Shown one piece after another: positions 1 through 64,000 of a stretch of 64,000 nt of DNA. How positions within the stretch are numbered: position 1 is the stretch's first letter; each line of letters begins with the position of its first letter. Location of the stretch: positions 310,001-374,000 of the forward strand of contig CBFDEM010000021.1 in assembly GCA_965603825.1 (NCBI GenBank), given 5' to 3'. Under the pieces are notes generated by a model that saw only the letters and a program-made list of their open reading frames with translations, ran no database searches and had not been told where the DNA came from. Origin of the DNA: Blepharisma stoltei ATCC 30299 (lineage: Eukaryota; Protista; Ciliophora). The position numbers were made by a program, and so were the translations under genes.

Positions 1-708
1 CTAGGATCTACAAAAGTTTGTATTCGTTTTTGTTCTCCAAACATTCTTTTCGCTTCTTCTTGCTTTCTGATTTTTTCAAGTGTGCGTCTTTGTTCTTCAT
101 ATAAATCATGTTCAACCAGCTTTTCTACTTCTTCGCCGATTTCACTCATTTCGTCTTCTCATTCGAACCGTTTGTTTTTCTTTTTCACTATATCATTTTT
201 CTGAGGCTGTTTATTAAATGATTTAATTTGAATTTCTTGATTTTCTTTTATTTGCCTATGCAATTTATCTTCATCTAAAACTTTTGAAATGATTTTGTAT
301 TTTTCTAAGAAAAAGCTTGGAAGATTATTATACTTTTTTTGCTCCAGATTAGGGGAAAACACTTGGACTTTCATGTATTCTTTTAACGCTGGAGATAGGT
401 TTTTTCGATTTATATAAAGAAGATCTTCTAAGGGATAATAAGTGGCTTGATTTTGCTGGGTATCAATGTTTATTTCTTCCTCAGAAAGCTCTGTTATATG
501 TGGTTCAGGCGACTTATGAGTCATTGGTGCTGCTCTAATTGCATCTCTAAGTCTTAGACCGTATTTGACTTTATATCTTCGCATATCGCTGCATTTTCTG
601 ATTAAATGTTTACACGTAAAAGCTAAGCTTATCTTGTTTTGGGATAAATTTGTCTTTATTTGAGAAGCTTTTGATGAATTCTGCATGATGCAGCTCTGAA
701 GTGCTCAT
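1..708 (-). CDS. Hypothetical protein, 3' end runs off the window
   Basis: ORF 159-686 continues through TGA(161-159)=Trp into a charged, open frame to position 1. Likely ATG at 708, joined by a putative 16-nt intron at 598-613. Confidence 0.6.
598..613 (-). other. Putative 16-nt spliceosomal intron GTAAACATTTAATCAG
   Basis: Removal joins the ATG-708 frame to the long ORF (...SFYV/KCSDMRR). GT-AG ends, with A at -6. Confidence 0.55.
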
Positions 709-856
709 TTTTTATTTTGAAGTTAATTTTAAAACCACTAATAGGAAAGCTTATCGGATACACATTAATATTATATCTGTCTTATATTTATAAATCTATT
801 CATTCAGTAAAGTTATTAGAAATTATACGACTTTTCTATTGCTTTTAATTATAGAA

Positions 857-1924
857 TTACTCAGGCATTCCACTCCATGGTTGGCTTTTAAGCTCAATTT
901 CTACCACTTTTTCTTCCTCTTGTGCTTGTTTTACCTCATCTTCTGTCACTCCAGCTATAAACTTCGCAGCTTTATTGACTCCTTTTTTGGCTTCTTTTTC
1001 TACTTTATTCAACAGCTCCATGGTCTCTTGCTTCATAGTCTGAACTCTTGGGTTATTATTAACCATGTCAAACGCTGACTTAGCTGTGCTTGTGACAGTT
1101 GTGGCCACTCCAGTGGTCGTGGATTTTACAGCTTGGACTTGAGGATATTGTGCAATTTCATTGAATTTGTCGAAGGTATTATTGACTCCTTTCTCAACAG
1201 ATTCTATAATGGTTTTAGAAGTTTCTTCAACTCTCTTCACGACTGGCTGAGATGCTTCAGAGATATAGCCATAGGCAACATTTCCGGCACTTTTAGTTTT
1301 CTCGACAACAGAACTTACGCTATTTTGGACAGTCCCGACAACGCCCCAGGAAGTTTCGCTGACTTTTTGAACTGCAGGCTGAGCGTATTCATAAGCACGG
1401 TTTCCAGCTTGTTTGGTTAAGTTTACTGCTGAGCTAAACCACCCTCGAAGGCCCGATGAAGGTTGTTGATCTTTAGATTCTTCAGAAACCTGAGCAGGCG
1501 ATGTAGGAAGAGTAGGTGCTAATTGTATGCCGATATCTCTAGAAGGGAAGTCTACATCATAAGATTCTCCTGCAGCTACTACAACAAGTCTCTTCTTATA
1601 ATATTCTGCAGCATTACTTCTGTATTTTATGTCAATTGGAGTATTATGATCTATTCCATAATAAGCAAAAAATTCATGAAGGGCGGTGTTGCCGCCTGCA
1701 GTCATATTTTTCAATTGATTAATTTCCCAATCATTATCTAGCAAAGATTTCACAACATTTCCAAGAATGTTCATATGTGACTGAGCGCAGTGAGAACAAA
1801 TAAAAGTTCCGAAAGTAACTGAAGCTTGAGAAGGATCTGGATAAAAACAGTCACAACAGGCTTGATTTTCTGGGTCTTCCCTAAGTTTCTCAAACACTTG
1901 AGTATTTATGCCAGATTCGCTCAT
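857..1924 (-). CDS. ArfGAP-domain protein (ArfGAP1/Gcs1-like)
   Basis: N-terminal PENQACCDC...GTFICSHCAQSH zinc finger, MTAGGN and KYRSNAAEYY. ATG at 1924 (MSESG). Confidence 0.85.
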   Translation of the reverse strand: MSESGINTQVFEKLREDPENQACCDCFYPDPSQASVTFGTFICSHCAQSHMNILGNVVKSLLDNDWEINQLKNMTAGGNTALHEFFAYYGIDHNTPIDIKYRSNAAEYYKKRLVVVAAGESYDVDFPSRDIGIQLAPTLPTSPAQVSEESKDQQPSSGLRGWFSSAVNLTKQAGNRAYEYAQPAVQKVSETSWGVVGTVQNSVSSVVEKTKSAGNVAYGYISEASQPVVKRVEETSKTIIESVEKGVNNTFDKFNEIAQYPQVQAVKSTTTGVATTVTSTAKSAFDMVNNNPRVQTMKQETMELLNKVEKEAKKGVNKAAKFIAGVTEDEVKQAQEEEKVVEIELKSQPWSGMPE

Positions 1925-2199
1925 TTTATATTGGAGATAATTAATGCTGATAAATTTAAGATAACAGAACAAGGAGGACTTAAATTAGAGTCAGAGAATT
2001 ACAAAAATTTTATGTAAAAAATAAATTATTTGAGGTTGTATAAATAATTTTTATAAAAACGGCTTGAAAGATGGCTTAAAAATAGATAACGCTGCTAAAA
2101 ATCTGAAGGTTAATAAGAAAAATAAATATAAATAATGTGCATTTCTTTTTATTAAATTAACAGCTAGTAGTTATAAAGCTATTTTTATTAATTATAATC

Positions 2200-3006
2200 A
2201 TGGATACAGATCGCGATTTGGTACCTGAGCTGGAAAACTTATATGAAAATAAAGATTGGGAGCACTTGCTAGCGAGATCTTCTGAATCTCCTCAAGATCC
2301 TGAAATTCAGTATTATAGAGTAGATTTTATTTAGGCCCTAGCTATGCAACAGCTTCACCGATTTCAAGAAGCAATAAAGATTTTTGAGTCTATTTATTCA
2401 CACATCGGAGTTTTGAGAGAAATTGACTATAACTTGGGGCTATGCCATTACCACCTTAGTAACATAGAGCCATCAATTGATTATTTGAGGCGATATATGT
2501 ATTCCAATCCAAGCCACCCTTACATATATTTTCACCTTGTGAAAGTGATGCTTGTTAAGAGTAATTTTTATTTAGAACTTCATACGGATATTGATGATGT
2601 TTGCGAGCGTGCTGTTGTATGAAGGTCAAAAAAAATCCCGTACAGAATTTGGGCATATTCGTTATATCAGCTCAAAAAATATAAAGAAGCCCATGGGAAG
2701 TGCTTGATAATTTTGGAGAAAAATAAAGAAGAGCATGCCATATGATTCTTACTTGGAAAAGTCCTCAGAAGATGCAAATATATAAAAGAGTGCAGAGCTG
2801 CCTTTGAAAAGTGCTGTGCCCTCGACCCAGAAAACCTGAAATACAAAAAGCGATATGAATCCCTTATTACAAAAATCGCCACAAAGCGTGATTATTCTTC
2901 TGCAAAGCCAAAAATTCAGTTAGATACTCCAATTCTCCCTAAAACTGCCGGGATAAAATTTCTTGAAAATCGTGGCTGCGAAGACTTATTTTGTAGGTTA
3001 TTTTAA
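2200..3006 (+). CDS. TPR-repeat protein with C-terminal CaaX-like CRLF
   Basis: TPR-like segments YNLGLCHYHL and WFLLGKVL...AFEKCCALDPEN. Two 15-nt introns, two TGA=Trp, TAA at 3004-3006. Confidence 0.75.
2320..2334 (+). other. 15-nt intron GTAGATTTTATTTAG
   Basis: Contains the in-frame TAG. Removal restores QYYR/ALAMQQ. Confidence 0.85.
2561..2575 (+). other. Putative stop-less 15-nt intron GTAATTTTTATTTAG
   Basis: Perfect match to the window consensus GTA.....TA...AG. Not forced by the reading frame. Confidence 0.65.
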
Positions 3007-3055
3007 TTATTGTTTTAATATTATGCTTTTAATTCTGAAACAGGGATTTAGCAAA

Positions 3056-4135
3056 CTATTTTGCTGTAGGAGTGTCAGCAACTGCTTTCACAAAATCTTT
3101 AGGGACTTCGTCTAATGTGTAAGTGTCCCAGGCTGTTTTTATACGCTCATCATTTTCAAATTCTTCAGGAATAAGTAAGCTTTCGTTTTCAGATTCATCT
3201 TCTTCAAGAATGAGTGTTTGTATCTTTAGTTTTAATGTGGTATCTAATATTTTTTCAATGTCCACATTTTCGGTAATAAGATTAGAAAAAAACTCAAGTA
3301 AGCCTTCAAAGTCGCTGTTTAAAATTTCATTTTGATAGTGGCTTATAATTCCTAGTGCAATATTTACCATCCCACCAAGTCCAAAAACCATCAAAAAATC
3401 CCAAATTCTTATACTACAGGATAGTGGAAATGAATAGGTAAACATCGTAAGAAACCACTTTTTGAGCCATAACATGTCATCAAACTCAACATTATCAAGA
3501 TGTTGAGAAACAGTTGGAAATAAATTTTCAGCTTCTTTATAAAAGCGATCGGCAAAAGTATTTACAAGTGAGAAATCTACGTCAAATAAATTTTTGACTC
3601 CAAATTTATTGAAAATGCAATCAAGCATCCAGTAACTTTCGCATTCATTTCCGCCTGATACAATTAATAGCATGCCAGCTATAAAATTGATCCCTTGGCA
3701 ATAGTCAATTTTATTGAATCCTATGAAGTTTAATAGGAGCTGTCTTAATGAGATAAGGTATTTCCCATTTGCAGAGAATTCTGGGTGGCTAGGAAATGTG
3801 CGCTCTATGTCTTTATCAATTACGTATATCAGGTCCGGGTCTTTAACTGAATCCGAAATTTGAACGTATTTAGAATAATCGATTTTACAATTCAAAACTG
3901 TTTTTCATAGGTTTCACCGAGCTTTTGGGGATAACTCTATCAGTAAAATTTTGAGCAAATTTTCTTTCCCCTTTTTAAGAAGCGGAAAAAAATTTTGGGC
4001 TGTTTTGGAATAGGCTTCATTTCTGGTATAGAAATATATAGGGATTTGTGGAGTACTTTCTGAGTGGACTTTATTTGACACTTTAGGCTTCGAACAGGCT
4101 TTTTTCTTGCTTGGAATCGTGCATTTGGAACCCAT
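3056..4135 (-). CDS. TBC-domain Rab GTPase-activating protein
   Basis: IDKDIERTFP and YCQGINF motifs. ORFs 3914-4135 and 3056-3895 join via KAR-W-NL-W-K (two TGA). N-terminal MGSKC acylation-type motif. Confidence 0.9.
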
Positions 4136-4606
4136 ATTATTTTAATAATGGACTAAATTTAATAACTTCGATATTATAGCTACTGGCTAACTATAAAAGA
4201 ATTTAGAATACTATTTTTGTATAAAAATTGAATTTGGATAATTTTTCACTCCTAAAGTTTTAAATTTTACCTTAAATTAGGTTATACAGTAGATAATAAC
4301 GCAAAATAGAATGCAACGTAAGATAAAAATATTTAATGCTACAATAAAATGGTTCATTTCAACGGGAATTTTGAAATGATCAAGATTAAATTCTTTTAGA
4401 TCATAGCTTTCTCTTTGGGTTTCCATTCCTCTTGCAAAGGTAAGAAAACAATCTCAACTTCTCAATGAATTTTTATATATCTCATTAAAAATTATCATTT
4501 AATTAGCTCTCGCATCTCTATCCAATAATATTTGGATAAAAATAATAAACACCTGCTAATATTTATTTCTCATTTAACCAATGTATTATCTTTTTTATCC
4601 GAGATT

Positions 4607-6153
4607 ATGGGAAACTGCACTTGCTTAGAACGCAATAACCACAAGGTAAAAGCCCCAAAAAAGTCAAACTCTACTAGCAAAACAGCGGAATCAGACGACA
4701 ATAAAGCTGACACAAAACCTCAAACTCCACGTGTCAATAAATCTAAATTTGTTAAGAAATCTCTAGGGAGTTTGAACCAAAACTTCGAAATCCTCAAACA
4801 TCTCGGCGAAGGTGGCTATGGGAAAGTTTATTTAGTAAGAGATAAACGAACTAACATCATACGAGCTATAAAAGAGGTCCAAAAATCAAAAACTGATAGT
4901 CAGTCAAACCAATCGTTATTAGATGAAGTAGAAATTCTTAAAGAACTAGTAATTTCTATTATAGGACCATCCAAATATAATGAAAATTTATGAAGTGATA
5001 GAATCATCAGATTGCTATTATATTGTAACGGAGCTACTATCGGGCGGAGAGTTATTTGATAAGCTTTTACATTATGAAGAGATAACTGAAGGGATTGCAG
5101 CGAAGTATATGTTTGATATTTTAGGAGCTTTGAATTATTGCCATGCACGTGGGATCATCCACAGAGATCTGAAGCCTGAAAATCTGCTATTTGAATCAAA
5201 AGACCCAGATTCTGCTTTAAAAATTATTGACTTTGGAATTGCTTCGAAGCTCCTTCCAAATTCAAAATTATCTGAAGCCATCGGCACAGTAACATTCTAT
5301 ATAGATCTACTATATGGCTCCAGAGGTCCTAGAAGGCTCCTATGACTCTAAATGTGACATATGAAGCGCTGGAGTAATTTTATTCATTATGCTTACTGGG
5401 AAAGCACCATTTAATGGTGAAACTCAAGCTGACACTATTTTGCAGATATCTGAAGGAATCGCTCACAAAAAGAAATATCTTAAACATTTATCTCCGGATG
5501 CTAAAGATCTTATTGTAAGCATGCTTAATTCTGACCCAAATTTGCGCCTATCAGCTCAAGAAGCGTTAGATCACCCATGGATCCAAAATAATATCAATAA
5601 AAATATAGAAGATCTTCCTATTTCTCAAGATGCGTTATCAAGACTAGGCGGTTTTAGGGTATTTTTTATATAGGCTTCGACAGAGCTGCAAAAGTCCATA
5701 TTGATTTTCATTTCTTCACAGATTTTTGGGCATAATGAAGAACAAGAGTTAGCCAGACTATTTAGAGAGCTAGATAAAAATGGGGATGGAAAATTATCAC
5801 GTGAAGAGCTCGAAGATGGCTACAAAAATCTCAAGCTTGTATCAAAAGCCCAAGTAGAAGAAATCATTAATAACTGCGACACTGATGGAAGCGGATATAT
5901 TGACTATAGTGAATTTCTTATGGCCGCTACCAACTGAAATCAAGTTTTCCAAAAAGAACAGCTGAGAAATGCATTTAGCTTATATGATCAGAGTGGTGAT
6001 GGGCTTTTATCTTTAGAAGAGTTGAAAACTTCAATACCAGGTATTGAAGACAGTGAATGGGACAAGTTTTTAGAAGACGCTGATTCTGATGGCGATGGAA
6101 TGATCAGCTTAAACGAGCTTAAGCAATATTTATCTAACAAAATATTTAATTAA
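4607..6153 (+). CDS. Calcium-dependent protein kinase (kinase + 4 EF-hands)
   Basis: GEGGYG, HRDLKPEN, DFG, YMAPE and D-I-W(TGA 5362)-S. EF-hands DKNGDG, DTDGSG, DQSGDG, DSDGDG. MGNCTC N-terminus. Three tiny introns. Confidence 0.93.
4949..4964 (+). other. 16-nt intron GTAATTTCTATTATAG
   Basis: Removal fixes a frameshift and gives the canonical LKEL/DHPNIMKIYE. Confidence 0.92.
5289..5304 (+). other. 16-nt intron GTAACATTCTATATAG
   Basis: Removal fixes a frameshift and gives IGT/IYYMAPEVL. Confidence 0.92.
5659..5673 (+). other. 15-nt intron GTATTTTTTATATAG
   Basis: Contains the in-frame TAG. Removal gives the CDPK junction FR/ASTELQKS. Confidence 0.88.
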
Positions 6154-6197
6154 ATATTATAGTGTTTAACAAAAATTCAAATAAAAATTCTTCATAA

Positions 6198-7796
6198 ATG
6201 ATAGAATCTAGAATCGAGGAAAGGAACAATAACTACCAAAAACTACCTGATTATTCAACAGTTCTTCAAAAGAGAGAAGAGGGAGCAATACAGCTGCGAA
6301 AAAAGAAAAGAACGGAAAATACACTTAAAAAAAGAGCGCTTTTGGCACCTGAAATCATTGAAGCAGACCCCAGCTTGCTTGAAAGGCCAAAGACTCCTCT
6401 AAACTTCAGATACTCTTCAACGCTTATTGAATTGTGCCCAGCATTAGGGACATTTGATATTTCTCCTAATGATAAAATCTCAATCCTTTTTGAGCTAATT
6501 AAAAAGCCACAAAATCTTGAAATTACAAGCGAATTAGTAAAATTGCTCAGGAAAATCTTTTCAAGTGAGCAAAATCCTCCTCTTGCTGAAGCTGTAACTT
6601 CAGGAGTTTCCATAGTTTTAATTGAATTATTGCGTACCGCTCCTTTATATATCAAATTAGAAGCTGCTTGATGCATTATTAATCTCACTTGCAGCCCTCC
6701 TGATGTCGCTGATTTATTAATACAGCAAGGCGCAGCACAAGCCTTGCTAGAAAATTTAGACTCAGACTCCTTAGACTTAGTAGACTTATGTGTCTGGGCA
6801 TTTGGAAACATTGCAACAAACTCCGTAAAAGACAGAAATATGGTGATAAAAATGAAAATAATCGATAAATTGTTGCAAATTTGTGAGAGAAAAATGACAA
6901 ATACACTGATAGAGGATATTTCATGAGTAATTTCTTGTTTAACAATGCATAATCCTCCCACAGATCCCAATGAATTTTATAAATTTCTTGATTATTTGCC
7001 TATTTTTTTCGAAGCCAATAATAATCGGGCAATAGAAGATTCATGCAAAACTTTAGTGTTTTTAACTAATCAAGGATCAGAATGAATAGATAAAGTAATA
7101 AAAACTGGCCTGCTGCCTAAGATAGCAGAGCTATTAGTCAGTTCTGTTGCCAGTCTGCAATTTTTGGCTTTAAAAATCTTAGGAAATGTCGCAACTGGAG
7201 ATGAGGAGCAGACTGATCTTGCAATTAATTTAGGACTTGCAGATCAAATAGGGCAAGTTTTAATGCCGACAGCAGTGTCTTCTGTAAAAATGGAGTGCTT
7301 GTGGGCTATTAGTAATATTTTGGCAGGAACAGCTGCACAGGTCACCTTGATTATAAATAAGCCTTATTTTCCTAAAATTGTAAATTTGATGATAGACTCA
7401 GATTCAGCTATGAGAAAAGAAGCAATTTGGGCTATTTCAAATGCGACTTTCTGCAAAGATCCAGAAACTATACTTTCTTTACTTCAATTCCCAGTATTAG
7501 AATATTTCACAGAAGCTTTTGAACTAAATGACATAAAAATTTACCACTCAGTAATTTCTGCAATTTACAATATCTTAAAATCAGGTCAGCAAAGGCTAAA
7601 AAACGGAAAAAATCTCGCAGCAGTTAAATTTGAAGAGCTAGGAGGTGTCGAGATTTTAGAAGAAATTTTTAGGAAACATGGGGATGCAGCCAGCAAAAAA
7701 ACACAGAGAATTTTAGAAGAATTTTATGGGATTATTGAAGAAGACGAAGAAATTCAAATACTGACTGAGGTTCCTGCTACTTTTATATTTAGTTAA
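6198..7796 (+). CDS. Importin alpha (IBB + ARM repeats)
   Basis: IBB-like KREEGAIQLRKKKR. ARM motifs EAA-W(TGA)-CIIN, WAFGNIA, WAISNI, KEAIWAISNA. Three in-frame TGA. Confidence 0.92.
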
Positions 7797-7874
7797 ATAA
7801 TTATTACACTTAATCTCACTTAAGATACCATTTTTATTGATATTTTTAGTTAGCTAAACACATTTTATAATAAA

Positions 7875-10800
7875 ATGAACTGGGAAGCTCAATTAAATAT
7901 CCCTCCAACAGAAAGTTCTTCTACTTATTCTTCATTTTTACAGTCTTCTATCTCTAAGCCCTTAGCTATGGAAAAGTGTGGAAGCTCTTGAGGCACTCGA
8001 GACCATCGTGATGGGTATCTTGACCCAAAAATCTTATCCACAGTGGAAAATCTACTCAAAAACGAGAGCTCTAGTGGGATTAACTTTGATAGCTATGAAA
8101 AAATTCCTGTTGAAATCAGTGAAAGCTTTCCCCAAATCAACTTTTTCACAGATTGTGATGTAAATGAGCTGTTGCTCAAAAACGTTGCCAGGATGGGATA
8201 CAAGCGCCCTACTCCAGTCCAGAAGTATGCCATACCTGTATCAATACTCAGAAGAGACTTAATGGCAATTGCTGAGACTGGCTCAGGTAAAACAGCCGCC
8301 TTTTTATTCCCTATGTTTGCAAAAATGCTCAAAGATGGTCCGCCACATCCAATTGATAGTGACATAGCCTACCCAATTGGGCTTATTTTAGCACCAACAA
8401 GAGAGTTAGTCCAGCAGCTCCATGAGGAAACCTTGAAATTTGCCCATAAAACTGGCATTAAAACTCTCTGTGTTTTTGGCGGTACTGGGATGCAGTATCA
8501 AATGAACGAGCTTAAGCGAGGCGTTGACATCCTTGTAGCTACCCCTGGAAGACTTATTGATTTTCTCAATAGAAAGCTGATAAATCTGTCAATTATAAGG
8601 TACTTGATTTTAGATGAAGGTGATAGGATGCTTGATATGGGGTTTGAGCCTTCTATTAAGAGGATTCTGGAAGCGACTGAAGGCAATGATCATGAAACTA
8701 TTATGAGTTCTGCCACTTTTTCACCTGAAATGAGGAAAATTGCTGAAATTTACATGAAAGATTATGTATATTTGACTGTTGGAAAAGCAGGCTCTACTTC
8801 AGAAAATATCACTCAGAGATTCTACTACGTTGAAGATTATTCCAAAATGCCTGCCCTACTACAAATTCTCCAAGAAATCAGAGGCCTCACTTTAATTTTC
8901 GTCGAGCGTAGAACTGAAGTTGAGGTAGTCGCTAATTTTTTACAAGAAAATGGACACGAAGCAGCTTGTATTCATGGAGAAAAAAACCAATTTGAAAGGC
9001 ATAAAGCACTTACAAGTTTCAAAGCTGGAAGAGTCCAAATTTTAGTCGCGACTGATGTAGCTTCCAGAGGTCTTGATATCCAGAATATTGAAACTGTGAT
9101 TAATTATGATACTCCAAAGCAAATTGAAGGATATATTCATAGGATTGGCAGAACTGGAAGAATTGGGAAAAGCGGCTTAGCTATTTCTTTTTTAAATTCA
9201 GGATGCAGATCTATATTTAGAGAACTCAGAGACTTGCTGATAGAGACAAAACAAGAAATTCCTGAATGATATGAAGATCTTATGACTGGGAAGGCTAGGC
9301 CTAAATATCCAAGCTGTGATAAATGATATGGAGATTCAAGTAAAATTGGGGGAAAAAGCTATGAAAGAAGAGAATATGGAGGAAACAATCATTATGCAGG
9401 CAATAAAGAAAATTCAGGATGGGGAGCTGAAAATAGAGGCTATGGAAGCTCGGATTGAGATCTAAAAAGCTCAGAATCTGGATGGGGTGCACAGAGTAAT
9501 GCGAAGCCTAGATATGGGGAAAACACTAATAAAGCAAGCTATGGGCAAGCAAATAGAGATAATAAAAAATTTGATCAAAATAGCTACCAATATAGTGGAA
9601 GGTTTAAATGTGACCAAGAATATGAAAAAAGAAATTCTGACTATTTTGCCTCACAGAATCCTCCATACTATTTAGCTAACCAAAAAGGGCCTACAAGAAA
9701 TCATGATAATCCTTCAGAACAATGGGGGAAGCAAGGAAGCAACTATAATCAAAAGCAGGCTTTTCAAAGCCACAACCAAGAGGATTACCAAAGACGCATC
9801 TCAAATCCTTCAACTCAAAATGATCTATGGGGCTCTCAAAATAGCCAAAGGGAATCCCAAAGCAGCCAAATGTGGGGATCAAGCCCTTCATCTGTTCAAA
9901 GCAACCAATGGAAACCCAAAAATAGCGTAAGCTCAGCACAAAGTAATCAACGAGGAGATTATAACAAAAGCAACCAATGAAGCCAAGATAATGCCCAATA
10001 CAGATCTAGAGATTATGATCAAAGCAGTCAATGGGAGCAAGAGCGAGGAGATAGTAGCAAAAGCAGTCAGTGGGGTCAAGGTAATCCTCAGCGAGGAGCT
10101 AGGGATTATGATAAAAGCAATCAATGGAGTGGCCAAGAAAATAGTCAACGAGAAGCTAACAACTATGAAAAAAGCAGCGAGTGGGGAGGTCAAGAAAATA
10201 GCCAACGAGGAGCGAGAAATTATGATAAAAGCAATCAATGGGGTAGTCAAGATAGCAACAAAAGAGTAGATAGCCAAAGAAGAGATAAAAATTATGATAG
10301 AAGCGATCAATGGGGAAGCAAAGAGGGCAATCAAAGAGGACCTGGCATTGATAGGAGCAATCAGTGGGGTGATCAAGAAAGCAGGTATGAAAAGAAATTT
10401 AAAAACAGCTCAAGGCTAGATGTTGAAAATCCAAGAAGGCATCAGGATAAAGGAAGGCAATCAATATCATCCGATTGGGGTGATATTCCTACTACTAAAG
10501 CAGAAGCCAGAAGTAGTTTAGGCTCAGGCTGGGGTGATATTCCTGCTACCAAATCTGAAGCGAAAAGCAACCCAAATTCAGGCTGGGGTGATATTCCTGC
10601 TACCAAAACAGAAACCAAAAGTAGCCTCAGTTCGGGTTGGGGCGATATTAGCAGCAGTAAGCCAGAAGTCAAAAGCAATCCAAATCCAGGCTGGGGCGAT
10701 ATTCCTTCAGCTAAGACAGCAGCAAAAAGTAATTTAAATTCAAGTTGGGGTGATACCCCCGCTCTTAAATCAGAAACCAAAAGCAGCTCAAACTCTGGCT

Positions 10801-11642
10801 GGGGCGATATTCCGACTACCAAAACAGAAATCAAAAACAATACAAATTCTAATCGGTGTGATATCCCTTGTGCTAAAATAGAAGCCAAAAGCAATCAAAA
10901 TTCAGGCTGGGATGACATTGATACCAAATCAGAAATAAAAGTCAATCCGAGCTTAGACTGGAAAGATACTCCTCTCGCCAAATCAGAAACAAAAGCCAGC
11001 ACAAATTCTGGATGGGGTGATGCTCCTGCTACTAAAGCAGAAAATAAAAGCAACCCAAACTCAGGCTGGGCCGATATTCTTGATAATAAAAATGAAGCCA
11101 AAATTAGCCCAAGTTCAAGCTCAAGTGATACTCCCATTAATAAATCAGAAGCAAAAAGCGATCCATATTCTAGCTGGAGCGATATTCTTGTTACTAAAAA
11201 TGAAGACAAAGGCAACCCAAGTTTGAGCTGGAGCGATATTCTTTCTACCAAATCAGAAACAAAAATCAACCCAAATTCAAGCTGAAGTGATACTGTAAAA
11301 CCGGAAGCCAAAAGCAATATAAACTCAGATTGGAGAGACACTCCTTCAGAAATATTGCAAAAAGAAATCCCTAACCCCACTGATATTTATAGTGCTGTAA
11401 AAAATGAAAATTCTTACGACACCTCCAGTAAAAGTCCAGCCAAAAAAATAAACTCAGATGTTCTCGGTAACTGGGATAAATTTGGCAGCTCTTTAGAAAA
11501 GCAAACCTGAACACCAGGAGAAAAGTCATCTCCGTGAATAGGCTGCAGTGAAAGCCTCTACGGAATTCAGCTTTCTAGTCAAGCTTCAATTGAAGAAACA
11601 AAAGAAGTAACCATAGAAAGTGTTCTGGTAGAAAACTTATAA
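7875..11642 (+). CDS. DDX3/Vasa(PL10)-family DEAD-box RNA helicase with ~790-aa WG/GW-repeat C-terminal tail (1255 aa)
   Basis: GINFDSYEKIPVE, Q motif PTPVQ, AETGSGKT, PTREL, TPGR, DEGD, SAT, HRIGRTGR and QEIPE-W(TGA). The frame has no TAA/TAG from ATG 7875 to TAA 11640-11642. Confidence 0.9.
9900..10380 (+). repeat. Degenerate coding repeat, ~13-24 aa units, consensus (Q)RG..(D/N)YDKS(N/S)QWG.Q
   Basis: Trp codons at 9909, 9978(TGA), 10032, 10071, 10125, 10182, 10239, 10311 and 10365. Confidence 0.8.
10467..11345 (+). repeat. 54-bp (18-aa) coding tandem repeat, 17 units, consensus SGWGDIPATKSEAKSNPN
   Basis: Trp-position codons at 10476, 10530, 10584, 10638, 10692, 10746, 10800, 10854, 10908, 10959, 11013, 11067, 11121, 11175, 11229, 11283(TGA) and 11331. 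Confidence 0.93.
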
Positions 11643-11825
11643 TTATAAAGGATAATATATAGTGTTGTTAAAATCATATCTAATTTGTAATAAATTCAAA
11701 TTTCTGACACTTTTATATGCATTTTGCACATTTAGTATATATATTGGCATTTGAATCATATCTTATATTTATATATAGCCTATTCTCTTATGCATGAATT
11801 ATAATTGTAAATCTTTTAATTATTA

Positions 11826-12329
11826 CTATGATGAGCTTTTTCTCCATAATAAAAATCGATCTTCTAGCCTTTTAATTTCAAAATCACTTAATCCAAGCTG
11901 TTTTATATATTCTTGGCTATCGTTATATATACAAGAATGGACTTCAGAAATCCTATGAGAGTGTAATAGATCAGCCATATCTCCACAGTCACAGCTGTCA
12001 GTTAATGCCAGTCTGAAATAAAAATATGCTTTGTCTAGGTCCATGTCTACGTACTTATCCTTTATATAAATCTTTCCTAATTGAAAAGCGGCTAAGCTGC
12101 TCGTTCTTGCTGCTTTTCTAAGCCAATAAAGCGCATGTGGTATGTCAGGAGGTTGGTTTTTCATACCTCTTCTAAGGAGTTTTGAGTAAATTATCATTGC
12201 TTCTGTGTTTCCTTCTTCTGCCTGAGTTTTATATTCTTTCATTCATTTATTTAAGTGTTTCTGCAAGCATTTCCCTAAGCTTTTTGATTTTGGCTGGGAA
12301 TCCGTGATACTGTCATTACTTCTATTCAT
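11826..12329 (-). CDS. Sel1-like repeat protein
   Basis: AEEGNTEAM, ALYWLRKAA, AAFQLGKIY...DLDKAYFYF. Extended upstream through one TGA to ATG 12329. Confidence 0.75.
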
Positions 12330-12503
12330 TTTTGGGAGGCATTAATTTTAAGCGTAAAATATATAAACAATTTTAATTTTAATTAAATATATTAATTAAA
12401 ATTGGTGTATAAGACATATAATTCTATCTCCTAGGCTAAGTATGCTTACTATACAAAAGAAAATAAAATTTGGTTAATTTTTTAAAAATATAATAATTTT
12501 AGA

Positions 12504-15500
12504 TTACTCACGAGGAGATACTTTATCAAGAGTTTTACTTCCAAGAGCAAGCTCATCAAACTCCAAACTGTTATAAATCGGCTCGAATTTTTTAGTTTTT
12601 CTTGAATCAAAAACATGGAGAAGGTGCTTGATTTTTCTTATTCTTGAAGAGAACTCAATTTTTTGGCTGATTTTTTCGTTAACATCTGACAGTTTTTCTT
12701 CAGCAGAACTCATGATTCCTTCTACTGTACCTTTCCATCCAAAAACAGCTCCAAGTAATGCACTAAGTAAAATCAACCATGTCTGATTAGCACTTCTAAT
12801 GGTATTCAAGCAATTTGTGCTTTTAATTAATTGTACCTGCAAATTTTGGTTTGAGCTGAACGGCAGCTCATAAGCATAGTATTCAGACCCACGGGTAGGA
12901 TTTTGCGTAATTTCAACATGATATCCTGTTAAATTGTTTTTTCAATCTGAAACAGACGATTGAAATAATGACGGCACCATAGAGAAATAAAACACTGTTG
13001 GGTCGTACCCTCGAAGGACCTTATTTGTACTTGATGATAGCCCAATTTCTTCACTACTAATACCGCCAGGTATTGACGAAGTCGAAGTCACATTCACAAT
13101 TATCGCAGAAGAAAAGCTCAAAGACTCGCTTAGCGCAAAGTTTACTTGAGCTCCAGTTAGAATTTCACAATCCAAACAATTAAAAGTGATGACGCAGTCA
13201 TTATTATCATCCATAACACATTTTACTGTATATCCATTAGACTCTATATTTGTGGTTGTCACTTTTATAGTGGAAAGACAAGCTCCATCAGCCACGCACT
13301 TTCCTCCATATCTGATAAATGAGGCAATCAACACAATATCTCCATAAAAATTTGTAGCTTGGTCTTCTACAGCTACCAATGGCAGCAGAGCTTTAGACTC
13401 AGTAACATTATCTAGCACAAAGCTTGAGATGTTTGCCATAATAAACCAGGAAGCTCCAATTAGATATCCTATTGTAAAATACCCACCAAACCTATTTTTG
13501 AATTTTCTTAAAACAATATCATCACCAACATTATGGTTCTCTTCGAACATATCAATTCTCTTTAACCAATTCCTAGTAGGCCTAGAAGACAGTACAAAAA
13601 TGGTCATTATTCCAAAAAGAGCCAAGCAAGCTATTAAATAATTATCGGTCAGTGTGCTTACCTCATTTGTACCAGTTGAATAGGTCTTAGGCTGAGAGGA
13701 TGATGATGAGATTTCAGTTGAACTTTCTGAAGGGGAAGAACTTCCTGTAGGGCAATAGTAATAAAATGGACATTTTTTGCATAAGGATTGGCCCGTAAGA
13801 TCGTTATATTCGCCTTCTCTGCATGGAAAGCATTCTCTTCTATTGTTGCAGCTGGAGCTTGGGTTGTAAGTCCCTTCTGGGCATTCATCGCAGCTGCTCT
13901 GGCCAAACTCACTGTTATAAGTTCCTACAGGGCATGCTGAGCAGCCGCTACTAACTTTTTTGGTGCCTGGGCTACAAATTGCAGGACATGAAGAGCTATC
14001 ACAAAACTGGGTCAATTTTACCTTATAAAAAGTATCAACAGGTACTGAATTTCTCATAAAAATCCCAGTTGCAAGTCCACCTCCATGGATATATATATCT
14101 GTTTTATAATACGTAAAGGCAGCAGCAAAAATATGCACAGGGGTTGACGGATAATCAATATACGTATAGTTATTCGTCATATCAATAGCATAGGCATAAT
14201 CCTTTATATCAGTTCCCCACTGCTCTCCTGCAATAAATATAATATAATCTCTGACATAAACCACAATCCCTTCCCCCATATTTCTAAACCAATCTGCAGG
14301 GATTTTCAATGTTTTCCATTCTGCTGTATTAACAGAATAAGAAAAAATATTACTAGCAGGCATGTCTCCATCCCCTTTGCCACCCATAATATATAAAGTA
14401 GTTGCAGACGTATCCATAGCGCAACGAGGGAAAAACAGCTTATATGGAGCATCTGATGAAATCAATGTAAATGTATTTGAGCCACTATCATAAGTCCAAA
14501 GTTCATTAGATATATATGTAGACGTCTGTCCGCCATATATATAGAGAACAGGGATAGAATAAACTGCGCATGCTGCATACCGTGCTGAAGGTAATGTATC
14601 AGATGAAGGGGAGATTAATTTCCAAGTACTAGAAGAAACGTCAAACTGATATAAATCATCTAAATATTGCCCACTGCTATCTATACCTCCAAATATAAAC
14701 ATTACATTTCCTTGAGAACCTGATGCGTGATGAGATCTCGCTGACGGAATCACTCCATTAGGCGACAGAGATTCCCATGTTTCTGTTTCTGGGTCAAATT
14801 TTCATAAATCATTGAGTTTTGTATCCTTATAAGCTCCACCAAAAATATAGATATAGCCTTCAATAGTTTCCATAGTATGGTATGCTCTTGCTGAAGGGCT
14901 TAGATTGATATAAGCTAAACTTGTATAAATGATTGGGGTTTTGGTAAGGTCAAATTTTACAACATCATTTAAATTTCCGCCTGAGTAATAGCCTCCGCAG
15001 ATATAAAAAGTATTACCATTTACTGCAAAACCATAGGAATCACGTGGAATGTTAGCTGGATCATCACTCGTTCCCACTATTTCTGCAACACTTCATGCAA
15101 AATTTGGGTCAGTTAAATCTACCTTATAAACTTCGCTTACATCGACCTGTGCTACATCACTCCATCCAAACGTTAGATAAAATGAATTATTATATATGAA
15201 ACTCCCTCCTAATGCTCTTGTTGTATAAGTTGCACTTTCATCTGTGATATTTTCTCATTTTTTGCTTGCAAGATCATAACGATAGAAATTTGTATTATAA
15301 ATTCCATTAATATAATCATCACCACCTGCTAGGTATATATAGCCATCGTAGTATTTGATCTGAGGAGAATACATCGCAAATGGGTAGTCGCCATTCTTAG
15401 GGAGTTTGGTTCACGCCATTGTAGTGACATTCAAAGAAGCCATGCTCGCCAATAATCCATTAAGTCCTTTGCCTCCAAAAATAACGAAATTTAAATTTCC

Positions 15501-15980
15501 ATAGCTGTCGGTATATTTGGTACATCCCATAGCACCTCGTGGAGTTGGGATATCACCAGTTGTCGTAATTTCTTTTCACTATATAAAATCTACCTTCATT
15601 GTGGAAATAGTGAACCCTCATAAATCATTCTGAGGACCATAGTCAGATGATCCTCCAAACACATAGAAAATCCCCGAATTCTCATCTGTGAAACTAGCTG
15701 AATATATTCTTTCATCTTCTTAAAAAATACCTGGAGCAGACGAAGAAGTTTCTTCTAGGTGAGACCAGAGGCTGGTATCAAGGTTAAACTGCCAGACATC
15801 ATTATATTTATTTGCAGCAGTTGAGGAGCCACCAAAGACTAATAATGAATTTGTGCTTGAATCATAGTCCATTGCTTGATAAAGTCTGGCTTTGGGTGGA
15901 GGGTTAGAACTTGGAATTCTTGTCAAATCAATGTGACTGCTCAGTGCTAGATGTAGAAGTCAATAAATAAAGAAAAACAT
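12504..15980 (-). CDS. Secreted/membrane protein: signal peptide, kelch repeats, Cys-rich (TNFR/ephrin-receptor-like CPxGTY) repeats, ~3 TM segments
   Basis: Four same-frame ORFs joined by TGA and one 15-nt intron. Kelch motifs PSARxxH...YIFGG...NDLW. CSACPVGTYN, CDECPEGTYN, CKKCP. Hydrophobic N-terminus MFFFIYWLLHLALS. Confidence 0.85.
15716..15730 (-). other. 15-nt intron GTATTTTTTAAGAAG
   Basis: Contains the in-frame TAA. Removal gives the kelch-type SAP/DERIYSASF. Confidence 0.8.
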
Positions 15981-16579
15981 ATTTACTAGAATTTGAAAGC
16001 ATATAGAACTTAAGGAGAAATGGTTAAATAATTATGAGATAAATAAGGAGAATAAATGACATATAATAAGGCGAAAATTAAGATTGCTGTAGAGGGATGA
16101 AACCTCTAAATGTTTTAAAAGAAAAATGGAATGTTTATAGAGAGCTGATCAATTGTCAGAAAATACATTTTTTTTGAGAATCAAAGGCAATTTCAAATAT
16201 TTAAGACCAATTAAAAAGTAGACTTATTAGATGTTTATAAAAATTATATTGCTATAAAGCTTTCTAAAAATTGATAATAAAGAGGTTTCTAATAGAATTT
16301 CTTTATTGCAAACTTTTATTGAATATTAAGTATGAAATTAAAATTTCGTTTATTTAGTATCAATTTACTTCAAATTCCAAAATAATTATGGCTAATTAAA
16401 TCCAAAACTCTAATTTGCATTTCTTTGCAAAAATTATAAATTTCATTTATTTTAATTTATAATAAAGACTTCTTTCCCTATTTTCCTATAATTGTTTAAC
16501 AGTTTTATTTATTATCTCAAGAAGCTTTCCTCTCAATTTTTTAATTATATATAATACCATTTATTTCTGTATACAAGAT

Positions 16580-17218
16580 ATGAGACAAAGACCAGTAACC
16601 GCTGAAATTAATTTAAGAGGCCTTCTCAGCCCAACCATGCTAGATACTCTACCAAAATCTTCACACACTACTGGAGACCTTGAAATTAAGCATAGCTGCT
16701 CCCACAAGCAAATTTCCTCCAAAATTCCAATACTTCCAACAGGAGAAGGAGCTTTATTCATATCAAAGCAAAAGCAAGAGCTCAGGCTGAAACAAAAAGA
16801 AATTAGCAACAAACTATTCAAAAAGACACATTCAAGCTTCAATAAAGATATACCGCCAGAAATCAAGTCGCAATTAAAATTTACACCAACTCAAAGAATT
16901 GCAAGAATTTTTAACCTTAAAAAAGCACTTTATAGTAGAGACTTCAAATCACAGCCTGTCTCTCTGCCGAATTCTCCAAAAAACTCACCAATTAATCAAA
17001 AAGAGTTCTCACTGTCACAGTCTAAGCAAGATTTATTTTGTAGGCTGAACAATATTATAAGTGATTGTCTGGTTGAAAGAGAAAAGGTTGAAAACCTAGA
17101 TTTTAAGACTAAACTTAGACTGAGTGGGTTTAGTAACAAAACAGAAAAGCTAAAGAAAGAGATGGAAATGATTTTAAGTCCGAAAACTCACTATAAAAGC
17201 AGTAATAAAATTATGTAA
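16580..17218 (+). CDS. Hypothetical basic protein (212 aa)
   Basis: Uninterrupted ATG-TAA ORF flanked by AT-rich spacers. No recognisable domain. Confidence 0.6.
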   Translation: MRQRPVTAEINLRGLLSPTMLDTLPKSSHTTGDLEIKHSCSHKQISSKIPILPTGEGALFISKQKQELRLKQKEISNKLFKKTHSSFNKDIPPEIKSQLKFTPTQRIARIFNLKKALYSRDFKSQPVSLPNSPKNSPINQKEFSLSQSKQDLFCRLNNIISDCLVEREKVENLDFKTKLRLSGFSNKTEKLKKEMEMILSPKTHYKSSNKIM

Positions 17219-17230
17219 TTGATAATTAAA

Positions 17231-18583
17231 CTATAGTATAATATCTGAAAACATAGGTGCCATAATTCTAATAAACTCTTGAACATCAAATAATTTCTCA
17301 TGATCCCTTTCGAAGTTTCTCAATACATTTTCTAGATATTCTTCTTCTATAATGTGCTTGAAGCATTCAACTAATTCAGCATAATCAATAAATCCATCAC
17401 GATTTATATCATAAATCTCAAACAGCCTTTTTAAGTTTCTTATGCTAGGCTCACTTAATTTTTTCATCGCTTCTCTTTGAGCCTTTTCCCTTATTTTTTC
17501 CTGCATCTTTGCTTCATTTTCTTCAATTCATCCCATAATAACTTTTATTTGGTCACTTGTAGCCCCTCCGCAACAAACTTCTAAAATTTCTTGAAAATTT
17601 GCTTGCTCATGGATTATTGACATGTCTTCAATAATATTGGCATAGGATTCTAACAGTGGGATATTACTTAATACTGCTCCAAATGCTTGCGTATTAACTT
17701 CGTGCTTAAAATTTTCTAATTTTTTAAAAGTTCTCTTCAACTCAAGGGCTCAACTTTTGGTAAAGACTTCGCCATTAACTAAGATATAGACTTCTTTTGG
17801 CTTTTTGATAAATCTTTCTGTCATTGATTTTTGTTTGGGCATCATTTGCCTTATAGGGGTAAGATTTTTTATATTTAGCTTCGGAGTTACTATAGGTTTT
17901 GATACTTTCTTATTAGGGGTAAGGCTACGAGTTTTAATTGGTGATAGCAAAGGTGGAAGCTGCACTATAGTGGGTGTTGTGAGGTTTTCATATGAGTGTA
18001 ATAAGTTATAAACTTCTCGTGTGTTATGAGTCCAAAATAATAGCCTAAATATGTTTTACTCATCTGTAGATATTCAAGACTGAGATGAACATTGAGACAT
18101 CAATTGATCTGCTATAGCAACTGATAATTTATTTGATGGGATTGGGGATTTTGTCATGCAAGATATAGAATTTAATGATGAATTGAGCATAATGACGATT
18201 TCGTCACGAACCAATGCTCTGTCATTGTCATTGTCAAATAGTCTCATAATAAGCTTCACTTTTTGTTCTCAAGAAATTTTCCCGTAAATTACTATAGCGC
18301 ATAAAAATTCGAGTGCGTTTATTCTTGGAGGGGTTCCTTTAGAAAATAATGAGAATATTTGATGCTCCAGACCGTCAATTGGAGACTCAACTGTAAGCTC
18401 TTTTAATTTATTTTTGGATAGAAAGAAGCCATAAGTACTTGGAATTCGCCAAAAACGTTTAAAGACATCTAAGGTGTCTCGTCATTTTCCTATATATAAT
18501 TTACATTCAGTTAAAAGCTTTCCTACTTGTGTAACTGGCTGAGAAATGTCAATTTCACTATTTGCTGCTAAAATTTGTCCCAT
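17231..18583 (-). CDS. Multi-EF-hand (calcineurin B/NCS-like N-part) protein, ~440 aa
   Basis: MGQ start. W-EQKVKLIMRLFDNDND and LFEIYDINRDGFIDYAEL EF-hands. Four same-frame ORF fragments joined by TGA and 15-nt introns. Confidence 0.78.
18045..18059 (-). other. 15-nt intron GTAAAACATATTTAG
   Basis: Contains the in-frame TAA. Removal restores ISTDE/LLFW. Confidence 0.85.
18490..18504 (-). other. Putative stop-less 15-nt intron GTAAATTATATATAG
   Basis: Consensus match. Not forced by the reading frame. Confidence 0.6.
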
Positions 18584-19367
18584 TTTTCTAATTACAATTA
18601 AATTATTTGCATTAGCTTGAATAAATGATAAATAAATTAAGATTATTCTTTTAAAACTTACTTTGCGAAGGATTCTTTAAGGTAAAGTAAAAATTAAAAA
18701 AAAAATTATAATTCAAAATTTCAACAATACATCTAATAAATTTCTGTATTGTCTATCAATTACTGATATAACAAATAATTACTCTGTGATTTTCATGTAT
18801 TTCACTCTTTTAGACATTTTTAAATAAACTCAATTTATTTTCTCTACATCTTTATGATGAAAAAATTGAAATCCTGTTTTGGGAATCTTGGAAGTAATAT
18901 AAGATGCTTTTCTAATTAAATAATACTTATCTGATATTTTTTTAACTCTCATCTGCTCTCTTTTTTAGCTATTTATTATTTCAGGCTTTGTTTGCTTAAA
19001 AAATTAGGTCTATTTCTTTCAGCTCGTTTACTGAGATTTTTAATTTTAATAGAGCATGATTATTAAATTCGCTTTCTAGCCTATTAATGTTCTACATGCT
19101 AAATTTTATAAATTTTCTGACAGAAATTATTTCACTAACTTCCATATTATATTAAAATCGAAAAGATTTTTGATTATGCCAAAATCAGTAATTAATCTGT
19201 CGTCAGCCTCTAATCTAGAATGAAATGATATTAAAAACTTTTAAGAGAAGCTTAAAGAGTTGTCTGTGAATAATTCAAAATCAAAACAGTTTTAAATAAA
19301 TCAGCCTTATATAGACTGTTGATAAAAACAATTATTTACTTGTATATAGTTATATAACTATATCGGT

Positions 19368-19610
19368 TTAAAGTACAAGAGAAGAGTCTTTATTCTTGCT
19401 CCCTATTTGAAGCTTTCTCTTCTTATATAGTGGACTTTTCCATATACACAATTTCATTCGCAATGCTTTTTCTTGGTTACTTTCTCGGTTAATTATAGCA
19501 GCTTGATCAGGGTCTTTATTTATTATAGCAATATCATAATCTGTCAGCATTTCTTTGCTCGATCCGGTAAAACTAGACCGCGTTCTTTTTGTGCAGCATT
19601 CATTTCCCAT
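19368..19610 (-). CDS. Small putatively acylated protein (80 aa), MGNECC family copy 1
   Basis: MGNECCTKR...LTDYDI, shared with the neighbouring paralog. Confidence 0.7.
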   Translation of the reverse strand: MGNECCTKRTRSSFTGSSKEMLTDYDIAIINKDPDQAAIINRESNQEKALRMKLCIWKSPLYKKRKLQIGSKNKDSSLVL

Positions 19611-20422
19611 TTCTTCTCTAATTAAATATTTATGAAATATGTAATACGACAGCAATCATTCCAATGGTGCTTTTAGTATATCCATAAAGATATTTCTTAT
19701 AGATGAAATATATGCAGGATATTCTGAACACCAATGAAAATAATAAAAACCTTTAGAGTGAATAATAAACTCATTTATGAGTATCCTATAATAGTATCTG
19801 ATTATTTGGCATGCGAACTCATATTTCAAACTCAAAACATATCTTCCCTAAAATCTCGACTGCATTTTGTCGAATAAAAAAAGTTGAATAAAATGGGCAA
19901 AAATTGGTTTATGATAAAAAAATGGGTTTTACCAGGCAAATCAAAGATTTCACTAATGGGAAAAAATAATCAATTCCTCTTAATCATTTCTAATTAACTT
20001 TCAGCTTTTTATCTCTCTATGCTTATATATGCGCACCTCTTCATTTGCACTTAAAAATTTAATATATATCTTCAACGTAATTATTGCTTGCTCTCATGTT
20101 TTTTATTAACTTTTTTAGAATAAATAAGCACGACAAATTGTTGAATAGTTGCATTTAGTATGATGACAGTTCTTTACTATATGAATAAACAAAATATATA
20201 AATACTAAAAACAATGCTTGGTAAGTCTAGCTAAAGCTTAAATTATATAATTTATTCGACCATAACCAGCGAGTATTTTTATTTTAACTCCAAGGTAATT
20301 CAATAGTAAGACTTATATAGGATTGCTTACTAAAAACTTTTAATTATGCTAATGTGAAATTTATTTCCAATCCTATTTAGACAGGTTTCTTAATAGAGAA
20401 GAATTTACTTAATAAAAATTGA

Positions 20423-20650
20423 CTATTTAAAAGCATTTTTTATCTTTCACTGCGTATTTTGATTTTTCTCTCCTCGATCAAAATTTGAATTTTTACATAA
20501 TAAACCGTTTTCTATACCAAGCATGATATCAAGCTCTTTTGTCCTGCTGCTTGTTTGGCTTATTATATTGATATCATAATCTGTCAAGCATTTTTCATTT
20601 GGCTCAAGATCATCCATCCTTGCCCTTTTTGAGCAGCATTCATTTCCCAT
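20423..20650 (-). CDS. Small putatively acylated protein (75 aa), MGNECC family copy 2
   Basis: MGNECCSKR...LTDYDI. Reads through TGA 20449-20447 to TAG 20425-20423. Confidence 0.65.
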
Positions 20651-20877
20651 TTATTTAGTATATTTATCGCATAAACAATTATTGTGGAGGCAAACATATG
20701 CTCATGTTTTTTATTTTTGAAACTTCTTATCATTGAAGTGAGCATTTAATATCAAAATTTTATTTTTGCTGAAAACTCTATTTGTTGACTAATTAAAAAG
20801 GCGAGGAAAATGCTTCATCCTGATTAAAAAATAATAAAATCTAAAAATTAATAAGATATCAAAACTAAATTTAAATA

Positions 20878-22980
20878 TTATTTTATTTCAATCCCAAGCT
20901 GCTTCCTAAGTTTTTTCTCAGCTTTCTTTTGCTTCATCGAAAGCTGCATAATTCTTTCACTAGCTTTGGCTCTTTCAATTCCAAAAATCCTTTCCAACTT
21001 CAATCTTTCATCATCGTCAACATTTTGAATTTGCTTTTCCCTCTCATTTTCTTGTATTTCTTCTTTGTCTAATAAATCTTGCATTTCTTTTAAATGTTTT
21101 TGTTTTAATTGATCATATTTTTTAATTGCAAACTCGGTCATTTTTTCTGATTGTCCTTGAATTTTTGGGAGAGGTTTTACATAAGAATTATAACCTGGAC
21201 TAGATTTATTTGTAATAAAAGTTTCTGAATTTTTATTTGACTGCGGCTGTGGAGGATTTTCCTGCTTATTTGGGGAAACATCTCGCTTATTTTGTGTTTG
21301 AGCTTTAGGCTGAAGATTAGTAAAGGGTTTTGGCTTCATTTTTGGGATTTCTGGAGTTTTTATTACAGATTGCTCAGATATAATGCTTGACTCATTACTC
21401 ATTAGTCCAAGTTTGCTAGTGTATTCTTTAAGGTCCCCTTTTTTCTTTTTAGCTTCTTCAAACATTTTAACTATTCTTTGTTTTTCTGCTTCTGCCTTTT
21501 CTTTTCTTTTTCTTCTTTCCTCCATTAATTCCTCTCTCGCTTTTTTTAAAAGCTCGACTCTGTGACTATCTTCATTAATTTTTTCTAGTACTTTTTCTCT
21601 ATGGTAATTTTGCTGTTTCGCTATCCTTTTCACGTTTTCAATTCTATCAGTTCTTTTCATACCTTCTATTTCACTTTTAATTAGCATCTCATGCTCCTTT
21701 TGCTCTTTTAATTTTTGAACTTTTTCTTCTTCCTCAGTTCTTTTATCTAGAATCTTTTTTACTCTTTCTTGCTCATTTTTCTCCATCCTTTGACGGACTT
21801 CAAGGATTTGAAGCTCTCTTAGTTTTTCTTCTTCTTTTCGCTTTTGAAGTTCATATTCTTTCTTTTTCAGCTGCTCTTCAAACCTTCTTTGGGCCTCTTC
21901 ATTAGCTTTGATTAGATCATTTTTTCTTTTTTCTTCCATCATGATGTTCATTTCTTGGACATTTTTTAGTTCTAAAGCTTTTAGTTCAGCCTTTCTAAGT
22001 GCTTTAAGCCTCTCCCTTTCTCTTTCTTCTTCGATTTTCTTACGTTTTTCTTCGTTTTCTTTTTGCCTCTTTTCAAAATCATTTCTTCGCTTTTCTAAAA
22101 TTTCTTGAAGGTTACTCTTAGCAGATTCTAACTTTGCCTCTTTTTCAGCACGAATTTTTGAATTTTCAGAAACTTTTTGCTGTATAATTTTTGCCATCAT
22201 TTCTTTTCTTTTGCTTTCTCTTTCGTCAAGCTCTTTCTTCTTTTCTTCAGCTCATTTTGCTTTATACTCCATCATTTGTTGAGTTCGTTTTTTGTACTCT
22301 TCTTGCTTTCTATTTGTTTCTTCTTCTTTTCTCAATTTTTCTTTCAATTTGTCTTCTTTAAGCTTTTTTTGTGTTCTTTCATATTCTTCTTGAGCCCTCT
22401 TTTTTCTATTTTCTTCCTCTTCTTGTAAGCTCATTTTTTTCTTGTCTTCATCTCTTTTTCTTTTTTCATCTTGCTCTCTCCTTTTCTTTTTAATTTCTTG
22501 CTGTCTTGATTCCTCTTTTTGTCTTGCCTTTTCTGCTTTTTCTTCATTTTTCTGTCTGAGAGCGTCCATTCTGAGCTCATAATCAATCATCTGCTGAAGC
22601 TCTTGTTTTTGCCTCCTTTCAAGTTTTTCAATTTCTCGTTTTTCTCTTTCGATTACATTTGAATTTGCTAGTGATGCATCAAATGTGTCGTTACGTGAAT
22701 ATTGGGATTTATTTACAACTAAATCACTATCAGAAATTTTGTCTCTTTCTTCTTTGAGTCATTTTAATTTTTCTAGGCGCTTTTGTTCAACAAAGTCATA
22801 GCGAATTTTTGCAACTTCTTCAGTCATCCCTTTCGTCATAAATGATTGGAGAGGCCGGTAGATTAATTCATAGTTTTCTATTCCAAGTCTTTTACAAGCT
22901 TCGGTTGATCGTGGCGTTAAGGAAGGAGCTTCAAGTATTTCTAGATCTAAAGTATCTAATGATTGAGGAGATTTTTCCAT
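20878..22980 (-). CDS. E/K/R-rich coiled-coil protein (700 aa)
   Basis: Three same-frame ORFs joined by two TGA. N-terminal TPRSTEACKRLGI followed by a long charged helical region. Confidence 0.8.
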
Positions 22981-23020
22981 TATTATGAAAGTTATAGAAA
23001 TTAATAAGTATATTAATAGG

Positions 23021-25123
23021 TTATTTTTGAGTCATAGATGGGTTTGTATTAAATGCATTGGGATTTGAAAAGCTTCCTAAAGAGCTAAATCCAGCACTTT
23101 GAGTACCGAATAATGATTTTTGATCGGACGGAGGAATCAAGCTTGAAGGGAGTTTAGCAGCATTTGAAAATAGACTATTTGATGCTCCAAACAAGCTAAC
23201 TCCAGAAGATGCCTGAGGAAATGTTGGTGCTCCACTACCAAATAAAGAATTGCCTGCTGAAGCACCAAATAGACTTTGTGGCTGGCTTTGTGGAGGTGTA
23301 GTAGTCTGTGCAGGAGGGAATGTCGCTTGCTCTGATGTTTTTGCACCAAATAATGAGCCAGTTGATGGCATTTGAGGCATTGAAGGTGGCTGGGTAATGG
23401 AATTACTTGGAGGCTGCGCTGATGGAAAGCCTGCGAATCCTGGAGATTTCACTTGCAAATCCTTCCCTTGAGTTATTTGATTGATATTTCCAAATAAATT
23501 TTGAGATGAAGACCCGAATAAAGGATTTTTTATTTGTGGCTCCTGGGCAGCTGCTGAGCTTTGGTTTGCGAGATGAGCAGGTGCTGGTGTTTGGCTTGGA
23601 AAAGCAGAAGTTGATGCTAAGTTTGGAAAAGGAGAAGGATTTGATGTCTGGCTTGGGAAAATGCTGGATTGGCTTGCCAAGTTTGTTTGAGGAGCTGACT
23701 TATTATCAGGAGCATTTTGTTTAACTTCAGCTGAAAATCCAAATAAAGATCCCCCTGCAGATTTATCTGCTTTGTTACCAAAAAGAGTATTTCCTCCAAA
23801 TAAAGATCCTGTAGATGGATTTTCGATTTTAGCTGGCTGAGGCGCATTCGAAGTGTTGCCGAATAATGAAAAGCTTGACTTATTCTCTTCAGCTTTGTTT
23901 AGAGTTATAGGCTGCTTTGTCTCTTCTGCTTTAACTGAGTTAGAAAAAAGAGAAGGAGTTGTTGAGGCTGGAGCTGTTCCAAATAATGAAGATGGCTTCT
24001 GTTCTGGATTTTCAGGTAGTTTTGGCGCAGAAATTGTTGCAGAAGTTCCAGAGCTGAATAAAGAGGCTTGCTCTGCTTTTTGGTCAGCTTTTTTGACTTC
24101 TGGAACAGGGAATGCCATTGAGCTTTGAGTTGAAAATAGAGAAGTTTCTGCTTTTTGAGATGTCGGAGGGAATAAAGAAGATTGAGGAGGCACGCTAGAA
24201 GAAGATGGAGGGTTTGGCATTGAAATTTTTGCTGATTCTCCTCCAAAAATCGATGCTTTTTCAGCTGGTTCTTTAGAAAATCCAAATAATGACCCTTTTT
24301 GTGGAGTTTCTTGAGAGGTTGGTGCAGTTTTTGTTTCTTCTTTGATCCCAAATAGACTATTACTTTGTTTTGGAATTTCTTGAGCTACATTGCTCTTATT
24401 TTCTTCAGTTTTCTTTATAGGCTCCGCATTTTTAACCCCAAACAGAGAGCTACTGCTTTGGGATTCCTTCGTAAAAATCCCTGAATTTTGCGGTCCATCT
24501 TTTCCTCCACTCAACATTGGCGGCAGTGTGGTATAAGGGTTTTGCTCAGTAATCTGAACAATTTCACTAGCTTTTTTCTTGGTTTCTGGAGATCCGATCC
24601 TTTTGACAGGGCTATTTGGCATTTCTCTTAATTTTGCATAAAAAGCTTCTCTTCGGTTCTTATGGAAATTAATGTCATAATGAGCAGCATTTTGTTTTAA
24701 ATTGCCTAATGTAATCGCCATAGCTTTTCTCCTTTTTTCTTCTGGGTCTACTCTAGCTTCAGTTTTTCTCATTCGCTTCTGTGCATTACCGTTTTCCACT
24801 ATTTCTATGTCATCTCTTGTCCCAACACACATTTCTTGATGAGCTGGAATTCTTATATATTGATGTTGAGAAACATATGAAGCTGGCTTCAAGGTCCCAA
24901 AAAGAAAATCATGCCCCTGCAATGCTAAATTTTCAGGCTCTTGGGAATTTTTTTCGGTTTTTTGTCTTTTTGTCGGCTGCGGGATAGGGGTGGAAATTTC
25001 TTGATCTTTAGGTTCCCAGTGCTCTTCAAATTTTTTCATAGCTTGTCTGTGGTAATAGAGCATGTAGATAATGGCAGCCATAGCAGTGATAGCTAAGCAT
25101 TTAATGATAGCGTCAATTTCCAT
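23021..25123 (-). CDS. Putative transmembrane FG-repeat nucleoporin (Pom121-like)
   Basis: N-terminal hydrophobic helix AIIKCLAITAMAAIIYMLYY, basic NLS-like clusters, and about 17 (S)LFG-type repeats in S/P/Q/T-rich spacers. Confidence 0.75.
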   Translation of the reverse strand: MEIDAIIKCLAITAMAAIIYMLYYHRQAMKKFEEHWEPKDQEISTPIPQPTKRQKTEKNSQEPENLALQGHDFLFGTLKPASYVSQHQYIRIPAHQEMCVGTRDDIEIVENGNAQKRMRKTEARVDPEEKRRKAMAITLGNLKQNAAHYDINFHKNRREAFYAKLREMPNSPVKRIGSPETKKKASEIVQITEQNPYTTLPPMLSGGKDGPQNSGIFTKESQSSSSLFGVKNAEPIKKTEENKSNVAQEIPKQSNSLFGIKEETKTAPTSQETPQKGSLFGFSKEPAEKASIFGGESAKISMPNPPSSSSVPPQSSLFPPTSQKAETSLFSTQSSMAFPVPEVKKADQKAEQASLFSSGTSATISAPKLPENPEQKPSSLFGTAPASTTPSLFSNSVKAEETKQPITLNKAEENKSSFSLFGNTSNAPQPAKIENPSTGSLFGGNTLFGNKADKSAGGSLFGFSAEVKQNAPDNKSAPQTNLASQSSIFPSQTSNPSPFPNLASTSAFPSQTPAPAHLANQSSAAAQEPQIKNPLFGSSSQNLFGNINQITQGKDLQVKSPGFAGFPSAQPPSNSITQPPSMPQMPSTGSLFGAKTSEQATFPPAQTTTPPQSQPQSLFGASAGNSLFGSGAPTFPQASSGVSLFGASNSLFSNAAKLPSSLIPPSDQKSLFGTQSAGFSSLGSFSNPNAFNTNPSMTQK

Positions 25124-25266
25124 TATTTGTAAATATTATAATGATTTAGTAAAAAGGGAAATTTTTGAGATGAAATGAGCAGTCTCTTCTATAGATATAG
25201 GACCCCAAGTAATATATATTTAGAGAGTAAGTTATAAGAAATAATAATTAATTAAGAGCTTTAGCT

Positions 25267-25896
25267 CTAACAGCATGTGGATTGCGCCTGTTTTGGTCTG
25301 ACTTTCGACAGCTCTATCGGAGGCTTATATTCAATTGTATCATTTTTAACCTGCAGCATTGCTTTTCTTGTGATCGATGTAAAAGCTTCTTTAACATTTA
25401 TAGCATCCTTCGCTGAAGTTTCATAAAAAGGGATATTCCCATTATCCCTGCACCATTGTGCCGCTTTAGCATTCGGAACAGCTCTTTCGTTCTCTTTGTC
25501 AACCTTGTTTCCTAATACAACAAAAGGAAAATTTTCTGGGTCTTTTACGCCTGATTGATTTAAGAATCCTTCTTTTCATTGTTGAATTGTATCAAAGCTT
25601 TTACTAGAAGTGATGTCATAAACTATCACGCAACAGTCAGTTCCTCTATAAAAGGCTGTCCCTAGCGATTGAAATCTCTCTTGGCCAGCAGTGTCCCATA
25701 TTTGAAGAGTAACAGTTCTTCCATCGATCTCTATATCTTTGGTCAAAAAGTCAGCACCGATGGTAGCTTGATATCTTTGATTAAAACGCTGATTGACGTA
25801 TTGATTCAATAGAGAAGTTTTACCGACGCTGAATAGCTATTACGCTGAGTCTCCAATGATGAGGACTTTTAATACATGCTTTCGTCCAGATGCCAT
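25267..25896 (-). CDS. RAB7: Rab7 GTPase
   Basis: [48 protein letters not shown] and C-terminal CC. One intron, one TGA=Trp. Confidence 0.92.
25829..25843 (-). other. 15-nt intron GTAATAGCTATTCAG
   Basis: Interrupts the P-loop and contains an in-frame TAA. Confidence 0.92.
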
Positions 25897-26705
25897 TTTA
25901 TATTATCTCGCCTTTGTAGACAAGCATATATCGACAAGTTTTATATATATGTACAAATTATGCCGAATTGTCCTGAGGGTTTTTAAACAGTTTAATTAGA
26001 TAAAATTTATTTGGAATATAGGCACATGAAGGATAATTATAAATATCTATAAGATAGCTGCGCATTATTGATATTTTTATATAAGATATGATAAGAAATT
26101 TTATAAATAAAAAAGATTAAAAATGGATTTAATAAACAAATAACAAGGAAAGAAAAATTAATAAAATTAATAAAATCACGAAATTTTTTTAATTTTGTAA
26201 ATATTACTATATAAAATCCAAAAAATTTTACAAAAATACCAATTTTATAATCCAATTTTAATTTAAATTAAAAGCTTTGATTATTCTAAAAGCTGCCAGT
26301 GAAGAGCTAGATTCATTATATTTTAACGTTTATTACTTAATTTGTACTAATTAATACCAGAAATTTATTCAAATTATTTATTTCTGATTTTTAAGTTTAA
26401 TCTTCTGTCAGCATTTTCTTCATAAATTAAAATGCCAAAATTTTGGTATCATCTCCATTTTTTCTCATAATTTGAAGTCCACGTCACCTTTTCACTATTT
26501 CTTATCTTCAAATACTCTTTACCGACTTTTCGATTTTTTACCAAAAATTTTTATTTTTATATTTTTCATTACATTTTGAATCTCAAACAAAACCATTTTT
26601 ACCTAACCTATAATTTTTTTCTCCCGCGACCTACCTTCGGCTTATTTTCTTAATTCCCTTTTAACTTTATCGATGCACATTTGAACCATTTATATGTGGC
26701 CATAA

Positions 26706-28046
<1,341 letters not shown>

Positions 28047-28308
28047 ACTAATGGTTAAATTCTTGATTAAAATTAGTCTGACGGCTTCAAGAGTGAATGA
28101 TTCTGAGAAGAGTCAAGTTGGTCCCAAAACACTCCAAGTAATCTTTATAAGCTATGGAAGAAATTATAAGTGTTTGATGAAGTTTCTTATTGGAATCGAA
28201 ATTAACAATTTTTGTCTACAGAAACCTATTCTATTATCGTGAACTCGATGGCAGAGTATAGCCATTATCTCTTAAAACAAAATTCTCAAATGAGATGGTT
28301 TAATGAGA

Positions 28309-28440
28309 GATGAAAAAGCGCAATAACGAGAAAGCAAAATGCTTTATAGATAATCCAAGCTTCATTCGAAGAAAAAGTGATGAAAAAGCGCAATAACAAG
28401 AAAGTAAAATGCTTTATAAATCCAAGCTTTATTCGAAGAA
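28309..28440. repeat. Two-copy tandem duplication, ~70-bp period, intergenic
   Basis: GATGAAAAAGCGCAATAAC(G/A)AGAAAG(C/T)AAAATGCTTTATA...ATCCAAGCTT(C/T)ATTCGAAGAA starts at 28309 and 28379. Confidence 0.85.
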
Positions 28441-28504
28441 TATTAGCTAATTTTTCATAAAATACAATAGTTCTAATTAATTATAATTATTCAATTTATT
28501 GAAT

Positions 28505-29608
28505 TTAAACTGCATTAAACGAGCTCAGCAAATTAATCGCCAAATGGTCACAAGGGCTTTCTTCCACCTCAAGGATTCTAAAATCAAAAGGAACCGTCTT
28601 AGGCTTCATACTTGACTTTCTCGCGCTGTTTGGCGTCGCTAATGGGTTTTCCATACACAAAATTTCGCTTATGCTAATTCTGCTTTCTGGCTCTGGATAA
28701 GTCATCCTCAATATCAAATTTTTTAATTTTTCTGAAACATTCAAGCACTCAATGGGCATCAGCCCAGTTCTTAAATTGTGCCAAGGAATCCCAGAATCAG
28801 GTAGCACAACGCCCGTCGACATTTCAAAAAGGACAAGGCCTAAACTATACACATCTGAAGCAAAACTTGCAGACCCACTCAACACTTCTGGCGCTACATA
28901 TGCAATGTCGCCTTCATTAAGCACTTCATATCCCTCTTCTATCATATGCCCGAAGTCTCCGATTTTGACAACATTTTCTTTCAGGAATAAATTTGAAGGT
29001 TTTATATCCAAATGTATATAATTTTCGCTGTGGATTAAATCCAAGCCTTTGCAGACCTCAAATAGTACTTTTCAAATGATATTTTCTTCAATAAAGTTAT
29101 TTAACGCTAAATAAGTTTTCAATGAAGTGTCACATAATTCCGTTCGAATGTAAATATGCCGGTCTTCTTCCCAGGAGTCAAAATATTGCACTAAATGCCG
29201 CTGGCTGTCAGAAATCACTGAACTTAGATGGGCAAGCTTTTTTACTTCTTTTAAAAAGTGTTCGCGGTCTTTCACACCTCTGCATTTGCTTTTAATTTTT
29301 TTAACTGCGTAGAAAGAATTGGAGCCTCTCTGCAAAACTTTGTAAACAATTGAAAATTCGCCTTCTCCGATTACGCCGTAGCAGTCAAAGTCGCTTGAAA
29401 AGCGAGGCGCTTGGATGAAGTTTAAGTTTTTGGACTCAACGATGTGCTTATGGCCGGTTGTAAAAGAGCGAGCTTTTATCTGTTTTGATGGGGACGGACA
29501 GGTGAGCTCGGGGGGAAATTGGTGGGTTTTAAGCTGGTAGCCGTAATATGTGATGTCGCTTGAGGAATTCTGAGATTTTGGGGTTTTTAAGGTATCAAAC
29601 GCGCTCAT
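28505..29608 (-). CDS. Wee1/Myt1-family protein kinase
   Basis: IGEGEFSIVYK, YAVKK, HLDIKPSN, KIGDFG, EGDIAYVAPE, LPDSGIPWHNLR. Halves joined by EENII-W(TGA)-KVL. Confidence 0.88.
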
Positions 29609-29797
29609 CTTTCAATTTATTAGAAAAGGAATTAAATGATTTTTTATTAAATTGAAATTTAAATTACTTATTTATTCTGTAAAGTATTTTCGATAAGTTA
29701 CTAAAAAGTATCAAGTCAGTTAGACTTGTGATTGTTAAAAATTAAAAAGCATAAGATTTTAAAAATAGTTTAAATATTATTTTGACAGTATAATATC

Positions 29798-30202
29798 CTA
29801 CAGATATTCTTCCCCTATCATACGGATGATTCCTTTCGGAAGCTTGGAACTCCAAAACTTACTGAATTTCATAATAAAAAGATAATATTTTCTTCTGTTC
29901 CAAGGCTTTGAATCTTCGATTCTGACTATCATGTAGTTCAGAATGTCGTTATAGTCTTCATGCAAGCTGCTTAACAGCTGCGAAATATAAATCGGTGTAA
30001 CTCTATCATATAAATCATAAGGGGTCATATAAATATTAGGGCCTTCCATGTCGCCAATTAACCTAACTCCTTCTTTACATTTGTGTACAATTGCTAAATC
30101 AAGAAAAATATGGGTTTTGCCATCTCCATCCCAGTTGATTAGCATGTCTTTGAGCTCATCATAAGGCTTCTGTTCTTTCAGTGCTGTAACGATAACTTCC
30201 AT
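29798..30202 (-). CDS. Hypothetical protein (134 aa)
   Basis: Clean ATG-TAG ORF between AT-rich spacers. Confidence 0.6.
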   Translation of the reverse strand: MEVIVTALKEQKPYDELKDMLINWDGDGKTHIFLDLAIVHKCKEGVRLIGDMEGPNIYMTPYDLYDRVTPIYISQLLSSLHEDYNDILNYMIVRIEDSKPWNRRKYYLFIMKFSKFWSSKLPKGIIRMIGEEYL

Positions 30203-30399
30203 TATAAATTTTGTCAGTTAAAGATTCGCAATTTACCAAAAATTATGATATTTACTTTTTTTGGCTTTGGGAATTTTTTCATTTTAAATCTCTATGTAAA
30301 CAAAAGAGAAGCATAAAAAAATTAATTCTAGACGAAAAAAAGCAAAATGTTTGCCTTAAAAGCCTGGGTTGCATGATAGCCTAATAAAAATGATAACTA

Positions 30400-33300
30400 T
30401 TAATTATTTATGCCTGCTCCAGATCTAATCATAAGTCTTCTTGCGTCTTTTGCAGATGTTTCCAAAGTATAAATTACAGAGGTTGTGTCTTTATTGATTG
30501 CGAAAATCAAGAACTCCTGCCCAGTGGGGTACACCACTGTGATAATATTTTCGCAAACTCTCTTGAACGCTTTGATATTTTCTTCAAAAATATCATAAAA
30601 GCCTACAGCGTTGTTTGTACCGATCAGCAGATTTTCACCTGTTTTATTGAACTGCATGTCATGGACATTATGAATCTCATCTTGATCAATATAGATGTCT
30701 CTGAATTCGCTGCCATTTATAGAAAATATCCTGATAACATCTGGGTAAATACTGCAAGCCACAAGTCCCATCTCGCTGATTGATATAAATTTGCAAGGGT
30801 TCTCGCTCTTTCCAAAAAGCTTTTTTAGACACTCAGCAGAGCGGATATCGTGGAGAAGAACTGTGCCATCATTAGAAAGAGAAACCAAGACTTGATAATT
30901 ACCAGACACAGATAGCTGCTTGATGGCTTCTGTGTGTCCAAGATATAAGTTGTAGGGTTTTGCTTTAGTGGAGTCTGAAAGGAAATTTGACCAGGAAACT
31001 ATTGATGTATCCATTGAGCCTGAAAACAAGAAAGAAGCGGCAGCCACACAGGTGACCAGCCCTGCATGATGGCAAATAGACATAAGCAAATTTCCATTGA
31101 GTTTATGGACTTTGAAAGAGTTGTCAATATGGAACCCTGAAACCAGCTTATCCTCTTCCCAAATGCAAAACTGATAAGGATTATGCTTCAATGTAGAATT
31201 GCTGTCACTTGAGTAGCTATATTTCCACTGGACTCCTTCTTCCCAATCCTCTAGCACTAAATTTGTAACCCCTTCCAAGTCATACTCTCTATAGCTAGAA
31301 AAATCCACCTTCAGCTCTTCAAGGTCTTTCCTTATAGTCATCTTCATCAAAATCAGCTTATTCCCTAGCCCTTTTACACCTATTAAATTTTTGGCAGTTG
31401 GAATAAGTGCATAAATCACTCCTTCAACTTCATAGCACCTGTAATCCATATTTTCAAATCCTGCCTCATTCCTGCATTTTTCAAAAATGGTTAGAGACTT
31501 CGAGACTTTGTCTCTAACAGGGTGCGGGACTTTAAAGAGCTGGACAGGTGTTTGACCGAAATGAACAACTTGTTCGACATAACCTTGCAGAGATTCATAG
31601 TCCTCCTCAGCATTCGCTGCTAGCAGCCTTCTAAACATATCCTCATATGTGATTGAACAAAAAGTGTTATAAAAGTTCTCTGCAGGCTTTCCATGCTGTT
31701 TGTAGCCAAAGATCAAATCAATCCAGTTGTGAAGATTTTGATTCACATACCAGGATTCTAAAGCAAGTCTATGCTTTCTTACGAAGTCTGATGGAGACTT
31801 AGCCCATTTAGGCAGCTCGACGTCGTCTACTTTGATATGATCTTGCCTTACTCCAAAGTTCTCTTTGTTGAGGTTTAAAAAGATTTCTGGAAGATAGAAG
31901 AGCTCAGGCACCATTTCTTTCACATCTCCGCTCGTCCCTTGACCGCTTTCTCAGGCAGCTTCAACTGAGTAGAAAAGCCTGTCAGGAACATCGAAGTGCC
32001 CGCCTTGTAGTGACTGTGCTTGTTCGGTAAATGGATCAAGACGAACTAAATAGTGCAAAACAATTCCAGCGCTTGAATAGTGGGATCCATAGTGAAATGG
32101 CTGAATTTCTTCATCTTTCCACATAGTGAACTTCCTTATAGCTTCTGCTTTGCTTTCTGGGTTCAAAGCTCCGATCGGATAACTCAAGTCTCTGTATACT
32201 CCCGGCTCGTCTAAATTGAGCACATCGATATTGAATTCTTTTATAACCCAAGGAAAGATTGGATATTGGCTGATATCATTAAATGAGCGACTGCTGAGTT
32301 TGTTGAGAATTAGCAAATACTCCATATTGCTTAGCTTTCCTGACTGCCATTGCTTAGCATATGACAATATCAATTTCTGCGAAATTTCTTTGATCACCTT
32401 GACTCCTCCTTTTTCCCAACTCTTCATGCTGTTCAAGGCTTCATCTCGCTTAGCAGTGTCAAAAAGGTTGAACATCATCGATTTCCCATTTCTCAGATAA
32501 ACTTCAATTGCTGTGTGCTGATGGATGAATCTTCGTGGTAAAACTTCAGCCATATCTTGTGTTTCCCAAATTTTTTTAGTCTCACAAGTACGCTGAGTAA
32601 ACTTTAAAGCGCTGCCAAAGTAAGCTCTTGTTTCGGGCTTCTCTTTTCCTTCACTAACGTAGATTAAGTAATTTTGAGATATTTCGATAAACCCGAAGAC
32701 ACTTTGTGTAACACTGATCCATTCGCATTCAAAGCGAACTGTTTGCTTGAGCTCTGTAAAGACTGTGGCAGAAGAAGGTGACTCGTCAAATGGGTTCTGG
32801 CTGGACTCATCTGCTTCACCTGTAGAAGTCATTGTAAGGTCAGTTTCAGCTGGATCTTCACTATTATCATTAACTTCGATATCTACTTTAGCTATGTGTG
32901 ACAGTCTTCCAATTTCAGCCGTGCTTGGAGCACATGATATATTTCTCGAAGAGCTTCTCGCTTTATTTGTAGTCTCAATAAAAGGCATTCTTCCAATTCT
33001 ATCAAAAACTTGTCTAAGCTTATAATGCTCGTGGATCTGGCCTGCCAAAATTATTTTCAGCTTTTCATGCTGCTTAAGGAATTGCCAGTATCTTTTGTTT
33101 AACAGCAGTTTTGCGCGGTCTTGGTTTTGCTCGTAGTTATTATGCAGTTCATTAATGCTTTCTTCTTTAGCTGAGATGTGCTGATTGAGGTTGACAGTTA
33201 AACTATCGTTAGCACCTAAACTCCCTCGGTTTTGGTCCATCCAGCTCGATTTTGGCTTATAGTAATCAGGCAGTCTTACTGTTGAAGAAATAAAGTTCAG

Positions 33301-36300
33301 TTTCATTGAGGTGGCAGCGAGGATAAAGAAATGTACATTCGATATCCAATCAGTAGAGCATAGAAGCGTCTTCAGAGAAGATGCTTGGTCTTTCAAACGC
33401 TTGAGATTATCTGACTGCTCCTTGATTTCAAGCTGGAAGTTGTTAAATAATGGGCAAAAATCTTGCTGAAGATGGACATTCAGATGGTGAATGAACTTGT
33501 TTTTTTCTAGCTGATGGAAGCGAGATCTTGATGTGCTGCAAAAATTGAATTTATACTCTTTCATAAGACTGTAGAGCTCATCAATCTCTTTTTGGGTTAA
33601 GTTGCTGACTAGCTTATTGAGCGATATGTACACTTCAGATTCTTTAATAAATTCTCTTAAAAATTTCAAAAGAGGCTGGTCTGAGCTGAAAACCAAAATT
33701 TCAGTGCATTCAGCTAGCACATAAGCTGCCAGAAAGTCTTGCGAATAAAGTAAATCGCCCATTCGTGGAGGGAAGTTTGCATAGATGCTAGTATGCAACT
33801 CCACAGCTCTTTCGTTGAATCTTTTTTCCCATTCCTGCTTTTGTGGCATGTTAAAAATTAAGTACGGAGATGACATGTTTCCCCCCTTAAGGATGTATTT
33901 TAAGTCATCTATTAGCATCTTTTCTTGGCTGATCCCTAAGCCGATGAAAATGAATTTGAGGATAAGCCTTAGAAATCCTCCTTCTCTCATAAATAGAGTT
34001 GAGTCAGGAATTGATCTGTCTCCAGGCATTTCTTTTAGCAAAGCATTTAGGCTTTCGAAAGAAATTGGAGGAATGTATGGGAAAGTACAGAAGACAAGCC
34101 GCAGATCTTTGCTGATTTCGAGCAAGTTGTGGATAACTGTGCAATAGAGGTTAATGTTGAGTTCTGCTACTCCTATGTAGTCAGGGTGGATTAAGTCTTC
34201 TAACACACTTGAGAAATCCAAAAATAATTCAATATTTTCATTGAATGAGTGAGCAGCGTTTATTTTTAAAAGAAGTTTGAGGTAAAAGTCGAGCGCCTTG
34301 TTGAAGCCATCATGCCTATTTTCTGTTGATATTCCAATCATCAGGGCTCGCAACTTATTAAAGTTTTTCATATGTCTTAAATCACTTAATAAGGATAATG
34401 ACAAGTTTTCCGCTTCAGCGTAGCTTTCTTTGGAATAAAAGCTGTAAATCCACATTGGAAAGTTTTCTCTGTTAAACAGAAGTGTTGAGTATTTTGCGTC
34501 CTTTTCCACTAATAGATTAATATCTCTTAGGATAAAATCTGCTTCTGGGCTCTCAGAAAGTCGTTTAGTTACTAAATCTGCGAACATTCCAAACTTATCC
34601 CCAATTCTTTGATCTGCAAAGTTTGTGAAATTCTGAGCTATTTCAACAATAATTTTATAAGTTTCTTTATGAATGACTCCATCAAGCCTCTTGTCAATAG
34701 CATAGAACAATAAATCAATCATTTCAAATTCATCTCTTGCACTAATAACTGCTGACTTCCTTTCAAGTGGTGACATCAGAGGAATTTCGTTTAGAATAGT
34801 ATTTAAGATTCTCAATGTATGAGCTTGGATTTCAGGAGATTTATTTTTTTCCAGCAAATAAAGCATAACAGTGCAGACATCTAAGATGCAATTCTTTTTC
34901 ATTTTGGCTCTTCTATTGAGCATTTCCAAGAACATCCCTAGGAGCACTTGGTTTTCGTCCATCATTCGGAAAATGACAGCTGTTATTGCTTCTACGTGGC
35001 TACACTCAATTTCTTTGGGGAGAAGCTTTTCAAGGATTTCAAGGACAAATTCTAGAGATGTGTTTTTAATGGAACCTAGATGAGTGTAAACAAGAGAATA
35101 TTTTTCTGGTGTGCATTGAAAATGATAAGGGATATACAGCGAAAGAGTTCCTAAGTAGTTTTCTTGCAAATCTGAAGTCAGTTTTGTCCATAACTTCTTA
35201 TTTAGCAAAAGACTTTTTAACGCCTGAAACTGCCTTTCTGGGTTTCATCCGAGCTTTCCTACAATTTTTTTAATTGACTCCAGCAAACTTTCAGTGATTT
35301 CTGTGATAGATTCTTCAAGGACAAGTCCTAATAAATCAAAAAATTCTTTTGTTATGATGCTTTCTAAAGACTGAGCTTGACAGATATCTCCTATCATATT
35401 TAAAATCAGAACAACTCCTCTATCATTTTTTTCTGAGTCCCATCATTCTTTTATCAGCGGCATCAATATTTTCAACCCCCCATTAGCTGATATTGCTTCA
35501 AGTACAGTCACACCATTGAACCTTTCACACTCGTCTTGCACCATAACTCTCGAAGCAGAGCAAACAGGTAGGCGATTTCTTGGATGCCATTGGAAAACAA
35601 AAGAATTGTAAATTTCTTTGAGCACGATCTTATTGACAACGAAGCTTTCAGAAGTAGAAACTTCTTCTGGGTAGTAATTTAAGTTGTATTGAAAAGAAAG
35701 CCCATATATTTGTGAATAGTGATAATCCAATAGACTTCGGCTAGTGATATAAAGGGAGGTAATTCTCCCAATGAATGGAGACTCCAGCTCAGCGTTATTT
35801 CCACACATCATTTGAGTAAAATTTTCTTTAAGGCAGCAGATTGACCCTTCTATAGACTTTTTATTATTCACTTCTCCGTTGATGCATAAATCAACGTCAA
35901 ATTTGACTCCCATGAATGGAGTTGGGATATAACGAGAAGCTCCCTTGAGGGAAACTCCAATTAGATTTCATTCCCTTTCTAAAAGTTGCCCTGAGCTTGT
36001 GACCTTGAAAACTGATTTTCCGTCAATATATTCTACAGTCATTTTTTGATCAGTCAAGCTGACAGAGAAATAAGAACTCTTGCCATCAGAAAACTCTAGA
36101 AAGCAGCTGCTATAAGAGTCAAGCTTTTCAGGATAAATTCACGCAAAGATAGAAAATTCTTTTTTTGGAGGAAGGAATGAAAAATCTTCATCAGTTGTGC
36201 ACTTTAAAAAGCATTTAGGATACCTGAAGCAGAAATATCTGGTAGGCGATAGCCCAACATGGTTTTCAAACTTTATATGGTCTATAGGCACAAAAGAGTT

Positions 36301-38877
36301 TTCTATTGCTCGAGACAGACATCTATACAAAAGAAGCTGCTTCTCAGGCATGTGGCATGATGCTCTTGCAATATCAATGATTTTTTGGAGTTCTTGTGGA
36401 GTAATGTGGTGGGACATCACTTTAGAAAGCACGTCCTCTATGAAATTAAATAGCTGCTCAGAGTATTGGCGCTTTAACACATTAAGTAAAATATCAGTGG
36501 TTCGACGATTAGCAAAATGAGCTGCATTTATAGAGTCAACTAAAGAGTGGTTAATGTAAGAACAAAAATCATTGCTGCCAGAGTCTGCAAGCAACTCGAT
36601 AACTAGCGGGATAACTTCAGGTGTTTTTACATTAAGCAGCTCTTCAGTTCGTAAGTTGTTATTTTCGTACAAAATATAAAGCAAAGACTCAATGGATTTT
36701 GTGTAAATCAGTGCTCTAAGAGTTTGAAATGAGTCAGATCGGATTGTATTTGCAATGGCGCTGAAATCAAACTCATGGATTTGCTTCTTACAAACTGGGT
36801 TATCTTCAATTAAGAACCTTACGCATTCAAGGACGCTTGCTCATAGCAAAATGATTTTGTCTGTTGGAGTATCAGAATATGGCTTTGTAAGTTTATTTTT
36901 GAGTGTTTTAAGGACTCCTCCTTTCACAAAATTTTCTTGGCAGCCACGCTTGGTAGAGACTTCTCGTAGAGATTCCTGCATTGAGTTTAGGAGTTTAATG
37001 CTCATATCGATGTCGTCGATCCTGGTTAATAAAGATTGAAAGCTGGCACAACTTGCGGAGTCTTGGTACCTTAAAATTCTGGAGATGCAAGATAAACACA
37101 AATCAGAGGTAACTGGATCATATAGCAGCATATCCTGGAGCAAGGGGTCCATGATTCCATTTACCTTGGTCAGTTGGGAAATATCATACATTTCAAGCAT
37201 AGATTTAACCATGATAAAAAACGTTATCAGCTGATCATCATGCTCGTTTGACTTCTTCAGTTGAATAATGACATGGATAATTTCTTCCACAATCCCATTC
37301 CTTATAAAGCCCTCTCCGATTTCTTGGTTCGTATCAAACTGTTCTCTCATTCATAAATTAATTTTTAGCAAGTATTTATAGTCCGTTTGACTGAGCTTTA
37401 TATGCCTCACAATTGCATTGCAAATCCAATCGATGTTTTTAGGGTTTTCTGTTAGAAAAGCCCAAATTCTGTTTCAGGATCCCAAGCACTCTGAGCCAAA
37501 TCCTTCTTTGTCATTCTCATATATTTCGTCTACATCAAATAAAGGCTTCGAAAATAAAGTGCCTATTAAGCCAAATTCCTTCATGTGGGAAAATTTATTA
37601 TCTGTTTTCTTTTTTCCTATTAGCTGTAAAAATTTCTCCAGAAATTGTAAAGTAAATGCCTGGACTTGCGGAGTTCGAGTATCAAGCTCTTTAACTAAAT
37701 CTCCTTGAACTAGCAGAGAAAACAGCATGATTGGAATTCCTTCTAGATCACTGCTAAGTGCATTTGTGGAAATAAGTGTATATAAATTTCGATAGAATTG
37801 GCCAAGATATCCATTATCATGCTCATAGTCTAAGACTTCAACAGTCATATAATACTTCACATAGTTCTGAATGCTATAGTAAAAAATCCCTTTAAGTTTG
37901 TCTTGGTTGCCTTTCAGAAACTGTTTGCCTTGATGCTCTAGTTTTGATGTTAAATAGCATACAGAGTTAAGCAGCTCCAGAATTAATACTGACTTCTCTA
38001 AGGCCAGTCGTGTTTTACTAGTATGTTGAAATGTTCGGAAATCCTCAATGCTTAAGATAAAAGTCATGGCTTTAGGAATTGTGTCTGATAGAGTTAATTG
38101 CACCCCTACTGGCTGTGGAAGCTTGCATATCTGACAAAGGGCTAGAATTAAATACAAGGCTAAATCGACTTCTGAAGATCTTTCATTGAATTTTAATGCT
38201 AATTTTATATTGTTTTGCTGTGTACTTATAGGTTCAGTGGCAAGAAATTTAAGATTTTCTTTTGTTATGAGCTCCAGTAGCAGCCCTTCAAGATTTTGGT
38301 AAGCCAAATTAAGCAATTTCACTTCTTGGTCATTTTGTCTCTTTCTCCTATAAATTAGTAGTCATATAGTATCAGAAAATAAACAATAATATTTCAATAT
38401 CAATTGGTTTGGATCTTCATTGATGGAATTTGTTACGGATTTTAACAAATCATAAAAAGAAATCAGCTGCTCGATCATTTCTATATTGATTTTTGTGCTG
38501 CCATCATTTCTCAGCATCAGTGATTGGAGAATCCTCAGAAAAGGGAAAAGTTGTTCAGACATTTCGTTCAAAATGCTTTGAGGCTCAGAGTGCTCGTCCT
38601 GGCTGTCTTTAAATGCTTGCAGACGGGCTAAGTGTAAGACCATGCTTTCTGTAATTGAGGAGACTAAGACAGAGACGAATTGCTTGTTGGCTTGGAACTC
38701 TGTAAATTCATTGACTGATAATTCTCTATCACACACTCTTGCTACAGGCAGAAATGACATGAGGTTCTGGTTTTGCGCGGAACAAAAGGTATGCCATGCT
38801 GCACTTGATTCGGATAAATCCGATAGTTTGAGCACTCTTTGCAGCGGCCCTTGGAATGATTTATTTCTGATTGCCAT
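30400..38877 (-). CDS. BEACH-domain protein (ConA-like - PH - BEACH - WD40), ~2825 aa
   Basis: WQSGKLSNMEYL, RSFNDISQYPIFPW, YGSHYSS, FDVPDRLF, W(TGA)...DVKEMVPELFY, WIDLIFGYKQ, FGQTPVQLF and WD40 tail. Seven ORF pieces all in one frame, separated only by TGA. Confidence 0.92.
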
Positions 38878-39157
38878 CAATTTTATTTAAATCTCTAATT
38901 AGTCAAAATCTACTTGTTTAAGATAATTATGGATAAAAGTTTATCATCTACTCTTGAATAAACATAATCAGACAAATTAGGGTGACTTTTTGACATTTTC
39001 AAGATACAAGCCCTTTTGGTGATATCTTTAAGGACCGAAAACTTTATTCATTCTCAAGAAATAATCACAAGTCTAGCTATTATTCATAATTATTTCATAA
39101 TAAAACACATTCTTATTTATATTTATATTTATATAAAACACTAATAGCAATGAATTC

Positions 39158-42100
39158 TTAATCTTTTATTTTAGAGAAATACTTAATTCCATAATTTTCA
39201 TACTCCCAAGACGCCATAATAGCCCCAAAAACAATAAGCATCAAAACCATCTTAAAATCATATGGTATCCAAGTGAGTTCCATAAACTCTCGAATATACT
39301 CGTCAGGGAACACAAAAAGATAAAAATGCACCGACACTACGACAACCACAGCCCCAGTAAACCAATAATTTGTAGCAACTTGCTGCCTAAATGGTGGTCC
39401 AATGCTGAAAATCAAGCACATATAAATCATCTGTGTAGAGCTAATTAAAAACAAAACGGTATTATCATCAGATTCAGCAGGCTCATCAGCTGAAGCATCA
39501 CTACTTTCATATCAGCTTTGAAAAATCAGCAGTAAATAGCACACAATTTGTACAAGCAGCTGAAAAGTAGTTTGGCCTATTGTAGAAGATAGTATAGGAA
39601 ATGATATTAAAGCGCCTGGAGGCATATAAGGAGCTAATAAATCATAAGACTTCGTATAAGACATACATATGACGAGCGGCAAAATAATAAATAAGTCTTG
39701 ATATAAAAATTGCAAGTCAAGCAGGCTGTTGTTTAATGAATATAAAATTACAACACAGAAAAACTGGATCATGCTGTACATAGTTATATATTTGAATGTC
39801 TGAAAAGAGGTAGCTAAAGATGCGCGGCCCTCTCGGATTACTTCTATAATACCTTTAAGTTCTCTGCCATTAAAAGGAGCAGCTATTGATGATTCAGCTT
39901 CACTAAGACTGAGCCCTACATCGGCTGCTTTTAGAGCTGCGCAGTCATTAGCTCCATCCCCTACATGGGCGACTTGCACATCTCCTACTTGAAGCTGTTT
40001 TACTAGCAAAACTTTTTGGTTTGGAGACATTCTGCCAAACACAGCACCTCTTAAAATAATGGTAGGGAGGATTTCATCTTCAGTATTGATTAAATGCTCT
40101 AATAAAGATCCACTTAATACGAAGAATCCACATTTATGGGCTGTTGGCCAGTCAATCTTGTTTCCTTTGTTGTCTTCCCAATGAACTTCTCCATTAGTGA
40201 TATCACCAACACTGTATTTAGAGTATTTAGGAATGATGGTTAAGGCTTTAGCTACAGAAGTTCCTGTTAATAAAGCATCTCCTGTGGAAACAATGCATCT
40301 TATGTTTGTGTGCAATAAAATTCTCAAAGTTCTTTTAGAGTCTGGCTTTAGTTGGTTTTCGAGCAAAATTATCCCGAAAAATTGAAGGTCGGATTCCAAT
40401 GATTCTAAGGACTGATCTGGGTTGTAATCAGCTTCTAAAGGCTTTGAAGCACAGGCAAGAACTCGGATTCCTTTTCGAGTGTATTTGTTGAGGACTTTGT
40501 ATACTTGGGGATTGATATTTGAACATAAAGGCAAAATTACTTCAGAGGCACCTTTTACATGTAATTTTAATTTTCCATTATATTCAGCAACAACCCCCAT
40601 TCTCTTTGTTACTGGAGAAAATGGATATATATTCACGACACCTATGCTTTTTCCTTCTTTATTAACTGTACATACATAATTTCCTTCACTTCCTTGCAAA
40701 TTCCATTTAATTCCTTCAAAAATTGCAACTTCTTGCGAGTCCCCTATTAATTTTTCATTTAAAATTTTCAGTGAGTGGCAAGTTGCCAAATTTTCTTGAA
40801 AATCCTCACTGCAAAGTGTTAGATCTTCATTGAGTTTGAAATTTTCCCATACCCCTTTTAACGTCATAGCATCTTCAGTTAGCGTGCCAGTTTTATCAAA
40901 ACAAATCACAGAAACTCTTCCAGCTGCGTTTACTGCAGGTGGAGAAATGCAGCCAATATTTTTTTCTTTAAGCCTAGTAATTGCAAATGCAACGCCTACA
41001 GTCATGGCAAGTGGAAGAATAGGCGGGACAGCTATAGTAATTAAATCCAGAGACCAAACAATGATGTCTAAAGCTGTATACCCTTCTTCAATAAAAAACC
41101 AAATGCAGTAGAAAAATCCTATCATTGCAATGATAAACATTACTCCTATATATTTCATCGAATCTTGCGTGAATTTAAAACGATTTGGTTTTGGATATAA
41201 AATTGCTCGAATGAGATGTCCTTTTGTGGTAGAGAACCCTGTAGAAATCACAAGTCCGTAGCATTCCCCAAAGCAGTGTAAAGGAGTTGTACCTGAGCTT
41301 AAGGTATATTGCTTATTTCCTGTGTAAATTATTGAAGAAGTCATTGGTAAAGGATCTTTTACGACTGGCTGAGATTCTCCAGTAAGCATACTTTCATCTG
41401 TAATGCATATCCCATTAAGTAAAATTATATCACAAGACAGCATTATTTTTTCATGAATTTCCACTATATCTCCAGGGACAATTTCTCTGCTGCTCACGAA
41501 AATCCATTCATTATTTCTTTTAACTTTCATGTTACATTCATAGTGAGCCATTTCTCTAACTTTTTTTATGTTTGTCCGAGTTTCTATTAGGTTGAAAATA
41601 AGCATTCCTACAGTCATAAAGAAAATTACAGCAGCATAGTAATAATATAGTTCAATAGTCCATAAAATGCAGCTGAAAACTTGGAAAACAAAAAATGGGT
41701 GCATAATTTCAGCTAAAAATAATGACCAGACTGAAGGCATCGGAACAGATATCAAGTTGTCCCCAAATAAAGCTTTTCTATCATTATATTGGCTGTCAGA
41801 CCCTGATGACATCTTTTCATGAATTTCTTTAAATTGGAGGTTCATTGGGAATTTTATTTCTGCAAAGCGGGCGAGATCTTCGTCGTAATAGAATTTCAGA
41901 TATCTAAAAGTAAATATCTATGTAGAAAATACCTTTAAATTAACCGGTTCATCATCATACACAGGATGAAGGATCTTTTTACAAACTCTGATATAGAAAA
42001 TCTTGAGAATTTGTTCAGAGCCTTCTGAAGTCACAAGGACATGGTCAGCTTCTTCTACAGTTGTAATATCGTATTCCAAAGACTCATACTTCACAAATCA

Positions 42101-42268
42101 TCTAGAAAGCAAATATGTAATTCCGAGAGTTAAAATATAACTTATGACACGCAAAGCTTGCTTTTTGCGGTTGAGCTTGAGAAACTTGAGATCACTTCAT
42201 TCTTCATGAGTTGGAGGCTCGTAGAAAGTCTTATAATTTCCTTTCTTAAGCAAAGCTTTATCAGACAT
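39158..42268 (-). CDS. P5B-type ATPase (ATP13A-like)
   Basis: HPFFVFQ, LTGES, VPPILP, CFDKTGTLT, GDGANDC and FQS-W(TGA)-Y. One 15-nt intron. Confidence 0.92.
41918..41932 (-). other. 15-nt intron GTATTTTCTACATAG
   Basis: Contains the in-frame TAG. Removal gives VNLK/IFTFRYLKF. Confidence 0.88.
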
Positions 42269-42523
42269 TTATGTAAATTTTACGTAAAACGATAACTTTT
42301 TCTCTGAAATTCTATTCTTAATTTAATAAAAATTAAGAAAATATATTTCTGAGCACCTAATAGCAGCCAGAACTAGTTAAAAAATATTTATTCTCTCTAA
42401 ATGGTAAAATTCGATTTAATATTGAATGTGTTAACGATGATAGAGAGTTTAAGCATTAATAATTCAAAAAAGCTTTTGATTTTTATTAATTGTAATAAAT
42501 AAAGGTATACGGATATATATAAA

Positions 42524-45500
42524 TTAACAAAATTTAAGACTGACAGCAGCGGCTAATGTTTTTCTGAATCTCATCATGCTTTTGGAGCTTTGAGTTCGCT
42601 TCTGAGAACTTAGCTTCTCTAGAAAGTCATAGGCTTGGATTGCATCCTTTGGAATGCACATAAAGTCGAAGAGGCCTTTTAAGATATCTCCATATGATTT
42701 AAACTGAGTTTTTAGCTCTTTTTCTAAAGGAGACATACTTAAAAGAGCAATCCTTAGCAAAGCTTCTTTAAATTCATTTATATTTAGCCTCAAAAAACCT
42801 GATTTATTTCACGTCAAAGCTCTAAAAGTTCTAATTGCATCTTCATCAGGCAGCAAATAAGGAAAAATATTAAAAACTGCAATAAATTTTTGGAAATTTG
42901 TAAAATCAATACCAGCTTCTCTTTTAGCTGAAAAAAATTCATGGAGGGTTTTAATTGATGCTGAAAACTCGTTAAAAGTCTCTATTACTTTTTTCTCCGC
43001 AATTGCTGCTTCAATATATACTTTTATTTCTTTATTTCTTCTTGATGAATTCGAGCTCGTTCCTATATTCGTATTTTTAATTGGAGAATCATGTGTAATT
43101 TCTCTAATCATGGCTTCATTTAGTGATGATTTTGCCCTTCGGTTTTTAATTGAAAAATCTTTTCGGCTTTTTTCTGGAGTGAAGCTTTTATCGAGCTTCA
43201 TATAAGTTTTTTTACTTTTATCTGCTATTTCTTGCTCCTTTTTATCCTGGGTAATTTTTGAAGCTTTAAGCTTGATATCATTATCAATATTATATTTTAC
43301 ATATAAATCTGTATTTTTTTGTTTTTTAAGCGCTTCTTTTTCCTGCTCTAATTTTTTTATAGCTTCTTCTTCTTTTGTTTTTTCTTCTTTTCTTAATTTT
43401 AATTCTTTTAGACTTTCTCCAAGCTCAGCTTGCCTTAATTTCCTTTTTATTTCATTTCTTTCTTCTTCAGCTTTTGCTAAAATTTCAGCATTTAATTTCT
43501 GTTCCAAAAATCTATTAATAATTAAGCCGGGTTTTTTAATCCTACTAATTAAGGTAAAGCTTTTATTTTCAACTGAAAACAATAAATCATCCACTAGTTT
43601 TGCGCATTCTAATATGATTTCGTTAGGATAGATAGAGCCAAGCTTTGCAGCTTCAAGTTTAATTTCAGATGGAAGCTTAAGGTCAGCTGGGAATTTAAAC
43701 GGCATATATATATTTCTAGAATCTTTAGAATAGTCTCAATATGAGTCATCTGCTTTCGAAACAAATCCTTTTGCGTGATAAGAAGTTTTGAGGGATATCT
43801 TGTGCTCTAAAAAGTGAAATTTAAATGATTTATAGAAAATTTCGTCAAGAATTTCGATTGCAATTTTTTGTTTTTCAAGAATTTCAAGATGTTTTGGAAT
43901 AAAATAGCTAACTTCCATTGACTCTTGCTTTGAGCGCTTGTATCCTTCAGGCATCGGATATTCAGGATCACGTTTTAGCTTTTCGTTCAAGCCTTTAGCT
44001 ACCTCTGGATCTCCGATCCCATAATCTGGGTCTTCATAATATGATTTTGGAATCCCATTATTTTCTGCATATTTCGAAAAATGCTCAAAAAGTGCTTTAT
44101 AAGATACTGCCAATGGGAATTCCAATAAATTTCTTTGCTTCTTTGAGTAAATAGCGGCAGAAATTTGAATCAAAAAATTAAAAAATTCTGAGTATGATAA
44201 AACAGGAATTTTCAACTTAACTATCATTTGAGTGTAAATTTTTTTTATTTCAGAATTTGAAATCATTTCTTTTGTAATACCTTGCTCTCTCAATAACTTC
44301 CTGATTTCTGCTTCAGTTATAACTGATTTGGCATCTCTGAAGCTTTCGAAAGTATTTTTTGGAGCAGAGTTATTTTTGTGTCCTGAGTATCTCTGAAATA
44401 AAAAATTAGCAACCCTTTTATATTTTTGTATTACAATTTTCAGTAATTCTTTCTCACTTTCAGTCTCATTTTCTATATCAATAAGATTTATTTCATCAAA
44501 TATTGGTAACTGATCAAAAATTATAGGATTATCTGCATTCTTTCTACTCTCGACACCCAGTAAAATCCTTCTTTTCTCTATTTCATCATTAATATTTTTT
44601 ATCATTTTTTTCTCTTCAATTGTTTGGAGTTCTTTGTTATTTTTTTCAATGAGCTCTCTTTCAGATAATTTGCTCTTTAATTTTTCCAAATATTTTATTG
44701 CTCGTTTCCTTCCAGGAATTGTAGACGAGCTAAGTTTTTCTGCATTTTCACTAGAAAACTCGCTTTTTCGTGTTGGGGGTGTTTGAACAACTTCACAAGT
44801 GCTGATTGATTCAGATGGATCTCCCCCTATTAAAGCTAAAACTGCCATAATTCCTTTGATATTCTTTCCTGATGCATATTTCAAATTTGAATTCGCTGTT
44901 GTCAGCAGCTGTTTGATTTTATTATTCAAAGTTATGTGCCTTATCGATATAATTTTTTCAATCATTGAAAATGCTATATTTCTTGTAATCACATAATTTG
45001 TATCTATATTATCCCTATCTTTGTATCTTTTTTTATATCGGTCGCAAACCAATTTTAATCCTAATTTCACAAATTTAATAAGATATTTTTCCATTTTGGT
45101 ATTTTTTATAAATCTCCCAGCTAAAAGAAGAAATGGGATGCTTGAAGCCTTAGCATAAACAATATCATTATAATATACTTTTCCCAAAAATTCAGTTAAT
45201 GCCAAACCTTGGTCTAATTCTAATCCTGGGTGCTTAGAAAGACTAATAAAAAACTCAAAATCAGAAATATTATAAAATCCATCTGTATGCTGCAACTGCT
45301 TTATAAGTGGATCTAGCAGAATGCATAGCGGAATAGTTTGGTCTTCTTCAAAAAGCAGTGCAAAATTAATAAAAATAAATTCTTTCAGATCTTGATTCAT
45401 ATAGTTTTCAACTAACGCAAAAGTAAGGGTTTTATATACAATTGGAGCAAATGAGTTTTTTACTTTAGAAAATATTGACAGAAGCTTGAATAATTGTGTA

Positions 45501-46744
45501 AAAGATGAAAACTTGATAATTAGTTGTTTTTCTCTGATTCCATATTTAATTGCATTCAAAATTAAATTGGCTGTTTTTTCATTTATTTCGAAAGGGTTGG
45601 ATAGATAGCCCCACAGCTCACATAAAAATATAATGCAGCTCCATTGCATAGGATTTTTTTCAGCTTCATTTATGCCTTGGTTTATCCAGTATGAATAAAT
45701 ATCTTTGTTATGGAACTGTTGGGAAAGCTTCTCATTTGAAGATATATAAGGAATAAATGATAAAACAACTTCATAGAATAATTTAATATTTTTACAACTG
45801 TTCTTGAGATTTTCTCCAAATGCTTCATAAAGATTTTTTCTATCAAACTCAAAGAGTAAATTTACAGATTTCTCAGCAGAATAGTTTTCGAAGAAGAAAA
45901 TATAAGGTCTAATAGCTGCATCTATTATTTCTGAGCCTGAAAACCAGTCAACGATTCTATACTGCGTTCATTCTTTTTTTAACAAAATTAATAATTCTAC
46001 ACACTTTTCATAAGTTCCATAGTCCTTACTGTATAGTCCATGCTTAATATTGGTTAAAACTAAATTCAGAGCTCCATTTTCTTGCTCCTTCTCGACAAGT
46101 CTCATTAAGTGTTCATTATTTTCTTTCAGTATTAAATACCACATAGTAACTGGCTCGTGTTTCCCTTTTATTCCTTTTATAATAATTTGTGACAGTAATT
46201 TCCCTTTTTGTGCTAACAGCCCAGCAGCTTGTTTTGGGATAATTTGCAAGCATTTGCAAAGCGAAACAATTAAAAATTCCAAACAAGTTTCAGTTTCCTT
46301 GAAATCTAAATTAATATCGATTTTATCTAAAATCAGCGCACCATCTATAGTAAGCTTTGTATTTTTATTAGGATTATTTCCTAAATAGATGTCATATAAA
46401 CACCGTAGTAAATCCCTGATTTTTCCTTTATCACCAGCAACAAGCAAAGCTTTTGTGTCTGAATCAATAGAGATATCAATTAATTCTAGCACTCCGATCA
46501 AAATGTTTCAGTTATACAGTCTACTGTTCATCGTAGTTTCTTTTTTCAAGGATTTTATGTCATGAATCTCAGCATCAAATTCTCTTCTCTCTCAAATTAA
46601 TTGTAAAAGTTTCATAAAGCCAATCCCTGACTGTAAAGAATATAGCTCGATCTCATTAATTTCATAGCTATACGTGCCTTGTGACCGATGTGGCAAAAAT
46701 CCTGAGTCGTTAAGTCATCTATAAATATTTTGCTCAATTTCCAT
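42524..46744 (-). CDS. Large protein (~1406 aa) with N-terminal CH-like (Spef1/CH_2-type) domain and helical repeats
   Basis: Four same-frame ORFs plus an N-terminal segment joined by TGA. N-terminal IYR-W-L...SRLYN-W-NIL pattern. Confidence 0.7.
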
Positions 46745-46785
46745 AATTAAAATTCTAAAATCATTAAGATTATTAATATTAACCT

Positions 46786-48717
46786 TTAGCAGCAGCAGCT
46801 TTTTTTCTCAGGTCTTTCTCTTTCTCTATTTAAAAAGTCTTGGAGGACTTTTGGAGAGTGTGCTGGAGGTCTGTCTGATTTCTTTCCTAGTTCTTCATCA
46901 ACTAAGAAGCATTGTAAAATTGTATCACAAGCCATTCCATAGACACTCATAAATATTGATGCTATTAAGTATGAACAAAGTAAGAAAACAATGGTTGGGA
47001 AAACTGGGGAGTAAATATCATCTTTCCATTTACTGGCATGGGTTATGATCATATAGCCAATAAAGGTTGCTGCTATTGTAATAGTCCATTTCCCTAGTAA
47101 TATAAAAATGCCGCCAATCGTGCCTAATGTTAAAAATCGTCCTGCGTTACGGAGGATTAAGAAAAATGCTTCACGGGCTGATTTACAGAAACTTGTTGAC
47201 TGTAAAGCTACTTGAATAAATGCGTTTTTGTTGAGGAATTTGATGAATCTTTCAAAGCAGGCCACATAGCATGCTGCACATTTAAGAATCCATGAAATTA
47301 TTTTGTTCTGAGTCCCTCCTGCTTGCTTAACTTTCTGCGAAAAATACATAAGTAGGTATTTAATCGTCCAGACAATTGCAAGAATCAAGGCTCCAAAGGC
47401 TAAGGAGCCAAGGTGATACCTGAAAGCTCTATATACAGACCTTGATATTGGGCGTTGAGCTCCTGACTCAGAGTTGCAGGAGAAATACCAAATGCACACA
47501 GTGCTTGCAAGGATGAACTGTGAAAGAGCTATAAGAAAAGCATTCATCCATAGAATTCCCCAGAATTCATAGTAAAATGCTTTTTGAACTGTTGCATCCC
47601 ACTTAACCTTTGGGATCGGGTTGTTATCATTTGAGCTTTTTTCAAGATCGCCATCAGAGTATAAGAAAAGAACAGCACAGATCCAATAAATGTAGGTTGC
47701 AATTATAATAATATAAAATGCTATTGGAATTAGCAATGCAAGCCATACATTTTTAAGGAATACTGTGGCTGCCTTCATAATTGCAATTGCCAACCTAATA
47801 CGGTTGCACATGAAGAGAATGTATATTAAAAAGATGCCACAAATGGCATATAATATATAAGCGCAAATCTTTAGGGTGTCTTGAGTTTTGCTGTCGCTGT
47901 TGTCGTCATACATGTTTTCGCCAGCCCATTGCAGGAAAATAGCTAAAAGTAAAAGGGCTGAAAAAGTGCCTAGAATAGATAGCCATACTATGATCCCAAT
48001 AAAGTACCTAAGCACAAATAAGTAAATAAAGCCAAGTACAAGTGCAGCTGCTGCCACGATCCCAATAACTTGCCAAGTGGTTAGGACATCCGAAAACCAC
48101 TCCGAAAGGACAGTTGCACTTATTGAATCTGAGACTTCACTATAGGCTTCTCTTACCCACTGAGTCTTTTCACCGTCAGGTAAGCAAAACCTTGACAAGT
48201 ATCCTTTGCTTGGATAAATTCCGTGGATATAGCCATAATCTGAGTCTGGAGTGCTTGAGACATCTTCAAATCTGAATTGACAGTCTTTAAGCTTGGAATT
48301 TGGAAGACACTCCACTGGACCTGTGTAGTTTTTAGGACAGTGCTTGACACAGACTCGATAGCCCAAATATCCTGACATTGGGAACGGGTAATAAAGATAT
48401 TCATAATTTTCAGCTACAGTGTCAGGACGGCCACATTGATGTGTGTCTGAGTCGTAGGGATAAGTTAGTAGGTATGGATCACCATTCGCGAAGCCATAAA
48501 ACCCACAAATGAACCATGCAATAGTAAAAGCGGTGAAAAGTAGGCAACAGAGACAGTCTGTGCAGTGTCGCTTTTCTACTGGGCCTTCTGAGAGCTTGTC
48601 ATCGACTGGTTCGCCTTTATAGTTGGGGTCTTGGTATTTTCCTTTGCCTTTTGTCAATGCATCGGCGTCTGTGTTCTCGATATTTTTAACCTTGTTATCT
48701 GAATGCTTGCTTCCCAT
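46786..48717 (-). CDS. Choline transporter-like protein (SLC44/CTL)
   Basis: RHCTDCLCCLLF, RIRLAIA, YHLGSLAFG, FLNKNAFI, DTILQCF and multiple TM helices. Confidence 0.95.
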   Translation of the reverse strand: MGSKHSDNKVKNIENTDADALTKGKGKYQDPNYKGEPVDDKLSEGPVEKRHCTDCLCCLLFTAFTIAWFICGFYGFANGDPYLLTYPYDSDTHQCGRPDTVAENYEYLYYPFPMSGYLGYRVCVKHCPKNYTGPVECLPNSKLKDCQFRFEDVSSTPDSDYGYIHGIYPSKGYLSRFCLPDGEKTQWVREAYSEVSDSISATVLSEWFSDVLTTWQVIGIVAAAALVLGFIYLFVLRYFIGIIVWLSILGTFSALLLLAIFLQWAGENMYDDNSDSKTQDTLKICAYILYAICGIFLIYILFMCNRIRLAIAIMKAATVFLKNVWLALLIPIAFYIIIIATYIYWICAVLFLYSDGDLEKSSNDNNPIPKVKWDATVQKAFYYEFWGILWMNAFLIALSQFILASTVCIWYFSCNSESGAQRPISRSVYRAFRYHLGSLAFGALILAIVWTIKYLLMYFSQKVKQAGGTQNKIISWILKCAACYVACFERFIKFLNKNAFIQVALQSTSFCKSAREAFFLILRNAGRFLTLGTIGGIFILLGKWTITIAATFIGYMIITHASKWKDDIYSPVFPTIVFLLCSYLIASIFMSVYGMACDTILQCFLVDEELGKKSDRPPAHSPKVLQDFLNRERERPEKKSCCC

Positions 48718-49241
48718 ATTTATAACCGATTGATTTTTTACTTCTTTTAAGATTATTTATTTGAATGAAATTTTCTTATAAAATATACCCAAAAGGAACT
48801 GTAATAAATTTAATTTTATTTTTATATAGAATTAGAATTGCGACTGAAATTTGGCTTAAAATTATATAAAAATATAATTGTAACTCCATCAGTTTTCAGA
48901 AAGTGCTTTTTTTAAAAAATGATTAAGCCAGTCTTTATTAAAAACTGGCTTTTTGAAGATAACAGAGATCTTTATATATTTTATCTATATTAAAAGCTTG
49001 GAGCCAGCACACACTATAAATTGTTCAAAAATAACAGAATAATAATCTAATTTATGAGAGTGAAGTAAAAATGGTCTAAGTTGGCAAAACTCAAATTAGT
49101 TTTTATACATTAATTTTTGAGATTTTAATTTAAACTGTAATTATTAAGGCATCATGCATTTCTCATCTAATTTATAATAATATAAAAATCCTCTATTAAC
49201 TATTCCTAATTTACTTATTTATTATAATATTCCTGCTATAA

Positions 49242-49847
49242 ATGGATTTCCCAGCCCTCCTTCGTAATGCAGGCCAAAACGATGTGATAAACATCGCTGA
49301 TTTTGTCCGTCAATGGGATGAAAGTTCTCTGGATCATAGATATCACCCAAGTCAAACTCAAGTGATCTTCCATCTATTCGGATACTATCTGTTAAACAAG
49401 CTCAATGAAGCTAAATTCCTATGAAAAAGACTTCCAAATGAGTTCAAGTCAGAAAACCCTCACAATGCCGAACTTATTGCGACTTGGAATCTAGGCAAAA
49501 ATCTATTAAAGAAAGACTTAGTAAGAGCCCAGAAAAAGATAAATACAACTCATTGGAGAGATGCAACAGATCTTGCTAGAATGCTTCGAAAAAAGCTTCA
49601 GCAGGATGCTAAGGCGGTCATCTCTAAAACCTATGTAAGCATCCAGATCGCAAAAGCAGCTGAAATGTTTGGAATTAATGAAACTGAGCTAAGACCTCAC
49701 GTAGAAAGATGGGGATGGCGCATAGAAAATGATTATGTGAAGCCGACTCAAACCACTCAAATCACCAAGCGTGAGGTTGCAACTGATGATATTCAGGTGA
49801 TTGGAGAGCTTGTTTCGTACTTAGAGCAAAAAAATAATTTAGTCTAA
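49242..49847 (+). CDS. CSN8: COP9 signalosome subunit 8-like PCI protein
   Basis: EAKFL-W(TGA)-KRLP and ISKTYVSI...GW motifs. Confidence 0.8.
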
Positions 49848-49893
49848 GAATTAATCCATAAAAAATTATTATAAATTGAAACTGGCTGTCTAA

Positions 49894-52800
49894 ATGGATC
49901 CTCCAATTGATAAGGAAATTTTGGCATCAGTTGATAATCATGATCCGTATCGCATGTTGCAAGAATCTCTTAAATATCTTGAGATGGTGTATAATAGATC
50001 TAAGGAAGCACCAAAATCTTTATATTCTGAAAACCAAATCGAGACTAAAATAGAGAAATTGAAGCAGGAGCTGAGTCTGTTTTCATCTGAAGCTATTGGG
50101 AACAAAGAATGAGCAAATTTGATGCTAGAATTATCAAAATCCTATAGAAACATAAATGAAATCATGACCTCCAAAAGTATCCTCTTAGAAGGGATCGAAA
50201 AATGCCAAGATAGTGACATTTTGATTGAGCTCAAAAAACACTTGGAATCTCTGGACGAGAAAATGGACGGAAGCGAAGAATACAAGGAATTCCAACAGAT
50301 TTTTAAAGAACAAGTTTTAAGTGAAGGGAGCTTATGGCACTTGGTTTCTAAACTATGGTTTGACGCATGGTCAAGTTACAGCCGTGGTGACTCTGTTGAG
50401 CATCCAGGAATGATTTCTAATGGGAATTTAATAGAAAATATTGACGCAGACAAAATTATTCTTGACCCTTTACCATGCAAAAGCTACACTAATGTATTTT
50501 TGAAAAAAGGAATTTTAGAAGAAATTGACTATGTGATTTTAAGTAAGGAAGCTTATAGCTTCCTAGTTAAGAAATACGGGCATGATAATACAGAGATTAA
50601 GCGCTGGTGCATTTCCATATCTCAAGACGCAAGCATTTTGCAAGTGGAGGTGCATTTAAAACCAATACAGATTATTTGGGTTTCTGACAGTAAAAAAGCC
50701 AAAAAAGTTATCCAAATAAGTCGAAAAGAAACTATAAAAAATCTGATAGAAAAATTAGAAAGAATCCATCGGTGCCCTCAGAATACAGCATCCAAGCTAT
50801 GGAAAATCGATCCAAACTCCAAAATTGATAAGCTGTTCCAAAATGGTCAAAGTGTTGTATTAAAAGGAGCTATGCTACTCAATGAACGCGAAGACCTTGA
50901 AAACTGCGAAATTGCTGACGAAGACCTGGTGCTTTTTGAGTCCAAATCTAAAAACGGGTTGTGGAAAATTAATTTATCACACGAAGACTTATGCCCTTCT
51001 TGCCAAAATCCAGGAAATTTGCTATGTACAGCCTGTCGCAAAGTGAAATACTGCAGCACAGCATGCCAAAGATCCCATTACAAGGAACATAAAGAATTCT
51101 GCAGACACATAAAAATTTCTGAAACTCAATCATCAACTTCTAATGGGCTCACAGGTCTCCAAAACCTAGGAAACACTTGCTTCATGAACTCTGCGTTACA
51201 ATGCATTGCTCATACACTGCCACTGACCAATTTCTTCATAACAAACGAGTTCCAGCGTGATATAAACACAAATAACCCTCTTGGTACAAAAGGAGCTGTT
51301 TTAGCCTATTCATATGCAGACTTAATAAAAGAAATGTGGACGAATTCCTCATCAATTTCTCCTTGGAGCTTTAAAAAGACAATAGCGAAGTTTGCTCCAC
51401 AGTTCACAGGGTATCAGCAGCATGATTCACATGAGCTTTTATCGTATCTTTTGACCGGACTTCATGAGGATTTGAATAGAGTGAAAAAGAAGCCATATAC
51501 AGAAAAACCAGAAACCGATAATAAATCAGATCAAGAAGCGGCTCATGAAGCCTGGGAGTGGTTTTTGATGAGAAATCAAAGTATTATTGTGGATCTGATG
51601 TATGGGCAATGCAAATCTACACTGACATGCCCCCATTGCAACAGAATTTCTATCACTTTTGACCCCTTTTTGAGTTTTTCTGTGTCTATACCTAATTTTG
51701 AAGCTAAAGAAGTGACTATTTATTATGCAGGAATGAATTCAGAACCTCCATTAGTGAAGCAAACCTTTATGATGAATATGAATGGAACTATAGGGAGGTT
51801 AAAAGAACTCATAAAGCTAAGTTTTAACGCTGCTGGGGTAATTATTTGCTGATATAATAAATTTACCTTAAAAGGGGTCGTGAACGATGATATTGAAATA
51901 GGAGACATTTCTAGTCAAAGAATACTTATTGCGTTCGAGACTCCTGAAAGCATGGAAAATAGAGAAGTTTTGCCTATTTATATAAGACAGAACCAAAAAT
52001 CAATGCTGTCAGGGCCGAACAGAATTCCAGCTTCCTTTGTGAGACTGGTTTTTCCACATCATAATGATTCTCTTGCAAATATCCATTTAAAAGTTGCATT
52101 AGCTATCAAACCATTACTCCAAGAAAAATATAATCGTAGGCTTGATAATATATCAGATATAAAAGATCTTTCCTACGAAGAGCTTTACCAGCTGAATATA
52201 GTAAACGCTTCAAAATCTGCAGATGGCTATTTCACCACTTCAAAGCTTCCTTGCGATTTTTGTGGAAACCCTAAATGTGAAAACTGCCCTTTGCCATTCA
52301 CAGAAGAGGAATCATTTATAGATATTCTTGAAAAAATGAAAAATTACGATGGAACACTTTCTTTAGAAGTATTATTTTCTCACAAAATAAAAGATTTCCA
52401 GTCTATCAACTCTTTTGAAGACAAAGAAAATTTCCAAGACCCACAATTGGAACGAAAAAGAAAATTGACTCTTTATGATTGCTTAGATTATTCTTGCCGA
52501 CCAGAAAAGCTGGATGCACAAAACGAATGATACTGCAATAAATGCCAAAAGCAAGGCCAAGCAGTAAAACTGTACCAGATCTACAAGCTTCCACAAATTT
52601 TGATTTTACACCTTATACGATTTAGGTCAAGGTCTTATTGGACACAGAAATTGTCAGCGCCAGTAGAGTTTCCATTAGAAGGGCTTGATTTGAGTAATTA
52701 TGTGTTAGGGGATAAATCTGGGGCTGTTTATGATTTATATGCAGTTTCTAATCACTATGGAGGGCTAGGAGGAGGACACTATACAGCATATGTGAAAGAT

Positions 52801-52908
52801 GTGAAAACTGGGGACTGGATGGATATGGACGATTCAATGGTATCAAAAGCTAATAGCGAAAGTGTAGTTTCGCCTGCAGCTTACATATTATTTTATAAAC
52901 GTAGGTAA
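49894..52908 (+). CDS. Ubiquitin-specific protease (DUSP + UBL-like + MYND finger + UCH), ~1004 aa
   Basis: DUSP WHLVSKLWF...PGMISN, MYND CTACRKVKYCSTACQ...H, GLQNLGNTCFMNS, QQHDSHE, NE-W(TGA)-YCNKC, HYGGLGGGHY and AYILFY. Confidence 0.92.
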
Positions 52909-52914
52909 AATTTA

Positions 52915-54027
52915 TTATTTTAATAAAGCCTTTTGCAGAGAAACCTGAAGCAGCTGGATTTCTTTGTCCAGGGATGTGATTTCTTCCTGAAGATTCTTTT
53001 CTTCTTTATTCTGGTGGCTTTGAATGATTTTTTCAATTTCATTTTCATCAAAAATCAAAGAAGGAGAGACTGATCTTCGGTTATACTCGCTTTTAATAGG
53101 AGATCCTAAAGATTTTATGACATCTTTTAGGTGCTCTACAAGTGTGTATTGCTCATTCAAAGAAATTTGTAGCGATTTTATATGCTGATTTAAAATCTCA
53201 TTTTCTCTCGTTAAAGAGGCTATTTTTGTTTCCTGCTCCTCAATAACTTTTTTCAGCCCTCCTCCACTTTCTAAGTCTTTTAGCCTATCCCTCAGCAGCT
53301 GAGTTTGTTCTTTCATTTTTTCTAAAGCATCTTTATATAGGTTTATTGCTTCTTCTTTTTCTTGTTGCAATCTATGATTTTCAATTTCTAAGTCTTGTGA
53401 TACATCTAAAACTTCAAAAGAATTTCCTGATATAGAATTCAGTACATTTTCTATGCATTGGCTCATCTGTTTTATACCTTTAATCAAAATTGTTTTAGCA
53501 GGAGGGGCAATTTGTTGTTCCAATAGCAATTTTGTATGTTTTGCAAGAATTTTGTTCGTTTTTAACAAATATTTTTTAGTAGTTGCAGACTGTCGAGAAA
53601 TAGTTCCCTCAATCTCTTCTAACGACAGTTTTAATTTATTAAGCGCAAGCTGATGTTCAGCTATAACATTTCCATCTTTTTCACTTTTAGATAGTTCTCT
53701 AATCAAATTTTGGCTATCTTGATGCTGTTTGCTAATAAAGTTGATATCTTCTTTTAATTTTTCATTTGCACTTTCTAATTTAGCAACCTCAACTCTCAGC
53801 TTATTTATTTCTCCTTCAGCAAAAATCGCTCTGCTTTTCATTTCTTTATAATTCGTTTGGAAATTTTTTAAAACATCTCATTGGTCTTTGGATATCAAAA
53901 CTTGTCGATCTTTTGAAGCTCTTTCATTAAGCATGTTTACAAGTAGACTGTCTTCACGATCTGCACTTCTGGAAGGACTTCTTTTTTCTCTGCTTTTTGA
54001 TCGCTTTTTGGTTCTTCCTTGTCGCAT
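52915..54027 (-). CDS. Coiled-coil protein (~370 aa)
   Basis: 308-aa ORF extends upstream through one TGA to ATG 54027. Heptad-rich. Confidence 0.7.
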
Positions 54028-54067
54028 TTTTACGTTAGAATAAAATTAGAAATTATCTTCTTTAAGG

Positions 54068-54937
54068 TTATTGGGAATAATCTAATCTAAGTCCAAACTT
54101 GAAGTCATGTAAGTCACAAGCAGTAATTGCTTTAGAATCTAAGGCAGTTGAAAGAGTAAGCTTTAAGTTGTCACTCAGTTGTCTGGCTAAACCAAGCGCA
54201 ATGCCTCCACAAGTTCCTGCTTTTGCTTTAACTACTGTTTTTTCATCATATTTATAGTCTCCTCCAATTTCGAAGTCAGTTGATTTTCCTTTAATATCAT
54301 TAATAACTCTGGTGCCAACATGAACCTTTGGAGATAACTTGTGATAATAAGACAATTCTAAGTTACCCCAAGTTATTTCGTCTGTATTAGTGCCGATATG
54401 TTTTACGACAAGTCTTGAATGTTTTCTGAACCACCATGCAGCAAGATTATAAGCACACAACTTTTGAGACTCTGTGCAGAATTTGCCATCAAGTCCAAGC
54501 CCATATGCAGCCTGACCTGTTGTCAAGCTTCCTTTAACAACCAATGGTGACCCTAAAAAGACTAATTTTCCAATAGCTCTTGGATGGGTGTATTCAAGAC
54601 TAAAGCTTGGCTCTGTTTTTCCCTTTAAAGTTTTGCATTCTGACTTTAGTTTAAGATTAGGCACTAAGTCTTTAGGAGTCCAGTCAAAAATGAAATGGGA
54701 AAGACCGTCTGTGCGCTTTTTAGCTTTCCAAGCAGCCAAACCTTGCTTATATTGAATCCATGAAGAAAGAATTGGCTCATTTACGCCATTTTTCCCATAT
54801 GAAGTTCGGGTGTGCCAGGTGAAGTCAGTTTGGGTGATGTTGAAGTTGAAGAGAGCGAGACTGCCGTGGCAGTAACCTTTCTTTAAGAGGTCTTCTTGCT
54901 TTTTAGAGAGACCAGCGTAATTTTCAAGCTTCACCAT
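54068..54937 (-). CDS. VDAC: Mitochondrial porin (VDAC)
   Basis: N-terminal YAGLSK..EDLLKKGY helix, amphipathic beta-strands and C-terminal beta-signal FKFGLRLDY. Confidence 0.85.
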   Translation of the reverse strand: MVKLENYAGLSKKQEDLLKKGYCHGSLALFNFNITQTDFTWHTRTSYGKNGVNEPILSSWIQYKQGLAAWKAKKRTDGLSHFIFDWTPKDLVPNLKLKSECKTLKGKTEPSFSLEYTHPRAIGKLVFLGSPLVVKGSLTTGQAAYGLGLDGKFCTESQKLCAYNLAAWWFRKHSRLVVKHIGTNTDEITWGNLELSYYHKLSPKVHVGTRVINDIKGKSTDFEIGGDYKYDEKTVVKAKAGTCGGIALGLARQLSDNLKLTLSTALDSKAITACDLHDFKFGLRLDYSQ

Positions 54938-55079
54938 TACTTTTTATCAAGTCCATATTAAAATCATATCTACTTACTTTAAATCAAATCAAAACTTTTT
55001 TCATGTTTTTTATATTCTCTTCTGATTTATTGAATATAGATTATAATTGCTTATTATTCGGTTTACTTATTATATGATT

Positions 55080-55934
55080 TTATGACATAGACTCTCCATC
55101 CTCTTCAAGCATCGATCCGCTCATTGAAAATGGCCTGTAAGTCTGATTAAGTTTCTGCTGGCACTTTGGGCACAAAAGCATCTTAATTTGGTCAAGAGGC
55201 AAACTTCCTTTCAATTTATTAGTCAAATGATCAATCTGCGTAATTAATTCTTCTTTTCTTTCTCTCAGAATTTCCCCTTCAGATTTCAAATTCGCTAGCC
55301 TTGCTTCATATTCTGCACATTTATCATTAATTTCTCTTTCACACGAATGCGATTGTTCCAAAGCTCTTCTTAATTCTTCTACTTCAGTTCTAGCTTTTGC
55401 ACCTCTTTCTTCTTCCTGATTTAATTTATTTTGCAAATCCTGCTCTTTTTGTTTCTGTGATTTGTCTGCATTGGTTAGCTCAGCTTCCAAGCTGTTTACC
55501 CTTGAAAACTTCTCTTTATGCTCTTTGGATAATCTTTCATTTAGTTCTCTCACAGATTGCAGCTCGTTTTGCAGTCTTATCATTTCATTTTCAATTTCAT
55601 CTTTAATTTCACCAGAAATAATTTCTCTATCACAATTATCACAAATTCTTGCTTTTTTCGACTCATCTCGGACTCTGCGCTTGGTGCTGTGATCTTCACA
55701 TACAGAATTTCCACAATAGCGGCAGTGGTGCCGCCTGTTTGTCAAAGAAAATTTTTTCTCGCAAATGTGGCATTTGTTGTCATTTTTAAAATCGGGGCTA
55801 CCGTTGGGTTTTAATGATAAAGATTTTGATAGAAAACTTGAAGTAGAAGTCTGGGACGTTGAAAAACTTGTAAGGCTGCTAAAATTGTCCATTGAATTTA
55901 GCTTGCGGAGATACGCTTTGTCTGATTCATCCAT
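55080..55934 (-). CDS. FYVE zinc finger + coiled-coil protein
   Basis: CHICEKKF...RRHHCRYCGNSVC...RICDNC. First ATG at 55934. Confidence 0.85.
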   Translation of the reverse strand: MDESDKAYLRKLNSMDNFSSLTSFSTSQTSTSSFLSKSLSLKPNGSPDFKNDNKCHICEKKFSLTNRRHHCRYCGNSVCEDHSTKRRVRDESKKARICDNCDREIISGEIKDEIENEMIRLQNELQSVRELNERLSKEHKEKFSRVNSLEAELTNADKSQKQKEQDLQNKLNQEEERGAKARTEVEELRRALEQSHSCEREINDKCAEYEARLANLKSEGEILRERKEELITQIDHLTNKLKGSLPLDQIKMLLCPKCQQKLNQTYRPFSMSGSMLEEDGESMS

Positions 55935-55978
55935 TATTAGGTTGGTAATAAAATTCACCTAAAAATTTATTTTTTAAA

Positions 55979-57889
55979 CTAATTTTTTATTTGGAAGGCT
56001 TTTATAACGTATTTTTTGAGCGAAACGCCAGTAGAGTAATCGTCAGGAATTAGAGTGTAATTTTGTGGACAAATATAAGGGGTCGTCAAAACTACTCGGT
56101 AATTGCAGTCAGAAATTTCATCAACTTCAGATAGTCCATATCTTGGCCCACAAACGTATTCTATCTTGGTCTTTCTATTGCAATCATCTGAATCTCCATC
56201 AGCTAAATGTTCTGTGTAAGTAATAAACGATTTTGGCTGAGGAATGGACTCTAAAAAGTTAAATACAGACTTTACATAAGGGACTGTATCTATAACTACC
56301 AAATCTGATATATTAGCTTGTCCTAAGATCACCATAGTAAAATGGGTTATCAATTTAGCATTTGGATGGGAATATCTAATTTTTAAGCCAGAGCCAAGCT
56401 TCGTGCCTGTTCCTAAATAAATAAAGTCATTATAGATGCCGATCCATATATGTGTGATGTTTTGGAGGTAGGAATAAATCTGCTCGTCGTAAACTGCTAA
56501 ATCTTCGTCTGCTAAGGAGTGGATGATGCTCATGTGACCGTCTTCTACTCCTATTATGATCTGAAAGAGCGGATCAGTCTTTGAATAAAGATTGAGGGTG
56601 ACGCTTGGAAAAGCAATTGGGAAGGTATGGCCGATGGCAAAAGAAATTAAACCTTGTCCTGTTGATATTAAATTGAAACAGGGTAATGCGAAATATTGGT
56701 ATTTTGTATCTGAATAAGCTCTGATTTGGCTTGGGCAATGAGGATTCCAGAATGAATTATTAAAGAAAACAGTTGAATTGCTAATTCTGGAGTCAAATAC
56801 ATAAAAATTATAAGTTTCATTTGCGGATATTTCAACAGGAGAAAAAGGTTTCTGCAGCACAAGAATATTATGTGAAAGAATATTAGATACTTTTGAAATC
56901 TGATGCAAATCTACCATCTTAAAAAAATCTTCACGCAAAATAAATAAAATGTCATCATTGTAGATAGATTTGGGAATAACTGCAATGTAATCATTTTCTT
57001 GGATTTTCCAAAATTCTGTTTCCTCTCCATGCAGAAAATAGCTGCTTGGAATCAATTTTCCACTTATTTTTTCAAAAAGTAATGTAGTATCAGAAGCATA
57101 AGGCTGAGAAATTCTTGTTTCTTCAATTTCAGTTCCAATCAATGGAAAATCAATTTCAATAAAGGTGTCATCCCAAATTTTTTTAATTTTTCTCAACTCA
57201 GACCCATGATTTGTTGCGAAAACAGTAGTTTTTCCTTCTTTAAAATAATTAATAAATCCACAATTTGGACAAAAAATATATTTCCCAATTATTGTCGTAA
57301 ATTTAACCAAATCAGCATTTTTAGCCCCTGGAACTATTTTATATTTCACACTAGAAAGATTTTCATTAGCAGGCTTACTGTCTAGTAAAAACAAATTATT
57401 ACTTGCTTTTAGCACTATTTTGTATTTTTTACTTTGGATAAAAATATTCCAATTTTTCAAAAATCCATTCCCAACCTCTGCATAAGGGAAGATTAGTCTG
57501 ACTAAACGTCCATCAACATATAACTCTGGACGAATTTTATTAAAAAGTCCAGGAAATGGATAATCTGCACATGCTGAAGAATTTCATGATCCTAAAATAA
57601 TTTCTTTTGGAGTTGGGTCTTGCTGCTTCTGAAAAAGTCCGTTTCTATCAATATGAAACTGTTTGACTTGGTAGCCAAGCTCCACGGCATAGCTCCATCA
57701 TTCATTTGTATCTAAAATCAAAGGTTCCCCACATAGAGTGCTTGCAATTTTTATTCCAGTTTCTTTAGAAATCGTACTTTTGGGTGAGTTTAGAGCGACT
57801 TGCTCCCAAAAGGAAGTTTTGCTTGTCTCTTCTGAAAGAAAAAGTTGAAAAGATGCATATAAAATAATCAGCTGAATCATTTTTTCCAT
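55979..57889 (-). CDS. Secretory protein with OS-9/XTP3-B-like MRH domain halves flanking a large insert (636 aa)
   Basis: Signal peptide, W(TGA)WSY...VKQFH...IILG near the N-terminus, and DG...CNRKTKIEYVC...EISDCNY..LTTPYIC at the C-terminus. Confidence 0.7.
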
Positions 57890-58133
57890 TTATAAATTCT
57901 TATGTGGAGAATCTGCAAAACTTTATACAATTTCAAGCATTTGAGGAGTTTTGACATAAAATTTAATTGTTATTAGCAATGAAATTATAAGTGCTTTATA
58001 TATTATGGGTTTACATTGATATTATAAAAAATAAATATCATTTAAAATTGTACGAGGCTAAATAAATTAATTTCTTAATTTAATACTTGCATCTTCCTAT
58101 CGCATCTAACTACCCATTTATACAACCTCTTAA

Positions 58134-58754
58134 TTAGCAGCAATCTTTCTTTTTCTGCACCTCTTCTTCTTTCTTAATGATTATTTTCTTTCCTTTTCTG
58201 CTCTTATATCCTCTCTCCCCAGTCCCTGGATTTTTTTTCATTTGCACTTCATAAACCAACCTTCCAAGCTCACTAAAAATTTCTTCAACTCCCATACCCG
58301 TTTTTGCGCTGGTATCAAAATGTAAAACCCCAACTTTTCTGGCATACTCCATTGCTTCAGCCTTAGAAATCTGCCTTTCTTTTTCCCTATCACATTTATT
58401 GCCAGCTATGACTATACAAATGTCTTTATCAGCTTGCATCGAGAGTTCTTTCACCCAGGAAACTACACGGTCAAAGGACGATTTGTCAGTAATGTCATAT
58501 ACAACGATAGCACCTTTAGCGCCTCTATAATAGTTTGGGGCTAAAGCGCGGAAACGTTCTTGGCCAGCTGTGTCCCATAGATGCAGTCTTATTTGGTTAC
58601 CTTGGAATGTGATGTCTTTTTGAAGAAAATTCGCGTTTACTGTAGATCTTTCATCTTCATGGAACTGTCCGCGTGCGGCTTTGAGTGTAAGCGAGGTTTT
58701 GCCGACTCGTCCTTCACCAAGAGTGACAATTTTAAATTCTTGTGAAGGTTCCAT
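58134..58754 (-). CDS. RAB21: Rab21-like GTPase
   Basis: [38 protein letters not shown] and C-terminal CC. Confidence 0.85.
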   Translation of the reverse strand: MEPSQEFKIVTLGEGRVGKTSLTLKAARGQFHEDERSTVNANFLQKDITFQGNQIRLHLWDTAGQERFRALAPNYYRGAKGAIVVYDITDKSSFDRVVSWVKELSMQADKDICIVIAGNKCDREKERQISKAEAMEYARKVGVLHFDTSAKTGMGVEEIFSELGRLVYEVQMKKNPGTGERGYKSRKGKKIIIKKEEEVQKKKDCC

Positions 58755-58770
58755 TTATTTGTATATTAAG

Positions 58771-59235
58771 TTAATAAGCTTGGGAAACTTCTTCAGGAGA
58801 AGCAGGTTTTTGAGGGTCTTCTTGGTCTTTAAGCTTAGATTTAAGCTAAATAAAAGATACCATAAAGAAAAATATGATGTAAAGGATTCCAAGAAAAATA
58901 TTTAAGACTGAGGCCAATAAAACCCACCATTCGCCCCATGTAATAATAATTGTCCCCATGCTGAATAGATTTTACAAAATATAGTAAAAACCTTTGCTTA
59001 TGTACTTTTTCATGAAGGAAAAATAAGTAGATATAAATTCTATTGTAAACTCAGAAAGGATTCCTAAAATCCCAAATAAAATCACATAAATTGATAGCAT
59101 GAATTCTACAAAATCGTCAATTAGTCAGAAAACAAAAAACAAAACACCTATGAGAATCATAGCAGAACTGCACGCAATGCTTGCAATCATCATTGCATAA
59201 GATAGCCGTTTATCGTCAAAAGTTTGCCCCACCAT
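58771..59235 (-). CDS. TVP15/COPI-associated small multi-pass membrane protein (144 aa), absent from ORF track
   Basis: Four hydrophobic segments. YVILFGILGILSE...FSFM..YISKGFYYIFMG signature. One TGA, two 15-nt introns. Confidence 0.78.
58846..58860 (-). other. 15-nt intron GTATCTTTTATTTAG
   Basis: Contains the in-frame TAG. Consensus match. Confidence 0.75.
58961..58975 (-). other. 15-nt intron GTAAAATCTATTCAG
   Basis: Contains the in-frame TAA. Removal restores YYIF/MGT. Confidence 0.85.
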
Positions 59236-59834
59236 AATAATTATATTATCCTATTCAAAATCATTTATTTTATAAAAAATAGATGCAATGCAGCGCCAAA
59301 TTTAAATAATCCAAGCGTCTTCCTCTAAATTTCTTAAATAAATGAATATATATTTTAAGATAACTTAATTGATTAATATCCATTTTTTACCCTTCTTCAC
59401 TTAAAAGACAAAATAAAGATCAATATTTTCTCAATGATCTTCTCATAAAAGTTCAATTCTTTAAATAAACTAATGCTGAGAATGCGCATGTTTTTGGAAA
59501 TAAATTACGGCATATAGACTTTGACATGCTTTGTGGATTCACGATTACTATCTCACTCTGTAATGTAGCATTTTATAATGTATTATTTAAGTCAAAATTA
59601 TCAAGATTAGGCAAATATTGTTGGACTCTTTTAAAAAACCTAAACAATTTGATAAATAAACTTTTGTCAACATTATATAAGCCTTTTATATGCTAAATTA
59701 AGGGTGGAATTTCATTAACCTTTAATAATTATTAAGATAGATGCTGAATTAAATAAAAATATTCATCATTAAAGTAATTTCTATAATTTAATTATCATGG
59801 TCCCTTAAAAATTTAAATTTATTATTAGAAAACT

Positions 59835-60464
59835 ATGGCACTTATCAGGTTTCATTATTTCGACGGTTTTTGGAACGGAGAAGTTTCTCGTATGATTCTT
59901 AAACACTTAGGCCTTCCTTTTGAAGATATTCGCCATTCTCATGAATCCTGGGGAAAATTAAAATCAAGTGGAGTTCCAGAATTCGGACAGCTTCCGATGC
60001 TGGAAATTGACAGCCACACTCTAGTGCAATCAAGAGCTATTGAAAAATATTTACTTAGGAGAGCTGGACTTCTTACTAATGATCTTTATAAAGCTTATCA
60101 ATCAGAATCAATTGTAGGCTTTATAGATGATCTCAAGTCAGAATTAGCAAAAGTTGTTTTTGATGAAAATAAAGAAAAAGTTGTCAGGTGAAATAATGAA
60201 AAGCTACCTGGAAAAATTCAAAAATTGGAGCGCAGGCTAAATCAAAATAATTCTCATATTGTTGGAGATGAAATAAGCCATGCAGATTTTGTAGTTTTTC
60301 AATGGACTTATGATTATTTTTTAAGAAAGAATAAAGTTGCTACAATGAGGCCAGTGCTTGAAGGAAGCTCTCCAAGACTTCTTAGATATTGTGAAAGTTT
60401 TAAGAGAAGTAGCCCAAATTTATCTGCTTATCTTGATTCAAGAGTAGATGATAAACCATTCTAA
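59835..60464 (+). CDS. Glutathione S-transferase (sigma-like)
   Basis: HYF, FEDIR, FGQLPMLEID, LVQSRAI and VGDEISHADF. Halves joined by TGA 60189. Confidence 0.9.
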
Positions 60465-60836
60465 ATACTTTAATCCATATTCTAATATTAATGATCTTAA
60501 AGCATGTGATAGAAGAAATAATAAACAGAAGCATTTGCTGAAAATGCACTTTTCAAAAGTAAAACAATTAATTTATTATTTAAAATATACTCAATTGGAG
60601 CGATTCTCAGTTTCTGAAGTAAAAAAAACTGTTTAAAATTTTTCCAAAAATTATAAGATTTAAGAAGAGATGCCTATGCACTAGTATTGATTAATATTTA
60701 TTATATTCATAATTCTTAATTTATTGTGCACATTCACCTTTACAAATTATTTTAAAATGAGTTCCTCATGTGTTTTAAATTCAATAAAATCCATTAATTA
60801 AACAAATTTTTATGTTGATAGTCGTTTTCCATAAAT

Positions 60837-61724
60837 ATGGGTTGCGCTGGTAGCAGATCTGAGCTCTCTCCAGAAGAAAGATGCATTGTGAATGCGGAAA
60901 ATATTCTTCAATACAACCAATGCAACAGTCATATGGTCGACTATTGTCACAGGAAATATTCATCAAACAATGAGATTAATCCAGAACAATGGAGAGACAT
61001 CGTTTTGACCCTAAATCTTAAAGCAGATAACACCGCTCAGAACAAAAAGATAGTAGACTTCTTCAACCTTTTCAAGGGTCCAGAAGGCAAGTTTCACCTT
61101 CGTCATTTATTAGTGCTCGGTATTATGCTTAGCAATTCTGAATCAAAAGAAAAAGCCCGACTTTTGTTTGAAACCCGTGACAACAATGACTCGAAAGCGA
61201 TCTCAAAAACTGAACTGTTTGGCTTAGTTGAAGATATGATTGAAATTTCAGTTAGCAGACTTCCTCGCTTATTCGTCCAAACACCGAATTTCCAAATGAC
61301 AGAAGAAGATATGAGGAAATACGTTTTAAGTTTAACTCAGCTCAAAGACAAAGCAAAATCACCAATGGCAAACAGATTCATTGGACTAACAAAAGCTTCT
61401 GAAGAAACCGTATCATTAGCTAACTTTTTAAAGACAGTCGAAGATGTGGAAACTGCAAAACTTTTAACTCCAACTGGAATTAGAACTTTTGTTTCTAAAC
61501 AAAAGCCATCAGCAGCTACCAGCTCCAAATTCGCTGGACTTTTAGGTCAAAAGAAAGCTGAGCCGGCAAAAGAAGAAAGCAAATCGCCTAGCAAAGACAG
61601 TGGAGAAGCTCAAGCTAAGAAAGCTGAAGAACACCATCATCATGAAAAGAAACATAAGAAGTCTTCATCTTCTAGTTCTTCTGACGAAGAAAAGAAAAAA
61701 AAGAAGCAGGAGACCCAAGCATAA
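60837..61724 (+). CDS. Putatively acylated EF-hand-like protein with K/S/H-rich tail
   Basis: MGCAGS start, EKARLLFETRDNNDSKAISKTEL degenerate EF-hand and a low-complexity tail. Confidence 0.7.
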   Translation: MGCAGSRSELSPEERCIVNAENILQYNQCNSHMVDYCHRKYSSNNEINPEQWRDIVLTLNLKADNTAQNKKIVDFFNLFKGPEGKFHLRHLLVLGIMLSNSESKEKARLLFETRDNNDSKAISKTELFGLVEDMIEISVSRLPRLFVQTPNFQMTEEDMRKYVLSLTQLKDKAKSPMANRFIGLTKASEETVSLANFLKTVEDVETAKLLTPTGIRTFVSKQKPSAATSSKFAGLLGQKKAEPAKEESKSPSKDSGEAQAKKAEEHHHHEKKHKKSSSSSSSDEEKKKKKQETQA

Positions 61725-61790
61725 ATTTAAGTTAACTTCTAGAAAAAAACTCGATAAGATTTCTCACCGTATTAATTATAATCTAGCAAA

Positions 61791-62384
61791 TTATTTTTTC
61801 CTACACATTGGGCACGATTTTTTCATGCTAAGCCATCTATCAATGCAGTCAGGATGATAGAAATGCTCACAATACAGTACTTTGATGCTCGCACCATTAT
61901 CGATATCATCAAGACAAATTGAACAGACTTTTGATGAAAATTCATCAGTCATCTGCTTGATTTTTGCCCTTCTATAGTTGTTAGAAGCTCTGCTGCTGAA
62001 ATTGTTATTTGCCATCCGCGATATAGATTCAAATCTTGAGTTTGATGGTAACTCTTCCGAGCCTGATTCGATTGAATCAATGTAATTCTCTAAATTTGAA
62101 GAGGAAGAAGAGGAAGACGAAAAGCTTCTGTCGAATTCCTCCATGCTTTGTTCGTCGTTGTAAAATGGATCGTCTGAGTCCTCGCTGAGGTCGCTGTCAG
62201 AGTCCAAAAGTGAATGCTCAGTAGAGTCATTTCGCTGGTGATATGCACGGTTTAGATCTATATTCACATGCTCAAGAAACTCGCCTCCACATCTAGGACA
62301 GATAAGCTCATTAGTGTAAATTGGGGAAGTTCTTAAGCAGGCATGGCAATAGAATTGTTGTCTATGTAGAATTGCTCCTTCCAT
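61791..62384 (-). CDS. RING-H2 E3 ligase with N-terminal zinc ribbon (RNF126/RNF115-like)
   Basis: FYCHAC...CPRCGGEFLE and CSICLDD...CEHFYHPDCIDRWL...CPMCR. Confidence 0.9.
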   Translation of the reverse strand: MEGAILHRQQFYCHACLRTSPIYTNELICPRCGGEFLEHVNIDLNRAYHQRNDSTEHSLLDSDSDLSEDSDDPFYNDEQSMEEFDRSFSSSSSSSSNLENYIDSIESGSEELPSNSRFESISRMANNNFSSRASNNYRRAKIKQMTDEFSSKVCSICLDDIDNGASIKVLYCEHFYHPDCIDRWLSMKKSCPMCRKK

Positions 62385-62650
62385 TTAAATCAAGTTAAGA
62401 TAAAAATCTAAAAAATAAAAGACTGCAAATGTGTCAATTAATTAACGAATTTTCTTTAGTTTCATATCAGCAGTTTTCTATTAAAATAAAATTTCATATA
62501 AAAATCTCCTTTTTCTTTTCAACACCGTAAGCTTTTGCTTTACTTTTTTTCTTAGCTTTAAAAAGCCCCTTTAAAATCTCTTTTCGTCAGAAGAAAATAG
62601 GGATAGCATTTTATACAAAAGAGGTAGATAAATTCAATTATAAAAATTAA

Positions 62651-63112
<462 letters not shown>

Positions 63113-63746
63113 GTAATTTTATCTTTTATAAGTTTGATTTAAGTAAATTCTGGATTTAACTATCGCGCAGTATTCCATGATTTTCTTTTAGAATTTCGAT
63201 AATTGACAAAGCAAATAAAGGCAATTAATTATAGAGGTGTTGAAACGAAACACCTAAAGTATTTGTAATTATGTGAAGAAATTTCTTACTTCATATGTTA
63301 TAAATTCACTTAATATGAAGACAATTAATTTTCATGAAATTACTCTTAAGACTAACGGATTAAGCCAAAGCATATGATAAATCCAGCAAATTTTTAATTT
63401 ATTGATAATAAGTCTTTTGGCGGTGAAATCATATACTCTCTTTATATTTATGGGCGCTGAATTGTGGATAATTATCTATAGCGTATAGGAGTTATGAAAG
63501 CTCCTCCAGACTTTAATTATTGATTGCGCATGTGAAATTATTCTAGAGCATGATCTTGAGTAGGGTGCCAGAAATGCATAAGAAAGCTGATGCAGATATC
63601 TATTAGATTTACTGTTGAAAAATTTTATAGCAAGGTATTATGATGGGAAATATATTCTAACTTTTTAAAAGTTGTAAATGATTTATAAATAACTATTAAA
63701 TATTATAAAACATGCTATTATTTACCAAATGGCTTAATAAATTATT

Positions 63747-64000
63747 ATGATGAGTTGCTCCCAAAACTGTTTTACTAAAACAAAGCTTAAAAAAGATCTA
63801 AAAGAACTTGAAAATACTTTGCCAGCAAAATATTCAGTTTGGCCCATATCTTCTCAAAGTATTTATGATTGTATTTGCTCATTAACTGGTCCTAAAAACA
63901 CTCCTTATGAAAATGGGATTTTTTATGTAAGAATAATATTGCCTACTCACAATCATGGCTCTTTTGCTCATATTAAATTTCTCACAAAAATTTACCACCC
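63747..64000 (+). CDS. Divergent E2/UBC-fold protein, truncated by window end
   Basis: LKKDLKEL...GPKNTPYENGIF...IKFLTKIYHP in an open frame from ATG 63747. Confidence 0.8.
   Translation, partial: MMSCSQNCFTKTKLKKDLKELENTLPAKYSVWPISSQSIYDCICSLTGPKNTPYENGIFYVRIILPTHNHGSFAHIKFLTKIYH

Follow-up and report, generated by a model that had tools for sequence, protein, structure and literature searches.

The locus lies within a 64,000-nt stretch of the Blepharisma stoltei genome (the window) and consists of a single forward-strand reading frame, at 7875-11642, that holds 1,255 codons and a TAA when UGA is read as Trp. Translation with table 4 was used for residue counts and coordinates, and the features are as follows.

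7831..11673, + strand: mRNA, unspliced, with short UTRs (RNA contigs)
7875..11642, + strand: CDS, 1,255 codons plus TAA; the start is the first ATG downstream of the RNA contig 5' end
7989..8024, + strand: N-terminal motif WGTRDHRDGYLD, conserved in DDX3, with TGA 7989 for Trp; aligned counterparts in paralogues and relatives are WGTRDGRDGFLD, WGRRDRRNGFLD, and WGERDNRDGYLD
8211..8735, + strand: RecA1 domain (Pfam DEAD, PF00270), E 5e-43
8271..8294, + strand: motif I, AETGSGKT (usually AQTGSGKT), from motif search
8613..8624, + strand: motif II, DEGD in place of DEAD, from motif search
8844..9167, + strand: RecA2 domain (Pfam Helicase_C, PF00271), E 1e-32
9252..9269, + strand: DDX3 C-terminal motif QEIPEW, its Trp being TGA 9267-9269
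9270..9950, + strand: proximal non-repeat tail, S/N/Q/G/Y-rich, with five scattered WG
9951..10394, + strand: array A, 8 units of ~19 residues (57 nt), consensus [RN][DN]Y[DE]KSNQW[GS]
10476..11336, + strand: array B, 16 units of 18 residues (54 nt), consensus W-G/S-D-I/T-P/L-x-x-K-x-E-x-K-S-N-P-N-S-G
11337..11639, + strand: unique C-terminal segment; adds four Trp, of which two come from TGA (11508, 11535)
11640..11642, + strand: TAA stop codon (frame scan)
11670..11673, + strand: poly(A) addition site, ambiguous inside a four-A run

The frame contains eight in-frame TGA codons (7989, 9267, 9324, 9456, 9978, 11283, 11508, and 11535), and its earliest in-frame TAA or TAG is the TAA at 11640. 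The published genome paper states that UGA encodes Trp in B. stoltei, the annotation of the species was made with table 4, and many further long frames with in-frame TGA occur inside the window. Alignment with four relatives placed TGA 9267 in the Trp column of QEIPEW, QNIPDW, QIIPGW, and QVVPEW, confirming the proposal of the initial annotation that the TGA ending the helicase under the standard code is the conserved Trp of this motif; likewise, TGA 7989 fell on the Trp of WGxRDxRxG, the conserved N-terminal motif, in paralogues and relatives. The tail frame (9270-11639) was open to the TAA as claimed, with no TAA or TAG in 790 codons compared with 9-67 in the remaining five frames, a run expected by chance with P ~4e-18 from base composition. 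The standard code interrupts the frame at each of the eight in-frame TGA and not at 9267-9269 alone, and the description of the gene as hidden holds under the standard code but not for an annotation made with table 4. Three antisense frames (10292-11386, 10953-11492, and 9825-10415, − strand), which carry many TGA, were rejected as by-products of the repeat composition.

RNA contigs covered approximately 7831-11673 with no gap, intron, or mismatch and with a poly(A) end. One X1 contig spanned 7831-10553, an X2 contig spanned 7921-11673 with zero mismatches and zero gaps, and another X1 contig (10578-11673) continued into 23 A; no contig was found over 7777-7830, and none of the X1, X3, or X4 contigs extended beyond 11673. 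Because the contigs are gap-free and poly(A)-ended, the helicase and the WG tail share one intron-less polyadenylated mRNA, in keeping with the earlier suggestion of a single polypeptide, for which continuous RNA coverage through 9269 had been named as a check. The gap-free 7921-11673 contig, the poly(A) at 11673, and the use of UGA as Trp ruled out two separate genes or termination at the UGA at 9267, and introns were discounted since the contigs align to the genome without gaps. An apparent joint from 8650 to 9048 was also rejected as a splice, because the contigs concerned agree with the gene over just 23 letters, at motifs II and V, and for the rest belong to another DEAD-box transcript. 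All RNA runs took the form of contigs, whose depth, differing 10-40 fold from that of the neighbouring gene, does not rank genes. The transcript was abundant in runs lacking any second-strain allele, with reference-strain alleles only; these runs probably represent pre-conjugation cells, which argues against strictly development-specific expression.

Pfam scores of 147 bits for PF00270 (cut-off 26) and 113 bits for PF00271 (cut-off 23.5) identified the core as a DEAD-box helicase. Motifs Q, I, Ia, Ib, II (DEGD), III (SAT), IV, V (ATDVASRGLD), and VI (HRIGRTGR) were each located, the last two being intact, and with motifs Q to VI in place and DEGD as motif II the helicase core is probably active. 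Of 275 family sequences sampled, 271 had Gln as the second residue of motif I and two had Glu, as here. DEGD occurred in 5 of 239 sampled motif II instances, among them short canonical-type DDX3 proteins with YIPPALR; besides the present gene, P0004 and the C12 paralogue have it, as do three short canonical-type DDX3 proteins. All three subfamily flanking motifs (WGxRDxRxG, GINFxxYxxIPVE, and QE[IV]PxW) were present. Bit scores for the core were 391 against DDX3X, the best solved relative, 355 against Vasa, and 311 against DDX23. A tree that held no Vasa sequence placed the core within the ciliate DDX3 clade (SH-aLRT 99), where the gene grouped with long-tailed paralogues (90) as sister to C12 and P0004 (99). 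Judged by sequence, the core is of the DDX3/Ded1 type, and both the bit scores and the core phylogeny proposed as a check speak against the Vasa-like label of the initial annotation; no orthology to the metazoan Vasa/DDX4 clade emerged from the bit scores or from this Vasa-free tree. Vasa itself branched off from PL10 and is specific to animals.

The N-terminal motif YIPPH[LK]R, the eIF4E-binding motif of DDX3X, is missing from this protein, which has NIPPTES in its place. The motif was found in 85 of 277 sampled relatives and in both short canonical DDX3 genes that the B. stoltei genome also carries (YIPPHKR, DEAD, AQTGSGKT); its absence therefore marks the present gene as a divergent paralogue and not the housekeeping orthologue. 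By core tree and motifs, the gene falls into a clade of DDX3 paralogues that is specific to heterotrichs and long-tailed, together with C12 (CAG9314497.1 / A0AAU9IMR1), P0004, and P0003, which share 62-65% core identity and a long disordered C-terminal tail. The tails of those three are RG/RGG- and Tyr-rich with few Trp and end in DPWG or DPWS, whereas the tail described here has S/N/K-rich WG arrays and no such ending. The absence of YIPPH[LK]R from the paralogue clade suggests a shift away from an initiation role.

The 790-residue tail contains 34 Trp, forming 18 WG and 10 GW (8 of them within GWG), so that two GW stand outside the WG count and 20 Trp adjoin a Gly. These counts are identical to those of the initial annotation, and the two tandem arrays in which most motifs sit are real. 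S, N, Q, G, K, D, E, T, and P make up 72% of the tail, V, I, L, M, F, and C 10%, and Trp 4.3%, with a net charge of -1; a predicted fragment of array B had a pLDDT below 50. Composition-shuffled tails yielded at most 9 WG in 20,000 trials (~2.6 expected), a test that overstates independence because most WG fall in tandem repeats. Trp are spaced 18-19 residues apart in both arrays. Across the 16 units of array B, W1 was conserved in 14, D3 in 16, K8 in 15, E10 in 14, and K12 in 14, with pooled dN/dS of ~0.38 and dS of ~1; half of the units lack Gly and keep W-x-D, and the 3' units have decayed. The retention of D3, K8, E10, and K12 besides Trp points to array B as a putative epitope more specific than a generic sticker.

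The tail is fast-evolving: between strains it showed 13 non-synonymous and 5 synonymous differences, compared with 2 and 8 in the core. Tail pieces gave no homologue in protein searches, the organism's own genome (in which the tail is unique), the ESM Atlas, or Pfam, where the protein searches, including the one with no homologue for the proximal tail (9270-9950), used separate pieces rather than one 1,255-residue query and were limited to 0.55-1.75x piece length, so that full-length kin may escape. The excess of non-synonymous differences, the lack of homologues, and the decay of the 3' units of array B would fit a tail that is mostly a neutral, slippage-made low-complexity expansion with no Trp-specific role, on what would be a plain DDX3 paralogue. 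We consider this improbable, as the tail keeps 790 codons open in A-rich DNA, its units retain W, D, K, E, and K despite synonymous divergence, WG arises in four different sequence contexts, and the alleles of the two strains show no length difference in the contigs. Part of the tail may nevertheless be neutral, because no tail orthologue was found and evolution between strains is fast. If the tail is neutral, the gene is an ordinary lineage-specific paralogue.

Comparison with Ded1p and DDX3X offers the account toward which we lean, with modest confidence: a hypertrophied Ded1-type multivalent Trp tail on a divergent DDX3 paralogue. The Blepharisma protein shares with this family the core, the WGxRD, GINFxxYxxIPVE, and QE[IV]PxW flanks, and a disordered region with regularly spaced Trp directly after the core. 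It differs in the length of the tail (790 residues against a family median of 78, ~10x), in the number of Trp (34 against 1), in the organization of the tail as two tandem arrays, in having DEGD and AETGSGKT, and in lacking YIPPH[LK]R. The C-terminal region of Ded1p has five Trp at regular spacing that function as stickers, and its condensation temperature is raised by the 5WA mutation (bioRxiv 10.1101/2022.10.11.511767). The heterotrich paralogue clade lacks YIPPH[LK]R and would have gained long low-complexity C-terminal tails; in this gene, two tandem-repeat expansions may have enlarged the family's Trp-bearing disordered region to its present size. The regularly spaced Trp could serve as multivalent stickers or short linear motifs, and by analogy with the five Trp of Ded1p the tail may gather the helicase into an RNP condensate or onto a Trp-binding partner, for which Piwi is a tentative candidate. 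The conservation of Trp in array B under the dN/dS given above supports the sticker reading, while condensation or binding by the Blepharisma tail itself is what we infer from the Ded1p analogy. Should the Trp arrays be functional, this would be the most extreme natural Ded1/DDX3 aromatic-sticker tail and a test case for how Trp number and spacing tune helicase condensation.

Another reading is that the partners recruited through the Trp motifs belong not to the Argonautes but to the machinery of translation or mRNA decay: eIF4G, as in Ded1p, or CCR4-NOT, which GW182 recruits through W-motifs in its silencing domain. The tail begins immediately after QEIPEW, at the position of the Ded1 eIF4G-binding region, and both the TORC1 response and binding to eIF4G1 depend on W603/W604 of Ded1p (PMC6743465). 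The paralogue clade, however, is without the YIPPH[LK]R that canonical copies retain, and we regard such recruitment as highly improbable.

Trp- and GGWG-bearing C-terminal tails recur across the DDX3/Ded1 family. Helicostylum pulchrum GAA5806209.1, Spinellus fusiger KAI7865127.1, and Tetrapisispora phaffii TPHA_0B02850 all have, as here, a DDX3 core followed by repeated GGWG, but with 4-10 motifs their arrays are shorter, and they are rich in Gly, Ala, and Pro; the Helicostylum tail adds what appear by eye to be RanBP2-type zinc fingers. The fungal repeats bear no sequence relationship to those of Blepharisma, and an independent origin is therefore probable.

Reiterated WG/GW in a disordered region is also the hallmark of GW182/TNRC6, NRPE1, SPT5L, SPT6L, Tas3, Tetrahymena Wag1p/CnjBp, and Paramecium Nowa1/2, none of which has a DEAD-box core. 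With 20 Trp next to Gly in a low-complexity tail and an array B fragment predicted at low pLDDT, the Blepharisma protein has the sequence features of an Argonaute-hook platform, and its WG/GW arrays might dock several Piwi proteins and link RNA unwinding to the pathway of scan RNAs and genome editing. The ciliate examples work with Piwi-clade proteins: as cited in PMC3105430 and PMC12477606, Twi1p (Piwi clade) is reported to bind Wag1p and CnjBp, and Nowa1/2 to carry GGWG repeats. Of the nine Piwi genes of B. stoltei itself, two are strongly induced during development, and a helicase with an Ago hook is known in plants (SDE3). Further, the GWGD core of array B recurs in the genome's only two other coding WG arrays, which form the GW tails of two SPT6 proteins with CCHC knuckles.

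Several observations weigh against Piwi docking. The Trp pockets through which Argonautes engage hooks are reported as highly variable in the PIWI clade (PMC12477606), half of the array B units kept W-x-D but dropped Gly, and the transcript is abundant in the runs that are probably pre-conjugation. Compared with known Ago-hook platforms, array B also conserves extra positions. A GGWG-type tail is found on Ded1 of a budding yeast as well, and the C-terminal Trp of S. cerevisiae Ded1 serve eIF4G binding and condensation; to our knowledge, S. cerevisiae has no Argonaute. A complex prediction for Piwi L014 (779 aa) with seven array B units (131 aa) returned an ipSAE of 0.01, which weighs neither way. 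On balance, Piwi docking appears possible but doubtful. It is unlikely that the tail is a genuine multivalent Piwi platform that, with the GWGD motif also borne by the two SPT6-GW proteins, ties a DDX3-type helicase of an early-branching ciliate to scan-RNA/Piwi complexes and merges the Ema1 and GW-protein roles that are split in Tetrahymena and Paramecium. Because Blepharisma also has two separate SPT6-GW platform proteins, this gene cannot count as a unique merger of the two functions, which weakens the proposal of the initial annotation.

The occurrence of GWGD on two SPT6 elongation factors in addition to the helicase points to a common reader of the motif. The identity of such a reader, Piwi or other, would show whether the GW-Argonaute link reaches the Piwi-clade proteins of early-branching ciliates, in which the canonical pockets are not conserved.

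The literature search found no paper describing this DDX3 and WG-tail protein, and the Blepharisma genome paper with its SI makes no mention of DEAD, DDX, or Vasa, naming helicases for Dicer only. The architecture has counterparts in the DDX3/Ded1 GGWG tails of Mucorales and a yeast and in the helicase with an Ago hook of SDE3. Arabidopsis SDE3, a UPF1-like protein with GW motifs, unites an RNA helicase and Argonaute-linked aromatic-Gly repeats in one polypeptide, although it belongs to another helicase superfamily and its tail is not homologous. The Vasa-type GLH/RDE-12 proteins of C. elegans similarly combine a helicase with an aromatic-Gly motif and engage Argonautes, in their case through non-homologous FG repeats at the N terminus as opposed to the C-terminal WG seen here.

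The frame at 7875-11642 (+) contains eight in-frame TGA codons (7989, 9267, 9324, 9456, 9978, 11283, 11508 and 11535) and terminates with TAA at 11640. Two of these TGA codons occupy conserved tryptophan positions, that of WGxRDxRxG (7989) and that of QE[IV]PxW (9267), both kept in relatives. According to the published genome paper, UGA codes for Trp in B. stoltei, whose introns are 15-16 nt long and whose genome was annotated with table 4; the window itself (G000:C21:310001-374000) has numerous long frames in which TGA occurs but TAA and TAG do not. In the tail, 790 codons pass without TAA or TAG, versus 9-67 such stops in the five other frames, and an open frame of this kind would arise by chance from base composition with P ~4e-18. 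Since TGG encodes most of the WG tryptophans of the tail, the arrays are independent of the genetic-code call. The single helicase-plus-tail frame that the initial annotation had carried past the TGA at 9267-9269 was recovered, and the gene and its architecture are almost certainly real.

Four sequencing runs from one study (X1-X4) contain the gene region, and their contigs were aligned to 6100-12000. An X2 contig covers 7921-11673 with 0 mismatches and 0 gaps, one X1 contig has its 5' end at 7831, and a second X1 contig ends at 11673 followed by 23 A. No contig covered the intergenic stretch 7777-7830, the stretch beyond 11673 was uncovered in three of the four runs, and contig depth, which is not quantitative for expression, stepped 10-40 fold between the helicase gene and the upstream gene. 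The uncovered flanks, the depth step and the poly(A) run together indicate that these contigs are RNA assemblies. The helicase and its tail are encoded on a single polyadenylated mRNA without introns, whose UTRs measure ~44 nt (5') and ~30 nt (3'); in the X2 contig, RNA coverage is continuous across 9269, a check that the initial annotation proposed. X1 and X2 carried reference alleles only, and X3 and X4 both alleles at ~28 sites. Because the supplementary information of the genome paper describes A1 and A2 as ATCC-30299-only samples taken before mixing, every later sample being a strain mixture, the gene was probably already well expressed before conjugation. The upstream neighbour (6198-7796, +) is a 532-codon frame that by eye resembles importin-alpha, with ARM-type repeats, and its contig depth was much below that of the helicase gene.

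Pfam found DEAD and Helicase_C in the core, where the full set of helicase motifs was located, including AETGSGKT as motif I and DEGD as motif II. The search of the genome (41.46 Mb, 64 contigs) revealed four DDX3-like genes, namely the studied gene and the following three.

Other DDX3-like genes of B. stoltei
Two short canonical DDX3 genes: ~505 aa; YIPPHKR, DEAD, AQTGSGKT
G000:C12:355089-359363, minus strand: C12 paralogue (L002), 763 aa; DEGD; RG/RGG- and Tyr-rich tail of ~300 residues; ends DPWSSYR

The C12 paralogue matches CAG9314497.1 ("RNA helicase [Blepharisma stoltei]") exactly. In a quick maximum-likelihood tree of 30 rows (LG+G4; support by SH-aLRT only), for which three further B. 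stoltei DEAD-box genes served as outgroup, all ciliate-type DDX3 proteins formed one clade (SH-aLRT 99). Inside it, a long-tailed group (SH-aLRT 90) set P0003 and P0180 against the studied gene, which joined C12 and P0004 with SH-aLRT 99. P0004 comes from a different UGA=Trp organism (SRR24908292) and groups with C12, so the split between the studied gene and the C12 type is older than that species divergence. The studied gene is a heterotrich-specific DDX3 paralogue. The earlier label "Vasa-like" holds as an analogy only, given this tree position and the ranking of solved relatives, with DDX3X (391 bits) ahead of Vasa (355 bits). The tails of P0004 (EDPWG), P0003 (DDDPWG) and C12 suggest a conserved terminal D-P-W motif. 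DEGD also occurs in P0187, P0190 and P0200, short canonical-type DDX3 proteins from environmental and MMETSP data whose tails end in RRRW and of which two have YIPPALR; the A>G change in motif II thus seems tolerated in presumed housekeeping copies.

A recount of the tail gave 34 Trp, with the same 18 WG and two further GW as first reported, and TRF with manual phasing recovered the two repeat arrays that hold most WG.

Repeat arrays of the tail
9951-10394, plus strand: array A, 8 units of ~19 residues each
10476-11336, plus strand: array B, 16 units of 18 residues each

The tail is 72% polar, 10% hydrophobic and 4.3% Trp, with a charge near neutral; the folding model gave no confidence for array B, and no tail homologue was found in Pfam, two protein searches, the Atlas or the B. 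stoltei genome. Between strains (X3/X4 contigs), the tail showed 13 non-synonymous and 5 synonymous differences and the core 2 and 8, respectively; within 7875-11642 none fell on Trp codons and no indels were seen. Array B units, compared with one another, showed dS ~1 (synonymous sites near saturation) and dN/dS ~0.38, and retained W1 (14/16), D3 (16/16), K8, E10 and K12; the unit is therefore constrained to some degree as a peptide. The Gly after Trp is left in just 8 of the 16 units, and the unit is more specific than bare WG.

Across 231 gathered DDX3-family sequences, the median tail past QE[IV]PxW was 78 residues with one Trp. GGWG repeats occur in several of these tails, including P0066, Tetrapisispora Ded1 (four, with SWW at the end) and two Mucorales DDX3/Ded1 proteins with C-terminal arrays, Spinellus fusiger KAI7865127.1 (P0101; 5 motifs) and Helicostylum pulchrum GAA5806209.1 (P0118; 10 motifs, preceded by three Cys-rich repeats that by eye resemble RanBP2-type zinc fingers). 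Mucorales fungi have RNAi, and the GGWG tails of these two proteins are possible Ago hooks or stickers. In S. cerevisiae Ded1p, eIF4G1 binding and the TORC1 response require the terminal W603/W604 (PMC6743465), and five regularly spaced C-terminal Trp act as conserved stickers, their 5WA replacement raising the condensation temperature (bioRxiv 10.1101/2022.10.11.511767). Trp-bearing tails are a family trait of DDX3/Ded1, of which the Blepharisma tail is best interpreted as a greatly expanded form. No literature description of the WG-tailed DDX3 gene was found, consistent with the initial annotation. As the most likely mechanism, we somewhat favor a multivalent Trp-motif tail that would drive this divergent DDX3 helicase to condense or to dock on a partner.

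That the docking partner is Piwi is doubtful, as the DDX3/Ded1 precedent requires no Argonaute, the three Trp pockets are reported to be highly variable in the PIWI clade (PMC12477606), and the gene is apparently expressed before conjugation. Such docking would nevertheless accord with ciliate GW proteins reported to bind the Piwi-clade Twi1p and with the GGWG repeats of Nowa1/2 (as cited in PMC3105430 and PMC12477606), and with plant SDE3 and SPT6L, in which a helicase and SPT6 gained Ago hooks. Only three coding WG arrays emerged from a pattern search of the whole genome, those of the studied gene and two SPT6 homologues.

SPT6 homologues with WG arrays (SH2_2, HHH_7, HHH_9 and Spt6_S1 by Pfam)
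G000:C33:19000-27000, 1-4818, plus strand: L026, 23 WG
G000:C41:509000-517500, 3977-8500, minus strand: L027, 15 WG

In both proteins the C-terminus combines 4-6 CCHC zinc knuckles, set between RG runs, with SGGWG[GDE]S arrays that share a GWGD core with array B of the studied gene, a further point in favor of Piwi docking; these SPT6 arrays appear to have converged on the Ago hook of plant SPT6L. B. stoltei has nine Piwi genes, of which L014 (G000:C13) and L015 (G000:C6) are 94% identical, lack TGA and are probably the closely related pair of Piwi paralogues that the genome paper's supplementary information describes as induced in development.
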